IMG/VR virus record: IMGVR_UViG_2534681772_000018 | From: a virus | Taxonomy: Duplodnaviria > Heunggongvirae > Uroviricota > Caudoviricetes | Reading direction: 5' to 3' (one strand) | Length of the DNA stretch: 34,178 bases | Part shown: positions 1 to 34,178 of the stretch, in pieces | How positions within the stretch are numbered: the first letter of the stretch is position 1 | How the letters are laid out: every line of letters begins with the position of its first letter | Made by a program: the position numbers and the translations under genes | The notes under the pieces: model-generated | Databases searched by the model: none | Seen by the model: only the letters and a program-made list of their open reading frames with translations | Told to the model about the DNA's origin: nothing

Positions 1-981
1 TTATAACGTCACTCCGCCTTTTAGTGGATTCAGAGCGACGGCGTTCTGCAGGTAGTCAGGCGCAAGGTGCGCATAGGTCATTGTCTGCTGAATGCTCGCA
101 TGCCCCAGAATCTGTTGCAGTGCAATTATGTTGCCCCCATTCATCATGAAATGGCTTGCGAATGTATGCCGCAGAATGTGGGTTGCCTGATTGGGAGGTA
201 TATCAGGTTTCACTCTGCGTAAAATCCCGCAAAACTTCTCATAATCTACCTTGAACAATTTGGCGCTGGCCTCCTCTTTAACTTTTTTCTCCAGTTCCTC
301 AGAAATCGGCACTGTTCGCTTTTTACCGTTTTTGGTTTTCAGGAAGGTAACCCTGCAACTTGTAATCTGTGCTGGTTTTAGTGTGGCAACTTCCGTCCAC
401 CTTCCTCCAGTGCTCAGACATAAAAGCGCGACAAGTAAGTCATCACCAGTCAAAACATTTAGCAGTTTTTCGATTTCTGCTTTTTCCAGGAACGTCATTT
501 CAGGGTTAGCCTCCGTCAGTGGCGGCAGTCCGTGAATTGGGTGTTGCCCGGAAAATTCATCCAATTGAATTAATTTTGTGAACATGCCGGATAATCGGTA
601 CATGTCGCGGTTTATCGTTGCAGCACTGATGCCATCACGTAGTCGCATGGAGCGATAATCCATCAAAGCCCTTTTGTTCATCCGACTCACTGGTATATCA
701 CCTATGCCGCTGATGGTTTTGAGCAGATGATTAAACTCTTTTGTCCCATGCTCGTGGTTTTGCCCGTGGTATTTCCACCAGATGTCGAGCAATTCTGTCA
801 AAGTTCGGCGGTCTGCTCGCTGGCCTCCCCATTCTTTCTGACTGGCATTGGCGATTGTGTATCGCTCAAATGCTAGTGCTTCAGCTTTTCTTTCAAATTT
901 CCTGCGGATGCGTTTTCCGTTGCGACCGCGAGGTCTAATGTCCACTTCATAGCGACCATCATCGAGCTTCTTAATTGCCAT
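1..981 (-). CDS. int: Phage integrase, tyrosine recombinase (P2 Int-like)
   Basis: ORF 1..1011 on minus strand with TAA stop at 1-3. C-terminal catalytic region HILRHTFASHFMMNGG...GHASIQQTMTYAHL fits the tyrosine recombinase R/H/R/Y pattern. Internal ATG at 981 (MAIKKLDDGRYEV) is preceded by GGAGGG at 7-nt spacing, so 981 is preferred over 1011. First gene of the prophage, next to the C repressor as in P2. Confidence 0.9.
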   Translation of the reverse strand: MAIKKLDDGRYEVDIRPRGRNGKRIRRKFERKAEALAFERYTIANASQKEWGGQRADRRTLTELLDIWWKYHGQNHEHGTKEFNHLLKTISGIGDIPVSRMNKRALMDYRSMRLRDGISAATINRDMYRLSGMFTKLIQLDEFSGQHPIHGLPPLTEANPEMTFLEKAEIEKLLNVLTGDDLLVALLCLSTGGRWTEVATLKPAQITSCRVTFLKTKNGKKRTVPISEELEKKVKEEASAKLFKVDYEKFCGILRRVKPDIPPNQATHILRHTFASHFMMNGGNIIALQQILGHASIQQTMTYAHLAPDYLQNAVALNPLKGGVTL

Positions 982-1050
982 AAGAAAGCCCTCCGGCGCT
1001 GTATTCACCATCTTGGTGGCAAATGGTGAAAATGTAATTTTTATATAGAG

Positions 1051-1344
1051 TTAGCCAATCCTTTTCGCGGAGTGGTTGGATTCTGTTGACTCTGGCCCAC
1101 TGTGCGCGAGAGCCGGTGCGATTTGTCCCGCTTCCGGCGCTGTTTTATCTGTCATGAGCCATAGTGTGTATTTTTGGAACTGAGGTGCATTGGTGACCTG
1201 CAACACAACTTGGATGCCAGGGTCTTGATGGCCTCCTTCGTAATTCTTTAGCGTTCCTAACGCTATGCCGCTGATTTCACTGAATTTTGCTTGAGTTAGC
1301 CCTTCCGATTGTCTTATTGCTCTTAATTTCTGTGCGATATTCAT
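1051..1344 (-). CDS. C: Immunity repressor (P2 C-like)
   Basis: 97-aa ORF divergent from cox and immediately after int; size and position match P2 C (99 aa); contains a conserved-looking block QFQKYTLWLMTDKTAPEAGQIAPALAH that I recall from P2 C. Confidence 0.85.
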   Translation of the reverse strand: MNIAQKLRAIRQSEGLTQAKFSEISGIALGTLKNYEGGHQDPGIQVVLQVTNAPQFQKYTLWLMTDKTAPEAGQIAPALAHSGPESTESNHSAKRIG

Positions 1345-1480
1345 TTGACATAGTCCTGACTTAATGACTATATTCCCCGAAAAAGGTCATTAATCCAGAA
1401 CCTTTTCGGGCGTGAGTCCAGCGCCGCTTAAACGGTTCCAAGCGGTTTTTAAGGGGCTGGATCCTATGAGGGTAACATAG
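1345..1480. promoter_or_regulatory. Divergent early promoter/operator region between C and cox (lysis-lysogeny switch)
   Basis: 136-bp AT-rich intergenic region flanked by divergently oriented C (minus) and cox (plus), the arrangement of the P2 Pc/Pe switch. Individual -10/-35 elements and operators not mapped. Confidence 0.5.
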
Positions 1481-1753
1481 ATGGAAGTTAATGATTATGT
1501 GATTAAGTACCCGCTTGATGCGGTACATGCGGAAAAGTTTGCAGATTTATTGGGTAAACCAAAAACCGCAGTTACAGAAATGATAAAGGCTAACAAGCTA
1601 CCGGTTATCGAGCTTCGAGATCCAAATAAGCCGAAGGCCCGCGCCGGTGAGAAATGGGTTTTCATTCCAGAGTTTAATCGCGCTGTACGTGAGGCGTTTT
1701 ATAACCGACCGGTTGAACAGCGTGATGCATGGCTTTTGTGGATGGGGTTGTGA
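1481..1753 (+). CDS. cox: Cox-like excisionase / early-operon regulator
   Basis: 90-aa ORF, first gene of the rightward early operon; length and position match P2 Cox (91 aa); C-terminal RDAWLLWMGL resembles the P2 Cox tail. Confidence 0.8.
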   Translation: MEVNDYVIKYPLDAVHAEKFADLLGKPKTAVTEMIKANKLPVIELRDPNKPKARAGEKWVFIPEFNRAVREAFYNRPVEQRDAWLLWMGL

Positions 1754-1755
1754 TT

Positions 1756-1926
1756 ATGAATGAGCCGCGTTGTATTGCGCAGTTACTGCGTAACGAAAGC
1801 CCCAGGGCGATTGACTTCACCATCACCCACGGTAAGGGGCGTAAGGGAATCATTATCCGCACCAAAAAACAGAGTCCGTTAAAAAAGGCTCTGAACTTTC
1901 TGAAAAGCCGGAGGGTCTGGAAATGA
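1756..1926 (+). CDS. Small early protein (P2 orf78-like), hypothetical
   Basis: 56-aa ORF from ATG 1756 (MNEPRCIAQ...), between cox and B in the same orientation. Start chosen as the first ATG after the cox stop; the track ORF begins earlier at 1729. Confidence 0.5.
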   Translation: MNEPRCIAQLLRNESPRAIDFTITHGKGRKGIIIRTKKQSPLKKALNFLKSRRVWK

Positions 1927-2423
1927 CAGTGATGACACTTAATCTCGTCGAAAAACAGCCAGCAGCTATGCGCCGGATAATTGGTAAGCATCTGGCCGTC
2001 CCTCGCTGGCAGGAGACATGTGATTATTATAATCAGATGATGGAACGTGAACGGCTAACGGTTTGCTTCCATGCGCAGTTAAAACAACGTCACGCAACGA
2101 TGCGTTTCGAAGAAATGAACGATGTCGAACGTGAACGGCTGGTTTGTGCAATTGATGAATTGCGTGGGGCATTCTCAAAACGCCGTCAGGTCGGTGCAAG
2201 TGAGTATGCATATATTAGTTTTTTAACAGTCAGTCAGCGGCGTACTTTATTTATGCATGCCAGATTGACAGAAAAAGAATTCAACCAGCCATACTGGCTA
2301 ATTAATGAAAAATCATGTTACTGGCGTGATGCTTTATTCCGTGCATTACGTGAATTATTCAGTCTGTTTGAGTATGCACCGACAATTCTGACATCGGTAA
2401 AACCAGAGCAATATCTGCATTAA
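1923..2423 (+). CDS. B: Replication protein B (helicase-loader-like, P2 gpB)
   Basis: 166-aa ORF, same length as P2 B, in the expected position after cox/orf78; start overlaps the upstream stop (ATGA). Confidence 0.8.
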   Translation: MTVMTLNLVEKQPAAMRRIIGKHLAVPRWQETCDYYNQMMERERLTVCFHAQLKQRHATMRFEEMNDVERERLVCAIDELRGAFSKRRQVGASEYAYISFLTVSQRRTLFMHARLTEKEFNQPYWLINEKSCYWRDALFRALRELFSLFEYAPTILTSVKPEQYLH

Positions 2424-2486
2424 GCAATTAACCAGAGTTTTTAACGCACTTAATTGTGCGGGGCTTCTTTTTGCCTGGAGAAAGTC

Positions 2487-2711
2487 ATGCATACAGTTTC
2501 TGAAAATCAGTGCGGTAAATACGCATTACTGCTGCAACAGGCCAGAACCGAAGCACAGGCCGACGCTGCGACGCGCTTTTCTTCTCATCTTGACGCCATG
2601 ATTCGCCACATCACAAAGGCGGAGTTATCCCGCGTGGAGATAGTTGAGCTGCTCAGTCAGGAGTCGGAAAAATTTCACAATATCGGATTGTCTCGCGGGG
2701 AGGTGCTTTGA
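2487..2711 (+). CDS. Hypothetical early protein (P2 orf80-like)
   Basis: ORF with ATG at 2487 preceded by GGAGAAAG; position between B and A. Confidence 0.5.
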
Positions 2712-3013
2712 TGTCCTGTTCTCGTTCGGTTGTATTACTGAATAACGCCTTAAAAATCGCCGTTATGAAAAATGGTGATTTGTCTCTTATTCAACTTGGT
2801 ATTGATAAAGAGAAGCGCGAAATAACTGAATCTGTTATCACGATTTATCAGAGTGAATTAAACCTCCTGTCTGATGTGGTCAATTTACTTGTTAAACGCG
2901 CTGTATTCCACAAGCAAATTTCCTCAGTGGATGAACTGACAAAATTAACGACAGAACTCGCCAGTTATTGCGCTGATGAATTTAAGAAGCTGAACGACAA
3001 AAGGAGCTGGTAA
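2711..3013 (+). CDS. Hypothetical early protein (P2 orf81-like)
   Basis: 100-aa ORF from ATG 2711 preceded by GGGAGGTG; start overlaps the upstream stop. Confidence 0.5.
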   Translation: MSCSRSVVLLNNALKIAVMKNGDLSLIQLGIDKEKREITESVITIYQSELNLLSDVVNLLVKRAVFHKQISSVDELTKLTTELASYCADEFKKLNDKRSW

Positions 3014-3237
3014 TGCCGGACAACGTGGATTTTATTCAGGAACAACAGGCTGAATTACTGGAGCGCCAGATTAACGCGGCAAGGGTAAAACATTGCGGTG
3101 TTTCTGCGCTGGTTTGCGAAGAGTGTGACGCGCCAATACCTGCTGCCCGTCGTGCGGCTTATCCGTCAGCCACGCGTTGTGTTTCCTGTCAGTCAGTCTT
3201 TGAAGCAAAAAACAAACATTACCGGAGAACGGCATGA
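3013..3237 (+). CDS. TraR/DksA-family C4 zinc-finger protein (P2 orf82-like)
   Basis: 74-aa ORF with CGVSALVCEEC...CVSC four-cysteine arrangement; AAGGAG 7 nt upstream of ATG 3013. Confidence 0.6.
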   Translation: MPDNVDFIQEQQAELLERQINAARVKHCGVSALVCEECDAPIPAARRAAYPSATRCVSCQSVFEAKNKHYRRTA

Positions 3238-3509
3238 GTATTCGTATTGAAATTGGCGAACGTTATGTCGTTACCAGTGACAGCTTTCAGTTTATTCTCC
3301 ACGAGAAAAAGAGAGCGGAAAGCGGTAAAAACGCCGGTCAGGAATGGCTGGCGGTGGTTGGTTATTACCCGAAATTAGGCCAGCTCGTTTCCGGCCTGAT
3401 GCATCACGATATTCTGACCGGAAGCGCAAAATCTTTTGCTGATTTAAACGCGCAGGTTGAGCAACTCAGCAAGCGTTGTTCAGAGGCTTTTGGCTCATAT
3501 GGCCGTTAA
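3234..3509 (+). CDS. Hypothetical early protein (P2 orf83-like)
   Basis: 91-aa ORF with GGAG upstream, overlapping the upstream stop and the start of A. Confidence 0.5.
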   Translation: MSIRIEIGERYVVTSDSFQFILHEKKRAESGKNAGQEWLAVVGYYPKLGQLVSGLMHHDILTGSAKSFADLNAQVEQLSKRCSEAFGSYGR

Positions 3510-5775
3510 AGCCTCCGGGCGTTTTGTCCCTCCGTCAGCATTTACCGCAGGCACCGGTAAGGCGTTTACCGGTGCTTATGCATGGAACGCGCCACGCGAG
3601 GCTGTCGGGCGCGAAAGACCTCTTACACGTGACGAGATGCGTCAGGTGCAAGGTGTTTTATCCACGATTAACCGCCTGCCTTACTTTTTGCGCTCGCTGT
3701 TTACTTCACGCTATGACTACATCCGGCGCAATAAAAGCCCGGTGCACGGGTTTTATTTCCTCACATCCACTTTTCAGCGTCGTTTATGGCCGCGCATTGA
3801 GCGTGTGAATCAGCGCCATGAAATGAACACCGACGCGTCGTTGCTGTTTCTGGCAGAGCGTGACCACTATGCGCGCCTGCCGGGAATGAATGACAAGGAG
3901 CTGAAAAAGTTTGCCGCCCGTATCTCATCGCAGCTTTTCATGATGTATGAGGAACTCTGCGATGCATGGGTTGATGCGCATGGTGAAAAAGAATCGCTGT
4001 TTACGGATGAGGCGCAGGCTCACCTGTATGGTCATGTTGCTGGCGCTGCACGTGCTTTCAATATTTCCCCGCTCTACTGGAAAAAATACCGTAAAGGACA
4101 GATGACCACGAGGCAGGCATATTCTGCCATTGCCCGTCTGTTTAACGATGAGTGGTGGACTCATCAGCTTAAAGGCCAGCGTATGCGCTGGCATGAAGCG
4201 TTACTGATAGCTGTCGGGGAGGTCAATAAAGACCGTTCTCCTTATGCCAGTAAACACGCCATTCGTGATGTGCGTGCGCGCCGCCAGGCAAATCTGGAAT
4301 TTCTTAAATCGTGTGACCTTGAAAACAGGGAAACCGGCGAGCGCATCGACCTTATCAGTAAGGTGATGGGCAGTATTTCTAATCCTGAAATTCGCCGGAT
4401 GGAGCTGATGAACACCATTGCCGGTATTGAGCGTTACGCCGCCGCAGAGGGCGATGTGGGGATGTTTATCACGCTGACCGCACCGTCAAAGTATCACCCG
4501 ACACGTCAGGTCGGAAAAGGCGAAAGTAAAACCGTGCAGCTTAATCACGGCTGGAACGATGAGGCATTTAATCCAAAGGATGCGCAGCGTTATCTCTGCC
4601 GTATCTGGAGCCTGATGCGCACGGCATTCAAGGATAATGATTTACAGGTTTACGGTTTGCGAGTCGTCGAGCCACACCACGACGGAACGCCGCACTGGCA
4701 TATGATGCTTTTTTGTAATCCACGCCAGCGTAACCAGATTATTGAAATCATGCGTCGCTACGCGCTCAAAGAGGATGGCGACGAAAGAGGAGCTGCGCGA
4801 AACCGTTTTCAGGCAAAACACCTTAACCGGGGCGGTGCTGCGGGATATATCGCGAAATACATTTCAAAAAACATCGACGGCTATGCACTGGATGGTCAGC
4901 TCGATAACGATACCGGCAGGCCGCTGAAAGACACTGCCGCGGCTGTTACCGCATGGGCGTCAACGTGGCGCATTCCGCAATTTAAAACGGTTGGCCTGCC
5001 GACAATGGGGGCTTACCGTGAACTACGCAAATTGCCTCGCGGCGTCAGCATTGCTGATGAGTTTGACGAGCGCGTCGAGGCTGCACGCGCCGCCGCAGAC
5101 AGTGGTGATTTTGCGTTGTATATCAGCGCGCAGGGTGGGGCAAATGTCCCGCGCGATTGTCAGACTGTCAGGGTCGCCCGTAGCCCGTCGGATGACGTTA
5201 ACGAGTACGAGGAAGAAGTCGAGAGAGTGGTCGGCATTTACGCGCCGCATCTCGGCGCGCGTCATATTCATATCACCAGAACGACGGACTGGCGCATTGT
5301 GCCGAAAGTTCCGGTCGTTGAGCCTTTGACTTTAAAAAGCGGCATCGCCGCGCCTCGGAGTCCTGTCAATAACTGTGGAAAGCTCACCGGTGGTGATACT
5401 TCGTTACCGGCTCCCACACCTTCTGAGCACGCCGCAGCAGTGCTTAATCTGGTTGATGACGGTGTTATCGAATGGAATGACCCGGAGGTCGTGAGGGCGC
5501 TCAAAAGCGCATTAAAACACGGCCTGAGAAGACCAAACCGTCAGCAAAGAAACGGAAACCCGTTAAAACCACATGAAATTGCACCATCGGCCAGACTGAG
5601 CCGGTCGGAGCGATTGCAAATCACCCGTATCCGCGTTGACCTTGCTCAGAATGGAATCTTGCCCCAGCGATGGGAGCTTGAGGCGCTGGCGCGTGGGGCA
5701 ACCGTAAATTATGACGGGAAAAAATTCACGTATCCGGTTGCTGATGAGTGGTCGGTTTTTTCAATTAAACAATAA
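3499..5775 (+). CDS. A: Rolling-circle replication initiator (P2 gpA-like, HUH endonuclease)
   Basis: About 758-aa ORF from the first ATG at 3499 (track ORF begins at TTG 3457). HUH-type metal-binding motif PHWHMMLF and paired-tyrosine motif GYIAKYISKNIDGY are typical of rolling-circle Rep proteins; position after the early ORFs matches P2 A. Confidence 0.9.
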   Translation: MAVKASGRFVPPSAFTAGTGKAFTGAYAWNAPREAVGRERPLTRDEMRQVQGVLSTINRLPYFLRSLFTSRYDYIRRNKSPVHGFYFLTSTFQRRLWPRIERVNQRHEMNTDASLLFLAERDHYARLPGMNDKELKKFAARISSQLFMMYEELCDAWVDAHGEKESLFTDEAQAHLYGHVAGAARAFNISPLYWKKYRKGQMTTRQAYSAIARLFNDEWWTHQLKGQRMRWHEALLIAVGEVNKDRSPYASKHAIRDVRARRQANLEFLKSCDLENRETGERIDLISKVMGSISNPEIRRMELMNTIAGIERYAAAEGDVGMFITLTAPSKYHPTRQVGKGESKTVQLNHGWNDEAFNPKDAQRYLCRIWSLMRTAFKDNDLQVYGLRVVEPHHDGTPHWHMMLFCNPRQRNQIIEIMRRYALKEDGDERGAARNRFQAKHLNRGGAAGYIAKYISKNIDGYALDGQLDNDTGRPLKDTAAAVTAWASTWRIPQFKTVGLPTMGAYRELRKLPRGVSIADEFDERVEAARAAADSGDFALYISAQGGANVPRDCQTVRVARSPSDDVNEYEEEVERVVGIYAPHLGARHIHITRTTDWRIVPKVPVVEPLTLKSGIAAPRSPVNNCGKLTGGDTSLPAPTPSEHAAAVLNLVDDGVIEWNDPEVVRALKSALKHGLRRPNRQQRNGNPLKPHEIAPSARLSRSERLQITRIRVDLAQNGILPQRWELEALARGATVNYDGKKFTYPVADEWSVFSIKQ
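5350..5369 (+). promoter_or_regulatory. Candidate replication origin / gpA nick site inside the A coding sequence
   Basis: Sequence GCGCCTCGGAGTCCTGTCAA lies within A; from memory the P2 ori nick site is inside gene A with this sequence. Assigned from recollection only. Confidence 0.35.
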
Positions 5776-5976
5776 TGGCTACTGCCGCAGCGTTGTGGGA
5801 ATGCTATAGTGTTTGTAGAATTATCCCATGAAAAACAACTAATTAATCTGTTTTTCATATTGAACTAATTTTTTATGGCCACAGTTGTTAAAAAGTGAGA
5901 ACATAATCTTGTTCAAAACCTGCTTCTATATACGGAGGCTTTCGCTATAATACGCGGTCGGTTTTAGGAGGGGATA

Positions 5977-6921
5977 ATGCCAACAGTAGTTTCACTTTTT
6001 TCTGGATGCGGTGGTTCCGATGCGGGGGTTCTGAGAGCTGGCTTTGATGTGCTTATGGCCAACGATATCTTGCCGTATGCGCGCGATGTTTATATTGCCA
6101 ATCATCCAGAAACTGATTACATTTTAGGCAATATTGCTGATGTAACTACTTTTCCTAAATCTGATTTGCTAGTAGGTTGTTATCCATGTCAGGGATTCAG
6201 CCAGGGTGGTGCGCGTAAGGCCGATCGAAAAATTAATACTCTTTATTTAGAGTTTGCTAGAGCTTTAAACAATATAAAGCCTAAAGCTTTTATAGTAGAA
6301 AACGTGTCTGGTATGGTTAGAAAAAACTTCGAGCATTTGTTATCTGACCAGATCAGGGTTTTTACTGAAGCAGGTTATGCTGTTTCAGCAAAAGTTTTGA
6401 ATGCGGCTGAATATGGAGTAGCGCAGGAAAGAAAAAGAATATTTATCGTAGGAATCCGTAATGATTTCAAAGTTAAGTACGAGTTCCCTCAGCCAACTCA
6501 TGGGCCGGCGACTGGCGTCAACTATGTTACTATTAAAGATGCTATAGGGCATTTACCTGAATGGCCAGAAGGTGAATTTTATGATATGGGGTTCCATTGG
6601 TATTATATGTCTCGCAATCGTCGCCAAGATTGGGATCAAATTTCAAAGACAATAGTTGCTAATGCAAGGCATATGCCGTTGCATCCTATCAGTCCTTCGA
6701 TGGAGAAAGTAAGAACTGATGAATGGAGGTTTGTTGAGGATCGGAGAGCTCGCAGATTCAGTTTTCGAGAGGCAGCACTATTACAAGGGTTTGAGGATCT
6801 AGTGTTTCCCGAAACAAATGCTGCAAGTCTTGGCATGAAATACACGGTGGTTGGTAATGCAGTGCCTCCGCCGCTTTTTGAAGCTGTAACGAAGGCATTG
6901 CCAATAGAATTATGGGATTGA
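5977..6921 (+). CDS. DNA (cytosine-5)-methyltransferase, Dcm/M.HhaI-like
   Basis: 314-aa ORF with the canonical C5-MTase motifs: motif I FSGCGG, motif IV PCQGFS (catalytic Cys), motif VI ENV, motif VIII QERKR, motif X GNAV. AGGAGGGG precedes the ATG; TATAAT at 5946-5951 upstream. Noticeably AT-rich relative to the phage backbone. Confidence 0.9.
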   Translation: MPTVVSLFSGCGGSDAGVLRAGFDVLMANDILPYARDVYIANHPETDYILGNIADVTTFPKSDLLVGCYPCQGFSQGGARKADRKINTLYLEFARALNNIKPKAFIVENVSGMVRKNFEHLLSDQIRVFTEAGYAVSAKVLNAAEYGVAQERKRIFIVGIRNDFKVKYEFPQPTHGPATGVNYVTIKDAIGHLPEWPEGEFYDMGFHWYYMSRNRRQDWDQISKTIVANARHMPLHPISPSMEKVRTDEWRFVEDRRARRFSFREAALLQGFEDLVFPETNAASLGMKYTVVGNAVPPPLFEAVTKALPIELWD

Positions 6922-6928
6922 TAAGCTA

Positions 6929-7924
6929 TTAAGGCTCTGGATTTAATGTATAAAGTTCTTCTTCAAATTCGCGAAACCAATCAGAGGTAGTTATCGCTTC
7001 CCATTGGTTTGCCTTATCAAGTAGATATATGATCCTCAACCTATCTAATAATAATACACCAGCGGTTGCATGTGTGCTTACCCATTCGCCATTTGCTTCC
7101 CGATAGAAAACAGGCGTGAACATTGTTGATGGATGCTGGAAAGCAATTTGGAAATAGGTGGTCAGTTTTAACACGTTAGCCTCTAATGTTTTGCTTGGCC
7201 ACCCTGTTTCTTGTGCACCACATTGACCAAGAATTCCATAGTTGCTAGTTTGACCATCAGGAAATTCCACTGTAGCAATTAGGTCAAACCCAGCATCACC
7301 AGATGTGGGAGCTTTATTTATTTCCCTTGTGTTTAAACTACAAACTCCAAGATCTTTTCCTAAAATTTGTAGAGCATTCCGAAGATTCGTTCCATAATAT
7401 TTTTGCCTATCATCGGAGTTAGCATCAAAAATTCTTACGGTGCCATGTGCAGGTAAGAGAGAAATCATTGCAACTTTACATACTCTGGCAAAGCTCTTTG
7501 CCCAACGTTGTGCTGCTCCTCTAATCGACTTAAAGGATCTAAGTCTAGAGCAACAAAGGAGAAAAACATATATTCTTTGTTGTTGGTTTAGATTTTCTTT
7601 AATAATTATCTCATCACCTGAAATTATAAATGGATATATCTTTCCAAGAGCGCTTTCTCTATATTCGAGTTGTGTCCAAACATCTTCTAGTTGCTCTTCA
7701 AAACGATCATTTCTCTCTGCGTCTCCATCAATTTCTTCTTCAAAATTACATTCTTCATCAATTTCTTCAACACTTGTCATGCCGAATTTTCTTACTGAAT
7801 CTAAATCATTTTTATGCAGAGAGTTACGTCCGATATAATTAATCACCGTGAGTAACTCGGCTAAATCTGCAAACAAATGGGGAGAGTTGGGATGCATAAC
7901 TCCTACTTCAAAAGTCATCATCAC
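6929..7924 (-). CDS. Hypothetical protein (331 aa), second gene of the minus-strand cargo operon; no recognisable domain
   Basis: Long AT-rich ORF whose start overlaps the stop of the upstream ParB-like gene by 17 nt (7908-7924), and whose stop lies 7 nt from the convergent MTase stop. Acidic N-terminal stretch (EEIDEECNFEEEIDGDAERNDRFEE). No Walker, HNH or clear PD-(D/E)xK motif seen by eye. Confidence 0.6.
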   Translation of the reverse strand: MMMTFEVGVMHPNSPHLFADLAELLTVINYIGRNSLHKNDLDSVRKFGMTSVEEIDEECNFEEEIDGDAERNDRFEEQLEDVWTQLEYRESALGKIYPFIISGDEIIIKENLNQQQRIYVFLLCCSRLRSFKSIRGAAQRWAKSFARVCKVAMISLLPAHGTVRIFDANSDDRQKYYGTNLRNALQILGKDLGVCSLNTREINKAPTSGDAGFDLIATVEFPDGQTSNYGILGQCGAQETGWPSKTLEANVLKLTTYFQIAFQHPSTMFTPVFYREANGEWVSTHATAGVLLLDRLRIIYLLDKANQWEAITTSDWFREFEEELYTLNPEP

Positions 7925-9029
7925 CTCTGCTATTTTTCTCTGCTATTTCAGAACCTATAAGCTTAATATGTTTATTGATTCTTCGTGCTACTTCATGAGC
8001 CTGTCTATCATACTCTACTGTGGCAACCATGCCTGCTGCATCTATCAAAGCCGCTTCAACTTGATAAAGTAACTGGAGAAAGTCCTTAGTAATATCAGAT
8101 GTCAATTGGTAGGCCACTGCGAGTGGAGCCCCCATTCGGAATTGCTCCAATGCCTTAGGGCTACTAACAACAGCAGCTAATTCTCTTAAATTACGTGACT
8201 CTCCAACACGAGTTTTTTTATCCTCACCTTTTTTATATAACCACTCAGTTAGCTCTTTTATTTCTTTGTTCTTTAAGCTATTAGAGTTGATAATAGGATG
8301 ACTTGGTATTGTGTCTCCATCGTCTTCGATTGAAACTCCGACAAATTGGCCTAACCGCTCATCAGCAAGTGCTGTTGATAATACTGAAAATTTAATCGTT
8401 TCTTCATCTAGTTTTTCAATACCATAAAAATCATTTTCTTTAATGATTTCATACACCGCTAAAGCGTCTAGGTTACGCTTGATATGATCCCTACGACTGC
8501 CAATAGCTCTGGCAACCTCATAGTAGCGTAGCATCGGATCCTGATTTGCATTGGTATAATCAAAAAGCTGTTTAATATATCGAGCTTTTGATAAGGGCTC
8601 CCATTGTTTGACACCAGTAATATGTCTGAAACCAAGATACGGAAGAATCTCTTCTCTTGTTTGGCGCTCAATGACAGGAACACGATCGACTGTATGTTTT
8701 GCATTTGATGCAATTTCTCGTAGTCGAGCACTTGGATTTTCACATAGTGTCGGATCGCGTAATAATTTAACTGCGGATAGGCGACGGTTTCCTTCAACTA
8801 CAATGTACTTCCCCGGCGCGACACTGTCAGGAATGACAATCAATGGTTCTCCAGGGAAAAAACCATTTTCCGCAATAGCACTCATTAGATCTTCGATAGA
8901 TGTTGAGGTTGCTATGTAGTTAATCATTCCCAATTGGTCACGAGACACGCCTTCAGGAAGTCTTGGGTTTTCTGTGTCAAGTTCCAAATCATCTAGCGGA
9001 ACATAAAGTATTTCTGAATCAGCAATCAT
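7908..9029 (-). CDS. ParB/Srx-like N-terminal-domain protein (ParB-like nuclease/CTPase fold)
   Basis: 373-aa ORF; N-terminal region ...ENPRLPEG...PGEPLIVIPDSVAPGKYIVVEGNRRLSAVKLL parallels the ParB N-terminal domain, including the GxRRxxA arginine patch (compare Spo0J IVAGERRFRAA). GGAGA 6 nt upstream of ATG 9029. No parA partner gene nearby. Confidence 0.75.
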   Translation of the reverse strand: MIADSEILYVPLDDLELDTENPRLPEGVSRDQLGMINYIATSTSIEDLMSAIAENGFFPGEPLIVIPDSVAPGKYIVVEGNRRLSAVKLLRDPTLCENPSARLREIASNAKHTVDRVPVIERQTREEILPYLGFRHITGVKQWEPLSKARYIKQLFDYTNANQDPMLRYYEVARAIGSRRDHIKRNLDALAVYEIIKENDFYGIEKLDEETIKFSVLSTALADERLGQFVGVSIEDDGDTIPSHPIINSNSLKNKEIKELTEWLYKKGEDKKTRVGESRNLRELAAVVSSPKALEQFRMGAPLAVAYQLTSDITKDFLQLLYQVEAALIDAAGMVATVEYDRQAHEVARRINKHIKLIGSEIAEKNSRGDDDF

Positions 9030-9255
9030 CTGGATCTCCGTTGAACATGTCTACGAGAAGGAGCACAAAGTTATTTCATAACATGCAATATACTCATTCT
9101 GTAGCCATAAATGAATTATTCATGATGTAAGATTCGCGTTGATGTGCGTGAATTCGCAAGTAATTTTATAGCAAGGTTTGATTGGGTATCGTTAGCACTG
9201 GCGCGGTTTCAACGTATTCATGCACCTGCATTAAAACCGACCCATGAAGCGGGCG

Positions 9256-9274
9256 GGCGAGGCGGGGAAAGCAC
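9256..9274. other. cos site (19-nt cohesive end sequence of P2-like phages)
   Basis: GGCGAGGCGGGGAAAGCAC matches my recollection of the P2 cohesive end; lies in the expected place between the A-side accessory locus and Q. Confidence 0.6.
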
Positions 9275-9416
9275 TGCGCGCTGGCGGTGGTGCTGATTTT
9301 ATTTTTTCAGCGTCTGAGCGCGTCGTGATGGCGTTTAGATTGTTAGCCGGGGCGTTGGTGTGTCTGCGGGCTGTTTTGTGCGGTGGTGAGCGTGTGAGAG
9401 CGTGATGGCGGGTTGT

Positions 9417-9438
9417 AAAAAAGCCGCCCGCAGGCGGC
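9417..9438 (-). terminator. Rho-independent terminator downstream of Q (minus strand)
   Basis: On the minus strand immediately after the Q stop: GCCGCC-TGCG-GGCGGC hairpin followed by TTTTTT. Confidence 0.6.
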
Positions 9439-9443
9439 GATGT

Positions 9444-10478
9444 TCAGCCGTTGTCAGTGTCCAGTGAGTAGTTTTTAAAGCGGATGACCTCCTGACCGAG
9501 CCAGCCGTTTATCTCGCGGATCCTGTCCTGTAACGGGATAAGTTCATTGCGGACAAAGACCTTTGCCACTTTCTCAATATCACCCAGCGACCCGACGTTC
9601 TCCGGCTTGCCACCCATCAACTGAAAGGGGATGCGGTGCGCGTCCAGCAGGTCAGCGGCGCTGGCTTTTTTGATATTAAAAAAATCGTCCTTCGTCGCCA
9701 CTTCACTGAGGGGGATAATTTTAATGCCGTCGGCTTTCCCCTGTGGGGCATAGAGAAACAGGTTTTTAAAGTTGTTGCGGCCTTTCGACTTGACCATGTT
9801 TTCGCGAAGCATTTCGATATCGTTGCGGTCCTGCACGGCATCGGTGACGTACATGATGTATCCGGCATGTGCGCCGTTTTCGTAATACTTGCGGCGGAAC
9901 AGCGTGGCCGACTCATTCAGCCAGGCAGAGTTAAGGGCGCTGAGATATTCCGGCAGACCGTACAGCTCCTGATTAATATCCGGCTCCAGCAGGTGAAACA
10001 CGGAGCCGGGCGCGAAAGGTGTCGGCTCGTTGAAAGACGGCACCCACCAGTAAACATCCTCCTCCACGCCACGACGGGTATATTTGGCCGGTGAGGTTTC
10101 CAGTCTGATGACCTTACCGGTGGTGCTGTAACGCTTTTCCAGAAACGCATTACCGAACACCAGAAAATCCAGCACAAAACGGCTGAAATCCTGCTGGGAA
10201 AGCCACGGGTGCGGGATAAACGTTGAAGCCAGAATATTACGTTTGACGTAAATCGGTGAGCTGTGATGCACGGCAGCACGCAGACTTTTTGCCAGGCCGG
10301 TAAAGCTGACCGGTGGCTCATACCATCTGCCGTTACTGATGCACTCGACGTAATCCAGAATGTCACGCCGGTCGAGTACCGGTACCGGCTCACCAAAGGT
10401 GAATGCCTCCATTTTCGGGGCGCTGGCGGTCATTGTTTTTGCCGCAGGTTGCGGTGTTTTCCCTTTTTTCTTGCTCAT
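9444..10478 (-). CDS. Q: Portal protein (P2 gpQ)
   Basis: 344-aa ORF, same length as P2 Q, divergent from the O-N-M capsid operon and immediately downstream of P on the minus strand. Confidence 0.9.
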   Translation of the reverse strand: MSKKKGKTPQPAAKTMTASAPKMEAFTFGEPVPVLDRRDILDYVECISNGRWYEPPVSFTGLAKSLRAAVHHSSPIYVKRNILASTFIPHPWLSQQDFSRFVLDFLVFGNAFLEKRYSTTGKVIRLETSPAKYTRRGVEEDVYWWVPSFNEPTPFAPGSVFHLLEPDINQELYGLPEYLSALNSAWLNESATLFRRKYYENGAHAGYIMYVTDAVQDRNDIEMLRENMVKSKGRNNFKNLFLYAPQGKADGIKIIPLSEVATKDDFFNIKKASAADLLDAHRIPFQLMGGKPENVGSLGDIEKVAKVFVRNELIPLQDRIREINGWLGQEVIRFKNYSLDTDNG

Positions 10479-12250
10479 CAGTAAAACTCCAGAATGGTGG
10501 ATGTCAGCGGAGTGCTGATACCGGCGGTGAGTGGCTCATTTAACAGGGCGTGCATGGTCGCCCAGGCGAGGTCGGCGTGGCTGGCTTCCTCGCTGCGGCT
10601 GGCCTCATAGGTGGCACTGCGTCCGCTGCTGGTCATGGTCTTGCGGATAGCCATAAACGAGCTGGTGATGTCGGTGGCGCTGACGTCATATTCCAGACAG
10701 CCACGGCGGATAACGTCTTTTGCCTTGAGCACCATTGCGGTTTTCATTTCCGGCGTGTAGCGGATATCGCGCGCGGCGGGATAGAACGAGCGCACGAGCT
10801 GGAACACGCCGACACCGAGGCCGGTGGCATCAATTCCGATGTATTCGACGTTGTATTTCTCGGTGAGTTTGCGGATGGATTCAGCCTGAGTGGCAAAGTC
10901 CATGCCTTTCCACTGGTGACGCTCAAGGATCCTGAATTTGCCACCGGCCACCACCGGCGGTGCCAGTACCACGCATCCGGCGCTGTCGCCACGGTGTGAC
11001 GGGTCGTAACCAATCCATACCGGGCGGGAGCCGAACGGATTCGCGGCAAACGGCGCATAGTCTTCCCATTCTTCCAGCGTGTCGACCATGCAGCGTTGCA
11101 GCTCCTCGAACGGGAACACCGATGCCTTGTCGTCAACAAATTCACACATGAACAGGTTTTTAAAATCGTCGGCGCTGTTTTCACGTTTGAGCTGCTCAAT
11201 GTCGAACAGCGTGCAGCCGCCTTTCAGGGCATCCTCAATGGTGACAATCTGCCGCCACTGGCCGTCCGCACAGAGAAGACCTCCGGCAAGGGCGTTATGA
11301 CTGACGTCGATTTCCACGCGTTCGGCGGCGCTGGCGCGTCCCCGGTTGAACAGTTCACCCGACCAGAACGGGTAGGCGTCGTGCGCCAGCGTGGACGGGG
11401 TGGAGAAATAGGTCGAGCGCAGGTGACTCTGTGAGGCCATACCTGATGCCACCTTACGCAGTACCTGAAAATTCGGGATCCAGAAAATCTCGTCGACGTA
11501 CAGGTCGCCGTTATGGCTCTGTGCGGTGTTGGAGTTGGTGCCGAGAAAAATCAGTTTTGCGCCGTTATTGCCCAGGACAATCGGGTCACCGGTCAGGTCA
11601 ACGTCAACCAGTCGGGCAAAGGCGATGATGTATTCGCGGAACACATACGCCTGCGTTTTACTGGCCGACAGAAAAATCTGGTTATGACCGGTTTTCAGGG
11701 CGCGCAGCAGCGCCTCGCGGGAAAAATAAAACGTCGCGCCAATCTGGCGGGATTTCAGGATATCGCGGATGCGGTGCTCAAGCCCGGCGCGATACCAGTG
11801 CAACTGATATTCGAAAGACTGCTCAAAGAAAATCTGCTCCAGCTTTTCGATAGCCTCGTCGCTGAAAAAATTCTTTTTCGGTTTGCGCCGCCCGCCTTTG
11901 TTGCGGTTAGCGATGTTCGGATTAAGGTCTGCCTCGTTGCCGGTCTGGTTGTAGCGGTTTACCCGTGCCAGTCGTTCAATCTGGCGTCCGAGCAGGTCAA
12001 TTTCCTTGAAGTCACCGCCGGTTTTCTGCGGTTTTATGATGAGCTGGGTCAGCCGCGCTTCCAGACTCATTTCGACACGGCTGATGGGGGCAACGCTGTC
12101 CCAGCCGTCGCGCTGTTTCCAGCTCTGCACCGTCGGGCGTTTCATCTGCAACATGGCGGCAATCTGCGGCACGGAAAACCCCTGCCAGTACAGCAGCGCC
12201 GCCTGACGACGCGGGTCGTGTAAAAGAGTGGTGTCTGTGGTGATGGTCAT
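10478..12250 (-). CDS. P: Terminase large (ATPase) subunit (P2 gpP)
   Basis: 590-aa ORF from the first ATG at 12250 (MTITTDTTLL...); track ORF starts at TTG 12280. Length equals P2 P; stop overlaps Q start. Confidence 0.9.
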   Translation of the reverse strand: MTITTDTTLLHDPRRQAALLYWQGFSVPQIAAMLQMKRPTVQSWKQRDGWDSVAPISRVEMSLEARLTQLIIKPQKTGGDFKEIDLLGRQIERLARVNRYNQTGNEADLNPNIANRNKGGRRKPKKNFFSDEAIEKLEQIFFEQSFEYQLHWYRAGLEHRIRDILKSRQIGATFYFSREALLRALKTGHNQIFLSASKTQAYVFREYIIAFARLVDVDLTGDPIVLGNNGAKLIFLGTNSNTAQSHNGDLYVDEIFWIPNFQVLRKVASGMASQSHLRSTYFSTPSTLAHDAYPFWSGELFNRGRASAAERVEIDVSHNALAGGLLCADGQWRQIVTIEDALKGGCTLFDIEQLKRENSADDFKNLFMCEFVDDKASVFPFEELQRCMVDTLEEWEDYAPFAANPFGSRPVWIGYDPSHRGDSAGCVVLAPPVVAGGKFRILERHQWKGMDFATQAESIRKLTEKYNVEYIGIDATGLGVGVFQLVRSFYPAARDIRYTPEMKTAMVLKAKDVIRRGCLEYDVSATDITSSFMAIRKTMTSSGRSATYEASRSEEASHADLAWATMHALLNEPLTAGISTPLTSTILEFY

Positions 12251-12423
12251 GAATACCTCGCCGTGATGAATACACGGCAAGGCTACTGAGTCGTGCCCTG
12301 CGATTCGCTAAGGTGCTGTTGTGTCAGTGATAAGCCATCCGGGACTGATGGCGGAGGATGCGCATCGTCGGGAAACTGATGCCGACATGTGACTCCTCTA
12401 ATCACTATTCAGGACTCCTGACA

Positions 12424-13278
12424 ATGGCAAAAAAAGTCTCAAAATTCTTTCGTATCGGCGTTGAGGGTGACACCTGTGACGGGCGTGTCATCAGTGCGCA
12501 GGATATTCAGGAAATGGCCGAAACCTTTGACCCGCGTGTCTATGGTTGCCGCATTAACCTGGAACATCTGCGCGGCATCCTGCCTGACGGCATTTTTAAA
12601 CGTTATGGCGATGTGGTCGAACTGAAGGCCGAAAAGATTGACGATGATTCGGCGCTGAAAGGCAAATGGGCGCTGTTTGCGAAAATCACCCCGACCGATG
12701 ACCTTATCGCGATGAACAAGGCCGCGCAGAAGGTCTATACCTCAATGGAAATTCAGCCGAACTTTGCCAATACCGGCAAATGTTATCTGGTGGGTCTGGC
12801 CGTCACCGATGACCCGGCAAGCCTCGGCACGGAATACCTGGAATTCTGCCGCACGGCAAAACACAACCCCCTGAACCGCTTCAAATTAAGCCCTGAAAAC
12901 CTGATTTCAGTGGCAACGCCCGTTGAGCTGGAATTTGAAGACCTGCCTGAAACCGTGTTCACCGCCCTGACCGAAAAGGTGAAATCCATTTTTGGCCGCA
13001 AACAGGCCAGTGATGACGCCCGTCTGAATGACGTGCATGAAGCGGTGACCGCTGTTGCTGAACATGTGCAGGAAAAGCTGAGTGCCACTGAGCAGCGCCT
13101 CGCTGAGATGGAAACCGCTTTTTCCGCACTTAAGCAGGATGTGACTGACAGGGCGGATGAAACCAGCCAGGCATTCACCCGCCTGAAAAACAGTCTCGAC
13201 AGCACCGAAAGTCTGACCCAGCAGCGCCGCAGCAAGGCCACCGGCGGTGGCGGTGATGCCCTGATGACGAACTGCTGA
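12424..13278 (+). CDS. O: Capsid scaffolding protein (P2 gpO)
   Basis: 284-aa ORF from ATG 12424 (MAKKVSKFFRIGVEGD...), same length as P2 O; divergent from P/Q. Confidence 0.9.
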   Translation: MAKKVSKFFRIGVEGDTCDGRVISAQDIQEMAETFDPRVYGCRINLEHLRGILPDGIFKRYGDVVELKAEKIDDDSALKGKWALFAKITPTDDLIAMNKAAQKVYTSMEIQPNFANTGKCYLVGLAVTDDPASLGTEYLEFCRTAKHNPLNRFKLSPENLISVATPVELEFEDLPETVFTALTEKVKSIFGRKQASDDARLNDVHEAVTAVAEHVQEKLSATEQRLAEMETAFSALKQDVTDRADETSQAFTRLKNSLDSTESLTQQRRSKATGGGGDALMTNC

Positions 13279-13336
13279 CCGGCGTCAGTCAGTCCGGGAA
13301 AACCTTCACGATTAACCCTTAATTTCAGGAAAAACT

Positions 13337-14410
13337 ATGCGCCAGGAAACCCGCTTTAAATTTAATGCCTACCTGTCCCGTGTTGCCGAACTGAACGGCA
13401 TCGACGCCGGTGATGTGTCGAAAAAATTCACCGTTGAACCGTCGGTCACCCAGACCCTGATGAACACCATGCAGGAGTCCTCTGACTTTCTGACCCGCAT
13501 CAACATTGTGCCGGTCAGCGAAATGAAAGGGGAAAAAATTGGTATTGGTGTCACCGGCTCCATCGCCAGCACCACCGACACCGCCGGTGGCACCGAGCGT
13601 CAGCCGAAGGACTTCTCGAAGCTGGCGTCAAACAAGTACGAATGCGACCAGATTAACTTCGATTTTTATATCCGCTACAAAACGCTTGACCTGTGGGCGC
13701 GTTATCAGGATTTCCAGCTCCGTATCCGTAACGCCATTATCAAACGCCAGTCCCTTGATTTCATCATGGCCGGTTTTAACGGCGTGAAGCGTGCCGAAAC
13801 CTCTGACCGCAACAGCAATCCGATGTTGCAGGATGTGGCGGTCGGCTGGCTGCAGAAATACCGCAATGAAGCCCCGGCGCGCGTGATGAGCAAGGTCACT
13901 GACGAGGAAGGGCGCACCACCTCTGAGGTTATCCGCGTGGGTAAGGGCGGTGATTATGCCAGCCTTGACGCACTGGTGATGGATGCGACCAACAACCTGA
14001 TTGAACCGTGGTATCAGGAAGACCCTGACCTTGTGGTGATTGTGGGACGTCAGCTACTGGCGGACAAATATTTCCCCATCGTCAACAAGGAGCAGGACAA
14101 CAGCGAAATGCTGGCCGCTGACGTCATCATCAGCCAGAAACGCATCGGTAACCTGCCGGCGGTACGCGTCCCGTACTTCCCGGCGGATGCGATGCTCATC
14201 ACGAAGCTGGAAAACCTGTCCATCTACTACATGGATGACAGCCATCGCCGCGTGATTGAGGAAAACCCGAAACTCGACCGCGTGGAGAACTACGAGTCAA
14301 TGAACATTGATTACGTGGTGGAAGACTACGCCGCCGGTTGTCTGGTGGAAAAAATTAAGGTCGGTGATTTCTCCACACCGGCTAAGGCGACCGCAGAGCC
14401 GGGAGCGTAA
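13337..14410 (+). CDS. N: Major capsid protein (P2 gpN)
   Basis: 357-aa ORF, same length as P2 N, following the scaffold gene. Confidence 0.9.
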   Translation: MRQETRFKFNAYLSRVAELNGIDAGDVSKKFTVEPSVTQTLMNTMQESSDFLTRINIVPVSEMKGEKIGIGVTGSIASTTDTAGGTERQPKDFSKLASNKYECDQINFDFYIRYKTLDLWARYQDFQLRIRNAIIKRQSLDFIMAGFNGVKRAETSDRNSNPMLQDVAVGWLQKYRNEAPARVMSKVTDEEGRTTSEVIRVGKGGDYASLDALVMDATNNLIEPWYQEDPDLVVIVGRQLLADKYFPIVNKEQDNSEMLAADVIISQKRIGNLPAVRVPYFPADAMLITKLENLSIYYMDDSHRRVIEENPKLDRVENYESMNIDYVVEDYAAGCLVEKIKVGDFSTPAKATAEPGA

Positions 14411-14413
14411 CCG

Positions 14414-15157
14414 ATGACGAGTCCCGCACAGCGCCACATGATGCGGGTCTCGGCAGCGATGACCGCGCAGCGGGAAGTCGCCCCGCTGCGACATGCAACT
14501 GTCTATGAGCAGATGCTGGTTAAGCTCGCCGCAGACCAGCGCACACTGAAAGCGATTTATTCAAAAGAGCTGAAGGCCGCGAAAAAACGCGAACTGCTGC
14601 CGTTCTGGTTGCCGTGGGTGAACGGCGTGCTGGAGCAGGGCAAAGGTGCACAGGATGACATTCTGATGACGGTCATGCTGTGGCGTCTGGATACCGGCGA
14701 TATTGCCGGTGCGCTGGAGATTGCCCGTTATGCCCTGAAGTACGGTCTGACCATGCCGGGTAAACACCGCCGCACCCCGCCGTACATGTTCACCGAGGAG
14801 GTGGCGCTCGCGGCCATGCGTGCTCACGCTGCCGGTGAGTCTGTGGATACCCGCCTGCTGACGGAGACCCTTGAACTGACCGCCACGGCTGACATGCCTG
14901 ATGAAGTGCGCGCAAAGCTGCACAAAATCACCGGTCTGTTTCTGCGTGACGGTGGTGATGCCGCAGGGGCGCTGGCGCACCTGCAACGTGCGACACAGCT
15001 CGACTGTCAGGCAGGCGTCAAAAAAGAGATTGAACGACTGGAGCGGGAGCTGAAACCGAAGCCGGAGCCGCAGCCCAAAGCGGCCACCCGTACCCCGCGT
15101 AAGACCCGGAGCGTGACACCGGCAAAACGTGGACGCCCGAAAAAGAAAGCCAGTTAA
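14414..15157 (+). CDS. M: Terminase small (endonuclease) subunit (P2 gpM)
   Basis: 247-aa ORF, same length as P2 M, basic Lys/Arg/Pro-rich C-terminus, correct position after N. Confidence 0.9.
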   Translation: MTSPAQRHMMRVSAAMTAQREVAPLRHATVYEQMLVKLAADQRTLKAIYSKELKAAKKRELLPFWLPWVNGVLEQGKGAQDDILMTVMLWRLDTGDIAGALEIARYALKYGLTMPGKHRRTPPYMFTEEVALAAMRAHAAGESVDTRLLTETLELTATADMPDEVRAKLHKITGLFLRDGGDAAGALAHLQRATQLDCQAGVKKEIERLERELKPKPEPQPKAATRTPRKTRSVTPAKRGRPKKKAS

Positions 15158-15256
15158 CAACCGAATGCGCCCCGCGCCAGGGCGGCACGCCGGTCAGTGA
15201 GGGTGAATCACCTGACACTGCACCGGCGTCCACCGCCCGACTTTTCAGAGGTGGTC

Positions 15257-15766
15257 ATGATGACGCTGATTATTCCGCGAAAGGAGGCTCCCGTGTCCGG
15301 TGAGGGTACGGTGGTCATCCCGCAACCGGCAGGCGACGAGCCGGTGATTAAAAACACGTTCTTTTTTCCCGATATCGACCCGAAGCGCGTCCGGGAACGT
15401 ATGCGCCTTGAGCAGACCGTCGCCCCCGCCCGTCTGCGTGAGGCTATCAAGTCAGGCATGGCGGAGACAAATGCGGAGCTGTACGAGTATCGCGAACAGA
15501 AAATTGCCGCCGGTTTTACGCGTCTGGCGGACGTCCCGGCGGACGACATCGACGGTGAAAGCATCAAAGTTTTTTACTACGAGCGCGCCGTGTGTGCGAT
15601 GGCGACCGCGTCGCTTTATGAGCGTTATCGCGGCGTGGATGCCAGTGCGAAAGGCGACAAGAAGGCCGACAGCATTGACAGCACCATTGATGAACTGTGG
15701 CGGGATATGCGCTGGGCGGTGGCGCGTATCCAGGACAAGCCGCGCTGCATCGTGAGTCAAATCTGA
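15257..15766 (+). CDS. L: Head completion/stabilisation protein (P2 gpL)
   Basis: 169-aa ORF from ATG 15257 preceded by GAGGTGG; equals P2 L length. Track ORF starts further upstream at 15197. Confidence 0.85.
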   Translation: MMTLIIPRKEAPVSGEGTVVIPQPAGDEPVIKNTFFFPDIDPKRVRERMRLEQTVAPARLREAIKSGMAETNAELYEYREQKIAAGFTRLADVPADDIDGESIKVFYYERAVCAMATASLYERYRGVDASAKGDKKADSIDSTIDELWRDMRWAVARIQDKPRCIVSQI

Positions 15767-15969
15767 TGAAGACCTTTGCGCTACAGGGCGACACGCTCGA
15801 CGCCATTTGTGTCCGGTATTACGGGCGCACTGAGGGCGTGGTTGAGACCGTGCTCGCCGCAAATCCGGGACTGGCTGAACTGGGTGCGGTGCTGCCACAC
15901 GGCACCGCCGTCGAACTGCCCGACGTTCAGACCGCGCCCGTGGCTGAAACTGTCAATCTGTGGGAGTAA
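15766..15969 (+). CDS. X: Tail protein X (P2 gpX)
   Basis: 67-aa ORF from ATG 15766 (MKTFALQGDTLDAICVRYYG...), overlapping the L stop; size and position match P2 X. Confidence 0.8.
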   Translation: MKTFALQGDTLDAICVRYYGRTEGVVETVLAANPGLAELGAVLPHGTAVELPDVQTAPVAETVNLWE

Positions 15970-15972
15970 CGC

Positions 15973-16254
15973 ATGACAGCAGAAGAAAAAAGCGTCCTGT
16001 CGCTTTTCATGATTGGGGTGCTGATTGTTGTCGGCAAGGTGCTTGCCGGTGGTGAACCCATCACCCCGCGTCTGTTTATCGGGCGCATGTTGCTCGGCGG
16101 TTTTGTCTCGATGGTTGCCGGTGTTGTTCTGGTGCAGTTTCCTGACCTGTCACTGCCTGCGGTGTGCGGCATCGGTTCCATGCTGGGTATCGCCGGTTAT
16201 CAGGTGATTGAGATTGCCATTCAGCGCCGCTTTAAGGGCAGGGGGAAACCGTAA
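15973..16254 (+). CDS. Y: Holin (P2 gpY)
   Basis: 93-aa ORF with hydrophobic membrane-spanning segments (LSLFMIGVLIVVGKVLAGG, FVSMVAGVVLV); first gene of the lysis cassette. Confidence 0.8.
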   Translation: MTAEEKSVLSLFMIGVLIVVGKVLAGGEPITPRLFIGRMLLGGFVSMVAGVVLVQFPDLSLPAVCGIGSMLGIAGYQVIEIAIQRRFKGRGKP

Positions 16255-16751
16255 TGCCGGTAATTAACACGCATCAGAATATCGCCGCCTTTCTCGACAT
16301 GCTGGCCGTGTCCGAAGGGACGGCGAATCATCCGCTGACGAAAAACCGGGGCTATGACGTGATAGTCACCGGACTGGACGGAAAGCCGGAAATTTTCACC
16401 GACTACAGTGACCACCCGTTCGCGCATGGCCGACCGGCGAAGGTGTTTAACCGTCGCGGTGAAAAATCCACGGCCTCCGGTCGCTATCAGCAGCTTTACC
16501 TGTTCTGGCCGCACTACCGCAAACAGCTTGCCCTGCCGGATTTCAGTCCGTTGTCACAGGACAGGCTCGCCATTCAGTTGATCCGCGAACGCGGTGCACT
16601 GGATGACATCCGGGCGGGACGCATTGAGCGCGCCATTTCACGCTGTCGCAATATCTGGGCGTCCCTGCCGGGTGCCGGTTACGGTCAGCGTGAGCATTCA
16701 CTGGAAAAACTGGTCACCGTCTGGCGTACCGCCGGCGGCGTACCGGCTTAA
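16254..16751 (+). CDS. K: Endolysin / lysozyme (P2 gpK)
   Basis: 165-aa ORF directly after the holin; size matches P2 K. Confidence 0.85.
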   Translation: MPVINTHQNIAAFLDMLAVSEGTANHPLTKNRGYDVIVTGLDGKPEIFTDYSDHPFAHGRPAKVFNRRGEKSTASGRYQQLYLFWPHYRKQLALPDFSPLSQDRLAIQLIRERGALDDIRAGRIERAISRCRNIWASLPGAGYGQREHSLEKLVTVWRTAGGVPA

Positions 16752-16765
16752 ACGGAGTAAACACC

Positions 16766-17191
16766 ATGAAGAAATTATCCCTTTCACTGATGCTGAACGT
16801 GTCGCTGGCGCTGATGCTGGCACTGTCCCTGATTTACCCGCAGAGCGTGGCCGTCAGTTTTGTCGCCACCTGGGCGATTCTGGCGACGGTTATCTGTGTG
16901 GTTGCCGGTGGTGTCGGCGTGTATGCCACGGAGTATGTGCTGGAACGCTACGGGCGGGAGCTGCCGCCGGAATCGCTGGCCGTGAAGATTGTCACGTCGC
17001 TGTTTTTGCAGCCGGTGCCGTGGCGCAGACGGGCGGCGGCTCTGGTGGTGATGGTGGCGACGTTTATCTCGCTGGTCGCTGCCGGGTGGATTTTTACCGC
17101 GCTGATTTATCTCGTGGCGTCGCTGTTTTTCCGGTTGATGCATACGGCCTGCCGCCAGCGTCTTGAGGGGCGGAAACCATGTCAAGGCTGA
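16766..17191 (+). CDS. lysA: Lysis timing protein LysA (membrane protein)
   Basis: 141-aa ORF with several hydrophobic helices, following K as in P2. Confidence 0.7.
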   Translation: MKKLSLSLMLNVSLALMLALSLIYPQSVAVSFVATWAILATVICVVAGGVGVYATEYVLERYGRELPPESLAVKIVTSLFLQPVPWRRRAAALVVMVATFISLVAAGWIFTALIYLVASLFFRLMHTACRQRLEGRKPCQG

Positions 17192-17622
17192 TGACTGTGC
17201 TGATTGTGTTGTTATCGCTGGCGGTGGCCGGTCTGTTTCTGGTGAAACACAAAAATGCCAGCCTGCGCGCCTCGCTGGACAGGGCGAACAATGTCGCCAG
17301 TGGGCAGCAGACGACCATCACCATGCTGAAAAATCAGCTTCATGTTGCACTCACCAGGGCAGACAAAAACGAGCTGGCGCAGGTGGCACTGCGTCAGGAA
17401 CTGGAGAACGCCGCGAAGCGTGAAGCACAGCGCGAGAAAACCATCACGAGGTTACTCAATGAAAACGAAGATTTTCGCCGCTGGTACGGTGCTGACCTGC
17501 CTGATGCTGTGCGCCGGTTGCACCAGCGCCCCGCCTGCACCGACGCCAGTGATTGTCCACAACGCCTGCCCGAAAGTGAGTCTTTGCCCGATGCCGGGCA
17601 GCGACCCGCAGACGAACGGTGA
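17179..17622 (+). CDS. lysB: Inner-membrane spanin component LysB (Rz-like)
   Basis: 147-aa ORF with an N-terminal transmembrane segment (LMTVLIVLLSLAVAGLFLV) followed by a charged coiled-coil-like region. Confidence 0.75.
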   Translation: MSRLMTVLIVLLSLAVAGLFLVKHKNASLRASLDRANNVASGQQTTITMLKNQLHVALTRADKNELAQVALRQELENAAKREAQREKTITRLLNENEDFRRWYGADLPDAVRRLHQRPACTDASDCPQRLPESESLPDAGQRPADER

Positions 17623-17749
17623 TTTAAGTGCCGATATCCGGCAGCTTGAGAACGCGCTGGCGCGCTGTGCCAGCCAGGTAAAAATGATTAAACACTGTCA
17701 GGACGAAAACGATGCTCAAACCCGACAGCCTGCGCAGGGCGCTGACTGA
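17459..17749 (+). CDS. lysC: Outer-membrane lipoprotein spanin LysC (Rz1-like), out-of-frame overlap with lysB
   Basis: 96-aa ORF from ATG 17459 (MKTKIFAAGTVLTCLMLCAGC...) with a lipoprotein-type signal peptide and lipobox-like LCAGC, proline-rich. Starts inside lysB in another frame and extends past it. Confidence 0.7.
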   Translation: MKTKIFAAGTVLTCLMLCAGCTSAPPAPTPVIVHNACPKVSLCPMPGSDPQTNGDLSADIRQLENALARCASQVKMIKHCQDENDAQTRQPAQGAD

Positions 17750-18179
17750 TGCCGTCACGGTGCTGAAAACTAACCCCGATATGCTGCGGATATTCGTGGA
17801 TAACGGGAGTATTGCCTCCACACTGGCGGCGTCGCTGTCATTCGAAAAGCGTTACACGCTCAATGTGATTGTGACCGACTTTACCGGTGATTTTGACCTG
17901 CTCATTGTGCCGGTGCTGGCGTGGCTGCGGGAAAATCAGCCCGACATCATGACCACCGACGAAGGCCAGAAAAAGGGCTTCACGTTTTATGCAGACATCA
18001 ACAATGACAGCAGCTTTGATATCAGTATCAGCCTGATGCTGACCGAGCGCACGCTGGTCAGTGAGGTGGACGGCGCACTGCATGTGAAGAATATCCCGGA
18101 ACCCCCGCCGCCGGAGCCGGTCACCCGCCCGATGGAGCTTTATATCAATGGCGAACTGGTGAGTAAGTGGGATGAATGA
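17712..18179 (+). CDS. R: Tail completion protein R (P2 gpR)
   Basis: 155-aa ORF, same length as P2 R, correct position. Confidence 0.85.
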   Translation: MLKPDSLRRALTDAVTVLKTNPDMLRIFVDNGSIASTLAASLSFEKRYTLNVIVTDFTGDFDLLIVPVLAWLRENQPDIMTTDEGQKKGFTFYADINNDSSFDISISLMLTERTLVSEVDGALHVKNIPEPPPPEPVTRPMELYINGELVSKWDE

Positions 18180-18624
18180 GTTTAAGCGTTTTGAAGACCG
18201 GCTGACCGGGCTGATTGAATCGCTGTCACCGTCAGGGCGTCGGCGACTGAGCGCCGAACTGGCGAAACGTCTGCGTCAGAGTCAGCAGCGTCGGGTGATG
18301 GCACAGAAAGCCCCGGACGGCACCCCCTACGCGCCACGTCAGCAGCAGAGCGCCAGAAAAAAGACCGGTCGCGTTAAGCGAAAAATGTTTGCGAAACTTA
18401 TCACCAGTCGTTTTTTGCATATCCGCGCCAGCCCGGAACAGGCATCAATGGAATTTTACGGCGGGAAGTCGCCGAAAATCGCCAGTGTGCATCAGTTCGG
18501 TCTGTCGGAAGAAACCCGGAAAGACGGTAAGAAAATTGATTATCCGGCGCGTCCTCTGCTCGGCTTTACCGGTGAGGATGTGCAGATGATTGAAGAGATT
18601 ATCCTGGCTCACCTCGACCGTTAG
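18172..18624 (+). CDS. S: Tail completion protein S (P2 gpS)
   Basis: 150-aa ORF, same length as P2 S, overlapping the R stop. Confidence 0.85.
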   Translation: MNEFKRFEDRLTGLIESLSPSGRRRLSAELAKRLRQSQQRRVMAQKAPDGTPYAPRQQQSARKKTGRVKRKMFAKLITSRFLHIRASPEQASMEFYGGKSPKIASVHQFGLSEETRKDGKKIDYPARPLLGFTGEDVQMIEEIILAHLDR

Positions 18625-18690
18625 TTGTGCCATTCCCGACACCTCATCGTCACATTGCCGCCGGTATGACCCGGCGGCATCCTTCCCGTT

Positions 18691-19326
18691 ATGAACACTC
18701 TCGCAAATATTCAGGAACTCGCGCGCGCACTGCGCAACATGATACGCACCGGCATTATCGTCGAAACCGACCTTAACGCCGGTCGCTGCCGTGTGCAGAC
18801 CGGCGGCATGTGCACCGACTGGCTTCAGTGGCTGACCCATCGCGCCGGACGTTCGCGCACGTGGTGGGCACCTTCCGAGGGGGAACAGGTGCTGATTCTG
18901 GCCGTGGGCGGTGAACTCGACACAGCGTTCGTTCTGCCGGGGATTTATTCCGGTGATAACCCCGCGCCGTCTGCGTCGGCGGATGCCCTGCATATCCGTT
19001 TCCCTGACGGGGCGGTGATTGAGTATGAACCCGAAACCAGTGCACTCACGGTAAGCGGAATTAAAACGGCCAGCGTGACGGCTTCTGATTCTGTTACTGC
19101 CACGGTGCCGGTGGTCATGGTGAAAGCGTCAACCCGCATCACCCTGGACACCCCGGAGGTGGTCTGCACCAACAGACTGATTACCGGCGCGCTGGAAGTG
19201 CAGAAGGGCGGGACGATGCGCGGCAACATTAAACATACCGGCGGTGAACTCTCATCAAACGGTAAGGTACTGCATACCCATAAACACCCCGGCGACAGCG
19301 GCGGCACAACCGGGAGTCCTCTATGA
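18691..19326 (+). CDS. V: Baseplate spike / assembly protein V (P2 gpV)
   Basis: 211-aa ORF, same length as P2 V; begins the baseplate operon after a 66-bp intergenic region. Confidence 0.9.
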   Translation: MNTLANIQELARALRNMIRTGIIVETDLNAGRCRVQTGGMCTDWLQWLTHRAGRSRTWWAPSEGEQVLILAVGGELDTAFVLPGIYSGDNPAPSASADALHIRFPDGAVIEYEPETSALTVSGIKTASVTASDSVTATVPVVMVKASTRITLDTPEVVCTNRLITGALEVQKGGTMRGNIKHTGGELSSNGKVLHTHKHPGDSGGTTGSPL

Positions 19327-19670
19327 CAGCGCGTTATCTTGGAATGAATCGCAGTGATGGCCTGACTGTCACTGACCTTGAGCATATCAGCCAGAGTATC
19401 GGCGATATCCTGCGCACGCCGGTCGGCTCACGGGTGATGCGTCGTGATTACGGCTCATTGCTGGCGTCAATGATTGACCAGCCGCAGACCCCGGCGCTTG
19501 AGTTACAGATTAAGGTCGCCTGTTACATGGCGGTGCTGAAATGGGAACCCCGCGTCACCCTGTCATCCGTCACCACTGAGCGCAGTTTTGACGGGCGAAT
19601 GACAGTTACGTTAACCGGCCAGCACAACGACACCGGCCAGCAACTTTCGTTAACCATCCCTGTGAGTTGA
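19323..19670 (+). CDS. W: Baseplate protein W (gp25-like, P2 gpW)
   Basis: 115-aa ORF, same length as P2 W, overlapping the V stop. Confidence 0.85.
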   Translation: MTARYLGMNRSDGLTVTDLEHISQSIGDILRTPVGSRVMRRDYGSLLASMIDQPQTPALELQIKVACYMAVLKWEPRVTLSSVTTERSFDGRMTVTLTGQHNDTGQQLSLTIPVS

Positions 19671-19674
19671 AACC

Positions 19675-20583
19675 ATGCCGATTATCGACCTGAACCAGCT
19701 ACCCGCACCGGATGTGGTCGAGGAGCTGGACTTTGAAACCATTCTTGCCGAACGCAAGGCGACACTGATTTCCCTTTACCCGGAAGACCAGCAGGAGGCG
19801 GTTGCCCGTACCCTGACGCTGGAATCCGAGCCTCTCGTCAAACTGCTGGAGGAAAATGCTTATCGTGAGCTTATCTGGCGTCAGCGTGTGAATGAGGCCG
19901 CACGGGCGGTAATGCTGGCCTGTGCCGCCGGTAATGACCTTGATGTGATTGGTGCCAATTACAACACCACACGCCTGATTATCACCCCGGCAGATGATTC
20001 GACCATCCCGCCGACACCGGCAGTGATGGAATCTGACACCGATTATCGGCTGCGTATTCAGCAGGCGTTTGAAGGTTTAAGCGTCGCCGGGTCGGTGGGT
20101 GCCTATCAGTATCATGGCCGCAGTGCCGACGGGCGTGTCGCGGATATCTCTGTCACCAGTCCGTCTCCGGCCTGCGTCACTATCTCTGTGCTGTCACGTG
20201 AAAATAACGGTGTCGCATCCGAAGACCTGCTGGCGGTGGTGCGTAACGCCCTTAATGGCGAGGACGTCAGGCCGGTGGCCGACCGCGTGACCGTGCAGTC
20301 TGCCGCCATCGTTGAATACCAGATAAACGCCACGCTTTACCTTTACCCTGGTCCCGAAAGCGAACCCATACGCGCTGCCGCCGTGAAAAAACTGGAAGCG
20401 TATATCACGGCACAGCACCGGCTGGGGCGCGATATCCGACTGTCTGCCATTTATGCCGCTTTGCATGTGGAAGGCGTGCAGCGTGTCGAACTGGCTGCAC
20501 CGCTGGCCGATATCGTGCTTAACAGCACGCAGGCGTCTTTCTGTACCGAATACCGCGTCGTGACCGGAGGCTCGGATGAGTGA
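19675..20583 (+). CDS. J: Baseplate wedge protein J (P2 gpJ)
   Basis: 302-aa ORF, same length as P2 J. Confidence 0.9.
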   Translation: MPIIDLNQLPAPDVVEELDFETILAERKATLISLYPEDQQEAVARTLTLESEPLVKLLEENAYRELIWRQRVNEAARAVMLACAAGNDLDVIGANYNTTRLIITPADDSTIPPTPAVMESDTDYRLRIQQAFEGLSVAGSVGAYQYHGRSADGRVADISVTSPSPACVTISVLSRENNGVASEDLLAVVRNALNGEDVRPVADRVTVQSAAIVEYQINATLYLYPGPESEPIRAAAVKKLEAYITAQHRLGRDIRLSAIYAALHVEGVQRVELAAPLADIVLNSTQASFCTEYRVVTGGSDE

Positions 20584-21106
20584 TTCGCGACTGCTGCCGA
20601 CCGGCTCATCACCGCTTGAAGTCGCCGCCGCAAAAGCCTGTGCGGAAATTGAAAAAACGCCGGTCAGGATTCGTGAGCTGTGGAACCCGGACACCTGCCC
20701 GGCAAATTTGCTGCCGTGGCTGGCGTGGGCGTTTTCGGTCGACAGATGGGATGAAAAGTGGCCGGAAGCGACAAAACGCGCCGTTATCCGCGATGCCTAT
20801 TTCATCCACTGTCATAAAGGCACTATCGGCGCAATCCGGCGTGTGGTGGAGCCGCTCGGCTATCTCATCAACGTGACGGAGTGGTGGGAAAACAGTGACC
20901 CGCCCGGCACCTTCCGGCTCGATATTGGTGTACTGGAAAGCGGTATCACAGAGGCAATGTATCAGGAAATGGAACGGCTGATTGCTGATGCCAAACCTGC
21001 AAGCCGTCACCTTATTGGTCTGAACATTACCCGGGACATTCCCGGCTACCTGTTCGCCGGTGGTGTGGCTTATGACGGCGATGTAATTACGGTTTACCCC
21101 GGATAA
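20576..21106 (+). CDS. I: Baseplate protein I (P2 gpI)
   Basis: 176-aa ORF, same length as P2 I, overlapping the J stop. Confidence 0.85.
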   Translation: MSDSRLLPTGSSPLEVAAAKACAEIEKTPVRIRELWNPDTCPANLLPWLAWAFSVDRWDEKWPEATKRAVIRDAYFIHCHKGTIGAIRRVVEPLGYLINVTEWWENSDPPGTFRLDIGVLESGITEAMYQEMERLIADAKPASRHLIGLNITRDIPGYLFAGGVAYDGDVITVYPG

Positions 21107-21116
21107 GTGAGGAATA

Positions 21117-22309
21117 ATGAGCACAAAATTCAGAACCGTTATCACCACTGCCGGTGCAGCAAAGCTGGCAGCGGCAACCGCGCCGGGAGGGCGGAAGGTC
21201 AACATTACCACGATGGCCGTCGGGGATGGCGGTGGTAAATTGCCTGTCCCGGATGCCGGACAGACCGGGCTTATCCACGAAGTCTGGCGACATGCGCTGA
21301 ACAAAATCAGCCAGGACAAACGAAACAGTAATTATATTATCGCAGAGCTGGTTATTCCGCCGGAGGTGGGCGGTTTCTGGATGCGTGAGCTTGGCCTGTA
21401 CGATGATGCGGGAACGTTAATTGCCGTGGCGAACATGGCCGAAAGTTATAAGCCAGCTCTTGCCGAAGGCTCAGGGCGTTCGCAGACCTGCCGCATGGTC
21501 ATCATCGTCAGCAGTGTGGCCTCAGTGGAGCTGACCATTGACACCACAACGGTGATGGCGACGCAGGATTACGTTGATGACAAAATTGCAGAGCACGAAC
21601 AGTCACGACGTCACCCGGACGCCTCGCTGACCGCAAAAGGTTTTACTCAGTTAAGCAGTGCGACCAACAGCATGTCTGAAATGCTTGCCGCAACGCCAAA
21701 AGCCGTTAAGACGGTAATGGATGAAACGAACAAGAAAGCGCCATTAAACAGCCCTGTACTGACCGGAACGCCAACGACGCCAACTGCGCGACAGGGAACG
21801 AATAATACTCAGATCGCAAACACGGCTTTCGTTATGGCCGCGATTGCCGCCCTTGTAGACTCGTCGCCTGACGCACTGAATACGCTGAACGAGCTGGCGG
21901 CGGCGCTGGGCAATGACCCGAATTTTGCTACCACCATGACTAATGCGCTTGCGGGTAAGCAACCGAAAGATGCTACCCTGACGGCGCTGGCGGGGCTTGC
22001 TACTGCGGCAGACAGGTTTCCGTATTTTACGGGGAATGATGTTGCCAGCCTGGCAACCCTGACAAAAGTCGGGCGGGATATTCTGGCTAAATCGACCGTT
22101 GCCGCCGTTATCGAATATCTCGGTTTACAGGAAACGGTAAACCGAGCCGGGAACGCCGTGCAAAAAAATGGCGATACCTTGTCCGGTGGACTTACTTTTG
22201 AAAACGACTCAATCCTTGCCTGGATTCGAAATACTGACTGGGCGAAGATTGGATTTAAAAATGATGCCGATGGTGACACTGATTCATTCATGTGGTTTGA
22301 AACGGGGGA
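21117..22309 (+). pseudogene. H: Tail fibre protein H, 5' fragment, interrupted by IS2
   Basis: ORF begins at 21117 after I and reads ...FMWFETGD up to the IS2 boundary at 22310. The track ORF 21117..22481 continues into IS2 sequence before a stop. Confidence 0.85.
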
Positions 22310-22320
22310 TGGATTTGCCC

Positions 22321-23226
22321 CTATATTTCCAGACACCTGTTATCACTTAACCCATTACTGGCCTGCTGCCGCAGATATTCCCGTGGCGAGCGATAACCCA
22401 GTGCACTATGCGGATGCCATTCGTTATAATGCTCGAACGCCTCTGCAAGGTTCTTTGCTGCCGTTAACCCGTCTGGTTTAGGCATGATACTGATGTAGTC
22501 ACGCTTTATCGTTTTCACGAAGCTCTCTGCTATGCCGTTACTCTCCGGACTCCGCACCGCCGTGTTCTTCGGTTCAAGCCCCAACATCCGGGCAAACTGC
22601 CGTGTTTCATTAGCCCGGTAGCATGAACCATTATCCGTCAGCCACTCTACTGGAGACGCCGGAAGCTCGTTGCCGAAGCGGCGTTCCACCGCTCCCAGCA
22701 TTACGTCCTGTACTGTTTCACTGTCGAAGCCGCCCGTAGTGACTGCCCAGTGCAGTGCCTCACGGTCACAGCAGTCCAGCGCGAACGTGACTCGCAGTTT
22801 TTCTCCGTTATCACAGCGGAACTCGAACCCGTCAGAGCACCATCGTTGATTGCTTTCTTTCACGGCCACTTTGCCAGTATGTGCCCGTTTCGATGGCGGT
22901 ACAGCGGTTTTTCGCTCAAGCAACAGCGCATTCTGGCGCATGATCCGGTAAACACGTTTGGCATTGATCGCAGGCATACCATCAAGTTCGGCCTGTCTGC
23001 GAAGCAGCGCCCATACCCGACGATAACCATACGTGGGCAGCTCTCCGATAACATGGTGTATACGGAGAAGCACATCCGTATCATCTGAGTGACGGCTGCG
23101 GCGACCATCTTTCCAGTCATCGGTTCGTCTGAGAATTACGTGCAACTGCGCACGCGACACCCGGAGACAACGGCTGACTAAGCTTACTCCCCATCCCCGG
23201 GCAATAAGGGCGCGTGCGCTATCCAC
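22321..23226 (-). CDS. insD: IS2 transposase OrfB (InsD, DDE catalytic domain); normally expressed as an OrfAB fusion by -1 frameshift
   Basis: 301-aa [33 protein letters not shown]... recognised as IS2 InsD; overlaps the end of orfA in the -1 frame. Confidence 0.9.
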
Positions 23227-23549
23227 TTTTTTGCACGCCCGTATTCAACGGCTTCTTTAAGGAGTTCATTTTCCATCGTTTTTTTGCCGAGCAGGCGCTG
23301 GAGTTCTTTAATCTGCTTCATGGCAGCAGCAAGTTCAGAGGCAGGAACGACCTGCTCTCCTGCGGCCACAGCAGTAAGACTTCCCTCCTGGTATTGCTTG
23401 CGCCAGAGAAATAACTGGCTGGCTGCCACACCGTGTTGCCGGGCAACAAGGGAGACCGTCATTCCCGGTTCAAAACTCTGCTGAACAATAGCGATCTTTT
23501 CCTGTGTAGTACGCCGTCTGCGTTTCTCCGGTCCTAAGACATCAATCAT
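23184..23549 (-). CDS. insC: IS2 transposase OrfA (InsC, HTH DNA-binding)
   Basis: 121-aa ORF from ATG 23549 ([29 protein letters not shown]...) recognised as IS2 InsC. Confidence 0.9.
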
Positions 23550-23640
23550 CTGCTCTCCAATGACTAGTCTAAAAACTAGTATTAAGACTATCACTTATTT
23601 AAGTGATATTGGTTGTCTGGAGATTCAGGGGGCCAGTCTA

Positions 23641-24474
23641 GGGGATAACGGCAATGAATATTTCAAATGGAGAAGCCGCCAGAGTACTACAACAAAAGAC
23701 CTGATGAATCTTAAATGGGATGCTTTGTATGTTCTTGTCAATGCCATTGTAAATGGCGAAGTCATATCAAAATCAGCAAACGGCCTACGTATTGCTTATG
23801 GTAATTACGGATTCTTTATTCGTAATGATGGTTCAAATACATACTTCATGTTGACAAACTCCGGTGACAACATGGGGACTTATAACGGATTAAGGCCATT
23901 ATGGATTAATAACGCTACTGGCGCTGTTTCGATGGGGCGTGGCCTTAATGTTTCAGGGGAGACGCTTTCAGACCGTTTTGCTATTAACAGCAGTAATGGT
24001 ATGTGGATTCAGATGCGCGATAACAACGCTATCTTTGGGAAAAATATAGTTAACACTGATAGCGCTCAGGCGTTGCTTCGCCAGAATCACGCTGACCGCA
24101 AGTTCATGATAGGTGGACTGGGGAACAAGCAATTTGGCATCTACATGATTAATAACTCAAGGACAGCCAATGGCACCGATGGTCAGGCGTACATGGATAA
24201 TAACGGTAACTGGCTTTGTGGCTCGCAAGTTATTCCCGGCAACTATGGCAATTTTGATTCCAGATATGTGAAAGATGTTCGACTTGGTTCACAGCAATAT
24301 TATGGAGTTAACAACTGGCAAACATGGAATTTCCAGTGCCCGTCAGGTCATGTATTGTCTGGTATTAATGTTCAGGATACAGGGTCCAACTCTGCCGATA
24401 ATATAGCGGGCGTTTATTACAGACCCGTTCAAAAGTATATAAATGGCACCTGGTATAATGTAGCGAGCGTTTAA
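23641..24474 (+). pseudogene. H: Tail fibre protein H, 3' fragment (C-terminal receptor-binding region)
   Basis: Reading frame continues ...DNGNEYFKWRSRQ... to a TAA at 24472-24474. Removing IS2 plus one copy of the 5-bp duplication (1336 bp) joins it in-frame to the 5' fragment, giving an uninterrupted H ORF of about 673 codons. The track ORF 23560..24474 begins inside IS2. Confidence 0.85.
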
Positions 24475-24475
24475 T

Positions 24476-25003
24476 ATGATGCACTTAAAGAACATAAAAG
24501 CGGGTAACGCTAAAACACTGGAACAGTATGAGTTAACAAAGAAACACGGAGTTATCTGGCTTTACTCTGAGGACGGAAAAAACTGGTATGAGGAAGTGAA
24601 GAACTTTCAGCCAGACACAATAAAGATTGTTTACGATGAAAATAATATTATTGTCGCTATCACCAGAGATGCTTCAACGCTTAATCCTGAAGGTTTTAGC
24701 GTTGTTGAGGTTCCTGATATTACCTCCAACCGACGTGCTGACGACTCAGGTAAATGGATGTTTAAGGATGGTGCTGTGGTTAAACGGATTTATACGGCAG
24801 ATGAACAGCAACAACAGGCAGAATCACAAAAGGCAGCGTTACTTTCCGAAGCGGAAAGCGTTATTCAGCCACTGGAACGCGCTGTCAGGCTGAATATGGC
24901 GACGGATGAGGAACGTGCACGACTGGAGTCATGGGAACGCTACAGCGTTCTGGTCAGCCGTGTGGATCCTGCAAATCCTGAATGGCCGGAAATGCCGCAA
25001 TAA
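24476..25003 (+). CDS. G: Tail fibre assembly chaperone (P2 gpG)
   Basis: 175-aa ORF, same length as P2 G, immediately downstream of H. Confidence 0.85.
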
Positions 25004-25218
25004 GTTGTATGAGCTCTAGTGTGGGCTTACATATCTATGGCACAGAGTAAAGCCTAATCTGACAGTCCACTCTGTGCCAGAGGTGGGCATTGCTGATGTC
25101 ATAAAATATTATGCCAGCAGCCGTCTTAGGGGAGTGTTTACATTTCAATGATCGGGTATGATCTCGGCATGTTAATGGTTTATTACTAAATGCTTGCGCC
25201 TATCTTTATGGAGGAGTA

Positions 25219-26118
25219 ATGAGTGGTATTCGTATAACTCAGGCTATTGATAACAATCAGATTTTAGTCAATGTAAATACTTTTAATTATAGTGTTAATC
25301 CCTATCCACTCAAATGTCCTGACCCAAATTGCTCTGCTCATTTGGTGTATGTCAAAAGCCATATTCGTCGGAGTTTTAATAAAACCTTGCATATCCCCGC
25401 CTTCTTTAGACTGGAAAAAAATTTCACGCATGACAAATTATGTCAGTATGGAACTTCAGGATTGAATACAATTTATGCAAGTGATTCCAGTCATGATATC
25501 AGCCGTGCGCTTGCCACAGGTAATAATATATTCCGTATACATATACTCGATGAAGATGATATCTCTAAATTAAGCAGAAAAGCTGCAGCTATGCAGGCAA
25601 ATCCACCTTCTGATACTACAGACCGCGTTTATGTCAAGAGAGGTCGGAAAGCCCCCTATGTGAAGAACATGGATAGCTTACGGGAGATCTATGAATATGG
25701 AAAAGCTCACCCCAACAAGAGAAACAGCATAAAAATTGTTACTGGAACAAGTACTGTAACGTGGTCTGATTTTTTCTATGAAACAACGCAGTTAGAACGA
25801 TTGTCAACTTACCTCCAGAAAGTAAAAATAGCTCAGGTTGCTGTAATTATGAAAGTGCATGTGGCGAGAATCCCTATGGCGAAATTTAATTATCGACACT
25901 TCATTGAAGGTTCGCCAATGAGGATAAAAGGGGGCTTTAATATATATCCTACGATTCAATTAGGAAATGTTACTCCAAAATTATTTCCGTTGAGTAGCAT
26001 TGTCATGGTACTCGGTAAATTTACTATTCCAACAAATAGAAAAATGATAATGGATCCAACATTTGAGCGTGAAGTCAGAACCATAGTTTCTAGTGAAGAG
26101 CAAGTGCTAATTCTTTGA
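25219..26118 (+). CDS. Hypothetical protein (299 aa) at the P2 Z/fun accessory locus; candidate defence/exclusion gene
   Basis: AT-rich ORF between G and FI, the position of Z/fun in P2. GGAGGAG precedes the ATG. N-terminal Cys/His cluster (KCPDPNCSAHL...H...C). No similarity to structural genes that I can recognise. Confidence 0.6.
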   Translation: MSGIRITQAIDNNQILVNVNTFNYSVNPYPLKCPDPNCSAHLVYVKSHIRRSFNKTLHIPAFFRLEKNFTHDKLCQYGTSGLNTIYASDSSHDISRALATGNNIFRIHILDEDDISKLSRKAAAMQANPPSDTTDRVYVKRGRKAPYVKNMDSLREIYEYGKAHPNKRNSIKIVTGTSTVTWSDFFYETTQLERLSTYLQKVKIAQVAVIMKVHVARIPMAKFNYRHFIEGSPMRIKGGFNIYPTIQLGNVTPKLFPLSSIVMVLGKFTIPTNRKMIMDPTFEREVRTIVSSEEQVLIL

Positions 26119-26312
26119 AATCAAGAGGATTTGGCTCGGATGATTATGTGCGGCTTATAACCATAACGTAATGAGCGGATTTTTCTACTGCTTTTTATCA
26201 TTTTGGTTAACTAAAACTAATCTCTGCTCCTCGCTCAAAGCAGACTGTCAGATTTGATAGCGTTTTGGCTATGTAAATTGTCAGTCGGAAAATGAGTGAG
26301 TACAAATCAGGA

Positions 26313-26342
26313 CAGGCGGGCGAATTGCCTGCCTTTTCTTTA
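26313..26342 (+). terminator. Rho-independent terminator downstream of the Z/fun-locus cargo gene
   Basis: AGGCGGGC-GAATT-GCCTGCCT hairpin (one G-U pair) followed by TTTTCTTTAT. Confidence 0.55.
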
Positions 26343-26437
26343 TCTGTTGTTTCATCCACTGACCAGCCAGGTCAAATAGCGTCTCATGCTCTGCACAACA
26401 GAAAATAGTTGCACCCATTAACCACGGAGTTAAACGG

Positions 26438-27628
26438 ATGAGCGACTATCATCATGGCGTGCAGGTGCTGGAGATTAACGACGGCACCCGCGTCATTTCC
26501 ACTGTATCCACCGCCATTGTCGGCATGGTCTGCACGGCCAGCGATGCGGATGCGGAAACCTTCCCCCTCAATAAACCGGTGCTGATTACCAATGTGCAGA
26601 GCGCAATTGCAAAGGCTGGTAAAAAAGGCACGCTGGCGGCATCGTTGCAGGCCATCGCTGACCAGTCAAAACCGGTCACCGTTGTTGTGCGTGTGGAAGA
26701 CGGCACCGGCGACGACGAGGAAACGAAACTCGCGCAGACCGTATCCAATATCATCGGCACCACCGACGAAAACGGTCAGTACACCGGACTGAAAGCCCTG
26801 CTGGCGGCGGAGTCGGTAACCGGTGTTAAACCGCGTATTCTCGGCGTGCCGGGGCTGGATACCAAAGAGGTGGCTGTTGCACTGGCATCAGTCTGTCAGA
26901 AGCTGCGCGCTTTCGGGTATATCAGCGCATGGGGCTGTAAAACCATTTCCGAGGTGAAAGCCTACCGCCAGAATTTCAGCCAGCGTGAGCTGATGGTCAT
27001 CTGGCCAGATTTCCTCGCATGGGATACGGTCACCAGTACCACCGCCACCGCGTATGCCACCGCCCGTGCGCTGGGTCTGCGCGCTAAAATCGACCAGGAG
27101 CAGGGCTGGCATAAAACGCTGTCCAATGTCGGGGTAAACGGTGTTACCGGCATCAGTGCCTCTGTATTCTGGGATTTGCAGGAGTCCGGCACCGATGCTG
27201 ACCTGTTGAACGAGTCAGGTGTCACAACGCTGATTCGCCGTGACGGTTTCCGCTTCTGGGGTAACCGTACCTGCTCTGATGACCCGCTGTTCCTCTTTGA
27301 AAACTACACCCGCACCGCGCAGGTGCTGGCCGACACGATGGCTGAGGCGCACATGTGGGCGGTGGACAAGCCCATCACCGCAACGCTGATTCGCGACATC
27401 GTTGACGGCATCAATGCCAAATTCCGTGAGCTGAAAACAAACGGCTATATCGTGGATGCGACCTGCTGGTTCAGCGAAGAATCCAACGATGCGGAAACCC
27501 TCAAGGCCGGAAAACTGTATATCGACTACGACTATACACCGGTGCCTCCTCTTGAAAACCTGACCCTGCGCCAGCGTATTACCGATAAATACCTGGCAAA
27601 TCTGGTCACCTCGGTTAACAGCAATTAA
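26438..27628 (+). CDS. FI: Contractile tail sheath protein (P2 gpFI)
   Basis: 396-aa ORF, same length as P2 FI; GGAG upstream; followed by the tube gene. Confidence 0.9.
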   Translation: MSDYHHGVQVLEINDGTRVISTVSTAIVGMVCTASDADAETFPLNKPVLITNVQSAIAKAGKKGTLAASLQAIADQSKPVTVVVRVEDGTGDDEETKLAQTVSNIIGTTDENGQYTGLKALLAAESVTGVKPRILGVPGLDTKEVAVALASVCQKLRAFGYISAWGCKTISEVKAYRQNFSQRELMVIWPDFLAWDTVTSTTATAYATARALGLRAKIDQEQGWHKTLSNVGVNGVTGISASVFWDLQESGTDADLLNESGVTTLIRRDGFRFWGNRTCSDDPLFLFENYTRTAQVLADTMAEAHMWAVDKPITATLIRDIVDGINAKFRELKTNGYIVDATCWFSEESNDAETLKAGKLYIDYDYTPVPPLENLTLRQRITDKYLANLVTSVNSN

Positions 27629-27640
27629 GGAGCCTGACCG

Positions 27641-28159
27641 ATGGCAATGCCGCGCAAACTCAAGTTAATGAACGTCTTTCTGAACGGCTACAGCTATCAG
27701 GGCGTCGCGAAGTCCGTCACGCTACCAAAACTGACCCGTAAGCTCGAAAACTATCGCGGTGCGGGGATGAACGGCAGCGCACCGGTAGACCTCGGCCTTG
27801 ATGACGATGCGCTGTCAATGGAGTGGTCGCTCGGTGGCTTCCCGGATTCGGTTATCTGGGAGCTTTACGCCGCAACCGGTGTGGATGCCGTACCGATTCG
27901 TTTTGCAGGCTCTTACCAGCGCGACGATACCGGCGAAACGGTGGCCGTCGAGGTGGTCATGCGTGGACGTCAGAAAGAAATCGACACCGGCGAGGGCAAA
28001 CAGGGAGAAGACACCGAGTCGAAAATCTCCGTGGTCTGCACCTATTTCCGGCTGACGATGGACGGTAAGGAGCTGGTCGAAATCGACACCATCAACATGA
28101 TTGAGAAGGTGAACGGCGTCGACCGGCTGGAGCAACACCGCCGCAATATCGGCCTGTGA
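27641..28159 (+). CDS. FII: Tail tube protein (P2 gpFII)
   Basis: 172-aa ORF, same length as P2 FII. Confidence 0.9.
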   Translation: MAMPRKLKLMNVFLNGYSYQGVAKSVTLPKLTRKLENYRGAGMNGSAPVDLGLDDDALSMEWSLGGFPDSVIWELYAATGVDAVPIRFAGSYQRDDTGETVAVEVVMRGRQKEIDTGEGKQGEDTESKISVVCTYFRLTMDGKELVEIDTINMIEKVNGVDRLEQHRRNIGL

Positions 28160-28215
28160 TTTTCATCCGGTCAGCCTGGCTGACCGGTTAACCCCGATTC
28201 AGAAGTGAGAAAACC

Positions 28216-28491
28216 ATGAACAAAGAAAATGTGATTACCCTGGACAATCCGGTCAAGCGTGGTGAGCAGGTTATCGAACAGGTCACGCTGATGAAACCTA
28301 ATGCCGGGACGCTGCGCGGTGTCAGTCTGGCTGCGGTCGCAAACTCCGAAGTCGATGCACTGATTAAGGTGCTGCCGCGCATGACGGCACCGATGCTGAC
28401 CGAGCAGGAGGTCGCCGCGCTGGAACTGCCTGACCTTGTGGCGCTGGCCGGTAAGGTGGTCGGTTTTTTGTCGCCGAACTCGGTGCAGTGA
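28216..28491 (+). CDS. E: Tail assembly chaperone E (P2 gpE)
   Basis: 91-aa ORF, same length as P2 E, upstream of the tape measure gene; contains the slippery site near its 3' end. Confidence 0.85.
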   Translation: MNKENVITLDNPVKRGEQVIEQVTLMKPNAGTLRGVSLAAVANSEVDALIKVLPRMTAPMLTEQEVAALELPDLVALAGKVVGFLSPNSVQ

Positions 28492-28643
28492 CGTTTCCGA
28501 AAAATCTCTCGGTCGATGACCTGATGGCAGATGTGGCTGTGATATTTCACTGGCCGCCATCAGAACTGTATCCCATGAGTCTGACCGAACTCATCACATG
28601 GCGCGAAAAGGCGCTCCGGCGAAGCGGAAACACGAATGAGTAA
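28216..28643 (+). CDS. E': Tail assembly chaperone E+E', product of a programmed -1 ribosomal frameshift at about 28464-28470
   Basis: Slippery heptamer T-TTT-TTG at 28464-28470 inside E. I translated the -1 frame by hand and it stays open to TAA at 28641-28643 (...FFVAELGAVTFPKNLSVDDLMADVAVIFHWPPSELYPMSLTELITWREKALRRSGNTNE), overlapping the start of T. This is the conserved G/GT-type arrangement of tailed phages. Confidence 0.6.
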
Positions 28644-31083
28644 CAATGTAAAATTACAGGTATTGCTCAGGGCTGTTGACCAGGCATCCCGCCCGTTTAA
28701 ATCCATCCGCACAGCGAGCAAATCGCTGTCGGGGGATATCCGGGAAACACAAAAATCACTGCGCGAGCTGAACGGTCAGGCATCCCGTATTGAGGGATTT
28801 CGCAAGACCAGTGCACAGCTCGCCGTGACTGGTCATGCACTTGAAAAGGCACGGCAGGAGGCCGAAGCCCTTGCCACACAGTTTAAAAACACCGAACGTC
28901 CGACACGTGCTCAGGCGAAAGTGCTGGAATCCGCGAAGCGTGCGGCGGAGGACTTACAGGCGAAATATAACCGCCTGACGGATTCCGTTAAACGCCAGCA
29001 GCGGGAACTGGCCGTTGTGGGAATTAATACCCGCAATCTTGCACATGATGAGCAGGGACTGAAAAACCGTATCAGTGAAACCACCGCACAGCTTAACCGT
29101 CAGCGTGACGCGCTGGCGCGTGTCAGTGCGCAACAGGCAAAACTTAACGCAGTAAAACAGCGTTATCAGGCAGGCAAGGAACTGGCCGGAAATATGGCCT
29201 CAGTGGGCGCTGCCGGTGTGGGGATTGCGGCGGCGGGAACGATGGCCGGAGTTAAGTTGCTGATGCCAGGTTATGAGTTTGCGCAGAAAAACTCAGAATT
29301 GCTGGCCGTGCTCGGAGTGGCAAAAGACTCCGCCGAAATGACCGCACTACGCAAACAGGCGCGCCAGCTCGGCGACAATACCGCCGCCTCGGCGGATGAT
29401 GCGGCCGGTGCACAGATAATCATCGCGAAAGCCGGTGGGGATGTTGATGCCATTCAGGCGGCAACGCCGGTCACGCTGAATATGGCGCTGGCGAACCGCC
29501 GCACGATGGAAGAAAACGCCGCCCTGCTGATGGGGATGAAATCCGCCTTTCAGCTTTCAAACGATAAGGTCGCTCATATCGGGGATGTTCTCTCCATGAC
29601 GATGAACAAAACCGCCGCCGATTTTGACGGCATGAGCGATGCGCTGACCTATGCCGCACCTGTGGCAAAAAATGCCGGTGTCAGCATTGAAGAAACCGCC
29701 GCAATGGTCGGGGCGCTGCATGATGCAAAAATCACAGGCTCAATGGCGGGGACGGGAAGCCGTGCCGTGTTAAGCCGCCTGCAGGCACCGACGGGAAAAG
29801 CGTGGGATGCACTGAAAGAGCTTGGTGTGAAAACCTCAGACAGCAAGGGAAACACCCGACCAGTATTTACCATTCTGAAAGAAATGCAGGCCAGTTTTGA
29901 GAAAAACCGGCTCGGTACTGCCCAGCAGGCAGAATACATGAAAACCATTTTCGGGGAGGAGGCCAGCTCAGCCGCCGCTGTGCTGATGACTGCCGCGTCA
30001 ACCGGAAAGCTGGACAAACTGACCGCTGCGTTTAAAGCCTCAGACGGAAAGACCGCAGAACTGGTAAATATCATGCAGGACAACCTCGGCGGTGACTTTA
30101 AGGAGTTTCAGTCCGCTTATGAGGCGGTGGGGACTGACCTGTTTGACCAGCAGGAAGGCGCACTGCGTAAGCTCACTCAGACGGCCACAAAGTATGTGTT
30201 AAAACTCGACGGCTGGATCCAGAAAAACAAATCACTGGCGTCAACCATCGGCATCATTGCCGGTGGCGCACTGGCGCTGACTGGCATCATCGGTGCCATT
30301 GGTCTTGTAGCCTGGCCGGTTATCACCGGCATCAATGCCATCATCGCGGCAGCAGGCGCAATGGGGGCAATCTTCACGACGGTTGGCAGTGCTGTTATGA
30401 CGGCCATCGGGGCGATTAGCTGGCCGGTTGTGGCCGTGGTGGCCGCCATTGTCGCCGGGGTGTTGCTTATCCGTAAATACTGGGAGCCTGTCAGCGCATT
30501 CTTTGGCGGTGTGGTGGAAGGGCTGAAAGCGGCATTTGCGCCGGTGGGGGAACTGTTCACGCCACTTAAGCCGGTGTTTGACTGGCTGGGCGAAAAGTTA
30601 CAGGCCGCGTGGCAGTGGTTTAAAAACCTGATTGCCCCGGTCAAAGCCACACAGGACACCCTGAACCGTTGCCGTGACACGGGCGTCATGTTCGGGCAGG
30701 CACTGGCTGACGCGCTGATGCTGCCGCTTAATGCGTTCAACAAACTGCGCAGCGGCATTGACTGGGTACTGGAAAAGCTCGGGGTCATCAACAAAGAGTC
30801 AGACACACTTGACCAGACCGCCGCCAGAACTCATGCCGCCACGTATGGCACCGGTGGTTATATTCCGGCGACCAGCTCTTATGCAGGCTATCAGGCTTAT
30901 CAGCCGGTCACGGCACCGGCTGGCCGCTCTTATGTGGACCAGAGTAAAAACGAATATCACATCAGCCTGACGGGTGGTACTGCGCCGGGGACACAGCTTG
31001 ACCGCCAGTTACAGGATGCGCTCGAAAAATACGAGCGGGATAAACGTGCGCGCGCCCGTGCCAGCATGATGCATGACGGTTAA
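28636..31083 (+). CDS. T: Tail tape measure protein (P2 gpT)
   Basis: 815-aa ORF, same length as P2 T; coiled-coil-rich N-terminus and Gly/Ala-rich hydrophobic central segments typical of tape measure proteins. Confidence 0.9.
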   Translation: MSNNVKLQVLLRAVDQASRPFKSIRTASKSLSGDIRETQKSLRELNGQASRIEGFRKTSAQLAVTGHALEKARQEAEALATQFKNTERPTRAQAKVLESAKRAAEDLQAKYNRLTDSVKRQQRELAVVGINTRNLAHDEQGLKNRISETTAQLNRQRDALARVSAQQAKLNAVKQRYQAGKELAGNMASVGAAGVGIAAAGTMAGVKLLMPGYEFAQKNSELLAVLGVAKDSAEMTALRKQARQLGDNTAASADDAAGAQIIIAKAGGDVDAIQAATPVTLNMALANRRTMEENAALLMGMKSAFQLSNDKVAHIGDVLSMTMNKTAADFDGMSDALTYAAPVAKNAGVSIEETAAMVGALHDAKITGSMAGTGSRAVLSRLQAPTGKAWDALKELGVKTSDSKGNTRPVFTILKEMQASFEKNRLGTAQQAEYMKTIFGEEASSAAAVLMTAASTGKLDKLTAAFKASDGKTAELVNIMQDNLGGDFKEFQSAYEAVGTDLFDQQEGALRKLTQTATKYVLKLDGWIQKNKSLASTIGIIAGGALALTGIIGAIGLVAWPVITGINAIIAAAGAMGAIFTTVGSAVMTAIGAISWPVVAVVAAIVAGVLLIRKYWEPVSAFFGGVVEGLKAAFAPVGELFTPLKPVFDWLGEKLQAAWQWFKNLIAPVKATQDTLNRCRDTGVMFGQALADALMLPLNAFNKLRSGIDWVLEKLGVINKESDTLDQTAARTHAATYGTGGYIPATSSYAGYQAYQPVTAPAGRSYVDQSKNEYHISLTGGTAPGTQLDRQLQDALEKYERDKRARARASMMHDG

Positions 31084-31097
31084 GGAGGTGACGAAAA

Positions 31098-31577
31098 ATG
31101 ATGCTCGCGTTAGGTATGTTTGTTTTTATGCGCCAGACGCTGCCACACCAGACCATGCAGCGTGAATCAGATTATCGCTGGCCGTCAAATTCCCGTATCG
31201 GTAAACGGGATGCCTACCAGTTTCTCGGCGTTGGCGAGGAAAACATGACGCTGGCCGGTGTGCTTTATCCCGAACTGACCGGCGGCAAGCTGACGATGAC
31301 CACGCTCAGGCTGATGGCAGAGGAAGGTCGGGCGTGGCCGTTGCTGGATGGCACCGGCATGATTTACGGCATGTATGTCATCAGCAGGGTGAGTGAAACA
31401 GGGAGTATTTTCTTTGCAGACGGCACACCCCGAAAAATTGATTTTACGCTGTCGCTCACCCGCGTTGACGAATCACTGGCCGCGCTTTATGGCGATATCG
31501 GTAAACAGGCGGAATCGCTCATCGGTAAGGCTGGCAGTATGGCGACTAAATTCACAGGTATGACGGGGGCGGGATAA
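31098..31577 (+). CDS. U: Tail protein U (P2 gpU)
   Basis: 159-aa ORF, same length as P2 U; AAGGAGGTG upstream. Confidence 0.85.
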   Translation: MMLALGMFVFMRQTLPHQTMQRESDYRWPSNSRIGKRDAYQFLGVGEENMTLAGVLYPELTGGKLTMTTLRLMAEEGRAWPLLDGTGMIYGMYVISRVSETGSIFFADGTPRKIDFTLSLTRVDESLAALYGDIGKQAESLIGKAGSMATKFTGMTGAG

Positions 31578-32740
31578 TGCTGGATGCACTGACATTTGAT
31601 GCAGGCAGTACGCTGACGCCGGATTACATGCTGATGCTCGACAGCAGGGATATTACCGGCAATATCAGCGACCGTCTAATGAGCATGACTCTGACGGATA
31701 ACCGGGGCTTTGAGGCTGACCAGCTTGATATTGAACTGAACGATGCCGACGGGCAGGTCGGGCTGCCGATTCGTGGCGCTGTCCTGACGGTGTATATCGG
31801 CTGGAAAGGTTTTGCCCTGGTATGCAAAGGGAAATTTACCGTTGATGAGGTTGAACACCGGGGCGCGCCGGATGTGGTCACCATCCGCGCCCGGAGTGCA
31901 GATTTTCGCGGGACGCTCAATTCCCGCCGTGAAGGCTCCTGGCATGACACCACGCTCGGTGCGATTGTTGAGGCAATAGCCTCCCGTAACAGGCTGGAAG
32001 CCAGTGTCGCGCCGTCACTGGCCGGAATTAAAATCCCGCACATCGACCAGTCGCAGGAGTCTGATGCAAAATTCCTGACCCGCCTTGCTGAACGCAACGG
32101 CGGTGAGGTGTCGGTAAAAATGGGAAAATTGTTGTTTCTCAAAGCGGGGCAGGGGGTGACGGCCAGCGGTAAAAAAATCCAGCAGGTCACCATCACCCGC
32201 AGCGACGGCGACCGTCATCATTTTGCGATTGCTGACCGTGGAGCCTACACCGGCGTAACGGCAAAGTGGTTACACACCAAAGACCCGAAGCCGCAAAAGC
32301 AGAAGGTAAAACTGAAACGCAAAAAGAAAGAGAAACACCTGCGCGCACTGGAGCACCCGAAAGCGAAACCGGTCAGGCAGAAGAAAGCGCCAAAAGTACC
32401 GGAAGCGCGCGAAGGTGAATACATGGCCGGTGAGGCTGACAACGTTTTTGCCCTGACCACGGTATATGCCACGAAAGCACAGGCCATGCGCGCCGCTCAG
32501 GCTAAGTGGGATAAACTGCAACGGAGTGTAGCAGAGTTCTCCATCAGCCTGGCTACCGGTCGGGCCGATATTTACACGGAAACACCGGTTAAAGTGTCAG
32601 GCTTTAAGCGCGTCATAGACGAGCAGGACTGGACAATCACTAAGGTGACACATTTTCTTAATAATAGCGGCTTCACGACGTCCTTAGATCTTGAGGTCAG
32701 GCTTTCTGATGTGGAGTACGAAACAGAAGATGATGAGTGA
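31577..32740 (+). CDS. D: Tail protein D (P2 gpD, late control D)
   Basis: 387-aa ORF, same length as P2 D, last gene of the tail operon; start overlaps the U stop. Confidence 0.9.
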   Translation: MLDALTFDAGSTLTPDYMLMLDSRDITGNISDRLMSMTLTDNRGFEADQLDIELNDADGQVGLPIRGAVLTVYIGWKGFALVCKGKFTVDEVEHRGAPDVVTIRARSADFRGTLNSRREGSWHDTTLGAIVEAIASRNRLEASVAPSLAGIKIPHIDQSQESDAKFLTRLAERNGGEVSVKMGKLLFLKAGQGVTASGKKIQQVTITRSDGDRHHFAIADRGAYTGVTAKWLHTKDPKPQKQKVKLKRKKKEKHLRALEHPKAKPVRQKKAPKVPEAREGEYMAGEADNVFALTTVYATKAQAMRAAQAKWDKLQRSVAEFSISLATGRADIYTETPVKVSGFKRVIDEQDWTITKVTHFLNNSGFTTSLDLEVRLSDVEYETEDDE

Positions 32741-32821
32741 TGTTTTTATTTTATCTGTTTGTTTTGTAAGGATAAATTAACTAAAATGACACCATCAACA
32801 AAACCGGAAGAGGTGCTCGCG

Positions 32822-33040
32822 ATGTTTCATTGTCCTTTATGCCAGCATGCCGCACATGCGCGTACAAGCCGCTATATCACTGACACGACAAAAGAGCGTT
32901 ATCACCAGTGTCAGAACGTGAATTGCAGCGCCACGTTCATCACTTATGAGTCGGTGCAGCGATACATCGTGAAGCCGGGAGAAGTCCACGCCGTAAGGCC
33001 GCACCCGTTGCCGTCAGGACAGCAAATTATGTGGATGTGA
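32822..33040 (+). CDS. ogr: Late-gene transcription activator Ogr (zinc finger)
   Basis: 72-aa ORF MFHCPLCQHAAHARTSRYITDTTKERYHQCQNVNCSATF... with a CxxC...CxxxxC zinc finger; GAGGTG upstream of ATG 32822. Track ORF starts further upstream at 32759. Confidence 0.85.
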   Translation: MFHCPLCQHAAHARTSRYITDTTKERYHQCQNVNCSATFITYESVQRYIVKPGEVHAVRPHPLPSGQQIMWM

Positions 33041-33050
33041 TCACAAAAAT

Positions 33051-33078
33051 AGCCCCTCAGTTGAGGGGCTTTATTTAT
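33051..33078 (+). terminator. Rho-independent terminator after ogr
   Basis: AGCCCCTC-AGTT-GAGGGGCT hairpin followed by TTATTTAT, 11 nt after the ogr stop. Confidence 0.6.
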
Positions 33079-33083
33079 GGTCG

Positions 33084-33200
33084 ATGTGGACGCTATGTGG
33101 ACAGAGTTTGATATAAATCCATTTATATCATCAGGTTAGGTGCTTTTTTGTGACACCATCCCTGTCTTCCCCCACATGATGTGGGGTTTTTTTTATCCTC
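33084..33200. other. Probable attR region (phage arm with direct repeats, then core and host junction)
   Basis: Lies between the last phage gene (ogr) and the host gene fieF. Two direct repeats ATGTGGAC at 33084-33091 and 33095-33102, 11 bp apart, resemble integrase arm-type binding sites. A second terminator hairpin CCCCAC-ATGAT-GTGGGG plus T8 at 33170-33194 may be host-derived. Exact core not determined. Confidence 0.4.
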
Positions 33201-33275
33201 AATTTGCCTGCTGCTTAATGCATTGCAGATGATTTGCTTCCGTTATACTAGCGTCAGTTGATAGCGGGAGTATTT

Positions 33276-34178
33276 ATGAATCAATCTTATGGACGGCTGG
33301 TCAGTCGGGCGGCGATTGCTGCGACGGCGATGGCTTCGTTGCTATTGCTGATTAAAATTTTTGCATGGTGGTATACCGGGTCGGTGAGTATTCTCGCCGC
33401 GCTGGTGGATTCGCTGGTGGATATCGGCGCGTCGTTGACGAATTTATTGGTGGTGCGATATTCCCTGCAACCTGCCGACGATAATCACTCGTTTGGTCAC
33501 GGTAAAGCTGAGTCCCTCGCGGCGCTGGCGCAAAGTATGTTTATCTCCGGTTCGGCACTATTCCTGTTTTTGACGGGTATTCAACATCTGATATCTCCAA
33601 CACCGATGACAGATCCAGGCGTCGGGGTTATCGTGACAATTGTGGCGCTAATTTGTACGATTATCCTTGTCTCGTTTCAGCGTTGGGTGGTGCGGCGGAC
33701 GCAAAGCCAGGCGGTGCGGGCTGATATGCTACATTACCAGTCTGATGTTATGATGAACGGCGCAATTCTGCTGGCGCTGGGGTTGTCCTGGTACGGCTGG
33801 CATCGCGCCGATGCTCTGTTTGCATTGGGAATCGGCATCTATATTTTATATAGCGCGTTACGCATGGGATATGAGGCGGTACAGTCATTACTGGATCGCG
33901 CATTGCCTGATGAGGAACGGCAAGAAATTATTGATATCGTGACTTCCTGGCCGGGTGTTAGCGGCGCTCACGATCTTCGCACGCGGCAGTCAGGGCCGAC
34001 CCGCTTTATTCAGATTCATTTGGAAATGGAAGACTCTCTGCCTTTGGTTCAGGCACATATGGTGGCGGATCAGGTAGAGCAGGCTATTTTACGGCGTTTT
34101 CCGGGATCGGATGTAATTATCCATCAGGACCCCTGTTCCGTCGTACCCAGGGAGGGTAAACGGTCTATGCTTTCATAA
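33276..34178 (+). CDS. fieF: Cation-diffusion facilitator family ferrous-iron/zinc efflux transporter FieF (YiiP), host gene
   Basis: 300-aa [52 protein letters not shown]... recognised as E. coli FieF/YiiP; multiple transmembrane helices; GC content and codon usage differ from the adjacent phage DNA. Confidence 0.95.

Follow-up and report, generated by a model that had tools for sequence, protein, structure and literature searches.

The window analysed here (the whole stretch of DNA, 34,178 nt; IMG/VR record IMGVR_UViG_2534681772_000018) carries, at positions 5776-9255 between P2 gene A and cos, a three-gene cargo island that is best explained as a self-contained, horizontally mobile defence cassette resembling restriction-modification (R-M) systems, a reading that we adopt tentatively and to which we give slightly less than an even chance. 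It builds on what the analysis showed: the gene content of the island, the predicted folds of the encoded proteins, the homology of one N-domain to the validated PD-lambda-5 A protein, the way in which the three genes stay linked and two of them co-evolve, and a conserved site in the predicted promoter. Mechanistically, a C5-methylase (MTase) similar to M.HaeIII would mark the DNA of the lysogen, probably at GGCC or TGGCCA, and a ParB-like protein, translationally coupled to its partner, would engage DNA without this mark. The ParB-like protein, presumably binding NTP, would then recruit or license the partner, an orphan protein with a winged helix and a PD-(D/E)xK-like fold, possibly in a physical complex, and the unmarked phage DNA would be damaged by a nuclease activity. 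Such a methylation-sensitive system would protect the lysogen against phages.

The three-gene arrangement itself is not new. It is annotated in phage Wphi and catalogued in Table S5A of Rousset et al. as "DNA_methylase + hypothetical + ParBc", with no testing reported, and we found no functional test of this trio family in the literature. A first-pass annotation, made from the sequence alone, had not recognised the combination; this is right insofar as no named system fits, with PD-lambda-5 being the nearest, but the combination had been seen before.

Location and layout of the island

The island is situated between the replication gene A (3457-5775) and the portal gene Q (9444-10478). The first-pass annotation had placed it at the P2 tin/old locus and called this locus an anti-phage hotspot, which is correct, as old/tin and numerous defence systems with experimental validation are found at the A/Q locus. 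On the right, the locus is bordered by the presumed P2 cos sequence (Table 1), and the cos-side flank is common to many P2-like phages and prophages. The GC fraction is 0.35-0.43 across the island versus 0.51-0.60 in the flanks, in agreement with the lower GC content that had been noted. The MTase gene converges tail-to-tail on a minus-strand operon in which the ParB-like gene is followed by the orphan gene, and the MTase and this pair are separate transcription units in the window. The previously described 7-bp gap is real: the MTase stop ends at 6921, the facing minus-strand stop starts at 6929, and a terminator would not fit in between. Convergent genes abut or overlap also in related loci (gaps of -4 to +16 nt). 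Within the operon, the ParB-like and orphan genes overlap by 11 nt, and such a start-stop overlap is conserved across loci. The length of 331 aa initially given for the orphan holds for the ORF called by the program from GTG 7924, but the likely start is ATG 7918, which results in 329 aa and agrees with the RefSeq call and with the N-termini of homologues.

Table 1. Features of the cargo island and its right border
Feature	Position	Strand	Basis or content
MTase regulatory region	5776..5976	+	promoter-like hexamers and ribosome-binding site
C5-cytosine DNA methyltransferase, M.HaeIII-like, 314 aa	5977..6921	+	Pfam, TIGR00675, structure match
Spacer between convergent stops, 7 bp (TAAGCTA)	6922..6928	.	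sequence
Orphan, effector candidate, 329 aa	6929..7918	-	predicted fold; phrog_3984
ParB-like protein, 373 aa	7908..9029	-	PADLOC, TIGR00180, predicted fold; phrog_3694
ParB-like operon upstream region	9030..9255	-	contains 32-nt near-copy of MTase-upstream element
P2-type cos cohesive-end sequence (presumed) GGCGAGGCGGGGAAAGCAC	9256..9274	+	right border of the cargo locus

The methylase and its putative promoter region

That the plus-strand gene encodes a C5-methyltransferase with canonical motifs, as first described, is clear from profile searches, in which it matches Pfam DNA_methylase over its full length (E=5e-65) and TIGR00675 dcm (E=2.6e-56), and the motifs FSGCGG, PCQ, ENV, QERKR and GNAVPP are readable in the sequence. 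Among solved structures, M.HaeIII comes closest (E=2.8e-48), with residues 4-308 aligned, including the target-recognition region.

Upstream of the MTase, the -35-like hexamer TGGCCA (5876-5881), which contains GGCC, is separated by a 17-nt spacer from the -10-like hexamer GAACAT (5899-5904); a second -10-like hexamer, TATAAT, lies at 5946-5951, and the ribosome-binding site AGGAGG at 5966-5971. TGGCCA is found upstream of the MTase in eight of 20 related loci, usually 17 nt ahead of a -10-like hexamer, and in several lineages it is positioned at the predicted -35 of the MTase. Shuffled sequences gave a mean of 0.54, and none of 5,000 shuffles reached eight. Judged from these sequences, the MTase probably feeds back on its own predicted promoter via TGGCCA in the -35. 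Part of this region (5853-5884) forms an inverted repeat with 9099-9130 (32 nt, 72% complementary). The copy on the ParB side, TTTATGGCTACAG, reads GGCT and not GGCC, and TGGCCA is not conserved there in the other loci compared, and therefore the significance of this copy is uncertain. Some relatives have Xre-type HTH genes in controller position (L027, L035/36), and in L028 and L037 a Vsr or HhH-GPD repair gene goes with the MTase. The controller-position genes, together with the predicted promoter site of the MTase, suggest that expression of the pair is dangerous to unmethylated host DNA.

The ParB-like protein and its partner

The AlphaFold2 model of the ParB-like protein (pLDDT 89) comprises a ParB/Srx CTPase-fold N-domain, a ParB-type HTH domain and a helical C-terminal domain. 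In the PADLOC catalogue, the protein matches 25 PD-Lambda-5_A models (best E=1.6e-28, confined to residues 9-192) as well as PDC-M38A (E=2.2e-21), while PD-lambda-5 B and the C-terminal half of A found no counterpart in the island. At the level of these sequence profiles, the N-domain is homologous to that of the validated PD-lambda-5 A protein, and together with the restriction-endonuclease-like fold of the partner this bears out the R-M-like appearance noted for the module in the first place. The match to TIGR00180 parB_part (E=5e-8) is under the curated cut-off. In Foldseek searches, the model matches truncations of ParB, KorB and Noc that consist of the N-terminal and DNA-binding domains (E=5e-7 to 1e-4), and E79, G80, N81, R82 and R83, which include the GNRR phosphate-binding motif, are invariant. 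Judged by its model, the protein resembles a DNA clamp of the CTPase type more than it does a nuclease. N81 stands where canonical GERR motifs have their catalytic Glu, and NTP hydrolysis may therefore differ. The recognition helix of the HTH is not conserved between the ParB-like protein and Wphi gp98, despite 76% identical MTases, which fits poorly with the simple idea that the ParB HTH recognises the site of the methylase.

For the orphan, there is no match among Pfam, NCBIfam or PADLOC profiles, and the earlier statement that it has no recognisable domain is thus valid for profile searches; the predicted structure, however, shows an N-terminal winged helix and a C-terminal PD-(D/E)xK-like restriction-endonuclease fold (AlphaFold2, pLDDT 84, pTM 0.87). 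MspJI and NgoMIV are the nearest structures, MspJI being the best Foldseek match (probability 0.97). D208, D212, Q232, W240, K243, D292, R293 and R295 are invariant in the superfamily. The family comprises 1,204 cluster representatives, and its 150 best matches are all standalone proteins of ~320 aa. On the basis of the models, the nuclease of the trio is likely the orphan and not the ParB/Srx protein, to which a nuclease fold had originally been ascribed.

A ParB/KorB/Noc fold that includes the HTH would also be expected if the pair were a partition or regulatory module that serves prophage maintenance by centromere binding or KorB-like repression, or if it were part of a 5-methylcytosine-based hypermodification. 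A putative partition system does occupy the A/Q locus in about a quarter of P2-like phages, and linkage of ParB-fold proteins to methyltransferases and T-dioxygenases is common in phages. Nevertheless, we regard such a non-defence role as very improbable: neither the island nor any related locus contains a ParA/StbA-type ATPase, the fold of the partner is REase-like and does not correspond to an ATPase, dioxygenase or transferase, copies of the module in chromosomal islands adjoin Type I R-M, AIPR and HNH genes, and the strongest profile matches are to defence models.

Linkage and co-evolution of the three genes

Among 5,426 complete E. coli genomes, 48 contain the whole trio and none a partial one. 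The trio also occurs in the phages HQ103, 12474II-V, Wphi and D14A, so that the three genes indeed recur together, and further in Gamma- and Betaproteobacteria and Acidobacteriota, down to ~30% orphan identity. The ParB-like gene is directly 5' of the orphan gene in every related locus with enough sequence. An MTase that is 60-77% identical to the one in the window adjoins the pair in 12 of 21 loci, and ParB, orphan and C5-MTase are all retained in the five remote loci that were informative, where they occur in three different orders. The pairwise divergences of the ParB-like protein and the orphan are closely correlated (r=0.90), and those of the MTase and the pair loosely (r about 0.45-0.5); divergent pairs can adjoin 98%-identical MTases (Wphi versus 12474III). 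With a mean pairwise identity of 60%, the MTase is the most conserved component, and the faster change of the pair (44% and 36%) is what an arms race would lead one to expect of effectors.

Could the island simply combine two independent functions, with a solitary MTase that either protects P2 DNA against host restriction or changes the expression of host genes, and a two-gene system that acts in defence or exclusion irrespective of methylation? The separate transcription of MTase and pair and the swapping of the MTase cassette between divergent pairs would agree with this, as would the fact that more than one system is often present at P2 hotspots. Moreover, six loci, all from Methylococcales assemblies (L003, L006, L008, L013-15), have no C5-MTase beside the pair, within 3 kb where the sequence allows, and all invariant residues are intact in these pairs; a methylase next door is thus not obligatory for the pair. 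The first-pass annotation had considered two independent functions equally likely, but we judge them improbable, as the trio stays joined across deep divergence, in unrelated contexts, and is all-or-none in E. coli. In addition, the three genes form single co-directional operons with overlapping genes in L021, L022 and L028, and in the case of the validated relative PD-lambda-5, a methylase and a ParB-domain protein were cloned together and validated as one two-gene system.

Relation to known systems

PD-lambda-5, a validated and broadly protective system from E. coli ECOR7 (Vassallo et al. 2022, PMC9519451), likewise combines a prophage-borne DNA methylase with a protein that has the homologous ParB/Srx N-domain. 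Its cloning required a host deleted for the mrr-containing region (PMC9519451), which suggests that its methylase is active. The system has two genes, of which B encodes an adenine methylase of the D12 class. Its A protein, of about 500 aa, has a weakly HEPN-like C-terminus (HHpred probability 36% for DUF4145, 8% for RiboL-PSP), whereas the ParB-like protein of the island combines a ParB-type HTH with a C-terminus of another kind, in which an Rx4H motif is not conserved; the methylase of the island is C5-class. No homology was detected between the orphan and C-termini or partners of the PD-lambda-5 type. Because methylase class, effector and number of genes differ, the island is best read as a distant cousin of PD-lambda-5, related to it but not a member.

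For PD-lambda-5, an "RM+Abi" model has been suggested (Vassallo et al., PMC9519451). Applied to the island, the pair would not be the cognate restriction enzyme but an accessory effector that accompanies methylases or R-M systems; infection cues or methylation interference would trigger it to kill or arrest the infected cell, and the P2 version would have lost the classical REase through "compaction". Operons that combine HEPN families with ParB and DNA methylase genes have been listed, as have Abi genes located inside R-M operons (Anantharaman et al. 2013). An additional nuclease is encoded next to the MTase in four of the 19 trio loci (HNH in L012, HSDR_N in L035, and HNH_2 in L005 and L028, the two HNH_2 proteins being homologous at 47% identity), and these could be the true cognate REases. 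The pair embedded beside a Type I HsdS in L003, the intact motifs of pair-only loci and the loose co-evolution of MTase and pair point in the same direction. However, the window and most related loci contain no other nuclease, and it is the trio that is constant. As inhibition of a solitary methylase brings the phage no gain, the guard would have little to guard, and the indications that the pair endangers unmethylated host DNA argue against a mere add-on. We therefore see an auxiliary role of the pair as a serious possibility, albeit an unlikely one.

The same three-gene architecture as in the R-M-like cassette proposed here is found in Wphi (orf98/orf96/mth), 12474II-V, HQ103 and Pseudomonas D14A, where it is annotated merely as hypothetical proteins and a methylase. 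The trios of Wphi, 12474III and HQ103 are at the same A/Q locus, whereas that of D14A, recognised by both family HMMs, is elsewhere in a P2-family genome. Identities to the ParB-like protein, orphan and MTase of the window are about 97-99% for HQ103, 61/58/76% for 12474III and 34/26/76% for Wphi.

With Type II R-M systems that use a C5 methylase (e.g. HaeIII), the island shares the tight linkage of an M.HaeIII-like MTase to a PD-(D/E)xK-like protein, the convergent M/R layout, the probable MTase target within its own -35 and, in some relatives, the controller-position HTH genes and Vsr/glycosylase companions. A precedent for regulating a methylase through methylation of its own promoter is CfrBI. 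In contrast to classical enzymes, the putative restriction side consists of two proteins, one of them a DNA-binding protein with a ParB fold, presumably also NTP-binding, for which those enzymes have no need, and the putative nuclease motif of the orphan is non-canonical. Compared with ParB/KorB/Noc clamps, the island protein aligns over the CTPase N-domain and HTH, with an invariant Arg-Arg in the GxxRxxA-type motif, but it differs by GNRR in place of GERR, by its C-terminal domain, by lacking a ParA partner or an evident parS-type function, and by its coupling to a nuclease-like partner and a methylase.

The theme of a ParB/Srx NTPase, a nuclease and a modification is shared with GmrSD/DUF262 Type IV systems, DndB, SspE, DpdB and "ParB + DNA methylase + HEPN (MAE_28990)", and the P2 hotspot also holds a DUF262 + DNA_methylase + HEPN cassette. 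These systems belong to the DGQHR/DUF262 branch or use HEPN/HNH effectors, whereas the island has a classical ParB-with-HTH type domain and a winged-helix/REase-like effector; GmrSD moreover targets modified DNA and is not linked to a methylase. The C-terminal domain of the orphan is structurally closest to the nuclease domain of MspJI/AspBHI, with D212 and Q232 in a D...Q-x-K-type active-site layout, but it has a Gly at the canonical Lys position. MspJI cuts methylated DNA and has an N-terminal SRA-like 5mC-binding domain. The winged helix at this place in the orphan, the Gly and the linkage to a methylase argue that its polarity would be opposite to that of MspJI.

Organization of the island

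The island occupies the P2 A/Q hotspot, the cargo site that holds tin and old in P2, and it is flanked by the P2 replication gene A on one side and by the portal gene Q on the other, with what we take to be the P2 cos sequence between the island and gene Q. The position between gene A and cos given in the first-pass annotation is thus confirmed, and so is the lower GC content, which is 0.35-0.43 over 5750-9250 versus 0.51-0.60 on both sides. Direct reading also agrees with the described architecture, in which a C5-cytosine methyltransferase gene converges tail-to-tail on a two-gene minus-strand operon, with 7 bp (TAAGCTA) between the stop codons of the methyltransferase gene and the gene of the protein without recognized domain, herein termed the orphan protein. 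The start of the orphan gene overlaps the stop of the ParB-like gene by 11 nt. The longest orphan ORF begins with a GTG, and the ATG that follows is more probably the start, as it is the RefSeq start and agrees with the N-termini of the homologues. An Rfam scan of the island gave no matches. Over the island, the window matches E. coli TW10590 at 100% identity and ATCC 8739 at 99.9%; in the latter, the island lies inside a P2-like prophage adjoining cpxP. As the island lacks P2 orf91, a DUF3850/ASCH (PUA-like) gene, the methyltransferase gene directly follows gene A; in phages 12474III and Wphi, orf91 is found between these two genes.

Positions of features in the window and in related loci (L-numbers)
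Feature	Sequence	Position	Strand	Remarks
32-nt inverted repeat	window	5853-5884 / 9099-9130 (also 5763-5782)		72% complementary
TGGCCA	window	5876-5881		upstream of methyltransferase gene
C5-methyltransferase gene	window	5977-6921	+	314 aa; ORF listing and direct reading
Orphan gene	window	GTG 7924 or ATG 7918 (start)	-	331 aa from GTG, 329 aa from ATG
ParB-like gene	window	7908-9029	-	373 aa; precedes orphan gene
Presumed P2 cos	window	9256-9274		
Gene H, N-fragment	window	21117-22481		454 aa
IS2-like element	window	22318-23631	-	ORFs of 136 aa and 301 aa (rve/HTH_21)
Gene H, C-fragment	window	23560-24474		304 aa, Gp34_trimer
Low-GC region, Z/fun	window	23600-26600		
ORF at Z/fun	window	25219-26118	+	299 aa, phrog_7195
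Pair beside Type I genes	L003, Methylococcaceae MAG	3388-9008		
HNH_2 protein	L005	8997-9929		beside HaeIII-like methylase
HNH_2 protein	L028	1126-2076		beside HaeIII-like methylase; 47% identical to that of L005
HNH protein	L012	10115-10840		beside methylase; unrelated to those of L005/L028
HSDR_N-domain protein	L035	6308-7429		beside methylase
DUF3850/ASCH gene (P2 orf91)	L023, phage 12474III	7004-7456		
DUF3850/ASCH gene (P2 orf91)	L024, phage Wphi	3896-4177		
Truncated ParB-like gene	L025, phage L-413C	207-1199		331 aa

Linkage and co-evolution of the three genes

The proposed co-occurrence of the three genes is borne out within and beyond E. coli. In a megablast search of 5,426 complete E. 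coli genomes, the island is complete in 48 (100% coverage, at least 97% identity, three genes annotated), partial islands are not found, and the other 107 matches comprise only about 40-65 bp of the cos-proximal flank. The isolated phage HQ103 carries the island with 97% identity. The trio is also present in phages 12474II-V (61/58/76% identity for the ParB-like protein, the orphan protein and the methyltransferase), in phage Wphi as orf98/orf96/mth (34/26/76%), and in Pseudomonas phage D14A. A pattern scan with one genome per species yielded 21 loci encoding orphan relatives; wherever these loci have enough sequence, a ParB-like gene is located directly upstream, usually overlapping, and a C5-methyltransferase of 60-77% identity adjoins 12 of the 21, convergently in ten and upstream in co-directional orientation in two. 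Even in remote loci, in which the orphan protein is only about 30% identical, a ParB-like gene precedes the orphan gene and a C5 DNA_methylase gene adjoins in all five informative cases, with gene orders that differ again from those of the close relatives. In Yersinia phage L-413C, a truncated ParB-like gene (62% identical over residues 9-303) overlaps orf91, and neither orphan nor methyltransferase gene exists at the hotspot. This gene is all that is left there of a decayed cassette.

The pairwise divergences of ParB-like and orphan proteins correlate with r=0.90, whereas those of the methyltransferase correlate with either one at only 0.44-0.50. In Wphi and 12474III, the methyltransferases are 98% identical, and the adjacent ParB-like and orphan proteins share only 36% and 28%. 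Together with the linkage data, these comparisons indicate that the ParB-like and the orphan protein form one co-evolving unit, to which the methyltransferase is a constant but exchangeable companion, and the two proteins of the pair probably interact physically. The alternative of the first-pass annotation, that a solitary methyltransferase simply neighbors an independent two-gene system, is argued against by this constant association of all three genes, and we regard such independence as improbable.

The three proteins

The methyltransferase had been described as complete, and this is correct: it matches Pfam DNA_methylase PF00145 (E=5e-65) and TIGR00675 (E=2.6e-56) over its full length, and motifs I (FSGCGG), IV (PCQ), VI (ENV), VIII (QERKR, for QxRxR) and X (GNAVPP) can be read in the translation. 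Its closest solved relative is the GGCC methyltransferase M.HaeIII (E=2.8e-48), and the alignment covers residues 4-308 including the target-recognition region (TRD), with arginines in line with HaeIII R225, R227 and R243. These we take to be guanine-contacting residues, and a GGCC-type specificity is predicted on this basis.

The ParB-like protein matches 25 PADLOC PD-Lambda-5_A models, and the best of these alignments (E=1.6e-28) is restricted to residues 9-192, on profile positions 7-196 of 440; the candidate model PDC-M38A is matched by residues 43-339. The protein stays below the curated cut-offs of TIGR00180 (32.8 bits, cut-off 58.45) and Pfam ParB_N (13.3 bits, cut-off 26.3). Its AlphaFold2 model has a pLDDT of 89, and Foldseek aligns this model over 211-269 columns with structures of C-terminally truncated ParB, KorB and Noc, which comprise the CTPase N-domain and the HTH (E=5.5e-7 to 1e-4), while residues ~250-373 form a helical domain without Foldseek match. 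In this C-terminal part, a HEPN domain was considered and rejected, as the Rx4H motif (RRINKH) is not conserved, its histidine being asparagine in most homologues, and no HEPN profile matches. The residues E79-G80-N81-R82-R83 are invariant across 35 homologues and are the counterpart of the phosphate-binding GERRxRA motif of ParB, with Asn81 replacing the glutamate that catalyzes CTP hydrolysis in canonical ParB.

In agreement with the first-pass annotation, the orphan protein has no Pfam, NCBIfam or PADLOC match; the predicted fold, on the other hand, is restriction endonuclease (REase)-like, and the protein is thus not entirely without recognizable features. Searches against sequences of solved structures gave nothing useful for either protein of the pair. 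The orphan protein belongs to phrog_3984, which has no assigned function, and an exhaustive profile search delineated a family of 1,204 cluster representatives. Among the best 150 of these 1,204, every protein stands alone, with a length of about 320 residues, and none is fused to ParB or other domains. Invariant or near-invariant in 139 diverse relatives are D18, E21, R87, Y95-P-F97, Y117, F143, D208, D212, Q232, W240, K243, R273, W279, D292, R293 and R295. D212 and Q232 are positioned like residues of PD-(D/E)xK or MspJI-type D...QxK enzymes. On the basis of the model, the assignment to a REase-like fold is reasonable, and the nuclease activity is putative, because a glycine occupies the canonical lysine position and the conserved K243 is found in a low-confidence loop.

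The methyltransferase promoter

Upstream of the methyltransferase gene, a TGGCCA hexamer is followed after 17 nt by GAACAT. Such a TGGCCA is present upstream of this gene in 8 of 20 loci, compared to a mean of 0.54 in shuffled sequences, and none of 5,000 shuffles reached 8. The lineages that bear it include Escherichia and Edwardsiella prophages, Methylophilaceae, Halomonas, Acidovorax and Melaminivora, and a -10-like hexamer (TATAAT, TAAACT, TACACT, GAATAT) usually follows after 17 nt. In related loci, the upstream regions of the ParB-like gene have no such site. TGGCCA contains GGCC, the site predicted from the HaeIII-like TRD. A methylase target within the methylase's own -35 region is the logic of CfrBI-type autoregulation, and the promoter TGGCCA therefore lends support to the predicted specificity and to a likely restriction-modification (R-M)-style control. 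In remote loci, an Xre-type HTH gene is found at the R-M controller position (L027, L035/36), and repair genes for deaminated 5mC are near remote relatives (Vsr in L028, HhH-GPD in L037). The convergent genes abut or overlap across the family, leaving no space for terminators.

The promoter site is the sole standing signal of this kind. An intragenic TGGCCA enrichment (36 observed versus 9.2 expected across modules) was dropped, as it coincides with conserved W-P and M-A-N peptides, at which a site-creating codon preference is not significant (CCA at 17 of 40 W-P sites versus a background of 0.34; GCC at 6 of 15 M-A-N sites versus 0.21). The inverted repeat joins the upstream regions of the methyltransferase and ParB-like genes; its ParB-side copy reads ATGGCTAC (GGCT) where the methyltransferase-side copy has ATGGCCAC, and it is not conserved in other loci. 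Whether this repeat is a shared promoter/operator or due to chance is uncertain.

Relation to known systems

The closest validated relative is PD-lambda-5, a two-gene prophage defence system of E. coli ECOR7, annotated as "ParB/HEPN, methyltransferase" (Vassallo et al. 2022, PMC9519451). Its A protein, about 500 residues long, has a ParB domain (residues 6-89) and only weak HEPN signals, and MethyltransfD12 is the class of the adenine methylase that serves as B protein (HHpred 99.9%). The system gave broad protection, and the host used for cloning lacked the mrr-containing region (PMC9519451). The ParB N-domain of the A protein and the methylase theme are shared with the window, but three defining features are missing. 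First, PD-lambda-5 B is a D12-class N6-adenine enzyme, whereas the window has a C5 enzyme. Second, PD-lambda-5 A proteins are single chains of about 430-590 residues (PADLOC profiles) with a HEPN-like C-terminal half, whereas the alignments of the window protein end at about residue 190. Third, PD-lambda-5 has two genes, and the cassette has three, the third of which, the orphan gene, is kept in all related loci. PD-lambda-5-type proteins of Marinobacter (AS1_27) and Vibrio (ValB1MD-2 gp42/gp41) match the ParB HMM of the present family only over positions 8-162; the orphan HMM matches none of them, and their C-termini and partners showed no detectable homology to the orphan protein.

With Type II R-M systems, the cassette shares a complete methyltransferase and the co-inheritance of M and putative R genes, the latter being the linked orphan gene (48 genomes; 12 of 21 and five of five loci). 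A putative nuclease that would cut the unmethylated site and be blocked by the matching methylation is hinted at, indirectly, by the promoter TGGCCA and the HTH genes at the controller position. With ParABS systems, it shares the CTPase N-domain plus HTH fold, albeit below the curated ParB thresholds. The island encodes no ATPase, and none is conserved beside the pair in related loci. Adjacent ATPases occur there in two cases only, as an AAA protein encoded upstream of HsdS in L003 and as a downstream MoxR-like gene in L022. With no conserved ParA partner, the cassette is not a partition system, and we regard non-defence roles as very improbable altogether. The methyltransferase scores high with DruM2 models of Druantia type II (E=1e-113), which was rejected as an assignment, since DruE helicase, DruF and DruG are absent from the three-gene island. 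The orphan protein does not have the architecture of MspJI-like endonucleases, which combine an N-terminal SRA-like 5mC-binding domain with a D...QxK nuclease. Unlike in MAE_28990-type operons, which combine ParB and a DNA methylase with a HEPN RNase bearing a conserved Rx4-6H motif, the partner fold is REase-like, and HEPN profiles match neither protein of the pair.

The first-pass annotation did not recognize the combination as a named system. Its interpretation as an R-M-like module is reasonable, but the module is not categorically new, as phages such as Wphi were already known to carry the trio. Among the P2 hotspot arrangements of Rousset et al. 2022 (Table S5A) is the trio itself, as DNA_methylase + hypothetical + ParBc, for which their text gives no test, and also one that groups a HEPN effector with a C5 methylase and a ParB-superfamily protein. 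A literature search found no paper on the trio and no published test of it. The cassette is thus an already known, unnamed variant of the theme "ParB-domain protein plus methylase (plus effector)".

TGGCCA itself has been reported as an enterobacterial m6A motif, predicted in Chania for an orphan alpha-class (Dam-like) methyltransferase with >30 close relatives, and found in Photorhabdus without an assigned gene (PMC5005818, PMC6092372). Neither methylation is that of the C5 enzyme described here. As the methylase of PD-lambda-5 is of the D12 class too, a TGGCCA target that is common to ParB-methylase systems across methylase chemistries is a lead to consider; a search of two PD-lambda-5-type phage operons found no TGGCCA in their upstream regions.

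Possible mechanism and alternatives

We tentatively favor the view that the cassette is an R-M-like defence unit. The methyltransferase would mark self DNA, the ParB-like NTP-switch protein would engage unmarked DNA, and it would then recruit or license its winged-helix/REase-like partner, resulting in damage to the unmarked DNA. What the analysis shows is the anatomy of the cassette, its homology and linkage, and the promoter site; all activities in this model are inferred. A more specific version, which we consider unlikely as it stands, sees the ParB-like protein as an immune NTP-gated clamp that would load on DNA lacking the 5mC of the cassette (GGCC/TGGCCA), close and spread like ParB or KorB, and thereby recruit or activate the partner.

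Which other arrangements could account for these loci? The main rival, possible if somewhat unlikely, is an R-M system with the pair as an add-on or Abi unit. Four observations favor it. Extra nucleases are encoded next to the methyltransferase in four trio loci (L005, L028, L012, L035) and may be either Type IV enzymes or the cognate REases; an N-terminal "YWWVNHKQT...GGY" domain is common to the HNH_2 proteins of L005 and L028. In L003, no C5 methylase accompanies the pair, whose genes directly follow those of an AAA ATPase and of a Type I specificity subunit (HsdS; PADLOC Specificity_I, E=8e-188, with weaker mad5/mad8 matches), a setting reminiscent of the auxiliary genes found within Type I or MADS-like loci. 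In six loci from Methylococcales, no C5-methyltransferase gene adjoins the pair, although every invariant residue is intact. Moreover, the HTH recognition helix differs between the window protein and Wphi gp98, though the methyltransferases are 76% identical. For the favored R-M-like unit speak the trio linkage and the promoter site.

If functional, the cassette would represent a compact and widespread kind of defence system, the orphan family alone comprising about 1,200 cluster representatives, and would provide a tractable E. coli/P2 model for the role of ParB-CTPase-fold proteins in immunity; for the validated PD-lambda-5, our search found no published mechanism. It would also exemplify the shuffling of methylases and effectors at phage hotspots, as with the nearly identical methyltransferases beside 28-36%-identical pairs. 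Profile-based catalogues would miss the locus, since only the ParB N-domain scores, with PD-lambda-5, and the second component of that system is absent. A prophage-borne GGCC-type m5C methylase would affect cloning and transformation barriers as well as McrBC sensitivity in strains such as ATCC 8739, GGmCC methylation of the M.HaeIII type being a substrate of McrBC. If the clamp idea holds, the cassette would represent an R-M class that relies on a CTP/NTP switch clamp, not on a helicase or translocase motor, to link the recognition of non-self DNA to its destruction. The ParB N-domain, also present in PD-lambda-5, would then be the sensor common to a wider "ParB-methylase" superfamily, in which REase-like and HEPN-like effectors, and likewise C5 and D12 methylases, are interchangeable.

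Other features of the prophage

The backbone (30.6 kb outside 5776-9300) strongly avoids palindromes in general, with at least 12 palindromic hexamers absent and 23 GATC sites versus 122 expected. A depletion of TGGCCA in this backbone (1 versus 16.8 expected) was rejected as a trace of restriction, as CAGCTG (0 versus 13.9) and GGCGCC (0 versus 17.5) behave alike. The tail-fibre gene H is split by an IS2-like element with 33-nt imperfect terminal inverted repeats, so that the prophage probably cannot produce normal tail fibres. At the P2 Z/fun hotspot, a further AT-rich cargo site separates the sheath gene from the gene for tail-fibre assembly. The ORF located there has no Pfam or PADLOC match and is a candidate accessory or defence gene.

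Follow-up and report, generated by a model that had tools for sequence, protein, structure and literature searches.

A predicted HaeIII-like cytosine methyltransferase as the probable modification component of a mobile three-gene cassette in a P2-like prophage hotspot

Introduction

Does a C5-cytosine methyltransferase encoded by a prophage act alone or together with a restriction partner, and which site would it mark? This question is raised by a gene in the P2-like prophage of Escherichia coli TW10590, analysed here as one stretch of 34,178 nucleotides (the window). The gene sits in the gpA/gpQ (old/tin) hotspot, adjoining cos. A first-pass annotation had suggested that it could be the modification half of an adjacent module, and had treated both its target and its partner as unknown. 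Our analysis indicates that the predicted active, HaeIII-like methyltransferase is probably the modification component of a mobile three-gene, restriction-modification (R-M)-like defence cassette of the P2-like hotspot.

Results

The methyltransferase gene and its signals

5977..6921, plus strand: C5-cytosine DNA methyltransferase, M.HaeIII-like, 314 aa, WP_001143635.1, ATG start
5966..5973, plus strand: Shine-Dalgarno sequence AGGAGGGG, 3 nt before the methyltransferase ATG
5946..5951, plus strand: TATAAT, -10 hexamer of the methyltransferase promoter, read in the sequence and kept in other cassettes

The open reading frame is free of frameshifts and internal stops. Its product matches Pfam PF00145 over residues 3-308 (E 5.2e-65, 220.4 bits, cut-off 22) as well as TIGR00675 (191.7 bits, cut-off 100.65). 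The motif test for C5-methyltransferases comprised motifs I (FxGxG, AdoMet binding), IV (PCQ, with the nucleophilic cysteine), VI (ENV), VIII (QxRxR) and X (GNAV). All five were found, motifs I, IV and VI as F8-SGCGG, P70-C71-Q72 and E108-N-V, and motifs VIII and X as Q150-ERKR and G293-NAV, together with motif IX at R259-RFSFRE. The catalytic motifs align with those of M.HaeIII and show no inactivating change. The identity and the intactness of this compact prophage-borne enzyme, as read in the first-pass annotation, are thus established. By itself, the methyltransferase is an ordinary, routine member of its family.

The strong Shine-Dalgarno sequence noted earlier is in place, and it is kept as AGGAGGG in two other cassettes (L002 and L008). 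The promoter-like signals held up in part, since the TATAAT hexamer is present and conserved whereas no -35 element is recognisable. The sequence TTCGCTATAAT stands at the same spacing, about 25 nt from the methyltransferase ATG, in the window, in L002 and L008, and in a Burkholderia cassette (L013). The Klebsiella cassettes share this position with a Burkholderia cassette that is unrelated in the rest of its upstream sequence. As the spacing is fixed even in Burkholderia, chance alone does not account for the -10. A scan for consensus two-hexamer promoters did not call the site, because there is no -35 hexamer with at least 4/6 matches 16-18 nt upstream of the -10 and no TG extension. We propose that the gene has a weak promoter consisting of the -10 only.

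The lack of McrBC/Mrr was considered as a sign of methyltransferase expression and was rejected. Both TW10590 and ATCC 8739 are without mcrBC-hsd-mrr at the yjiA locus; such absence is uninformative, because K-12-type mcrBC is found in just 597 of 5,426 E. coli genomes.

Target recognition and predicted specificity

6469..6750, plus strand: target recognition domain (TRD), about aa 165-258, core FHWYYMSRNR...SKTIVANARHMPLHP, placed by alignment to M.HaeIII

The enzyme had been likened to the M.HhaI type, which applies to its size and not to its kinship. The nearest solved enzyme is M.HaeIII (GG(m5C)C; PDB 1DCT/3UBT), which phmmer aligned over the full length including the TRD (E 2.8e-48, about 39% identity, query residues 4-308 against M.HaeIII 3-320), in agreement with a MAFFT alignment. 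The alignment to M.HhaI reaches E 1.1e-23 and ends at residue 174. M.HaeIII belongs to the same family and size class (330 versus 314 aa), shares motifs I, IV, VI, VIII, IX and X, and holds its specificity residues in an identical MSRNR pentapeptide; it differs in a 17-residue insertion before the TRD core, which our enzyme lacks.

Residues S212, R213, R215 and R231 of the methyltransferase align with S224, R225, R227 and R243 of M.HaeIII, which have been implicated in its GGCC specificity. R225 of M.HaeIII is reported to touch the first G and S224 and R227 the inner bases, and the exchange R243Q to shift the specificity (PMC3526282). The TRD core and the four specificity residues are near-invariant in the nine cassette methyltransferases compared, which are 64-90% identical overall. 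Because the enzyme is HaeIII-like and not HhaI-like, its specificity, first regarded as unknown, is predictable as a GGCC core. The predicted target has a GG(m5C)C core, either GGCC or TGGCCA, and the site could exceed 4 bp.

The TGGCCA extension is possible since one C5-methyltransferase with the REBASE prediction GGCC turned out to recognise TGGCCA. For this enzyme, AYM39_01025 of Methylomonas sp. DH-1, formation of TGG(m5C)CA was shown by whole-genome bisulfite sequencing and MscI protection (Ren et al. 2020, PMC7720504). The same study reported that transformation of DH-1 rose when TGGCCA sites were methylated or removed, and therefore a cognate restriction activity exists. We found that Methylomonas koyamae, a relative of DH-1, carries the same three-gene cassette as the window, and that the DH-1 protein lies outside the 90% cluster of the M. 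koyamae cassette methyltransferase. Homology of AYM39_01025 to the cassette family is a lead and not an established link. Reports of TGGCCA methylation in Chania, Photorhabdus and Acetobacterium were set aside, as they concern amino-methyltransferases (N6-adenine/N4-cytosine) and not C5 enzymes.

TGGCCA sites and palindrome counts

5876..5881, no strand: TGGCCA palindrome some 100 nt before the methyltransferase start, candidate for a cognate or a regulatory site

Enterobacterial cassettes share a conserved stretch of sequence, and this palindrome lies at its left edge. Of the five TGGCCA sites in the window, four fall inside the cassette. Moreover, TGGCCA occurs within 170 nt upstream of the methyltransferase start in 4 of 11 independent lineages, which makes it the most widely shared upstream 6-bp palindrome (the runner-up is found in 2 of 11). 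The clustering of these sites in the cassette hints at a 6-bp extension of the methylated site.

Avoidance of short palindromes had been suggested as a check on the modification half, and it proved uninformative. Among the 4-mer palindromes of the window, GGCC ranks second in depletion, with 123 occurrences against 185 expected (ratio 0.66). A P2-like phage that has no such cassette gives 0.69, and phage HQ103, a carrier, gives 0.70. Since P2 relatives without the cassette are just as poor in GGCC, counts of this kind do not separate carriers from non-carriers, and the depletion was rejected as evidence of site avoidance due to the cassette. In each of the three sequences compared, TGGCCA, CGGCCG and AGGCCT are depleted as well, along with numerous further GC-rich 6-mers.

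Two convergent genes form the candidate restriction half

6929..7918, minus strand: ORF2, 329 aa, WP_000142507.1, winged-helix and probable PD-(D/E)xK nuclease, candidate cleavage subunit
7908..9029, minus strand: ORF3, 373 aa, WP_000559726.1, ParB/KorB-like, overlapping ORF2 by 11 nt
about 9256, no strand: cos, placed from phage HQ103, which is near-identical and whose packaged genome has its left end here

The three genes are the only ones between gpA and cos. They form a cassette of about 3.3 kb, bounded by gpA and cos/gpQ and directly adjoining cos, with a G+C content of 39.8% compared with 51.8% for the window. ORF2, which has an alternative GTG start at 7924, is convergent with the methyltransferase gene, the stop codons being 7 nt apart. 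Upstream of ORF3, no -10 or -35 of an ORF3-ORF2 operon promoter is conserved across lineages.

ORF3 begins with a ParB/Srx N-domain, continues with an HTH DNA-binding domain of the KorB/ParB type and a C-domain made of helices, and closes with an acidic tail whose last residue is Phe. It shares the N-domain fold, the box II GxxR motif and the HTH with the CTP-dependent ParB/KorB clamps, and a GNRR box is invariant in its family. In contrast to these clamps, ORF3 has no box III residues of the ENLQR type; the equivalent segment is LGFRHITGVKQWEP, in which R135, H136, T138, K141 and W143 are invariant in the family. TIGR00180 scores 32.8 bits on ORF3, below its cut-off of 58.45, and the PDB sequence/profile search gave no match. 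The cassette contains no ParA gene. For ORF2, no match was obtained from Pfam (34 family members), PADLOC, NCBIfam or the PDB profile search. Its fold is probably restriction-endonuclease-like, from which a nuclease role is predicted. Translational coupling to a gene for a ParB/Srx-fold protein is a constant feature of the ORF2-type nuclease candidates.

Among the closest known systems is the experimentally validated, prophage-borne defence system PD-lambda-5, described as 'ParB/HEPN, methyltransferase' (Vassallo et al. 2022, PMC9519451). As in the cassette, a protein with a ParB N-domain is paired with a methyltransferase. A hybrid of R-M and abortive infection of this type would use the methyltransferase to mark self, and ORF3-ORF2 would be a sensor-effector pair that causes indiscriminate cleavage or growth arrest upon infection or loss of methylation. 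The N-terminal 190 or so residues of ORF3 speak for this reading, with matches to 25 PADLOC PD-Lambda-5_A models (best 1.6e-28, residues 9-192). The Klebsiella hotspots can also be brought into its favour, since two clades of R-pairs there are only 21-33% identical and are paired with methyltransferases that are 84-90% identical, which is easier to understand if the pair does not read the site. However, PD-lambda-5 is a two-gene system in which HEPN and the ParB-like domain are fused, whereas the cassette has three genes and no HEPN; ORF3 covers no more than positions 7-196 of the 440 in the PD-Lambda-5_A profile, its C-terminal half being made up of the HTH and helices. The effector is here a separate protein with a winged helix and a probable restriction-endonuclease-like, PD-(D/E)xK-type fold, and convergent methyltransferase and (here putative) nuclease genes with near-abutting 3' ends are typical for type II R-M. 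No PD-Lambda-5_B model was among the PADLOC matches listed for the full methyltransferase or its TRD. We consider a mechanism of the PD-lambda-5 type unlikely.

The three genes are linked across different mobile elements

All P2/186-type hotspots sampled have one arrangement in common: a ParB-like gene, then a gene for 308-341 aa that overlaps or abuts it, and the methyltransferase gene convergent to them. It was found for four other methyltransferase clusters (75-78% identity) in such hotspots of Klebsiella and E. coli. Outside P2 phages, the cassette occurs in Burkholderia, Methylophilaceae, Pseudomonas, Methylomonas, Edwardsiella, Halomonas, Melaminivora, Methyloversatilis and others, which establishes the three-gene synteny across unrelated mobile elements. 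In all contexts sampled for the methyltransferase clade, namely five P2-hotspot clusters and 11 non-P2 loci, which span several orders of bacteria and unrelated elements, ORF3-ORF2 is adjacent. Seen from ORF2, a convergent methyltransferase gene is present at 11 of the 14 assessable loci. At the other three (L023, L033 and L028) none was found within 6 kb of ORF3-ORF2; at L028 an IS605 element occupies its position. The partner, which the first-pass annotation had left unknown, is identifiable from these comparisons as the convergent operon of a ParB-like and a probable nuclease gene, and the suggestion that the methyltransferase is the modification half of this module gains support from the conserved linkage.

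The methyltransferase might instead be solitary, serving anti-restriction against GGCC-type host enzymes or the regulation of prophage genes, with its neighbours as independent cargo. Phage C5-methyltransferases are often orphans, and this gene, which lies on the strand opposite to its neighbours, is equipped with a -10 and a Shine-Dalgarno sequence of its own; the three ORF3-ORF2 loci without a nearby methyltransferase point in the same direction. Against this stands the invariable adjacency of the pair to the methyltransferase clade. Because the pair is linked across very different elements, chance co-carriage is implausible, and we regard a solitary enzyme as very unlikely.

A remnant or variant of Druantia type II or a DISARM-like system, with the methyltransferase as its DruM/DrmMII component, is highly improbable: DruM2 is the best PADLOC model for the enzyme (1e-113) and a search with just the TRD gives DruM2 at 4.6e-28 and DrmMII at 5.7e-14, but beside this DruM-like methylase the cassette has no DruE helicase, DruF, DruG or Drm helicase gene, the neighbours show no Dru matches in PADLOC, and the contexts sampled for the methyltransferase clade hold the same three genes as this compact cassette.

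Discussion

Overall, the findings favour a modification component within a three-gene, R-M-like cassette, in which the expression in the lysogen, the exact site, the nuclease activity, its methylation sensitivity and its NTP dependence are what we infer. In the lysogen, the methyltransferase would be transcribed from its weak -10-only promoter and would methylate the inner C of the GGCC core (GGCC or TGGCCA) in the DNA of both host and prophage. Restriction would be supplied by ORF3-ORF2, a convergent operon with translational coupling. ORF3, with its putative NTP-pocket domain and HTH, may recognise or scan DNA, and ORF2, with its winged helix and PD-(D/E)xK-like domain, would cleave unmarked DNA.

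In a more specific version, ORF3-ORF2 would represent a new class of restriction enzyme, one with a nucleotide switch. A ParB/KorB-like clamp would load at unmethylated GGCC or TGGCCA, as ParB does at parS, slide or spread, and deliver or activate the PD-(D/E)xK subunit, with the methyltransferase blocking loading on self DNA. We put this forward tentatively, as a possibility that is on the doubtful side. Type I and III restriction enzymes are driven by ATP and McrBC by GTP; the pair, if the proposal is true, would be an analogue of these enzymes gated by CTP or another NTP. In GmrSD, BrxU and SspE, a ParB-like DUF262 NTPase domain (ParB/Srx-fold, nucleotide-binding) is combined with a nuclease, and ORF3 together with ORF2 could be a split version of their logic.

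The cassette resembles classical R-M systems in part. As in type II R-M, the methyltransferase is linked to a candidate endonuclease gene across genomes; in place of a simple Mg2+-dependent endonuclease without an NTP-binding accessory subunit, the nuclease candidate is coupled to the ParB/Srx-fold protein ORF3. Nor is the partner a single-chain endonuclease of the HaeIII type, as neither RE_HaeIII nor any other restriction-enzyme Pfam family matches the neighbours. EcoO109I in P4-like satellites is likewise a compact methyltransferase and nuclease cargo in a cos-proximal P2/P4-type hotspot. It differs in having a single recognised endonuclease (Pfam RE_EcoO109I) and an HTH controller gene, whereas the restriction side of the cassette comprises two genes of no known family and there is no controller protein.

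The cassette is common, widely mobile and catalogued in one of the best-studied defence hotspots. Among 5,426 complete E. coli genomes, 48 contain the complete cassette, and a single Klebsiella methyltransferase allele accounts for 987 indexed blocks of the assembly collection. Rousset et al. 2022 list the exact protein trio in their table of the P2 hotspot, under 'ParBc + DNA_methylase + hypothetical'; a term search of a 2026 NAR survey of P2/P4 hotspots did not find the cassette. In lysogens of E. coli and Klebsiella, the cassette would hinder transformation and phage therapy, and trouble is likely when its m5C methylase is cloned in McrBC+ laboratory strains.

What is new in this cassette is the restriction half, a ParB-fold protein together with an unclassified nuclease-like protein, and not the methyltransferase itself. 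If active, the cassette would add a new architecture to R-M systems and would tie ParB-type nucleotide switches, a very active topic, to methylation-based discrimination of self and non-self.

Genomic position of the cassette

The window is 100% identical to a P2-like prophage of enterotoxigenic E. coli TW10590 (NZ_CP035850.1), where the prophage is integrated adjoining cpxP. The C5-cytosine methyltransferase (MTase, WP_001143635) forms a cassette with ORF2 (WP_000142507, 329 aa) and ORF3 (WP_000559726, 373 aa); ORF3 and ORF2 are referred to as the R pair.

Features of the left part of the window (coordinates, strand, description)
1-1011, -, integrase
to 5775, +, early operon, last gene gpA replication endonuclease
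5946-5951, +, TATAAT -10 hexamer, read in the sequence
5966-5973, +, Shine-Dalgarno sequence AGGAGGGG, read in the sequence
5977-6921, +, MTase
6929-7918, -, ORF2, annotated as hypothetical
7908-9029, -, ORF3, annotated as ParB N-terminal domain-containing protein
9444-10478, -, portal gpQ, with the terminase and late genes beyond

By mapping, position 9256 is the left end of the near-identical packaged Yersinia phage HQ103, hence the three cargo genes sit in the cos-proximal gpA/gpQ hotspot. In phage P2 this position is occupied by old and tin, and it was described as a defence hotspot (Rousset et al. 2022; Vassallo et al. 2022). The G+C content of the cargo (39.8%, versus 51.8% for the window) fits horizontal acquisition. 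In the RefSeq record of HQ103 (NC_070908.1) an intact MTase gene (28684-29625), whose product shares 99% amino acid identity with the window MTase, is unannotated, and both partner genes are labelled hypothetical.

Linkage of the MTase with ORF3 and ORF2

In all contexts retrieved for the MTase clade, a ParB-like gene is followed by a second gene, of 308-341 aa, that overlaps or abuts it, and the MTase converges on the pair. The same layout was found in four further MTase clusters (75-78% identity) from P2/186-type hotspots of Klebsiella and E. coli, and again in Burkholderia, Methylophilaceae, Pseudomonas nitroreducens and Methylomonas, where it sits in unrelated integrative elements or at chromosomal sites. 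A scan seeded with ORF2 added Edwardsiella, Methylobacter, Methyloversatilis, Gallionella, Nitrosomonadales, Halomonas and Melaminivora. Flanking sequence was sufficient at 14 ORF2 loci, of which 11 had a convergent MTase; among the three exceptions, one has an IS605 element at the expected MTase position and two lack a C5-MTase within 6 kb. Since the linkage is kept across different mobile elements, a functional unit is the only economical reading of the synteny, which supports the conditional proposal of the first-pass annotation that the MTase would be the modification half of the adjacent module. The P2-hotspot table of Rousset et al. 2022 contains the exact trio under 'ParBc + DNA_methylase + hypothetical'; their supplementary list of tested-system sequences does not.

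Most clade-A loci have a 10-23 nt overlap between ORF3 and ORF2, suggesting that the two are translationally coupled and that their products form a complex; in clade-B loci the genes abut. The stop codons of the MTase and ORF2 are 7 nt apart or overlap. At two Methylophilaceae loci (L015, 7165-7929; L016, 3165-4097) the ORF2 homologue is separated from the convergent MTase by an extra HNH_2 gene (PF13391), which may be an added or alternative nuclease. In a Methylococcaceae MAG (L023, 2584-4332) the R pair occurs without a C5-MTase, immediately after the specificity gene (HsdS) of a type I R-M system, suggesting alternative modification partners or an MTase-independent mode.

The MTase gene and its expression signals

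The reading frame, its length of 314 aa and the motifs had been described correctly: Pfam PF00145 matches residues 3-308 (5.2e-65), the TIGR00675 score is far over the cut-off, and motifs I (F8-SGCGG), IV (P70-C71-Q72), VI (E108-NV), VIII (Q150-ERKR), IX (R259-RFSFRE) and X (G293-NAV) were found. The Shine-Dalgarno sequence and TATAAT hexamer claimed earlier are both present and the -10 is kept across cassettes, but a two-hexamer sigma-70 scan called no promoter at the MTase, because no TTGACA-like hexamer lies 16-18 nt upstream of TATAAT. Upstream alignment places 'TTCGCTATAAT' about 25 nt 5' of the start codon in the cassettes from E. coli and Klebsiella, and at equal spacing in a Burkholderia vietnamiensis cassette, where the remaining upstream sequence is unrelated; because of this recurrence the -10 is unlikely to be accidental. 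A terminator-like hairpin with a T-run (5734-5755, or up to 5761) lies within the final gpA codons, ahead of the stop codon at 5775. It probably ends early-operon transcription before the cargo is reached, which fits an MTase transcribed separately; we infer expression of the MTase in the lysogen.

Predicted specificity of the MTase

The nearest solved structure is M.HaeIII (GGCC; E 2.8e-48, about 39% overall identity), with an alignment spanning MTase residues 4-308, the variable region included; M.HhaI (E 1.1e-23) aligned through motif VIII only. In M.HaeIII, contact with the first G of GGCC is made by Arg225 and contact with the inner bases by Ser224 and Arg227, and Arg243Gln moves the specificity towards GCGC (Rockah-Shmuel and Tawfik, PMC3526282). 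By alignment, Ser224, Arg225, Arg227 and Arg243 correspond to S212, R213, R215 and R231 of the MTase, and the MSRNR pentapeptide of the TRD core is identical in both enzymes. Moreover, each of the nine cassette MTases in the comparison, which reached from E. coli to Methylomonas, keeps the TRD core FHWYY[ML]SR[ND]R..W...SKTIV..RHMPLHP. As the alignment covers the TRD with its specificity residues and this core is conserved, we predict that the MTase methylates the inner C of a GGCC core. The specificity and partner, which the first-pass annotation had left unassigned, are thus narrowed to a HaeIII-like GGCC core by the TRD alignment and to a defined two-gene partner by synteny.

The prediction needs caution, since a possible relative, the C5-MTase of Methylomonas sp. 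DH-1, was predicted in REBASE to recognise GGCC but proved by whole-genome bisulfite sequencing and MscI protection to methylate only TGG(m5C)CA (Ren et al. 2020, PMC7720504). Transformation rose once TGGCCA sites were removed or methylated (PMC7720504). Methylomonas koyamae has the same three-gene cassette as the window. A second reason for caution is the odd placement of TGGCCA: four of the five sites in the 34-kb window lie inside the 3.3-kb cassette (5876, 6056, 6562 and 7196), where base composition predicts about 0.5, and a P2-like relative that lacks the cassette has no TGGCCA. Part of this clustering is explained by protein constraint, as each of the three sites within genes coincides with conserved codons, for Met-Ala-Asn or Trp-Pro. 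Among 6-bp palindromes in the 170 nt upstream of the MTase start, TGGCCA is also the most widely shared: 4 of 11 independent lineages have it, against 2 of 11 for the runner-up. We keep two candidate sites, GGCC and TGGCCA. In the upstream alignment, the stretch that enterobacterial cassettes share has its left boundary at the site at 5876-5881, and in L002, a Klebsiella/E. coli hotspot locus, this site is extended to the 10-bp palindrome TGTGGCCACA.

Avoidance of the cognate site by the prophage, as predicted earlier, turned out not to be diagnostic: GGCC is depleted in the window (observed/expected 0.66), but as strongly in P2 relatives with other cargo. Many GC-rich 6-bp palindromes are strongly avoided by the P2-like backbone regardless of hotspot cargo in the window, HQ103 (L021) and a P2-like phage with cdt cargo (L020): observed versus expected counts were 3 versus 29 for GCCGGC, 0 versus 17 for GGCGCC, 0 versus 13 for CAGCTG, 1 versus 13 for CGGCCG and 0-5 versus 13-17 for TGGCCA. 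These backbones also avoid GATC (O/E 0.16-0.28) and GGWCC (0.04-0.23).

Nature of ORF3 and ORF2

The AF2 model of ORF3 has a pLDDT of 89. In the family alignment the box II-like E79-G-N-R-R83 is invariant, and an invariant LGFRHITGVKQWEP segment replaces ParB box III. Residues 43-339 match the PADLOC candidate PDC-M38A. At its C-terminus the family has a conserved acidic tail whose last residue is Phe (e.g. ..GDDDF; window 7908-7930), encoded within the ORF3/ORF2 overlap. This tail resembles the C-terminal protein-interaction tail of SSB and may be a docking peptide for ORF2 or a host protein.

ORF2 has no match in Pfam, PADLOC or NCBIfam and belongs to PHROG 3984, a family with no assigned function; Foldseek gave only a weak match, to MspJI (E 0.028). 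Its invariant polar residues D208, D212, Q232, Q236, K243 and E246 cluster in a putative catalytic beta-sheet but could not be mapped onto a canonical motif. That ORF2 is a nuclease is probable, not proven.

Proposed mechanism and significance

Beyond the gene identities, synteny, folds and conserved residues observed, we infer all enzymatic steps of the mechanism: the MTase would mark self DNA at the GGCC core, and ORF3 and ORF2 would jointly restrict unmarked DNA, with ORF3 recognising or scanning DNA, possibly nucleotide-gated, and ORF2 cleaving it. The main rival is an 'RM+Abi' behaviour like that of PD-lambda-5, a validated prophage defence system listed as 'ParB/HEPN, methyltransferase' (Vassallo et al. 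2022, PMC9519451), whose PADLOC component A models (PD-Lambda-5_A) match the ParB-like N-domain of ORF3 (residues 9-192, 1.6e-28). For PD-lambda-5, a host deleted for the mrr-containing region was needed (PMC9519451).

The K-12 mcrBC-hsd-mrr region is missing from both cassette-bearing strains examined, TW10590 and ATCC 8739. We rejected this absence as a discriminating test, since K-12-type mcrBC occurs in only 597 of 5,426 complete E. coli genomes and 89% are likewise without it. At the yjiA 'immigration control' locus, mrr-hsdRMS-mcrBC is replaced by a penicillin G acylase gene in TW10590 (L048, 607-612 kb) and by IS1 and brnTA in ATCC 8739 (L049, 4354-4357 kb).

Two R-pair clades with a mutual identity of only 21-33% are joined to MTases that are 84-90% identical (L002/L040 versus L008/L043, from Klebsiella and E. 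coli P2 hotspots), which implies that the restriction half has been exchanged as a module while the methylase stayed constant. Because such diverged clades share near-constant MTases, a model that places part of the sequence specificity outside the R pair is favoured; divergent isoschizomers would account for the two clades equally well.

The MTase is a fresh member of a very well-known family. The novelty lies in the module, a restriction-modification variant combining a C5-MTase, a ParB-fold protein and an unclassified nuclease-like protein, which has been catalogued and for which we found no characterisation in the searchable literature. If the ParB-like subunit turns out to be a nucleotide-switch loader for a restriction nuclease, the module would be of considerably greater interest.

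Follow-up and report, generated by a model that had tools for sequence, protein, structure and literature searches.

The ParB-like gene of this prophage, the partner gene that it overlaps and an adjacent C5 DNA cytosine methyltransferase (MTase) gene form a mobile RM-like cassette at the P2 anti-phage hotspot, catalogued earlier and with its mechanism uncharacterized. The ParB-like/partner pair is probably the restriction half of this three-gene unit, which would serve in anti-phage defense as lysogenic-conversion cargo of the cos-proximal hotspot. In the mechanism that we propose, the M.HaeIII-like C5 MTase would mark the host and prophage DNA and thereby protect it. The ParB-like protein would bind DNA via its ParB-type HTH, its nucleotide pocket, with invariant NPR and EGNRR, binding NTP and acting as an NTP-driven switch. 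The partner, predicted to combine a winged helix with a PD-(D/E)xK-like domain, would form a complex with it and cut unmarked DNA, e.g., incoming phage DNA.

The window, i.e., the whole 34,178-nucleotide stretch of DNA that was analyzed, is a P2-type E. coli prophage with the following features.

3457..5775, plus strand: gpA, P2-type replication endonuclease, left border of the hotspot (ORF; RefSeq product "replication endonuclease")

5977..6921, plus strand: C5 DNA cytosine MTase of 314 aa, M.HaeIII-like, the modification gene, which would supply the self-mark (Pfam DNA_methylase, PF00145, E = 5e-65; NCBIfam dcm, E = 3e-56)

6929..7918, minus strand: partner, 329 aa, with a predicted N-terminal winged helix and C-terminal PD-(D/E)xK-like nuclease domain, putative effector (the longest ORF, to GTG 7924, has 331 aa)

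7908..7928, minus strand: junction for translational coupling, with an AGAGG Shine-Dalgarno at 7928-7924, the partner ATG at 7918-7916 and the ParB-like stop TGA at 7910-7908 (sequence reading; the RefSeq start agrees)

7908..9029, minus strand: ParB-like protein, 373 aa, with a ParB/Srx N-domain (EGNRR), a ParB-type HTH and a C-terminal helical domain

9256..9274, plus strand: cos cohesive-end 19-mer GGCGAGGCGGGGAAAGCAC, which we take to be the P2 cos sequence (exact match, single copy, none expected by chance)

9444..10478, minus strand: gpQ portal protein, right border of the hotspot (ORF; RefSeq "phage portal protein")

The three cassette genes thus lie between gpA and gpQ, near cos, as old/tin do in P2, and have a GC content of 38 to 42% compared to 50 to 58% in the flanks. 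The gpA-gpQ interval of P2-type phages, which adjoins cos and by which Rousset et al. (2022) define the hotspot, is the documented old/tin anti-phage defense locus. The preliminary description had proposed an effector/sensor module outside partition. This is supported by the defense-hotspot setting and by the PD-(D/E)xK-like fold predicted for the partner, and the reading was incomplete rather than wrong because the adjacent, convergent C5 MTase, which gives the locus its restriction-modification logic, and the P2 hotspot had been overlooked.

Both ORFs of the pair are present on the minus strand as had been described, and the motifs quoted for the ParB-like protein (ENPRLP, PLIVIP and YIVVEGNRRLSAVKLL) all occur in the 373-aa translation. 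The ParB N-domain fold of the protein contains the arginines of Box I (NPR) and Box II (G-x-R-R); after it come a ParB-type HTH and an all-helical C-terminal domain, the latter with no HNH match. The EGNRR nucleotide-pocket motif is invariant among 60 divergent homologues, which also carry an invariant asparagine at the position where GERR has the catalytic glutamate. We regard the protein as a putative NTP-switched DNA sensor.

As had been claimed, its context is not one of partition. The annotation of the prophage and its flanks includes no ParA gene, the neighbors being the MTase, gpA and gpQ genes; a scan of positions 5700 to 9500 for parS-like repeats gave short, chance-level repeats only; the N terminus, which reads MIADSEILYVPLDDLELDTENPRLP, has no ParA-interaction motif (LG[KR]GL-like); and the host element is an integrated P2 prophage. 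A partition system was ruled out on the first three counts, and P2, since it integrates, needs none. The ParB/Srx N-domain, the Box I/II arginines and the ParB-type HTH are common to ParABS and to the CTP-dependent clamps KorB/Noc, but the cassette protein differs from these in its C-terminal domain, in the lack of ParA, parS and the ParA-interaction motif, and in its methyltransferase and putative nuclease partners. That it might be a centromere binder, or a KorB/DndB-like regulator of the MTase with the partner unrelated, is an explanation already largely refuted, to which we attach almost no credence. The partner is adjacent to the ParB-like gene in nearly every locus and coevolves with it (see below), and the one candidate operator did no better than chance. 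This was a 32-nt element shared by positions 5853-5884 and 9099-9130, upstream of both outward-facing genes, which was considered as C-box-like and rejected because its 18 matches out of 24 equaled the best of 30 shuffles; nothing comparable was present in 11 other loci. DndB identity of the ParB-like protein was likewise rejected: NCBIfam gave no DndB match, and in locus L062 the pair and dndCDE converge, so that the pair takes the place of a restriction partner and not that of dndB.

The partner gene almost certainly starts at ATG 7918, because AGAGG lies 5 nt upstream, the RefSeq protein has 329 aa and the homologues have 327 to 330 aa. The overlap between the two coding regions that had been noted is therefore real but 11 nt long (ATGACTTTTGA); the figures given for it, 17 nt and a 331-aa product, are valid for the longest ORF from GTG 7924. 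Overlapping or abutting ParB-like/partner junctions recur in other loci. The partner was also presented as an orphan, and it is indeed unannotated, yet its family has 1,263 cluster representatives at 50% identity.

A search for a PD-(D/E)xK fold in the partner, one of the checks that had been suggested, returned a PD-(D/E)xK-like fold in the structural model. In this confident model the winged helix is followed by the predicted nuclease domain, with MspJI as the best structural match along with other restriction enzymes, at modest scores. The putative active-site residues are invariant among 70 divergent homologues. According to DSSP of the model, D214 would directly precede strand 215-219 and Q234 would end strand 229-235; when this core is compared with the (E/Q)xK of PD-(D/E)xK strand 3, the residue at +2 from Q234 is G/A, not K. 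Phmmer and profile searches of the PDB found nothing, and Pfam had no match for the partner in the window or for 40 distant homologues; the sole match in Pfam and PADLOC scans of 41 family members was a marginal mREase_II (E = 0.008). Hhalign comparisons of the family against E. coli Mrr, McrC and a 24-sequence Mrr profile were not significant (probability 2.8% for the Mrr profile). A sequence-level tie to known nucleases was dropped after these null phmmer, profile and hhalign results. The predicted layout is that of Mrr (PF14338 plus PF04471), in which a winged helix precedes the nuclease domain in a protein of ~300 to 330 aa, and the motif order is that of Mrr/MspJI, i.e., G-D-x-G-x-D, Q-x-x in the next strand, F-T-P/T-T-S and L-x-D-x-x-R/L. 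The differences are the nonsignificant sequence and profile similarity, the absence of the QxK lysine from its canonical position, and the fact that the partner always travels with the ParB-like protein and does not act alone. On the strength of the model, we consider it a putative nuclease effector.

MspJI is a 5mC-dependent enzyme, and a ParB-superfamily NTPase combined with a nuclease is the design of GmrSD/BrxU. Both facts would fit a Type IV-like, modification-dependent nuclease pair (as GmrSD and MspJI) that attacks modified phage DNA, the MTase having an unrelated role, e.g., shielding P2 DNA from host restriction. We judge this very improbable, however, since a 5mC-dependent nuclease beside an active 5mC MTase would be suicidal and the tight link to several modification chemistries (see below) fits protection, not targeting. 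The MspJI similarity is moreover confined to the catalytic domain, with no SRA-like reader domain seen.

The MTase translation has all the catalytic motifs (FSGCGG, PCQ, ENV, QERKR and GNAVP) and can be aligned with M.HaeIII (1dct; E = 2.8e-48) from end to end, target-recognition domain included. The predicted target of the enzyme is GGCC-like. Its gene is convergent with the partner gene, the two stops being 7 nt apart, and a convergent C5 MTase so close to the putative restriction genes recalls classical Type II R-M systems. The logic would also be that of the NTP-dependent, two-subunit R-M systems of the LlaJI/BsuMI type, in which C5 methylation protects and restriction requires both a subunit for NTPase and DNA binding and another, PD-(D/E)xK, subunit; compared by description only, these have a McrB-type AAA+ GTPase where the cassette has a ParB-fold protein. 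In Menshen (NsnABC) an ABC/OLD-type ATPase, NsnB, stands between the ParB-like sensor and the effector, whereas the cassette has no ATPase gene and its ParB-like gene overlaps the partner directly.

The ParB-like gene and its partner are conserved at 40 to 65% identity across gamma- and betaproteobacteria, so they are real genes and not chance ORFs. The cassette is carried by 48 complete E. coli genomes. In a set of 68 distinct loci from genomes and metagenomes, with identities down to ~25%, the ParB-like gene directly precedes the partner gene in 59 of the 60 testable loci. The identities of the two proteins are correlated at r = 0.94, compared to 0.46 to 0.55 with the MTase. Together with the overlap of the coding regions, these figures bear out the coupling that had been proposed: the two genes form a near-obligate pair. 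A C5 MTase gene lies next to the pair in 47 of the 54 loci that could be tested for it, and 31 of 32 viral contigs likewise have one there; in these 32 contigs the trio is intact wherever DNA is available, and a gpQ-like portal gene is adjacent in 23. Most of the loci that lack the C5 MTase have instead an N6/N4 or D12 MTase or DndCDE phosphorothioation genes. An N6_N4 MTase takes its place in L081 and L083; the pair lies beside a complete PD-lambda-5 A+B with its D12 MTase in L079; and DndC/D/E score above the NCBIfam cutoffs in L062, as also in L052 and L068. The MTase modules have been exchanged between divergent ParB/partner lineages, an exchange that does not sit easily with a simple sequence-matched Type II model. 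Counting against the restriction reading, three loci with ample flanks (L006, L016 and L082) show no recognizable modification gene. The cassette occurs as a unit in unrelated elements, i.e., the P2 hotspot, a lambdoid prophage and a Rep_trans element.

PD-lambda-5 from ECOR7 is a validated broad anti-phage defense system described as "ParB/HEPN + methyltransferase" and interpreted by its authors as a compacted "RM+Abi" system (Vassallo et al., 2022). Like the cassette, it has a homologous ParB-type N-half and a DNA MTase alongside, and it is prophage-borne. PADLOC PD-Lambda-5_A matches the N-half of the ParB-like protein with a best E value of 1.6e-28 (residues 9-192 against profile positions 7-196 of 440), and all such matches end at approximately residue 200 of 373; the true PD-lambda-5_A of L079, in contrast, matches along its whole length (4-446 against 5-464 of 466). 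PD-lambda-5 comprises two genes, A, encoding ~440 to 500 aa with a DUF4145/HEPN-type C-terminal region, and B, a D12 N6-adenine MTase (MethyltransfD12), whereas the cassette protein has 373 aa and another C-terminal helical domain, with a separate, predicted PD-(D/E)xK-like partner replacing the HEPN region and a C5 MTase. PD-Lambda-5_B is absent among the best 25 PADLOC matches of the MTase. Strict membership in PD-lambda-5 was rejected on account of the different C-terminal half and the different class of MTase.

The homology with PD-Lambda-5_A, and the position of the pair directly beside a full PD-lambda-5 in L079, raise the alternative of an Abi/toxin module guarded by the MTase, in which a sensor would respond to a cue of infection, e.g., when an anti-restriction protein or a phage DNA structure appears or methylation is lost, and the nuclease would damage host and phage DNA alike, so that the cell dies. 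Free swapping of MTase modules would also be easier if the effector were not sequence-matched to the MTase. We nevertheless hold this reading to be unlikely: the near-obligate linkage to modification genes of four chemistries has its simplest explanation in a self-mark by which the effector is blocked, and the HEPN-type C-terminal region of PD-lambda-5 is missing here, the match ending at about residue 192. Taken by themselves, the data are equally compatible with direct restriction and with Abi.

Direct restriction finds a further parallel in DndI, in which a ParB-superfamily NTPase and a nuclease are fused; it serves as restriction partner to Dnd phosphorothioation and is toxic in the absence of modification. 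DndI, SspE, GmrSD and BrxU are fusions of DUF262 to DUF1524 HNH and have in common with the cassette a design of ParB-superfamily switch, nuclease and DNA mark; the EGNRR of the cassette protein conforms to the acidic-Gly-amide-x-Arg pattern of their DGQQR, and some members of the present family, like DndI, adjoin dndCDE. The cassette protein belongs, however, to another branch of the superfamily, with no DUF262 match in Pfam, a ParB-type HTH, and EGNRR rather than DGQQR/DGQHR. The nuclease candidate is here a separate protein and PD-(D/E)xK-like rather than HNH, and the usual partner is a C5 MTase. It is conceivable, and we advance it only tentatively, that the ParB-like protein is a CTP- or ATP-gated switch that loads onto DNA and scans it as ParB/KorB proteins do, a self/non-self reader that would license a new-family nuclease on unmarked DNA and would work with 5mC, N6/N4-methyl and phosphorothioate marks. 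If so, it would represent an undescribed class of restriction machinery on the ParB-CTPase fold.

Type II-like R-M cassettes can behave as addiction modules. A selfish (post-segregational killing) cassette that stabilizes itself and its prophage without meaningful phage protection would accord with this precedent, with the movement of the three genes as a unit among unrelated elements, and with the lack of a defense phenotype in a tested homologue, pFR107. We think it improbable, given that the cassette occupies the same slot as validated P2-type defense genes, where its class is reportedly the second most abundant; addiction is in any case compatible with defense, and the negative pFR107 test used a 5mC-restricting host.

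The same gene arrangement at the same hotspot appears as system #2 of Table S5B in Rousset et al. (2022), listed as "DNA_methylase + hypothetical + ParBc" under the label "RM-like system"; this class reportedly ranks second in abundance among the cargo of the P2 hotspot in E. coli. That entry is a catalogue item and a label only, without fold, mechanism or wider distribution, and a literature search on the mechanism of the MTase/ParB-like/partner trio gave nothing beyond it. The pFR107 system, from E. coli ATCC 9637, is among the tested-but-not-validated systems (K-12 MG1655, eight phages). Its proteins fall in the same three families as those of the cassette (hmmsearch E = 5e-74, 5e-75 and 4e-144), with identities of 76% for the MTase, 34% for the ParB-like protein and 26% for the partner, and hence represent a divergent lineage. 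The absence of a defense phenotype for this divergent homologous cassette in MG1655 counts against the restriction reading. As a caveat, 5mC-methylated DNA is attacked by McrBC, McrA and Mrr, all of which MG1655 carries. For the study of PD-lambda-5, a region containing mrr had to be deleted (Vassallo et al., 2022).

If the pair is indeed the restriction half of the cassette, it would constitute a widespread, mechanistically unexplored restriction module, its partner family alone accounting for the 1,263 clusters mentioned above, and would add modification-linked restriction to the roles of the ParB-CTPase fold outside partition, themselves an active question. The partner would be a new nuclease family; it is recognized by no Pfam, NCBIfam or PADLOC model, and current defense-finding tools consequently cannot call the system. 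Many E. coli lysogens may then hold an unrecognized 5mC methylation/restriction barrier affecting phage therapy and transformation. The four modification chemistries would offer a tractable case for how a restriction effector matches, or is independent of, its self-mark.

A PADLOC scan of a second low-GC orphan, at positions 25219 to 26118, gave no match. The observed/expected ratio of GGCC is 0.66; avoidance of this site as a sign of MTase specificity was judged uninformative without a host-genome baseline. In L020, a Vsr gene follows the MTase gene.

The ParB-like protein and the gene overlapping it are part of a three-gene, restriction-modification-like cassette that combines a ParB-fold sensor related to PD-lambda-5 with a nuclease-like protein and a C5 DNA cytosine methyltransferase (MTase):

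5977-6921 (+), MTase, convergent with the partner gene, stop codons 7 nt apart
6929-7918 (-), partner, nuclease-like protein
7908-9029 (-), ParB-like protein, 373 aa

The observation made on the pair in the preliminary description is confirmed, with some adjustments. The partner almost certainly starts at the ATG at 7918, an AGAGG Shine-Dalgarno sequence lying 5 nt upstream, and the overlap is therefore 11 nt instead of 17; the Shine-Dalgarno sequence, the RefSeq annotation (329 aa) and the homologue lengths (327 to 330 aa) likewise indicate a product of 329 rather than 331 aa. The absence of a partition system was borne out, as no ParA is annotated anywhere in the prophage element and a repeat scan found no parS-like repeats; a partition or regulatory role for this ParB-fold protein is scarcely credible. 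The interpretation of the pair as an effector/sensor module is supported, albeit incomplete in that it lacked the MTase gene and the context of the P2 hotspot.

The decisive evidence comes from comparative genomics, for which 83 loci gathered from genomes and metagenomes were reduced to 68 distinct ones and their ORFs scored with profiles of the ParB-like protein, partner, and MTase. The ParB-like gene lies directly upstream of the partner gene in 59 of the 60 testable loci, and a C5 MTase adjoins the pair in 47 of 54 (16 convergent, 26 downstream on the same strand, 5 upstream); the MTase belongs to the same unit. The loci that depart from this C5 MTase pattern are instructive and carry the following genes:

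L081 and L083, N6_N4 MTases, no C5 MTase
L079, complete PD-lambda-5 (A plus D12 MTase B) directly downstream of the pair
L062 and L063, DndC, DndD, and DndE, all exceeding NCBIfam cut-offs
L052, IscS/DndA-like desulfurase, DndE, and DndD
L068, DndD and DndE
L011 and L043, transposases in the expected place

Among the scored loci, a recognisable modification gene is missing only from L006, L016, and L082. A Type IV modification-dependent nuclease is a very improbable reading.

In the dnd loci (L062, 5802-9777; L052, 5969-8203; L068, 2317-5952), the pair is convergent with dndCDE (plus the IscS/DndA-like gene) and takes the usual position of DndFGH or DndI, suggesting that dnd-linked pairs represent one more, as yet undescribed, kind of restriction partner of phosphorothioate modification. 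At that place, a 421- to 457-aa SAM-methyltransferase-domain gene is additionally present in L068 and L069. In L079 (3415-7895), as in L080, PD-lambda-5 A (E=1e-122) and B (E=5e-120) come straight after the pair, forming an operon-like array of two ParB-fold effectors and one D12 methyltransferase. In the unrelated metagenomic phage L081 (2161-6826), the pair and its N6_N4 MTase directly adjoin a gene for a phage portal protein (Phage_portal, E=1e-107), echoing the portal-proximal P2 hotspot. A gene for Vsr, a classic companion of 5mC systems, follows the MTase in the distant locus L020, and the nuclease-like and C5 MTase genes of a Methylophilaceae element are separated by an inserted gene with an HNH_2 domain (254 to 310 aa; L003/L008, 7165-7929; L004, 3165-4097), which may encode an accessory or second nuclease.

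Across loci, identity to the window proteins correlates tightly between ParB-like protein and partner (r=0.94) and loosely between these and the MTase (0.46 and 0.55), and MTases at least 67% identical occur with pairs merely 25 to 38% identical. It follows that the two restriction-type genes co-evolve as one unit and that the modification modules are swapped. This swapping argues against simple Type II-style sequence matching and is compatible with either DndI-like sensing of the mark or recruitment via the modification enzyme. The MTase itself has all catalytic motifs intact and aligns end to end, target-recognition domain included, only with M.HaeIII (E=2.8e-48), alignment with M.HhaI and Dnmt1 being limited to the catalytic half.

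The N-terminal half of the ParB-like protein (residues 9-192) matches 26 PADLOC PD-Lambda-5_A models (best E=1.6e-28), and the candidate PDC-M38A is matched over residues 43-339. The validated PD-lambda-5 system consists of two genes ("ParB/HEPN, methyltransferase") and gives broad protection; it needed a host without the mrr region (Vassallo et al. 2022). A PD-lambda-5-style "RM+Abi" system is the main rival reading of the cassette, although an unlikely one. Among 60 divergent ParB-like homologues, every invariant residue maps to the nucleotide pocket: D18, N21-P22-R23 (Box I), E79-G80-N81-R82-R83 (Box II), G133, H136, G139, W143, and K148. Canonical ParB has a GERR motif, the glutamate of which is required for CTP hydrolysis, whereas Box II (EGNRR) has an asparagine there and shares an acidic-Gly-amide-x-Arg pattern with the DGQQR motif of DUF262 NTPases; in DndI, the R87A substitution in DGQQR abolishes ATPase activity and defence. 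We infer that the ParB-like protein is a putative nucleotide-binding switch.

The partner, previously described as an orphan, belongs to a large family, with 273 close homologues and, by exhaustive profile search, 1,263 cluster representatives, nearly all stand-alone proteins of 300 to 360 aa. It has no match in Pfam, NCBIfam, or PADLOC, the sole match being PHROG 3984, of unknown function. Invariant in 70 homologues (down to ~22% identity) are D20, E23, R89, P98, F99, Y119, G209, D210, G212, D214, D223, C235, K245, D294, R295, and R297, with Q234 at 95%. A PD-(D/E)xK-like fold, the type raised earlier, appears in the model, where D214 begins one core strand, Q234 ends the next, and the two are predicted to occupy the position of a D...(E/Q)xK motif; since the residue at +2 from Q234 is G or A, the invariant K245 would have to supply the catalytic lysine. 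Sequence-level searches (PDB, Pfam, PADLOC; hhalign against Mrr/McrC) gave no support for a nuclease, and for this reason we go no further than calling the partner probably one.

On balance we lean toward a mechanism in which the MTase would mark self DNA, the ParB-like protein would read DNA via its HTH and couple the reading to an NTP-dependent conformational switch, and unmarked DNA would be cut by the partner, a translationally coupled protein with winged-helix and PD-(D/E)xK-like domains. A direct precedent is DndI, which combines a ParB-superfamily NTPase with a nuclease: it serves as restriction partner to a modification system and is toxic when the mark is missing, and the mark stimulates both its hydrolysis of NTP and its release from self DNA. 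A pure addiction module is improbable.

The arrangement "DNA_methylase + hypothetical + ParBc" occupies at least 98 rows of Table S5A of Rousset et al. (2022), who assign it to hotspot system #2 (1,136 occurrences in all, HEPN/D12 variants included) and annotate this as an "RM-like system". Their clone pFR107, a homologous cassette from E. coli ATCC 9637 (76%, 34%, and 26% identity for MTase, ParB-like protein, and partner), was challenged with eight phages in K-12 MG1655, under control of the native promoter, and is placed in Table S2B ("additional tested systems") rather than with the validated systems (Rousset et al. 2022). This negative result counts against a defence reading, though less heavily given that McrBC, McrA, and Mrr are all present in MG1655. 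The RmC sites that an M.HaeIII-like enzyme would make are McrBC targets, and active pFR107 clones may therefore have been counter-selected. Our literature search found no paper on the partner fold, wider module distribution, or mechanism. The cassette is already catalogued yet uncharacterised; current defence-system models cannot call it, and its nuclease-like partner comes from a large family that is itself uncharacterised.

The window is an E. coli prophage of the P2 type (Peduovirus). The 3.8 kb around the cassette (5700-9500) occur in 48 of 5,426 complete genomes, with identities of 100% for strain TW10590 and 99.6% for ATCC 8739. The genes for the gpA replication endonuclease and the gpQ portal flank the pair, the cassette adjoining a 19-mer known as P2 cos (9256-9274), which we take to be the cos site; GC content is 38 to 42% in the insert versus 50 to 58% in the flanks. 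This gpA-gpQ old/tin locus is an anti-phage system hotspot (Rousset et al. 2022; Vassallo et al. 2022). Wherever DNA is available for the 32 IMG/VR viral contigs, the trio is intact, and in 23 of the contigs a gpQ-like portal gene (58 to 100% identity) adjoins the cassette; the cassette therefore circulates in diverse P2-family phages in the same slot. Elsewhere it is found in a lambdoid prophage of Burkholderia, beside an integrase, and in a Methylophilaceae bacterium, on a Rep_trans element.

Further features of the prophage are:

5853-5884 and 9099-9130, similar 32-nt elements 5' of both outward-facing cassette genes
21117-23549, tail-fibre gene cut off by an IS3-family transposase
25219-26118 (+), 299-aa hypothetical gene in a second low-GC island (GC 0.39)

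The 32-nt elements, considered as a shared signal, did no better than shuffled controls and are absent from 11 other loci; they are probably a chance similarity in AT-rich DNA. In RefSeq the tail-fibre gene appears as 'phage tail protein, incomplete', and after it comes an IS3 transposase containing a programmed frameshift; the prophage may therefore be adsorption-defective yet still express its hotspot cargo. The 299-aa gene, flanked by tail-fibre assembly and tail sheath genes, gave no PADLOC match and occupies the position of Z/fun, the second P2 defence hotspot (Vassallo et al. 2022). GATC is strongly depleted in the whole window (38 observed versus the 137 that a Markov model predicts, a ratio of 0.28, z=-8.4), far more than all other 4-bp palindromes, GGCC being next (0.66).

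Follow-up and report, generated by a model that had tools for sequence, protein, structure and literature searches.

That prophages decay through the insertion of IS elements into their structural genes is textbook knowledge, and IS2 has long been known to inactivate lytic functions in resident temperate phages. Sengstag, Shepherd & Arber reportedly described in 1983 spontaneous mutations of prophage P1 caused by IS2 and a hot target for the element. H is an essential tail gene of bacteriophage P2, as classical P2 genetics established with another allele of the gene. In the P2 record (NC_001895), V-W-J-I-H-G form a single operon, with a separate start for F; accessory genes occupy two cargo slots, one between gpA and gpQ and one between G and FI. 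Two closer relatives carry an uninterrupted H: the prophage of strain CLSC36 (NZ_CP041300) and the phage record Peduovirus P2 NC_070904. As regards the IS element, IS2 is bounded by inverted repeats of 42 bp (IRL) and 41 bp (IRR), and a programmed -1 frameshift at the A6G motif fuses orfA to orfB, giving the transposase OrfAB (PMC3299598). The copy IS2A of K-12 MG1655, 1331 bp long, splits its host gene yaiX into two annotated fragments.

The window analysed here, i.e. the whole stretch of 34,178 nucleotides, is essentially the prophage located between cpxP and fieF in the enterotoxigenic E. coli (ETEC) strain TW10590. As in P2, V-W-J-I-H-G are arranged in one operon and both cargo slots are present. 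It differs from P2 by its integration site, by its int, C and cox genes (45-52% identical to those of P2, the C repressor 45%) and by the C-terminus of H, and the P2 genes old, tin, fun(Z), orf30 and orf91 give way to other cargo. In contrast to the prophage of CLSC36 and to NC_070904, it contains a copy of IS2 within H. Taken as a whole, our explanation is that an IS2 isoform was inserted into H of an otherwise complete P2-like prophage, which thereby lost its tail fibre, and we hold it to be very probable.

An IS2 isoform within the tail-fibre gene H

The features of the interrupted region are the following.

21117-22309, plus strand: H 5′ fragment, codons 1-397 and 2 nt, with the Phage_tail_fib collar, the fibre repeat and the first part of Gp34_trimer
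21117-22481, plus strand: present-day 5′ ORF of 454 aa, made of 397 H codons, then 57 IS2-derived codons and a stop
22305-22309: left copy of the target-site duplication GGGGA, read directly
22310-23640, minus strand: IS2 isoform of 1331 bp; the transposase genes run antisense to H
22310-22350, minus strand: IRR of 41 bp, adjoining the H 5′ fragment, with one substitution relative to IS2A, 27 nt from the tip
22321-23226, minus strand: insD (orfB frame), 301 aa; domains HTH_21, rve and rve_3; differs from K-12 InsD by 11 aa substitutions
23184-23549, minus strand: insC (orfA), 121 aa, with HTH_Tnp_1; protein identical to K-12 InsC
23226-23232, minus strand: A6G (AAAAAAG) -1 frameshift site, at element position 409 as in K-12
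23560-24474, plus strand: chimeric ORF of 304 codons, made of 28 IS2-antisense codons, a boundary glycine codon and 275 H codons
23599-23640, minus strand: IRL of 42 bp, adjoining the H 3′ fragment and identical to that of K-12 IS2A
23641-23645: right copy of the target-site duplication GGGGA, read directly
23646-24474, plus strand: H 3′ fragment, from the third base of codon 398 through codons 399-673 to the stop, with the rest of Gp34_trimer and the receptor-binding part
24476-25003, plus strand: gene G, tail-fibre assembly chaperone (Caudo_TAP), downstream of the insertion in the V-W-J-I-H-G operon

The first-pass annotation had described an intact full-length IS2 of 1331 bp, and its termini, InsC and InsD were all confirmed by direct reading and by alignment to IS2A. 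Read on the minus strand, the element starts with TAGACTGGCCCCC and ends with GGGGCAAATCCA. Its length, termini and inverted repeats, the orfA/orfB arrangement with the A6G site, the DDE and HTH domains and the 5-bp duplication are all those of IS2. Pfam searches with the two proteins retrieved rve (8.5e-20) and rve_3 (1.7e-18) together with HTH_21 and HTH_Tnp_1, and the TW10590 record carries a joined transposase CDS which PGAP labels ‘programmed frameshift’. The element has the same length, termini and gene arrangement as IS2A, with which it is colinear; the ungapped alignment gives 95.7% identity, with 57 substitutions and no indels, the first 45 nt being identical and the last 45 nt containing one mismatch. 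The element is thus an isoform of IS2, distinct from the K-12 sequence. Copies that are 100% identical over the full 1331 bp lie at many unrelated chromosomal and plasmid loci of E. coli, which indirectly suggests that this isoform may be active for transposition.

The GGGGA direct repeats flank IS2 at the positions previously proposed. The chance of a 5-bp repeat alone is 1/1024; the duplication is nevertheless certain because the empty-site copies carry a single GGGGA. The H frame is broken at codon 398 by 1336 bp, corresponding to IS2 and one copy of the repeat, and the window has no uninterrupted H reading frame. Joining 21117-22309 to 23646-24474 yields 2022 nt, that is 673 codons and a stop with no internal stop, in agreement with the in-frame 673-codon gene that the first reading had predicted upon removal of IS2 and one repeat. 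In strain CLSC36, where H is uninterrupted, the gene likewise measures 2022 nt; it shows 25 nt differences (6 aa), lacks IS2, and contains the stretch ...GAAACGGGGGATAACGG... with only one GGGGA. The open restored frame and the identical length indicate that the insertion is the sole lesion in H. The H genes of CLSC36 and NC_070904 possess the same C-terminal receptor-binding domain as the restored gene (98.8% nt and 99.1% aa identity), the uninterrupted H of NC_070904, 99.1% identical, representing a working allele. Furthermore, a reconstructed empty site of 500 nt was found 100% identical in at least 30 genomes; 101 records are at least 99% identical to it, and 154 genomes hold at least 80% of this query.

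The restored protein has the architecture of a gpH-type fibre, with an N-terminal collar, repeats, a C-terminal receptor-binding part and a Caudo_TAP gene downstream. The Pfam domains are Phage_tail_fib (residues 1-151), Phage_fiber_2 (170-210) and Gp34_trimer (375-485), and the insertion falls within the last of these, at residue 23 of about 111. The H 5′ fragment is 88% identical in amino acids to residues 1-442 of P2 gpH, versus just 34% identity between the 3′ fragment and the P2 gpH C-terminus; residues 184-673 of the restored protein are around 79% identical to the P1 S fibre. In the TW10590 records, GenBank calls the 454-aa ORF as a gene, and RefSeq annotates H as a pseudogene beside an IS3-family transposase.

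Completeness and distribution of the interrupted prophage

The content of the prophage was evaluated by tblastn with every P2 protein. The essential genes gave single full-length matches in P2 order with 94-100% amino acid identity, H being split. The colinear set comprises Q P O N M L X Y K lysABC R S V W J I H G FI FII E T U D ogr and int C cox B A. The P2 genes without a counterpart, namely orf30, fun(Z), orf91, tin and old, are all non-essential, and cargo takes their place. Neither PGAP nor RefSeq flags any other pseudogene in the prophage. The rest of the prophage is intact, as had been proposed from the first reading, and H is the only visible lesion since every other essential P2 gene is of full length.

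The cargo occupies two places, the fun(Z) slot and the gpA-gpQ region, a known defence hotspot. The gene following G encodes a 299-aa cargo protein which gave no match in Pfam or PADLOC. A terminator-like hairpin is present at 26314-26334. Comparison with P2 showed that the sequence flanking the pF activator site, including the start of the F operon, matches upstream of FI; the pF activator site itself was not recovered there. The att core is a repeat of 35 bp found at window positions 33152-33186 and, in TW10590, 150 bp to the left of the window start; this left copy falls outside the window. The CLSC36 prophage, around 97.8% identical overall, occupies the same cpxP-fieF site and, like NC_070904, shares the gene order, a 673-aa H and the 299-aa cargo gene after G. 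In CLSC36, however, an additional orf30-like gene is placed between S and V, and A is followed by two extra genes; none of these exists in the window.

IS copies commonly break or mis-join assemblies. However, the complete TW10590 genome and the independent draft contig AIHF01000031.1 both span the two junctions at 100% identity (over 6915 nt for the contig), and the duplication is perfect; an assembly artefact is ruled out because this contig was obtained independently. The IS2-H junction is present in TW10590, in AIHF01000031.1 and in CBCSBF010000058.1, and the 397-aa H fragment of strain 3350-73 (DEC13A) stops exactly at the insertion point. A search of the literature on strain 3350-73 yielded nothing relevant, and the literature search on IS-disrupted fibres in P2-like prophages found no directly relevant paper. 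Among the complete genomes, 1 of 5426 carries the insertion. As at least three further assemblies of the lineage share this junction, the insertion was inherited within the lineage and is not private to one isolate. The event had been called recent, which holds only in the sense that no divergence is seen. TW10590 carries around 20 IS2 ends, as compared with a median of 3-4 across genomes.

Predicted loss of the tail fibre

These data lead us to propose the following course of events. An active IS2 isoform would have moved, by the copy-out/paste-in pathway of the IS3 family, into H codon 398 of a P2-like prophage that resides at the cpxP-fieF site of TW10590 and related strains, a CFA/I lineage of enterotoxigenic E. 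coli. This would have created the 5-bp GGGGA duplication and cut off the receptor-binding C-terminal part of the fibre from the N-terminal part that attaches to the baseplate. Late transcription from pV would then have to cross 1.3 kb of antisense IS2 before the H 3′ fragment and G, so that both are expected to be poorly expressed; the insertion would thus exert a polar effect on G. On its own, the prophage would produce at best fibreless, non-adsorbing particles. By analogy with P2, where H is essential, it is predicted to be tail-fibre defective and to yield no infectious particles.

Immunity, integration, replication, head, tail and lysis genes and the two cargo slots are intact, and lysogenic functions, i.e. 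immunity and accessory gene expression, are therefore probably retained. Two routes might restore a fibre. A second match to the H 5′ fragment exists elsewhere in TW10590, so that another prophage of this strain could conceivably supply a fibre in trans. Precise excision between the 5-bp repeats, a rare event, could also restore H. Since classical P2 is not SOS-inducible, and given the divergent C repressor, induction by mitomycin C is doubtful here. Plaque-forming phage is not to be expected from the P2-like prophage of TW10590 and its relatives, which would not serve P4-like satellites well as a helper either. As a clean, natural, single-hit defective prophage whose other genes are intact, it would be convenient for repair and complementation work.

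Alternative readings of the insertion

We considered whether the insertion reflects selected domestication, the loss of the fibre locking a cargo- and defence-bearing P2-like prophage as a non-transmissible, lower-cost ETEC island. Such selection would explain the unchanged persistence in several isolates: at least four assemblies share the junction, no prophage gene having decayed any further. The location of the cargo, in the defence hotspot and the fun(Z) slot, also speaks for it. However, a lineage with a short clonal history is equally expected to show no divergence, even if no selection acts. The fibre knockout leaves lysis possible upon derepression, and the host would therefore gain little. 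The single complete genome with the insertion is to be set against the 154 genomes holding most of the empty-site query, and the high IS2 copy number is enough to account for the event. We thus regard selected domestication as unlikely. The same holds for a wider version of this reading, in which the ‘locking’ mutation is selectively maintained in CFA/I ETEC and the 304-aa fragment, together with G, might also be expressed in a host-beneficial role. The insertion is better described as ordinary prophage damage, which RefSeq has already annotated through the pseudogene, and its general importance is small.

Another reading concerns the 304-codon ORF, which would be expressed from inside IS2 and, with the chaperone G, would give a free receptor-binding fragment acting, for instance, in receptor masking or complementation. 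In favour of this, the frame is open and continuous with that of H, PGAP predicts a gene there (RefSeq hypothetical protein WP_000202503.1), and an intact G lies directly downstream. However, no Shine-Dalgarno sequence is present in the 25 nt preceding the ATG at 23560 (TAAGACATCAATCATCTGCTCTCCA), and a consensus scan detected no sigma-70-like promoter on either strand of 22200-23800, which is weak negative evidence because the known weak promoter of IS2 escapes the same scan. The outward -35 sequence of IS2 and of IS3-family elements in general is located in IRR (PMC9330008; PMC3299598), and here IRR faces the H 5′ fragment, i.e. away from the 304-codon ORF. In addition, the product lacks the N-terminal tail-collar domain and its Gp34_trimer domain is cut, so that joining to the baseplate would be impossible. 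The first-pass annotation was right in that an ORF starts in frame within IS2, while the expression it had raised finds no support in these signals. A free receptor-binding fragment is very improbable, and on the sequence a consequence of this ORF for the biology of the prophage appears unlikely.

That the junction is an assembly chimera, or that IS2 specifically targets the conserved tail-fibre module as a hotspot, is hardly credible, the former in view of the independent assemblies described above and the latter for the reasons that follow. Two other genomes carry IS2 in fibre genes, a few hundred bases from the homologous region: TW10573 in a P2-like H and VL40 in the fibre gene of a different myovirus. 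As in the window, both copies are full-length, antisense and flanked by a 5-bp duplication, and in both cases the ORF is intact again once IS2 is removed. However, the prophages differ and the three sites are distinct, with the duplications AGCCC and CAAAA versus GGGGA in the window. The hosts TW10573 and VL40 have a high IS2 load, as has TW10590, the three genomes carrying 18-30 IS2 ends against the median of 3-4. From around 24,000 IS2 places in around 28 Gb and around 1,300 copies of the 500-nt segment, about 0.6 insertions are expected by chance, and the three observed are within the uncertainty of this rough estimate. A hotspot was therefore rejected. The copies in TW10573 and VL40 are of the K-12 type, that of TW10573 having three differences from IS2A; PGAP labels them ‘IS2 family’, whereas the isoform of the window is labelled just ‘IS3 family transposase’.

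Structure and target of the insertion

The region 21000-25200 was read directly with its ORFs listed, and the boundaries of the element were then checked by script. The left junction reads ...GTTTGAAACGGGGGA up to position 22309, followed by TGGATTTGCCCCTATATTTCCAGACA... from 22310; on the right side, ...CAGGGGGCCAGTCTA ends the element at 23640, with GGGGATAACGG after it. This makes the element 1331 bp long, and it is flanked by GGGGA at 22305-22309 and 23641-23645, exactly as the first-pass annotation had claimed. The predicted restoration of a single H frame also held: spliced together, 21117-22309 and 23646-24474 make 2022 nt, or 673 codons, in which the sole stop is the terminal one.

The element is 100% identical to IS copies at many unrelated E. 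coli loci, both chromosomal and plasmid, and at least a partial match to it occurs in 4900 of the 5426 complete E. coli genomes. It aligned without gaps to the annotated IS2A of K-12 MG1655, with 57 substitutions (95.7% identity). InsC is exactly the K-12 protein, InsD carries 11 substitutions, the AAAAAAG frameshift site lies at the same position as in IS2A, and the left end is that of IS2A while the right end differs by one base. Pfam recognized HTH_Tnp_1 in InsC, and HTH_21, rve and rve_3 in InsD. IS2 as described in the literature has this architecture (41/42-bp ends, A6G window, OrfAB transposase; PMC3299598), and every IS2 hallmark open to in-silico testing is present. The element is therefore an intact IS2, as previously proposed, but of an isoform distinct from that of K-12. 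In keeping with this, PGAP labels it no more closely than 'IS3 family transposase'.

In restored H, Pfam matched Phage_tail_fib (residues 1-151), Phage_fiber_2 (170-210) and Gp34_trimer (375-485), and the insertion point at codon 398 falls within Gp34_trimer. A reconstructed 500-nt empty site was 100% identical in at least 30 genomes among the matches listed, and 101 records reached at least 99%. Comparison with uninterrupted relatives gave the expected result: strain CLSC36 carries, in a prophage at the identical chromosomal site, a 2022-nt H with a single GGGGA, differing from restored H by 25 nt and 6 aa. The H of a Peduovirus P2 phage record (NC_070904) is 99.1% identical. P2's own gpH shares 88% identity with the N-terminal part but only 34% with the C-terminal part, whereas the P1 S fibre shows about 79% likeness to residues 184-673. 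With an N-terminal part that is P2-like and a C-terminal part that is divergent and P1 S-like, IS2 lies in the conserved module linking the constant and variable parts of these mosaic fibres. The only feature that H lacks is an intact reading frame.

Lineage of the insertion and IS2 in other fibre genes

A 400-nt probe of the left junction found a full continuous match in only one of the 5426 complete genomes, that of TW10590, an archetypal STh, CFA/I, CS21 ETEC isolate (PMC6446980). The window equals the corresponding TW10590 region except at two positions. One is a C/T SNP at 15779, which gives residue 5 of tail protein X as Ala in the window (as in P2) and Val in TW10590; the other, and last, affects a single base of a poly-T run near 33190. 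The window therefore derives either from a sibling isolate or from a separate assembly within the TW10590 lineage.

The exact 304-aa chimeric protein was found under four accessions on four contigs. Contig AIHF01000031.1 spans both junctions with 100% identity over 6915 nt, which disposes of a chimeric assembly; contig CBCSBF010000058.1 starts inside IS2. E. coli 3350-73 (DEC13A) encodes a 397-aa 'partial' protein that ends at the exact insertion point and carries the private substitutions of the window. Because the identical junction recurs in TW10590, other contigs and the 3350-73 fragment, the insertion is real, young (zero divergence) and inherited in a lineage. The earlier term 'recent' therefore stands as regards divergence, but the event is not private.

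The event is of a well-known class, a prophage structural gene put out of action by an IS, and is already annotated: RefSeq TW10590 gives H as a pseudogene ('incomplete... missing C-terminus'), and next to it an IS3-family transposase (with a programmed frameshift) and a hypothetical protein of 304 aa. The initial observation was confirmed, with the refinement that the element is an isoform, and its interpretation is supported with qualifications, among them inheritance within a lineage and the doubtful expression of the 304-codon ORF.

Two further fibre genes of E. coli carry IS2:

TW10573, locus L003, 4302-5632, antisense to a P2-like H; duplication AGCCC; restorable ORF of 681 aa
VL40, locus L004, 4336-5666, antisense to the fibre gene of a different myovirus; duplication CAAAA; restorable ORF of 410 aa

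Both are K-12-type copies and independent insertions, removal of IS2 yields an intact ORF in each, and the sites in the window, TW10573 and VL40 all differ. Three such insertions were seen against a rough chance expectation of about 0.6. The fibre-hit genomes carry 18-30 IS2 ends (TW10573, 18; VL40, 30) against a median of 3-4, and so heavy an IS2 load suffices to account for the hits.

The 304-codon ORF and the remaining phage genes

The ATG at 23560 does open a 304-codon ORF (23560-24474, +) onto the H 3′ fragment, as had been noted, but signals for its expression were not found: no Shine-Dalgarno sequence in the 25 preceding nucleotides and no sigma-70-like site in 22200-23800. IS3-family elements including IS2 carry the outward -35 of junction and fusion promoters in the right inverted repeat (PMC9330008; PMC3299598), which in this copy points at the H 5′ fragment. 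Neither the collar domain nor most of the shaft would be present in the product. That this ORF is expressed with any function seems very improbable. Its product clusters with many C-terminal fibre fragments, 282-326 aa in length, which lie on long contigs and are not marked partial. These begin within the conserved module hit by IS2 (P0003, for example, starts MWFETGDNG..., and P0007 and P0010 start MSGGLTFEND...), and may represent either alternative receptor-binding cassettes or truncations of other kinds.

Features bearing on the remainder of the prophage are:

24476-25003, G, next gene after H, tail-fibre assembly protein (Pfam Caudo_TAP)
26314-26334, terminator-like hairpin
33152-33186, attR core, 35-bp repeat (GACACCATCCCTGTCTTCCCCCACATGATGTGGGG)

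The proposal that the rest is intact was borne out by tblastn with every P2 protein, which recovered each essential gene once and at full length, in the order of P2 and at 94-100% identity; no counterpart of orf30, fun(Z), orf91, tin or old turned up in the window by this search. The element is recognizably a P2-like prophage. Its int, C and cox belong to a different module (1-1750), at 45-52% amino-acid identity to P2 versus 94-100% for all morphogenesis genes. In TW10590 a second copy of the att core is found between int and cpxP, 150 bp to the left of where the window begins. The prophage is a mosaic, with immunity and integration specificity other than P2's, and uses the cpxP-fieF site.

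The P2 record places V, W, J, I, H and G in a single operon and gives F a separate start; upstream of FI, P2 sequence is kept on either side of the pF activator site, F-operon start included. Since the other essential P2 genes are full length and this start is conserved, the expected damage is limited to H and, through presumed polarity, G. The H 5′ fragment has a second matching place on the TW10590 chromosome, outside the window, which might be another fibre gene complementing in trans.

Cargo genes

The gpA-gpQ slot, a defence hotspot of P2-like phages (PMC9122126), holds a cargo island at 5977-9029, and a further gene occupies the fun(Z) slot, which lies between G and FI:

5977-6921 (+), C5 DNA methyltransferase
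6929-7924 (-), 331-aa protein of unknown function, phrog_3984
7908-9029 (-), ParB-N-like protein, 373 aa
25219-26118, 299-aa protein, its only match phrog_7195 (unknown function)

In its N-terminal half the ParB-N-like protein matches PADLOC PD-Lambda-5_A (E 1.6e-28). Its partner had no match among the PADLOC models, so that the pair may be a variant of a PD-Lambda-5-type system. The 299-aa protein, which had no Pfam or PADLOC match, is kept at the corresponding place in CLSC36.

Follow-up and report, generated by a model that had tools for sequence, protein, structure and literature searches.

The gene between the tail-fibre assembly gene G and the sheath gene FI of this P2-like prophage, orf44, is almost certainly a mobile-element cargo gene. 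We propose, at a probability of roughly 0.5, that its product gp44 is a non-enzymatic nucleic-acid-binding lysogenic-conversion protein that acts on the lysogen's side of phage-phage conflict by binding and blocking. A defence role as such, which we infer from the locus and from the neighbourhood of the homologues, is slightly favoured, and we consider orf44 a good anti-phage candidate.

The cassette between G and FI

The window, by which we mean the whole 34,178-nucleotide stretch analysed, is a complete P2-like prophage, and its orf44 region is 100% identical to a prophage of E. coli TW10590. The initial annotation described an AT-rich 900-bp open reading frame in this slot, preceded by a 215-bp intergenic region and a GGAGGAG ribosome-binding site. 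All three are present: a single long ORF with an ATG start lies between G and FI, and G ends 215 bp upstream of it, at 25003. The features of the region are as follows.

24476-25003: tail-fibre assembly gene G
25035-25082, no strand: left-hand Z-locus flank, conserved and containing a 14-bp hairpin (25035-25048 / 25069-25082), from repeat search and alignment
25056-25080, no strand: left arm of a 25-nt inverted repeat (AATCTGACAGTC...) around the variable cassette, from repeat search
25083-26227, plus strand: cassette-specific low-GC DNA of about 1.15 kb, from six-phage alignments (GC 0.38-0.42)
25084-25112, plus strand: candidate sigma-70 promoter TGGGCA-17-TATTAT, from promoter scan (9/12 matches)
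25210-25216, plus strand: Shine-Dalgarno sequence GGAGGAG, read directly from the sequence, two bases 5' of the ATG
25219-26118, plus strand: orf44 coding sequence (299 aa, 34 kDa, pI 9.8)
26230-26254, no strand: right arm of the same 25-nt inverted repeat, where the conserved right flank starts, from repeat search and alignment
26313-26342, plus strand: intrinsic-terminator-like hairpin with a T-run, from terminator scan, conserved in P2 and Wphi
26345-26412, plus strand: pF late promoter of the tail sheath operon, mapped from the P2 annotation via alignment
26438-27628: sheath gene FI

In an alignment of six P2-like phages (P2, Wphi, P2-EC67, P22H4, P22H1 and L-413C), conservation of the flanks ends at about 25080 on the left and restarts at about 26228 on the right, so the swappable unit spans approximately 25083-26227. 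Besides orf44 it includes an upstream region of its own and a 3' tail of 109 nt. The GC content over 25001-26500 is 0.38-0.42, whereas the flanking structural genes have 0.54-0.61; overall values are about 39% for orf44 and about 56% for the flanks. The two arms of the 25-nt inverted repeat are 80% complementary and 1149 nt apart; both lie inside backbone DNA common to P2 and correspond to the 'left/right inverted repeats' in the Z-region annotation of P2-EC67. In P2-EC67 (AJ512685) the counterpart of the left-flank hairpin at 25035-25082 bears the annotation 'left inverted repeat'.

The assignment of the slot to the Z/fun locus is confirmed by sister phages, which carry unrelated single genes between identical conserved flanks. 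This Z region was reportedly first described by Nilsson et al. in 2004. The cargo of P2 is Fun(Z) (NP_046777; 528 aa, minus strand), whose cloned gene blocks T5 according to the P2 annotation, and that of P2-EC67 is ORF1, which has an Mrr_cat restriction-endonuclease domain (Pfam). ORF1 is the exception among the six Z-slot cargos searched: the other five, Fun(Z) and four further proteins, have no Pfam or PADLOC match. Vassallo et al. 2022 described the second defence-enriched locus of P2-like phages, with three validated systems (PMC9519451), and fun is also among its contents (PMC9519451; bioRxiv 10.1101/2024.10.15.618418); Egorov et al. likewise recovered the locus as a hotspot (bioRxiv 10.1101/2024.10.15.618418). 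The other hotspot of the window prophage carries a PD-lambda-5-like set, and PADLOC models do match PD-lambda-5_A and a methylase elsewhere in the window.

We evaluated the signals from which orf44 might be expressed. The upstream region had been called promoter-like; it is AT-rich and does contain promoter-scan hits, but these are weak, the best on the sense strand having 9 of 12 matches. The scan returned 10 sites where 4.6 +/- 2.3 are expected in such AT-rich DNA, about twice the number in shuffled sequence. The site at 25084-25112 is the sole sense-strand candidate 5' of orf44, and its relative position is that of the annotated -35/-10 of P2-EC67's unrelated cargo. Because matches of this kind are just about twofold commoner than in shuffles, we treat it as a weak candidate for the orf44 promoter, a lead rather than evidence. 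Across the whole window no RNA family was matched in Rfam.

Downstream, a hairpin at 26313/26314-26334 is followed by a T-run (four such sites in the scan against 1.0 expected from shuffles). The initial annotation had read this as the terminator of the acquired gene; the hairpin and T-run are indeed there, but they belong to the conserved backbone and not to the cassette. The DNA from about 26228 onwards is conserved P2 backbone, found also in P2 despite its different, opposite-strand cargo, and the hairpin is likewise a backbone element. It could end both orf44 transcripts and read-through from the V operon ahead of the F operon, and lies directly upstream of the Ogr-binding site of pF. The Ogr/activator site (26345-26370) and the transcription start at about 26412 were placed by projecting features annotated in P2 (17555-17583 and 17626) onto the window by alignment, and both fall outside the cassette.

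The orientation of orf44 is that of the late V and F operons, and the terminator scan found no canonical terminator between G and orf44. Given this, orf44 may be expressed late in lytic growth, either additionally or exclusively. The same two observations favour the main rival to a lysogen-side function, a counter-defence or pro-phage factor, in which gp44 would be a DNA/RNA-binding protein that aids its carrier phage in lytic growth. We return to this rival, which we consider unlikely, with the contexts of the homologues.

The orf44 family and the predicted fold of gp44

The gene was initially regarded as an orphan, which does not hold. It is orf44 (gp44) of coliphage Wphi, with 99.7% DNA and 100% protein identity; the product is RefSeq WP_000014362.1, a hypothetical protein, and in PHROGs it belongs to phrog_7195, function unknown (E = 5.8e-218, residues 1-299 of 299). 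The gene is also present in Yersinia phage HQ103 and in one 'Peduovirus P2' record, always in the G-FI position. When the same locus was surveyed, as had been suggested, 115 of 5426 complete E. coli genomes proved to carry the cassette between both flanks, in each case on the chromosome; part of the region occurs in 1033 of the 5426, mostly as the conserved right-hand flank alone. Since Wphi and HQ103 are viable phages with orf44 while most P2-like phages lack it, orf44 is non-essential.

Beyond P2-like phages the family is large and diverse. A word-indexed search returned 12 clusters at 65-99% identity (Escherichia, Serratia, Morganella, Proteus and Leclercia), and an exhaustive HMM search at least 151 clusters (50% identity) at E <= 1e-3, with 48 at E <= 1e-10. 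The members found by HMM are nearly all 295-330 aa long and match chiefly over residues 1-200; they include proteins from Kushneria, Vreelandella, Billgrantia, Limnobacter and Paraburkholderia. Searches with tblastn added homologues in Vibrio, Pseudoalteromonas and Klebsiella and on Bacillus plasmids, so that the family extends over Gamma- and Betaproteobacteria and Bacillus plasmids. Pairwise dN/dS between the E. coli gene and five Enterobacterales homologues (from Serratia, Proteus, Morganella, Leclercia and one metagenome contig) is 0.07-0.23, which indicates that orf44 is under purifying selection. Absence from most P2-like phages, together with close homologues outside P2, bears out the earlier view of acquired cargo rather than a structural gene.

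These observations also bear on whether gp44 serves in the structure or morphogenesis of the tail, for instance as a chaperone or adaptor of the tail fibre. Nothing other than the position of orf44 among tail genes suggests this, whereas P2 and most P2-like phages have unrelated genes in place of orf44, homologues reside on plasmids and non-phage islands, PHROGs assigns no structural category, and the predicted OB/zinc fold is neither fibre-like nor chaperone-like. We consider a structural role effectively excluded.

Profile searches, one half of the proposed follow-up, gave no useful match. With gp44 alone, nothing useful was found in Pfam (E <= 10), NCBIfam or PDB sequences, and no PADLOC-DB 2.0.0 family at E <= 10. 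When 100 family members were searched there was no consistent Pfam match at E <= 0.01 and there were six scattered single matches in PADLOC-DB 2.0.0 (E 3e-4 to 9e-3), and the 100-member profile matched nothing among PDB sequences. A related-locus search of GTDB genomes with one alignment gave no confirmed locus. No paper found in a literature search for WP_000014362 mentions the protein, and the Wphi papers found concern solely the repressors and Cox. The orf44 family is undescribed. The ORF itself has been in GenBank since deposition of the Wphi genome and, as the locus was already known as a hotspot, the finding does not open a new category; what is new is the definition of the family, its CCHC site, its OB-fold architecture, the lack of an enzyme domain and the recurrent defence-island company, all of which are absent from Pfam, PADLOC 2.0.0 and the literature searched.

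Alignment of 100 family sequences, 16-73% identical to gp44, has exactly four invariant columns, C33, C38, H71 and C75 (100/100 aligned members). This invariance suggests a zinc site, with ligands in two predicted knuckles.

25315-25332, plus strand: codons of C33 (25315-25317) and C38 (25330-25332), predicted first zinc knuckle, C-x4-C
25429-25443, plus strand: codons of H71 (25429-25431) and C75 (25441-25443), predicted second zinc knuckle, H-x3-C

The N-terminal Cys/His cluster noted initially, CPDPNCSAHL, is present at residues 33-42, but only its two cysteines are invariant; H41 is not conserved, and H71 and C75 complete the invariant set. Positions conserved at 90% or more are R106, Y147, W182, F185 and Q295, and several more aromatic and basic positions are conserved by class, while no acidic position in the 100-sequence alignment is conserved at 80% or more. 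The protein has a pI of 9.8 and all four of its segments are basic. It contains no transmembrane segment (maximum 19-residue Kyte-Doolittle mean 1.23) and is predicted to be soluble; a membrane superinfection-exclusion protein was ruled out, there being no hydrophobic stretch of membrane-span length.

Structure prediction, the other half of the suggested check, was informative. AlphaFold2 with the 100-sequence alignment gave a confident model (pLDDT 92.7, pTM 0.75), whereas just 13 close homologues gave a pLDDT of 45.9. In this model an OB barrel would be formed by strands 8-18, 83-89, 104-107 and 136-143 with helix 94-99, and a four-stranded zinc ribbon (residues 41-65) would be inserted into it between the ligand pairs, the model having four beta-strands between the two knuckles. 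The barrel is predicted to be followed by a long helix (112-127), a small alpha/beta unit (151-203) and a C-terminal beta-barrel (204-299). The predicted structure has the five-stranded closed beta-barrel of known OB domains, and the sequence has the four Cys/His ligands in two knuckles of the zinc-ribbon / treble-clef class. The original impression of a protein with no recognisable motif is superseded by the four invariant CCHC residues and by the confidently modelled OB-fold.

The model resembles solely OB-fold nucleic-acid binders. Its likenesses include the OB domains of BRCA2, numerous MCM N-terminal domains, in which an OB-fold is paired with a zinc subdomain, and MCM10, as well as RPA, CST, Teb1 and the HIN-200 DNA sensors; the anticodon-binding domains of class IIb aminoacyl-tRNA synthetases are also similar. 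Foldseek searches of the PDB and of BFVD (viral models) were consistent, with matches to SSBs, MCM and AspRS. Whole-chain TM-scores were just 0.2-0.25, which indicates that the domains of gp44 are familiar and its full architecture is not. A similarity between the N-terminal and C-terminal domains was not detected by hhalign, and internal duplication was rejected.

No enzyme fold occurs among the structural matches. A nuclease effector (PD-(D/E)xK, HNH or GIY-YIG) was rejected, there being neither an acidic position conserved at 80% or more nor a structural or Pfam match. Longer family members carry no known fused effector domain; the one NeuB/SAF 'fusion' looks chimeric or mis-called. The pI and the conserved arginine, lysine and aromatic positions fit predicted nucleic-acid binding, and we think it likely that gp44 is a nucleic-acid binder.

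Genomic company of the homologues and possible roles

We examined 16 independent homologue contexts outside P2. The homologue is solitary in all 16. Beyond genes belonging to the carrier's own backbone, no neighbour is shared between contexts, and the non-coding flanks show no relationship from one genus to another. A partner gene was rejected: the Kushneria locus and a metagenome locus each have an upstream ORF at similar spacing, but these ORFs are unrelated. Recognisable defence genes lie within 8 kb of the homologue in at least 8 of the 16 contexts, as a raw count; these eight are the contexts with HsdR/HsdS, with the reverse transcriptase and AAA_15, with TIR, with AbiTii, with PglZ, with RVT_1, with AbiH and with PIN-TPR-GreABC. 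The carriers and neighbours are listed below.

Serratia: integrase island with type I R-M, HsdR/HsdS
Morganella: integrase-proximal end of a lambdoid prophage, adjoined by a reverse transcriptase and an AAA_15 ATPase
Lambdoid phage: 88%-identical copy in the region directly after the replication genes
Island beside smpB: P4-type primase fragment and a reverse transcriptase (RVT_1)
Leclercia: AlpA/FRG island
Serine-recombinase elements: carriers of orf44 homologues
Tn7/IS region: PIN-TPR-GreABC
Proteus: bacteriocin cluster
Megaplasmids: carriers of homologues, with AbiH, GIY-YIG and large P-loop proteins on a Vibrio plasmid
Homologue context: TIR, SLFN_AlbA_2, SymE and Fic
Homologue context: AbiTii, SIR2-STAND and a PLD nuclease
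Homologue context: PglZ (BREX), GmrSD_N, AbiEii and Peptidase_U49

The contexts in Kushneria, Vreelandella, Pseudoalteromonas and Bacillus are uninformative. Guilt by association of this kind does not tell defence genes apart from counter-defence genes or from further cargo of mobile elements.

Several of these contexts would suit the counter-defence or pro-phage factor introduced above, which might protect ssDNA or DNA ends, or sequester a nucleic-acid signal of host immunity such as retron or DRT cDNA. The 88%-identical copy follows lambdoid replication genes, in a region taken as early-transcribed, and two homologues have a reverse transcriptase 1-3 kb away or closer; phage SSB-like proteins are reported to modulate RT-based defences (bioRxiv 10.64898/2026.04.29.721553). 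Against this, many homologues reside in phage-free chromosomal defence or integrative islands, which is typical of defence rather than anti-defence genes, and the P2 Z locus has so far been a source of defence phenotypes. Of all the rivals it is nevertheless the one to which we give most weight.

Less likely again is a DNA-binding regulator or a phage-unrelated form of lysogenic conversion, for example a change in host expression or the stabilisation or segregation of the element. A basic protein with a zinc site and predicted nucleic-acid binding would fit such a role, some homologue contexts are without defence genes, and P2 hotspots are known to hold non-defence cargo as well (PMC9122126). 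However, searches revealed no helix-turn-helix or known regulator domain, the family occurs in at least five types of element that share neither a conserved target region nor conserved flanking DNA, and defence genes recurrently adjoin the homologues.

The preferred reading, a prophage protein that protects the lysogen by binding, allows us to propose a mechanism. We infer that gp44 would bind zinc and nucleic acid, be expressed in the lysogen and act against phages by blocking. The gene would be a self-contained, horizontally exchanged lysogenic-conversion ('moron') gene in the Z/fun hotspot, on a module that would hop among the cargo slots of different mobile elements. The predicted layout, an N-terminal OB-fold with a Cys2-His-Cys zinc ribbon, a helical linker and a C-terminal beta-barrel, would be that of a stoichiometric nucleic-acid binder, with single-stranded or structured DNA as its likeliest ligand. 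Its target may be the DNA of the invader, replication or recombination intermediates, or an SSB-DNA complex. Binding would then block replication without degradation, and in this way gp44 would shield the lysogen from other phages. We offer this specific blocking mechanism tentatively. Against the defence reading, defence proteins that lack an effector domain are unusual, and gp44 matches no PADLOC-DB 2.0.0 model.

A bolder version, and an improbable one at present, would make gp44 the founder of an enzyme-free, single-protein class of immunity that stops the replication of invaders purely by binding. Here gp44 would sense a nucleic-acid structure or SSB-DNA complex that invading phages produce, and the logic would be a prokaryotic counterpart of the HIN-200 OB-fold sensors or a generalised form of the Tin/gp32 'poisoning'.

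Significance and comparison with known systems

P2-like prophages are found in about one-fifth of complete E. coli genomes (judged by the 1033/5426 with part of the region), and P2 hotspots have already proved to yield new immune systems. The gpA-gpQ hotspot has been explored far more than Z/fun, whose common cargos match nothing in Pfam or PADLOC. The present analysis turns an anonymous ORF into a defined, testable family with cassette limits, four predicted zinc ligands, a confident predicted fold and about 150 diverse homologues that repeatedly lie beside known defence genes. Should orf44 prove protective, it would add a defence protein without a catalytic domain, a rare and mechanistically informative type, and the family would merit a profile in defence-annotation databases. 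Should it not, the family would appear to be a widespread DNA-binding mobile-element protein whose role is unassigned. If the founder reading were true, zinc-ribbon/OB-fold immunity would be borne by phages, islands and plasmids of both Proteobacteria and Firmicutes.

The validated P2-hotspot systems (the PD-T4, PD-lambda and PD-T7 systems of Vassallo and those of Rousset) share the niche of orf44 and are small cargo often annotated as hypothetical. They differ in that none of their PADLOC models matches gp44, or the 100 family members consistently.

At the level of the fold, the MCM N-terminal domain and MCM10 combine an OB-fold with an associated zinc-binding module, as does the gp44 model. 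Sequence identity between MCM and gp44 is just 5-14%, however, and gp44 has no AAA+ helicase domain; its ligand pattern is C-x4-C ... H-x3-C, and it has extra helical and C-terminal beta-barrel parts. Membership of the MCM N-terminal domain family was rejected, as neither sequence homology nor linkage to an AAA+ helicase core was found, and MCM is a fold-level analogue of gp44. RPA, CST, Teb1, SSBs and the tandem OB sensors of the HIN-200 type are also OB-fold proteins. In contrast to SSBs, gp44 shows no evident sign of the acidic C-terminal tail or of the oligomerisation typical of them. Neither SSB (PF00436) nor HIN-200 (PF02760) was matched in Pfam by gp44 at E <= 10 or by the 100 members at E <= 0.01.

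Among prophage proteins, Fun(Z) of P2 is alike in locus and kind: it occupies the same G-FI slot between the same flanks and inverted repeats, and is a single, non-essential lysogenic-conversion gene. It differs in length (528 aa against the 299 aa of gp44) and in strand, being encoded on the opposite one, and is annotated as blocking T5. Homology to gp44 was rejected for Fun(Z) (hhalign probability 0.24%) and likewise for P2-EC67 ORF1. Tin of P2 (NP_046797) is, like gp44, a single prophage protein without a known enzyme domain, which differs in coming from the other P2 hotspot, and its homology to gp44 was also rejected (hhalign probability 0.09%). According to its annotation Tin excludes T-even phages. 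Tin acts by poisoning the ssDNA-binding protein gp32 of T4. By analogy, Tin would be the closest precedent for the non-catalytic blocking that we propose for gp44.

Repeats and cargo of the Z hotspot

The variable cassette of the Z hotspot, the slot between tail genes G and FI that holds swappable cargo, is flanked on both sides by conserved inverted repeats in all P2-like phages compared. The repeat core is AATCTGACAGTC / GACTGTCAGATT, with an additional local hairpin on the left side of the cassette, and these repeats may act as the recombination substrate for cassette exchange.

Inverted repeats bracketing the Z cassette
25035-25082 and 26230-26254, window
3-115 and 1255-1345, P2-EC67 Z region (L002; AJ512685)

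The hotspot itself is largely without annotation. Neither the four other common Z-slot cargos nor P2 Fun(Z) gave a Pfam or PADLOC match, and among the Z cargos compared only P2-EC67 ORF1 matches a domain, Mrr_cat.

Other common Z-slot cargos
P22H4 (L019), 251 aa
P22H1 (L020), 181 aa
L-413C (L021), 259 aa
E. coli N61 (L022), 194 aa

Homologues of orf44 outside P2

Two distant homologues of orf44, the 299-aa anti-phage candidate at the Z locus, are followed by the same module, in which a small ORF and DUF2924 are joined by a large serine recombinase and an ORF of 145 aa. This common module places the homologue within one kind of integrative element, at the end that carries the recombinase. The metagenomic homologue additionally lies directly 3' of a pair encoding an HTH protein and an M78 (ImmA/IrrE-like) peptidase.

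Homologue with recombinase module
4368-6866, Limnobacter genome (L024)
9073-11643, metagenome contig (L025)

On the Vibrio tubiashii plasmid pFP31 (L037 7001-7900), the homologue seemingly lies in two annotated ORFs (7001-7378 and 7562-7900) and is possibly a frameshifted pseudogene. It is surrounded by small same-strand genes, including AbiH and GIY-YIG, in a run that looks like a cassette array.

Tail-fibre gene H and the gpA-gpQ hotspot

The tail-fibre gene H (21117-24474) is interrupted by an IS3-family element; its N-terminal part ends at about 22481 and its C-terminal part resumes at 23560.

IS3-family element in H
about 22321-23594, minus strand, whole element
23184-23594, minus strand, orfA (HTH_Tnp_1)
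22321-23226, minus strand, orfB (rve)

RefSeq lists H of strain TW10590 as a pseudogene. With H split, functional tail fibres are probably beyond the prophage's reach, and its cargo genes are intact despite this.

The second P2 hotspot, gpA-gpQ (about 5800-9300), is likewise low in GC (0.35-0.44).

ORFs of the gpA-gpQ hotspot
5977-6921, plus strand
6929-7924, minus strand
7908-9029, minus strand

One of its products is a C5 cytosine DNA methylase (PF00145; PADLOC DruM/MTase_II). Another is ParB-N-like and matches PADLOC PD-Lambda-5_A (E = 1.6e-28), whereas a third, of 331 aa, has no match. This cargo is a compact R-M/Abi set of PD-lambda-5-like type, which gives the prophage a recognised defence system besides orf44.

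Follow-up and report, generated by a model that had tools for sequence, protein, structure and literature searches.

A probable Wphi-type attR junction of a P2-like prophage at the cpxP-fieF site

INTRODUCTION

Comparisons with empty and occupied chromosomal sites and with phage genomes make it highly probable that the short segment between the genes ogr and fieF described here (positions 33041-33275) is the attR junction (P-O-B') left between cpxP and fieF by a P2-like (Peduovirus) prophage with the Wphi type of integration. The segment lies within a stretch of viral and host DNA of 34,178 nucleotides, hereafter the window, whose two ends are stop codons: that of an integrase gene on the minus strand at position 1 and that of fieF at position 34178. 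This type of junction is already known, and is common, published and well understood. For example, the E. coli W genome paper gives the site of the Wphi1 prophage as "cpxP-fieF" (PMC3032704). An earlier note, made from the letters of the window alone, had recognized several elements of the segment, all of them present at the positions it gives, and most of its proposals can be placed on firmer ground by comparison with characterized relatives.

RESULTS

The phage-host boundary

The segment is framed by the following genes and host sequence:

1-981, minus strand: gene for the integrase, a heterobivalent tyrosine recombinase of the Wphi type (326 aa when read from MAIKKL).
32822-33040, plus strand: ogr, the late-gene activator and the final phage gene ahead of the junction (open reading frame and translation; annotated ogrK or ogr in matching records).
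33198-33275, plus strand: fieF upstream region (B' side), host DNA without change, identical to positions 1548-1625 of the empty site L002.
33276-34178, plus strand: fieF, the host gene for a CDF cation-efflux transporter (annotated fieF in all matching genomes; ATG at 33276).

The phage-host boundary had been placed between ogr and fieF in the earlier note, and genome comparisons agree. When 960 bp across the junction was used as a query against complete E. coli genomes (n = 5426), all 5426 matched, and 691 of them cover the ogr side. In the remaining genomes the alignment starts at query base 412, which is window position 33152, meaning that prophage-free genomes align only from this point rightward. 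A probe of 91 nt that is specific for attR detected the junction in 790 of the same 5426 genomes. Taken as a range (691 to 790), these counts indicate that the cpxP-fieF site is occupied in ~13-15% of complete E. coli genomes.

The nature of the junction was examined through a four-way comparison of the empty cpxP-fieF site (L002, from strain 14EC007), the attL of strain TW10590, the Wphi attP and the window. This alignment against an uninfected fieF upstream region, which the earlier note had proposed as a check, defined a block common to all four sequences. To the left of the common block, the window aligns as phage DNA that is identical to the Wphi attP save for two bases, and to the right of the block it aligns as host DNA that is identical to the empty site. 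Because phage DNA thus lies on one side and host DNA on the other, the segment is best read as attR (P-O-B').

The features by which the Wphi integration type is recognized, namely the cpxP and fieF flanks together with a Wphi-like integrase and core, are all present. Over the first 12 kb of the window, the identity to strain TW10590 is 100%; in this strain cpxP ends 174 bp past the integrase stop codon, which puts cpxP on the integrase side of the prophage and fieF on the ogr side. The window integrase is 97% identical to Int of coliphage Wphi. Its identity to P2 Int is 52% overall, and 29 of the first 30 residues are the same, such that the protein has the conserved N-terminal arm-binding domain of the P2 family and is encoded adjacent to att.

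Two features elsewhere in the window were recorded in passing. An open reading frame of 314 aa at 5977-6921, in the early region 3' of the replication gene, resembles a cytosine-5 DNA methyltransferase (N-terminus FSGCGG) and is probably phage cargo. Within fieF, at 33400-33425, the sequence CGCTGGTGGAT occurs twice as an exact direct repeat of 11 nt with 12-bp spacing; it encodes LVDSLVD and is an ordinary coding repeat.

Candidate integrase and IHF sites on the P arm

Between ogr and the unchanged host DNA, the segment carries these elements in order:

33051-33078, plus strand: predicted intrinsic terminator serving both ogr and the late F operon (hairpin at 33051-33070 with a T-rich tail; terminator scan and fold).
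33084-33091, plus strand: putative P-arm integrase arm-type site, copy 1, ATGTGGAC (aligns with the first P2 P-arm repeat, ATGTGGTC; identical in the Wphi attP).
33095-33102, plus strand: putative P-arm integrase arm-type site, copy 2, ATGTGGAC (aligns with the second P2 P-arm repeat, GTGTGGAC; fits tgTGGaCa).
33113-33146, plus strand: stretch homologous to the IHF-binding region of P2 (alignment with the protein_bind feature for IHF at P2 24324-24357).
33152-33197, plus strand: sequence shared by the att sites ('core', broadly speaking), 46 bp here, with host homology starting at 33152 (attR, attL, attP and attB alignment).
33170-33194, plus strand: copy of the predicted cpxP/CpxQ intrinsic terminator within the common block (terminator scan and fold).

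A terminator for ogr had been noted at the left end of the segment, and a predicted hairpin with a T-rich tail was found there. Its stem of 8 pairs, AGCCCCTC-AGTT-GAGGGGCT, is followed by TTTATTTAT, and the fold has a predicted energy of -16.7 kcal/mol (z = -4.0). The homologous element of P2 is annotated as 'rho-independent terminator for ogr transcript and F operon' (NC_001895). Both this hairpin (33051-33070) and a second one at 33170-33186 are GC-rich, are followed by a T run on the same strand and lie 3' of a gene, and hence termination is predicted at each. In a similar cpxP-fieF prophage of SW071620 (L005 1141-2487), an IS4 element is located between ogr and the P arm.

The two copies of ATGTGGAC are situated 10-13 bp beyond the terminator homologous to that of P2, and are 11 bp apart from start to start. 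The P arm of the window reads ATGTGGAC-gct-ATGTGGACa at 33084-33103, where copy 2 and the A that follows it form TGTGGACA. The P2 Int P-arm site reads ATGTGGTC-aat-GTGTGGAC (NC_001895), and the window repeats align with it exactly. In P2-like phages, the arm consensus is tgTGGaCa and the conserved N-terminal domain of Int reads the arm sites (PMC3448106). The suggestion that the two 8-bp repeats are integrase arm-type sites is therefore well supported by their alignment with the annotated P2 P arm and their fit to this consensus, and on this homology the N-terminal domain of the window integrase would be expected to bind them.

The repeats are phage DNA, because prophage-free E. coli genomes share the sequence only from 33152 rightward. 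The earlier note had allowed that they might instead be conserved host sequence found in prophage-free strains, but they are missing from the empty site. The more general pattern TGTRGWC-N4-TGTRGAC is present exactly twice in each attP examined, namely those of P2, Wphi and L001 (NZ_JBQJRQ010000002.1), a P2-like phage genome deposited as a 32,330-bp circular 'plasmid unnamed3' that is apparently a circular or excised form. It is present once in each normal attL or attR examined, and a search of the empty cpxP-fieF site found none. A scan of IMG/VR with Ogr recovered 80 loci with an identical Ogr, among which there are three cores and little P-arm sequence diversity.

A candidate IHF site is located between the P-arm repeats and the core. 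The sequence TATCATCAGGTTA at 33126-33138 agrees with the IHF consensus WATCAANNNNTTR at 12 of 13 positions and is the sole match with at most one mismatch in 33041-33275. By homology to P2, IHF would be predicted to bind here.

Several other sequence features in and around the P arm deserve brief mention. A perfect AT-rich inverted repeat of 10 bp, TGATATAAAT / ATTTATATCA, is found at 33109-33130, within the IHF-site homologue and preceding TATCATCAGGTTA. The equivalent stretch in P2 and L001 is also palindromic, with two positions that differ and are changed on both sides; with only three variants (P2, Wphi and L001), the comparison is too small to serve as a measure of covariation. The last ogr codons, at 33028-33036, include TATGTGGAT, a third sequence close to the arm word, 56 bp 5' of the first repeat and outside the annotated P2 footprint. 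The P arm as a whole also lies between the halves of an imperfect inverted repeat of 17 nt (33033-33049, at the end of ogr, and 33145-33161, at the left edge of the core; 82% complementary). This was set aside as a functional element since it is not conserved in P2, and it is probably a product of chance. No supported small open reading frame of 20-30 aa was found in 33041-33275, where all candidates overlap the terminators and att elements.

The common block and the second terminator

The common block is 47 bp in length, GACACCATCCCTGTCTTCCCCCACATGATGTGGGGGTTTTTTTTATC, and is identical in the Wphi attP, the empty attB and attL; 47 bp is also the longest common substring of the Wphi attP and the empty site. 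The window copy is 46 bp, with a G run of four rather than five. Strand exchange would occur somewhere inside this block (33152-33197). Core polymorphisms in IMG/VR prophages, which include the G4/G5 run, an A>C change in the loop and left-edge variants, do not resolve the crossover placement without paired attL/attR data.

The second terminator consists of CCCCACA-TGA-TGTGGGG at 33170-33186 and T8 at 33187-33194, and the four-G run leaves its stem with 7 pairs. In the empty site, the same terminator sequence starts 23 nt 3' of the cpxP stop codon, which identifies the element as the cpxP terminator. It had been proposed that this terminator belongs to an upstream host gene displaced by integration. 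The host origin of the sequence is correct, but the terminator has been duplicated rather than displaced, and cpxP keeps a copy. Specifically, one copy is in attL, beside cpxP, another is in attR, beside fieF, and the Wphi attP has its own. Approximately 76 phage records, including Wphi, L-413C and fiAA91-ss, match the stretch from ogr to the core as far as ~33197. The absence of the canonical P2 core, which had led to the suggestion that a different site is used, is explained by the Wphi-type integrase (97%) and the cpxP-fieF site.

Two other ways of reading these elements were weighed. If the ATGTGGAC pair had arisen by chance, or were bound by a different protein (Cox or the C repressor, for example), then unremarkable repeat statistics would be expected, and this is what is seen. 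Exact 8-mer repeats at 9-12 bp spacing occur at 6 loci in the 34-kb window versus 2.6 in composition-matched shuffles, and TGTGGAC occurs 4 times versus 4.1 expected, showing no enrichment. These counts are not above chance and were discarded as an argument for arm sites. Thus, the case for the pair rests on its position and on homology to a characterized site. The position is that of the annotated P2 Int P arm, and the pair is retained in P2, in Wphi and in a third type of att site even as its 3-bp spacer varies. Furthermore, the P' arm carries a second pair of the arm word, the word of L001 is changed on both arms together, and the P2 Cox site is annotated across the core, on the other side. 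An origin by chance or a role for another factor is therefore extremely unlikely. Just as hard to credit is the proposal that the second terminator is purely host DNA, with the crossover to its left and no copy in the phage. As this proposal predicts, the element matches the cpxP terminator region of the host exactly and only host DNA follows on its right, yet Wphi, ~70 other phage records and the circular L001 carry 45-47 bp of the sequence between their arms, and attL holds a copy too. Whether the bases of the attR copy derive from phage or host depends on the crossover point.

Overlap of the core with the small RNA CpxQ

The common block coincides with part of a small RNA. In E. coli, CpxQ is 58 nt long and includes C5, C6 and U7 (bioRxiv 10.1101/271551), and it covers nearly the entire cpxP 3' UTR (PMC9438474). 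Its start fits TTTTCCTTGCC, which places the RNA at L002 1487-1544 in the empty site. The common block (L002 1501-1547) comprises CpxQ nucleotides 15-58 followed by ATC, or in other words the final 44 nt of the 3' UTR of cpxP, terminator included, plus three bases. Phages of the Wphi type thus appear to target the 3' end of an sRNA gene. The full CpxQ sequence is present in the empty site and at attL. The attR copy is a fragment (nucleotides 15-58) that lacks the 5' 14 nt and cpxP, and so does not constitute a CpxQ gene.

The canonical core of P2 is also the 3' end, with the terminator, of a small RNA, in this case CyaR (Rfam RF00112, 100.7 bits; L020 1924-2009, an IMG/VR prophage). No article linking CpxQ to prophage integration was found in the literature searched. 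CpxQ was described in 2016, after the 2011 cataloguing of the Wphi site. The 2011 papers list that site as intergenic (PMC3448106, PMC3032704). The CpxQ overlap is a small point of interpretation and not a new kind of system.

Rfam contains no family named CpxQ, and no match of that name was obtained at the empty site or attR. The best match is to RF02628 (Hrs1) on the opposite strand, which at 44.5 bits for the empty site and 28.8 bits for attR is below the gathering threshold of 56.4 bits and serves as a lead only. The matches span L002 1472-1544 and window 33129-33194, both on the minus strand. The consensus of Hrs1, an Hfq-regulated sRNA of Erwinia, has an A run and then a hairpin, much as a CpxQ homologue would look in reverse complement, and the family may be oriented antisense.

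The attR fragment keeps a single-stranded stretch and the Hfq-binding terminator of CpxQ, and it constitutes a second copy in every lysogen, or in ~13-15% of sequenced E. coli. If read-through from ogr or the late operon produced an RNA from it, that RNA might mimic CpxQ in part or compete for Hfq. This is very unlikely, but if true it would tie prophage late transcription to the envelope-stress regulon.

The state of attL and attR in TW10590

The earlier note had recommended a search for the same direct repeats near attL. Such a repeat is there, but as a single copy in TW10590 where two are usual. The attL of this strain (L003 1371-1400, ~17-30 bp left of window position 1) has a single TGTGGACA in the int-proximal P' arm. 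Wphi and three other lysogens at cpxP-fieF all have two copies, and relative to them one 11-bp unit, TGTGGACACTA, has been deleted. This deletion was found in only 2 of 773 genomes. Therefore, instead of the two direct repeats by int that are typical of the P' arm, TW10590 has the architecture of the family in locally damaged form.

The attR site is also unusual. Its G and T runs (33183-33194) read G4T8 in the window; RefSeq TW10590 and one IMG/VR prophage (L081) have G4T9, versus G5T8 in every attB, attL and attP examined. The exact window sequence is shared by only 14 of the 790 attR junctions. The G4 run makes the hairpin one pair shorter, and attL and attR are consequently not identical. 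Part of this difference may be a homopolymer sequencing artefact.

These departures from consensus in the G run and P' arm make the present-day excision competence of the TW10590 sites uncertain. They also lend some weight to the idea that the junction is a fossil, in which sites that once worked have left the prophage locked in and the elements of 33041-33275 no longer take part in recombination. Both lesions, the G run that is shorter in attR than in attL, attB and attP and the loss of a P'-arm repeat, are rare. Nevertheless, int is full length and closely related to that of Wphi, and the prophage has the normal P2 length with intact late genes. Moreover, the difference in the G/T runs falls at a homopolymer junction and is not the same in two assemblies of one strain, which might make it partly artefactual, and a single arm site may suffice for excision. 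On balance, a locked-in prophage is rather unlikely, and the reading of the segment as an attR of the ordinary Wphi type is preferred.

DISCUSSION

Relationship to characterized attachment sites

The closest relative of the window junction is that of Wphi (Peduovirus Wphi, AY135739), with which it shares the integrase type, the 47-bp common sequence and the chromosomal site cpxP-fieF. The P arms are identical except for 2 bases to the right of the repeats (AGAGTT versus AGTGGT). The differences lie in the G run of the common sequence (4 in the window versus 5) and at the TW10590 attL, which has one TGTGGACA versus the two in the P' arm of the Wphi attP and where the sequence from the core to the P'-arm repeat has diverged.

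In P2 (NC_001895), the annotated order of elements is ogr terminator, Int P arm, IHF, core, Cox and Int P' arm. The window aligns with this arrangement element by element as far as the core, including the homologous IHF region, and has in common with P2 the arm word TGTGGAC/TGTGGTC, its 11-bp period and the nearly invariant N-terminal domain of Int. Unlike the window, P2 has a shorter core of its own, the 27-bp AAAAAATAAGCCCGTGTAAGGGAGATT at the end of CyaR, an integrase that is only about half identical overall and a distance from P to P' repeats of 174 bp versus 196 bp.

The circular genome L001 has the cpxP/CpxQ core (45 bp) and the 196-bp P-to-P' spacing of Wphi. Its integrase is 68% identical, with an N-terminus that differs at several positions, including R16W, and the word TGTAGAC is found on both arms. 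Because the word differs on both arms and the spacing is the same, the architecture appears to be kept while the arm word changes on the two arms together. Other arrangements exist within the group. A third att type with the P2 P arm occurs in pro483, vB_YpM_117, L031, L062 and L069. Its core contains ATCAAAAAATGTCACCAATAACTGAC, for which Rfam gave no match. PSP3 and EtG represent the other published arm type, which has repeats containing GCCAC.

More distant parallels are also instructive. In lambda-type attachment sites, the N-terminal domain of Int binds arm-type sites, IHF bends the DNA between arm and core, and attR has the order P-O-B'. P2-type sites follow this general logic of arm sites, IHF bend and core, but show no sequence relation to those of lambda. 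Each P2-type arm has two direct repeats in one orientation, and the directionality factor is Cox rather than Xis. Integration at the 3' end of an RNA gene, with the phage supplying a replacement 3' end, is known for phage 186 at tRNA-Ile and for P2-like phages at rybB. As with insertion into tRNA, tmRNA and sRNA genes of this kind, the common block described here covers the 3' part of the RNA and the terminator, and the gene would be rebuilt at attL. Unlike those targets, CpxQ is not an independent gene.

Predicted operation of the junction and implications

By analogy with these systems, Int molecules would bridge the arm sites and core in both integration and excision, with IHF bending the ~50 bp between them and Cox setting directionality from the other arm, at attL. 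Since an identical copy of the common sequence is present in the phage, integration would regenerate an intact cpxP-CpxQ at attL. The second terminator copy at attR would then insulate fieF from phage read-through.

Both terminators and the repeats can be accounted for by known biology. The two rare lesions of the att sites in TW10590 yield a testable prediction regarding excision competence. Overall, the main value of these findings is correct annotation, in that the right boundary of the prophage is fixed at 33152-33197 and its integration module is typed as Wphi.
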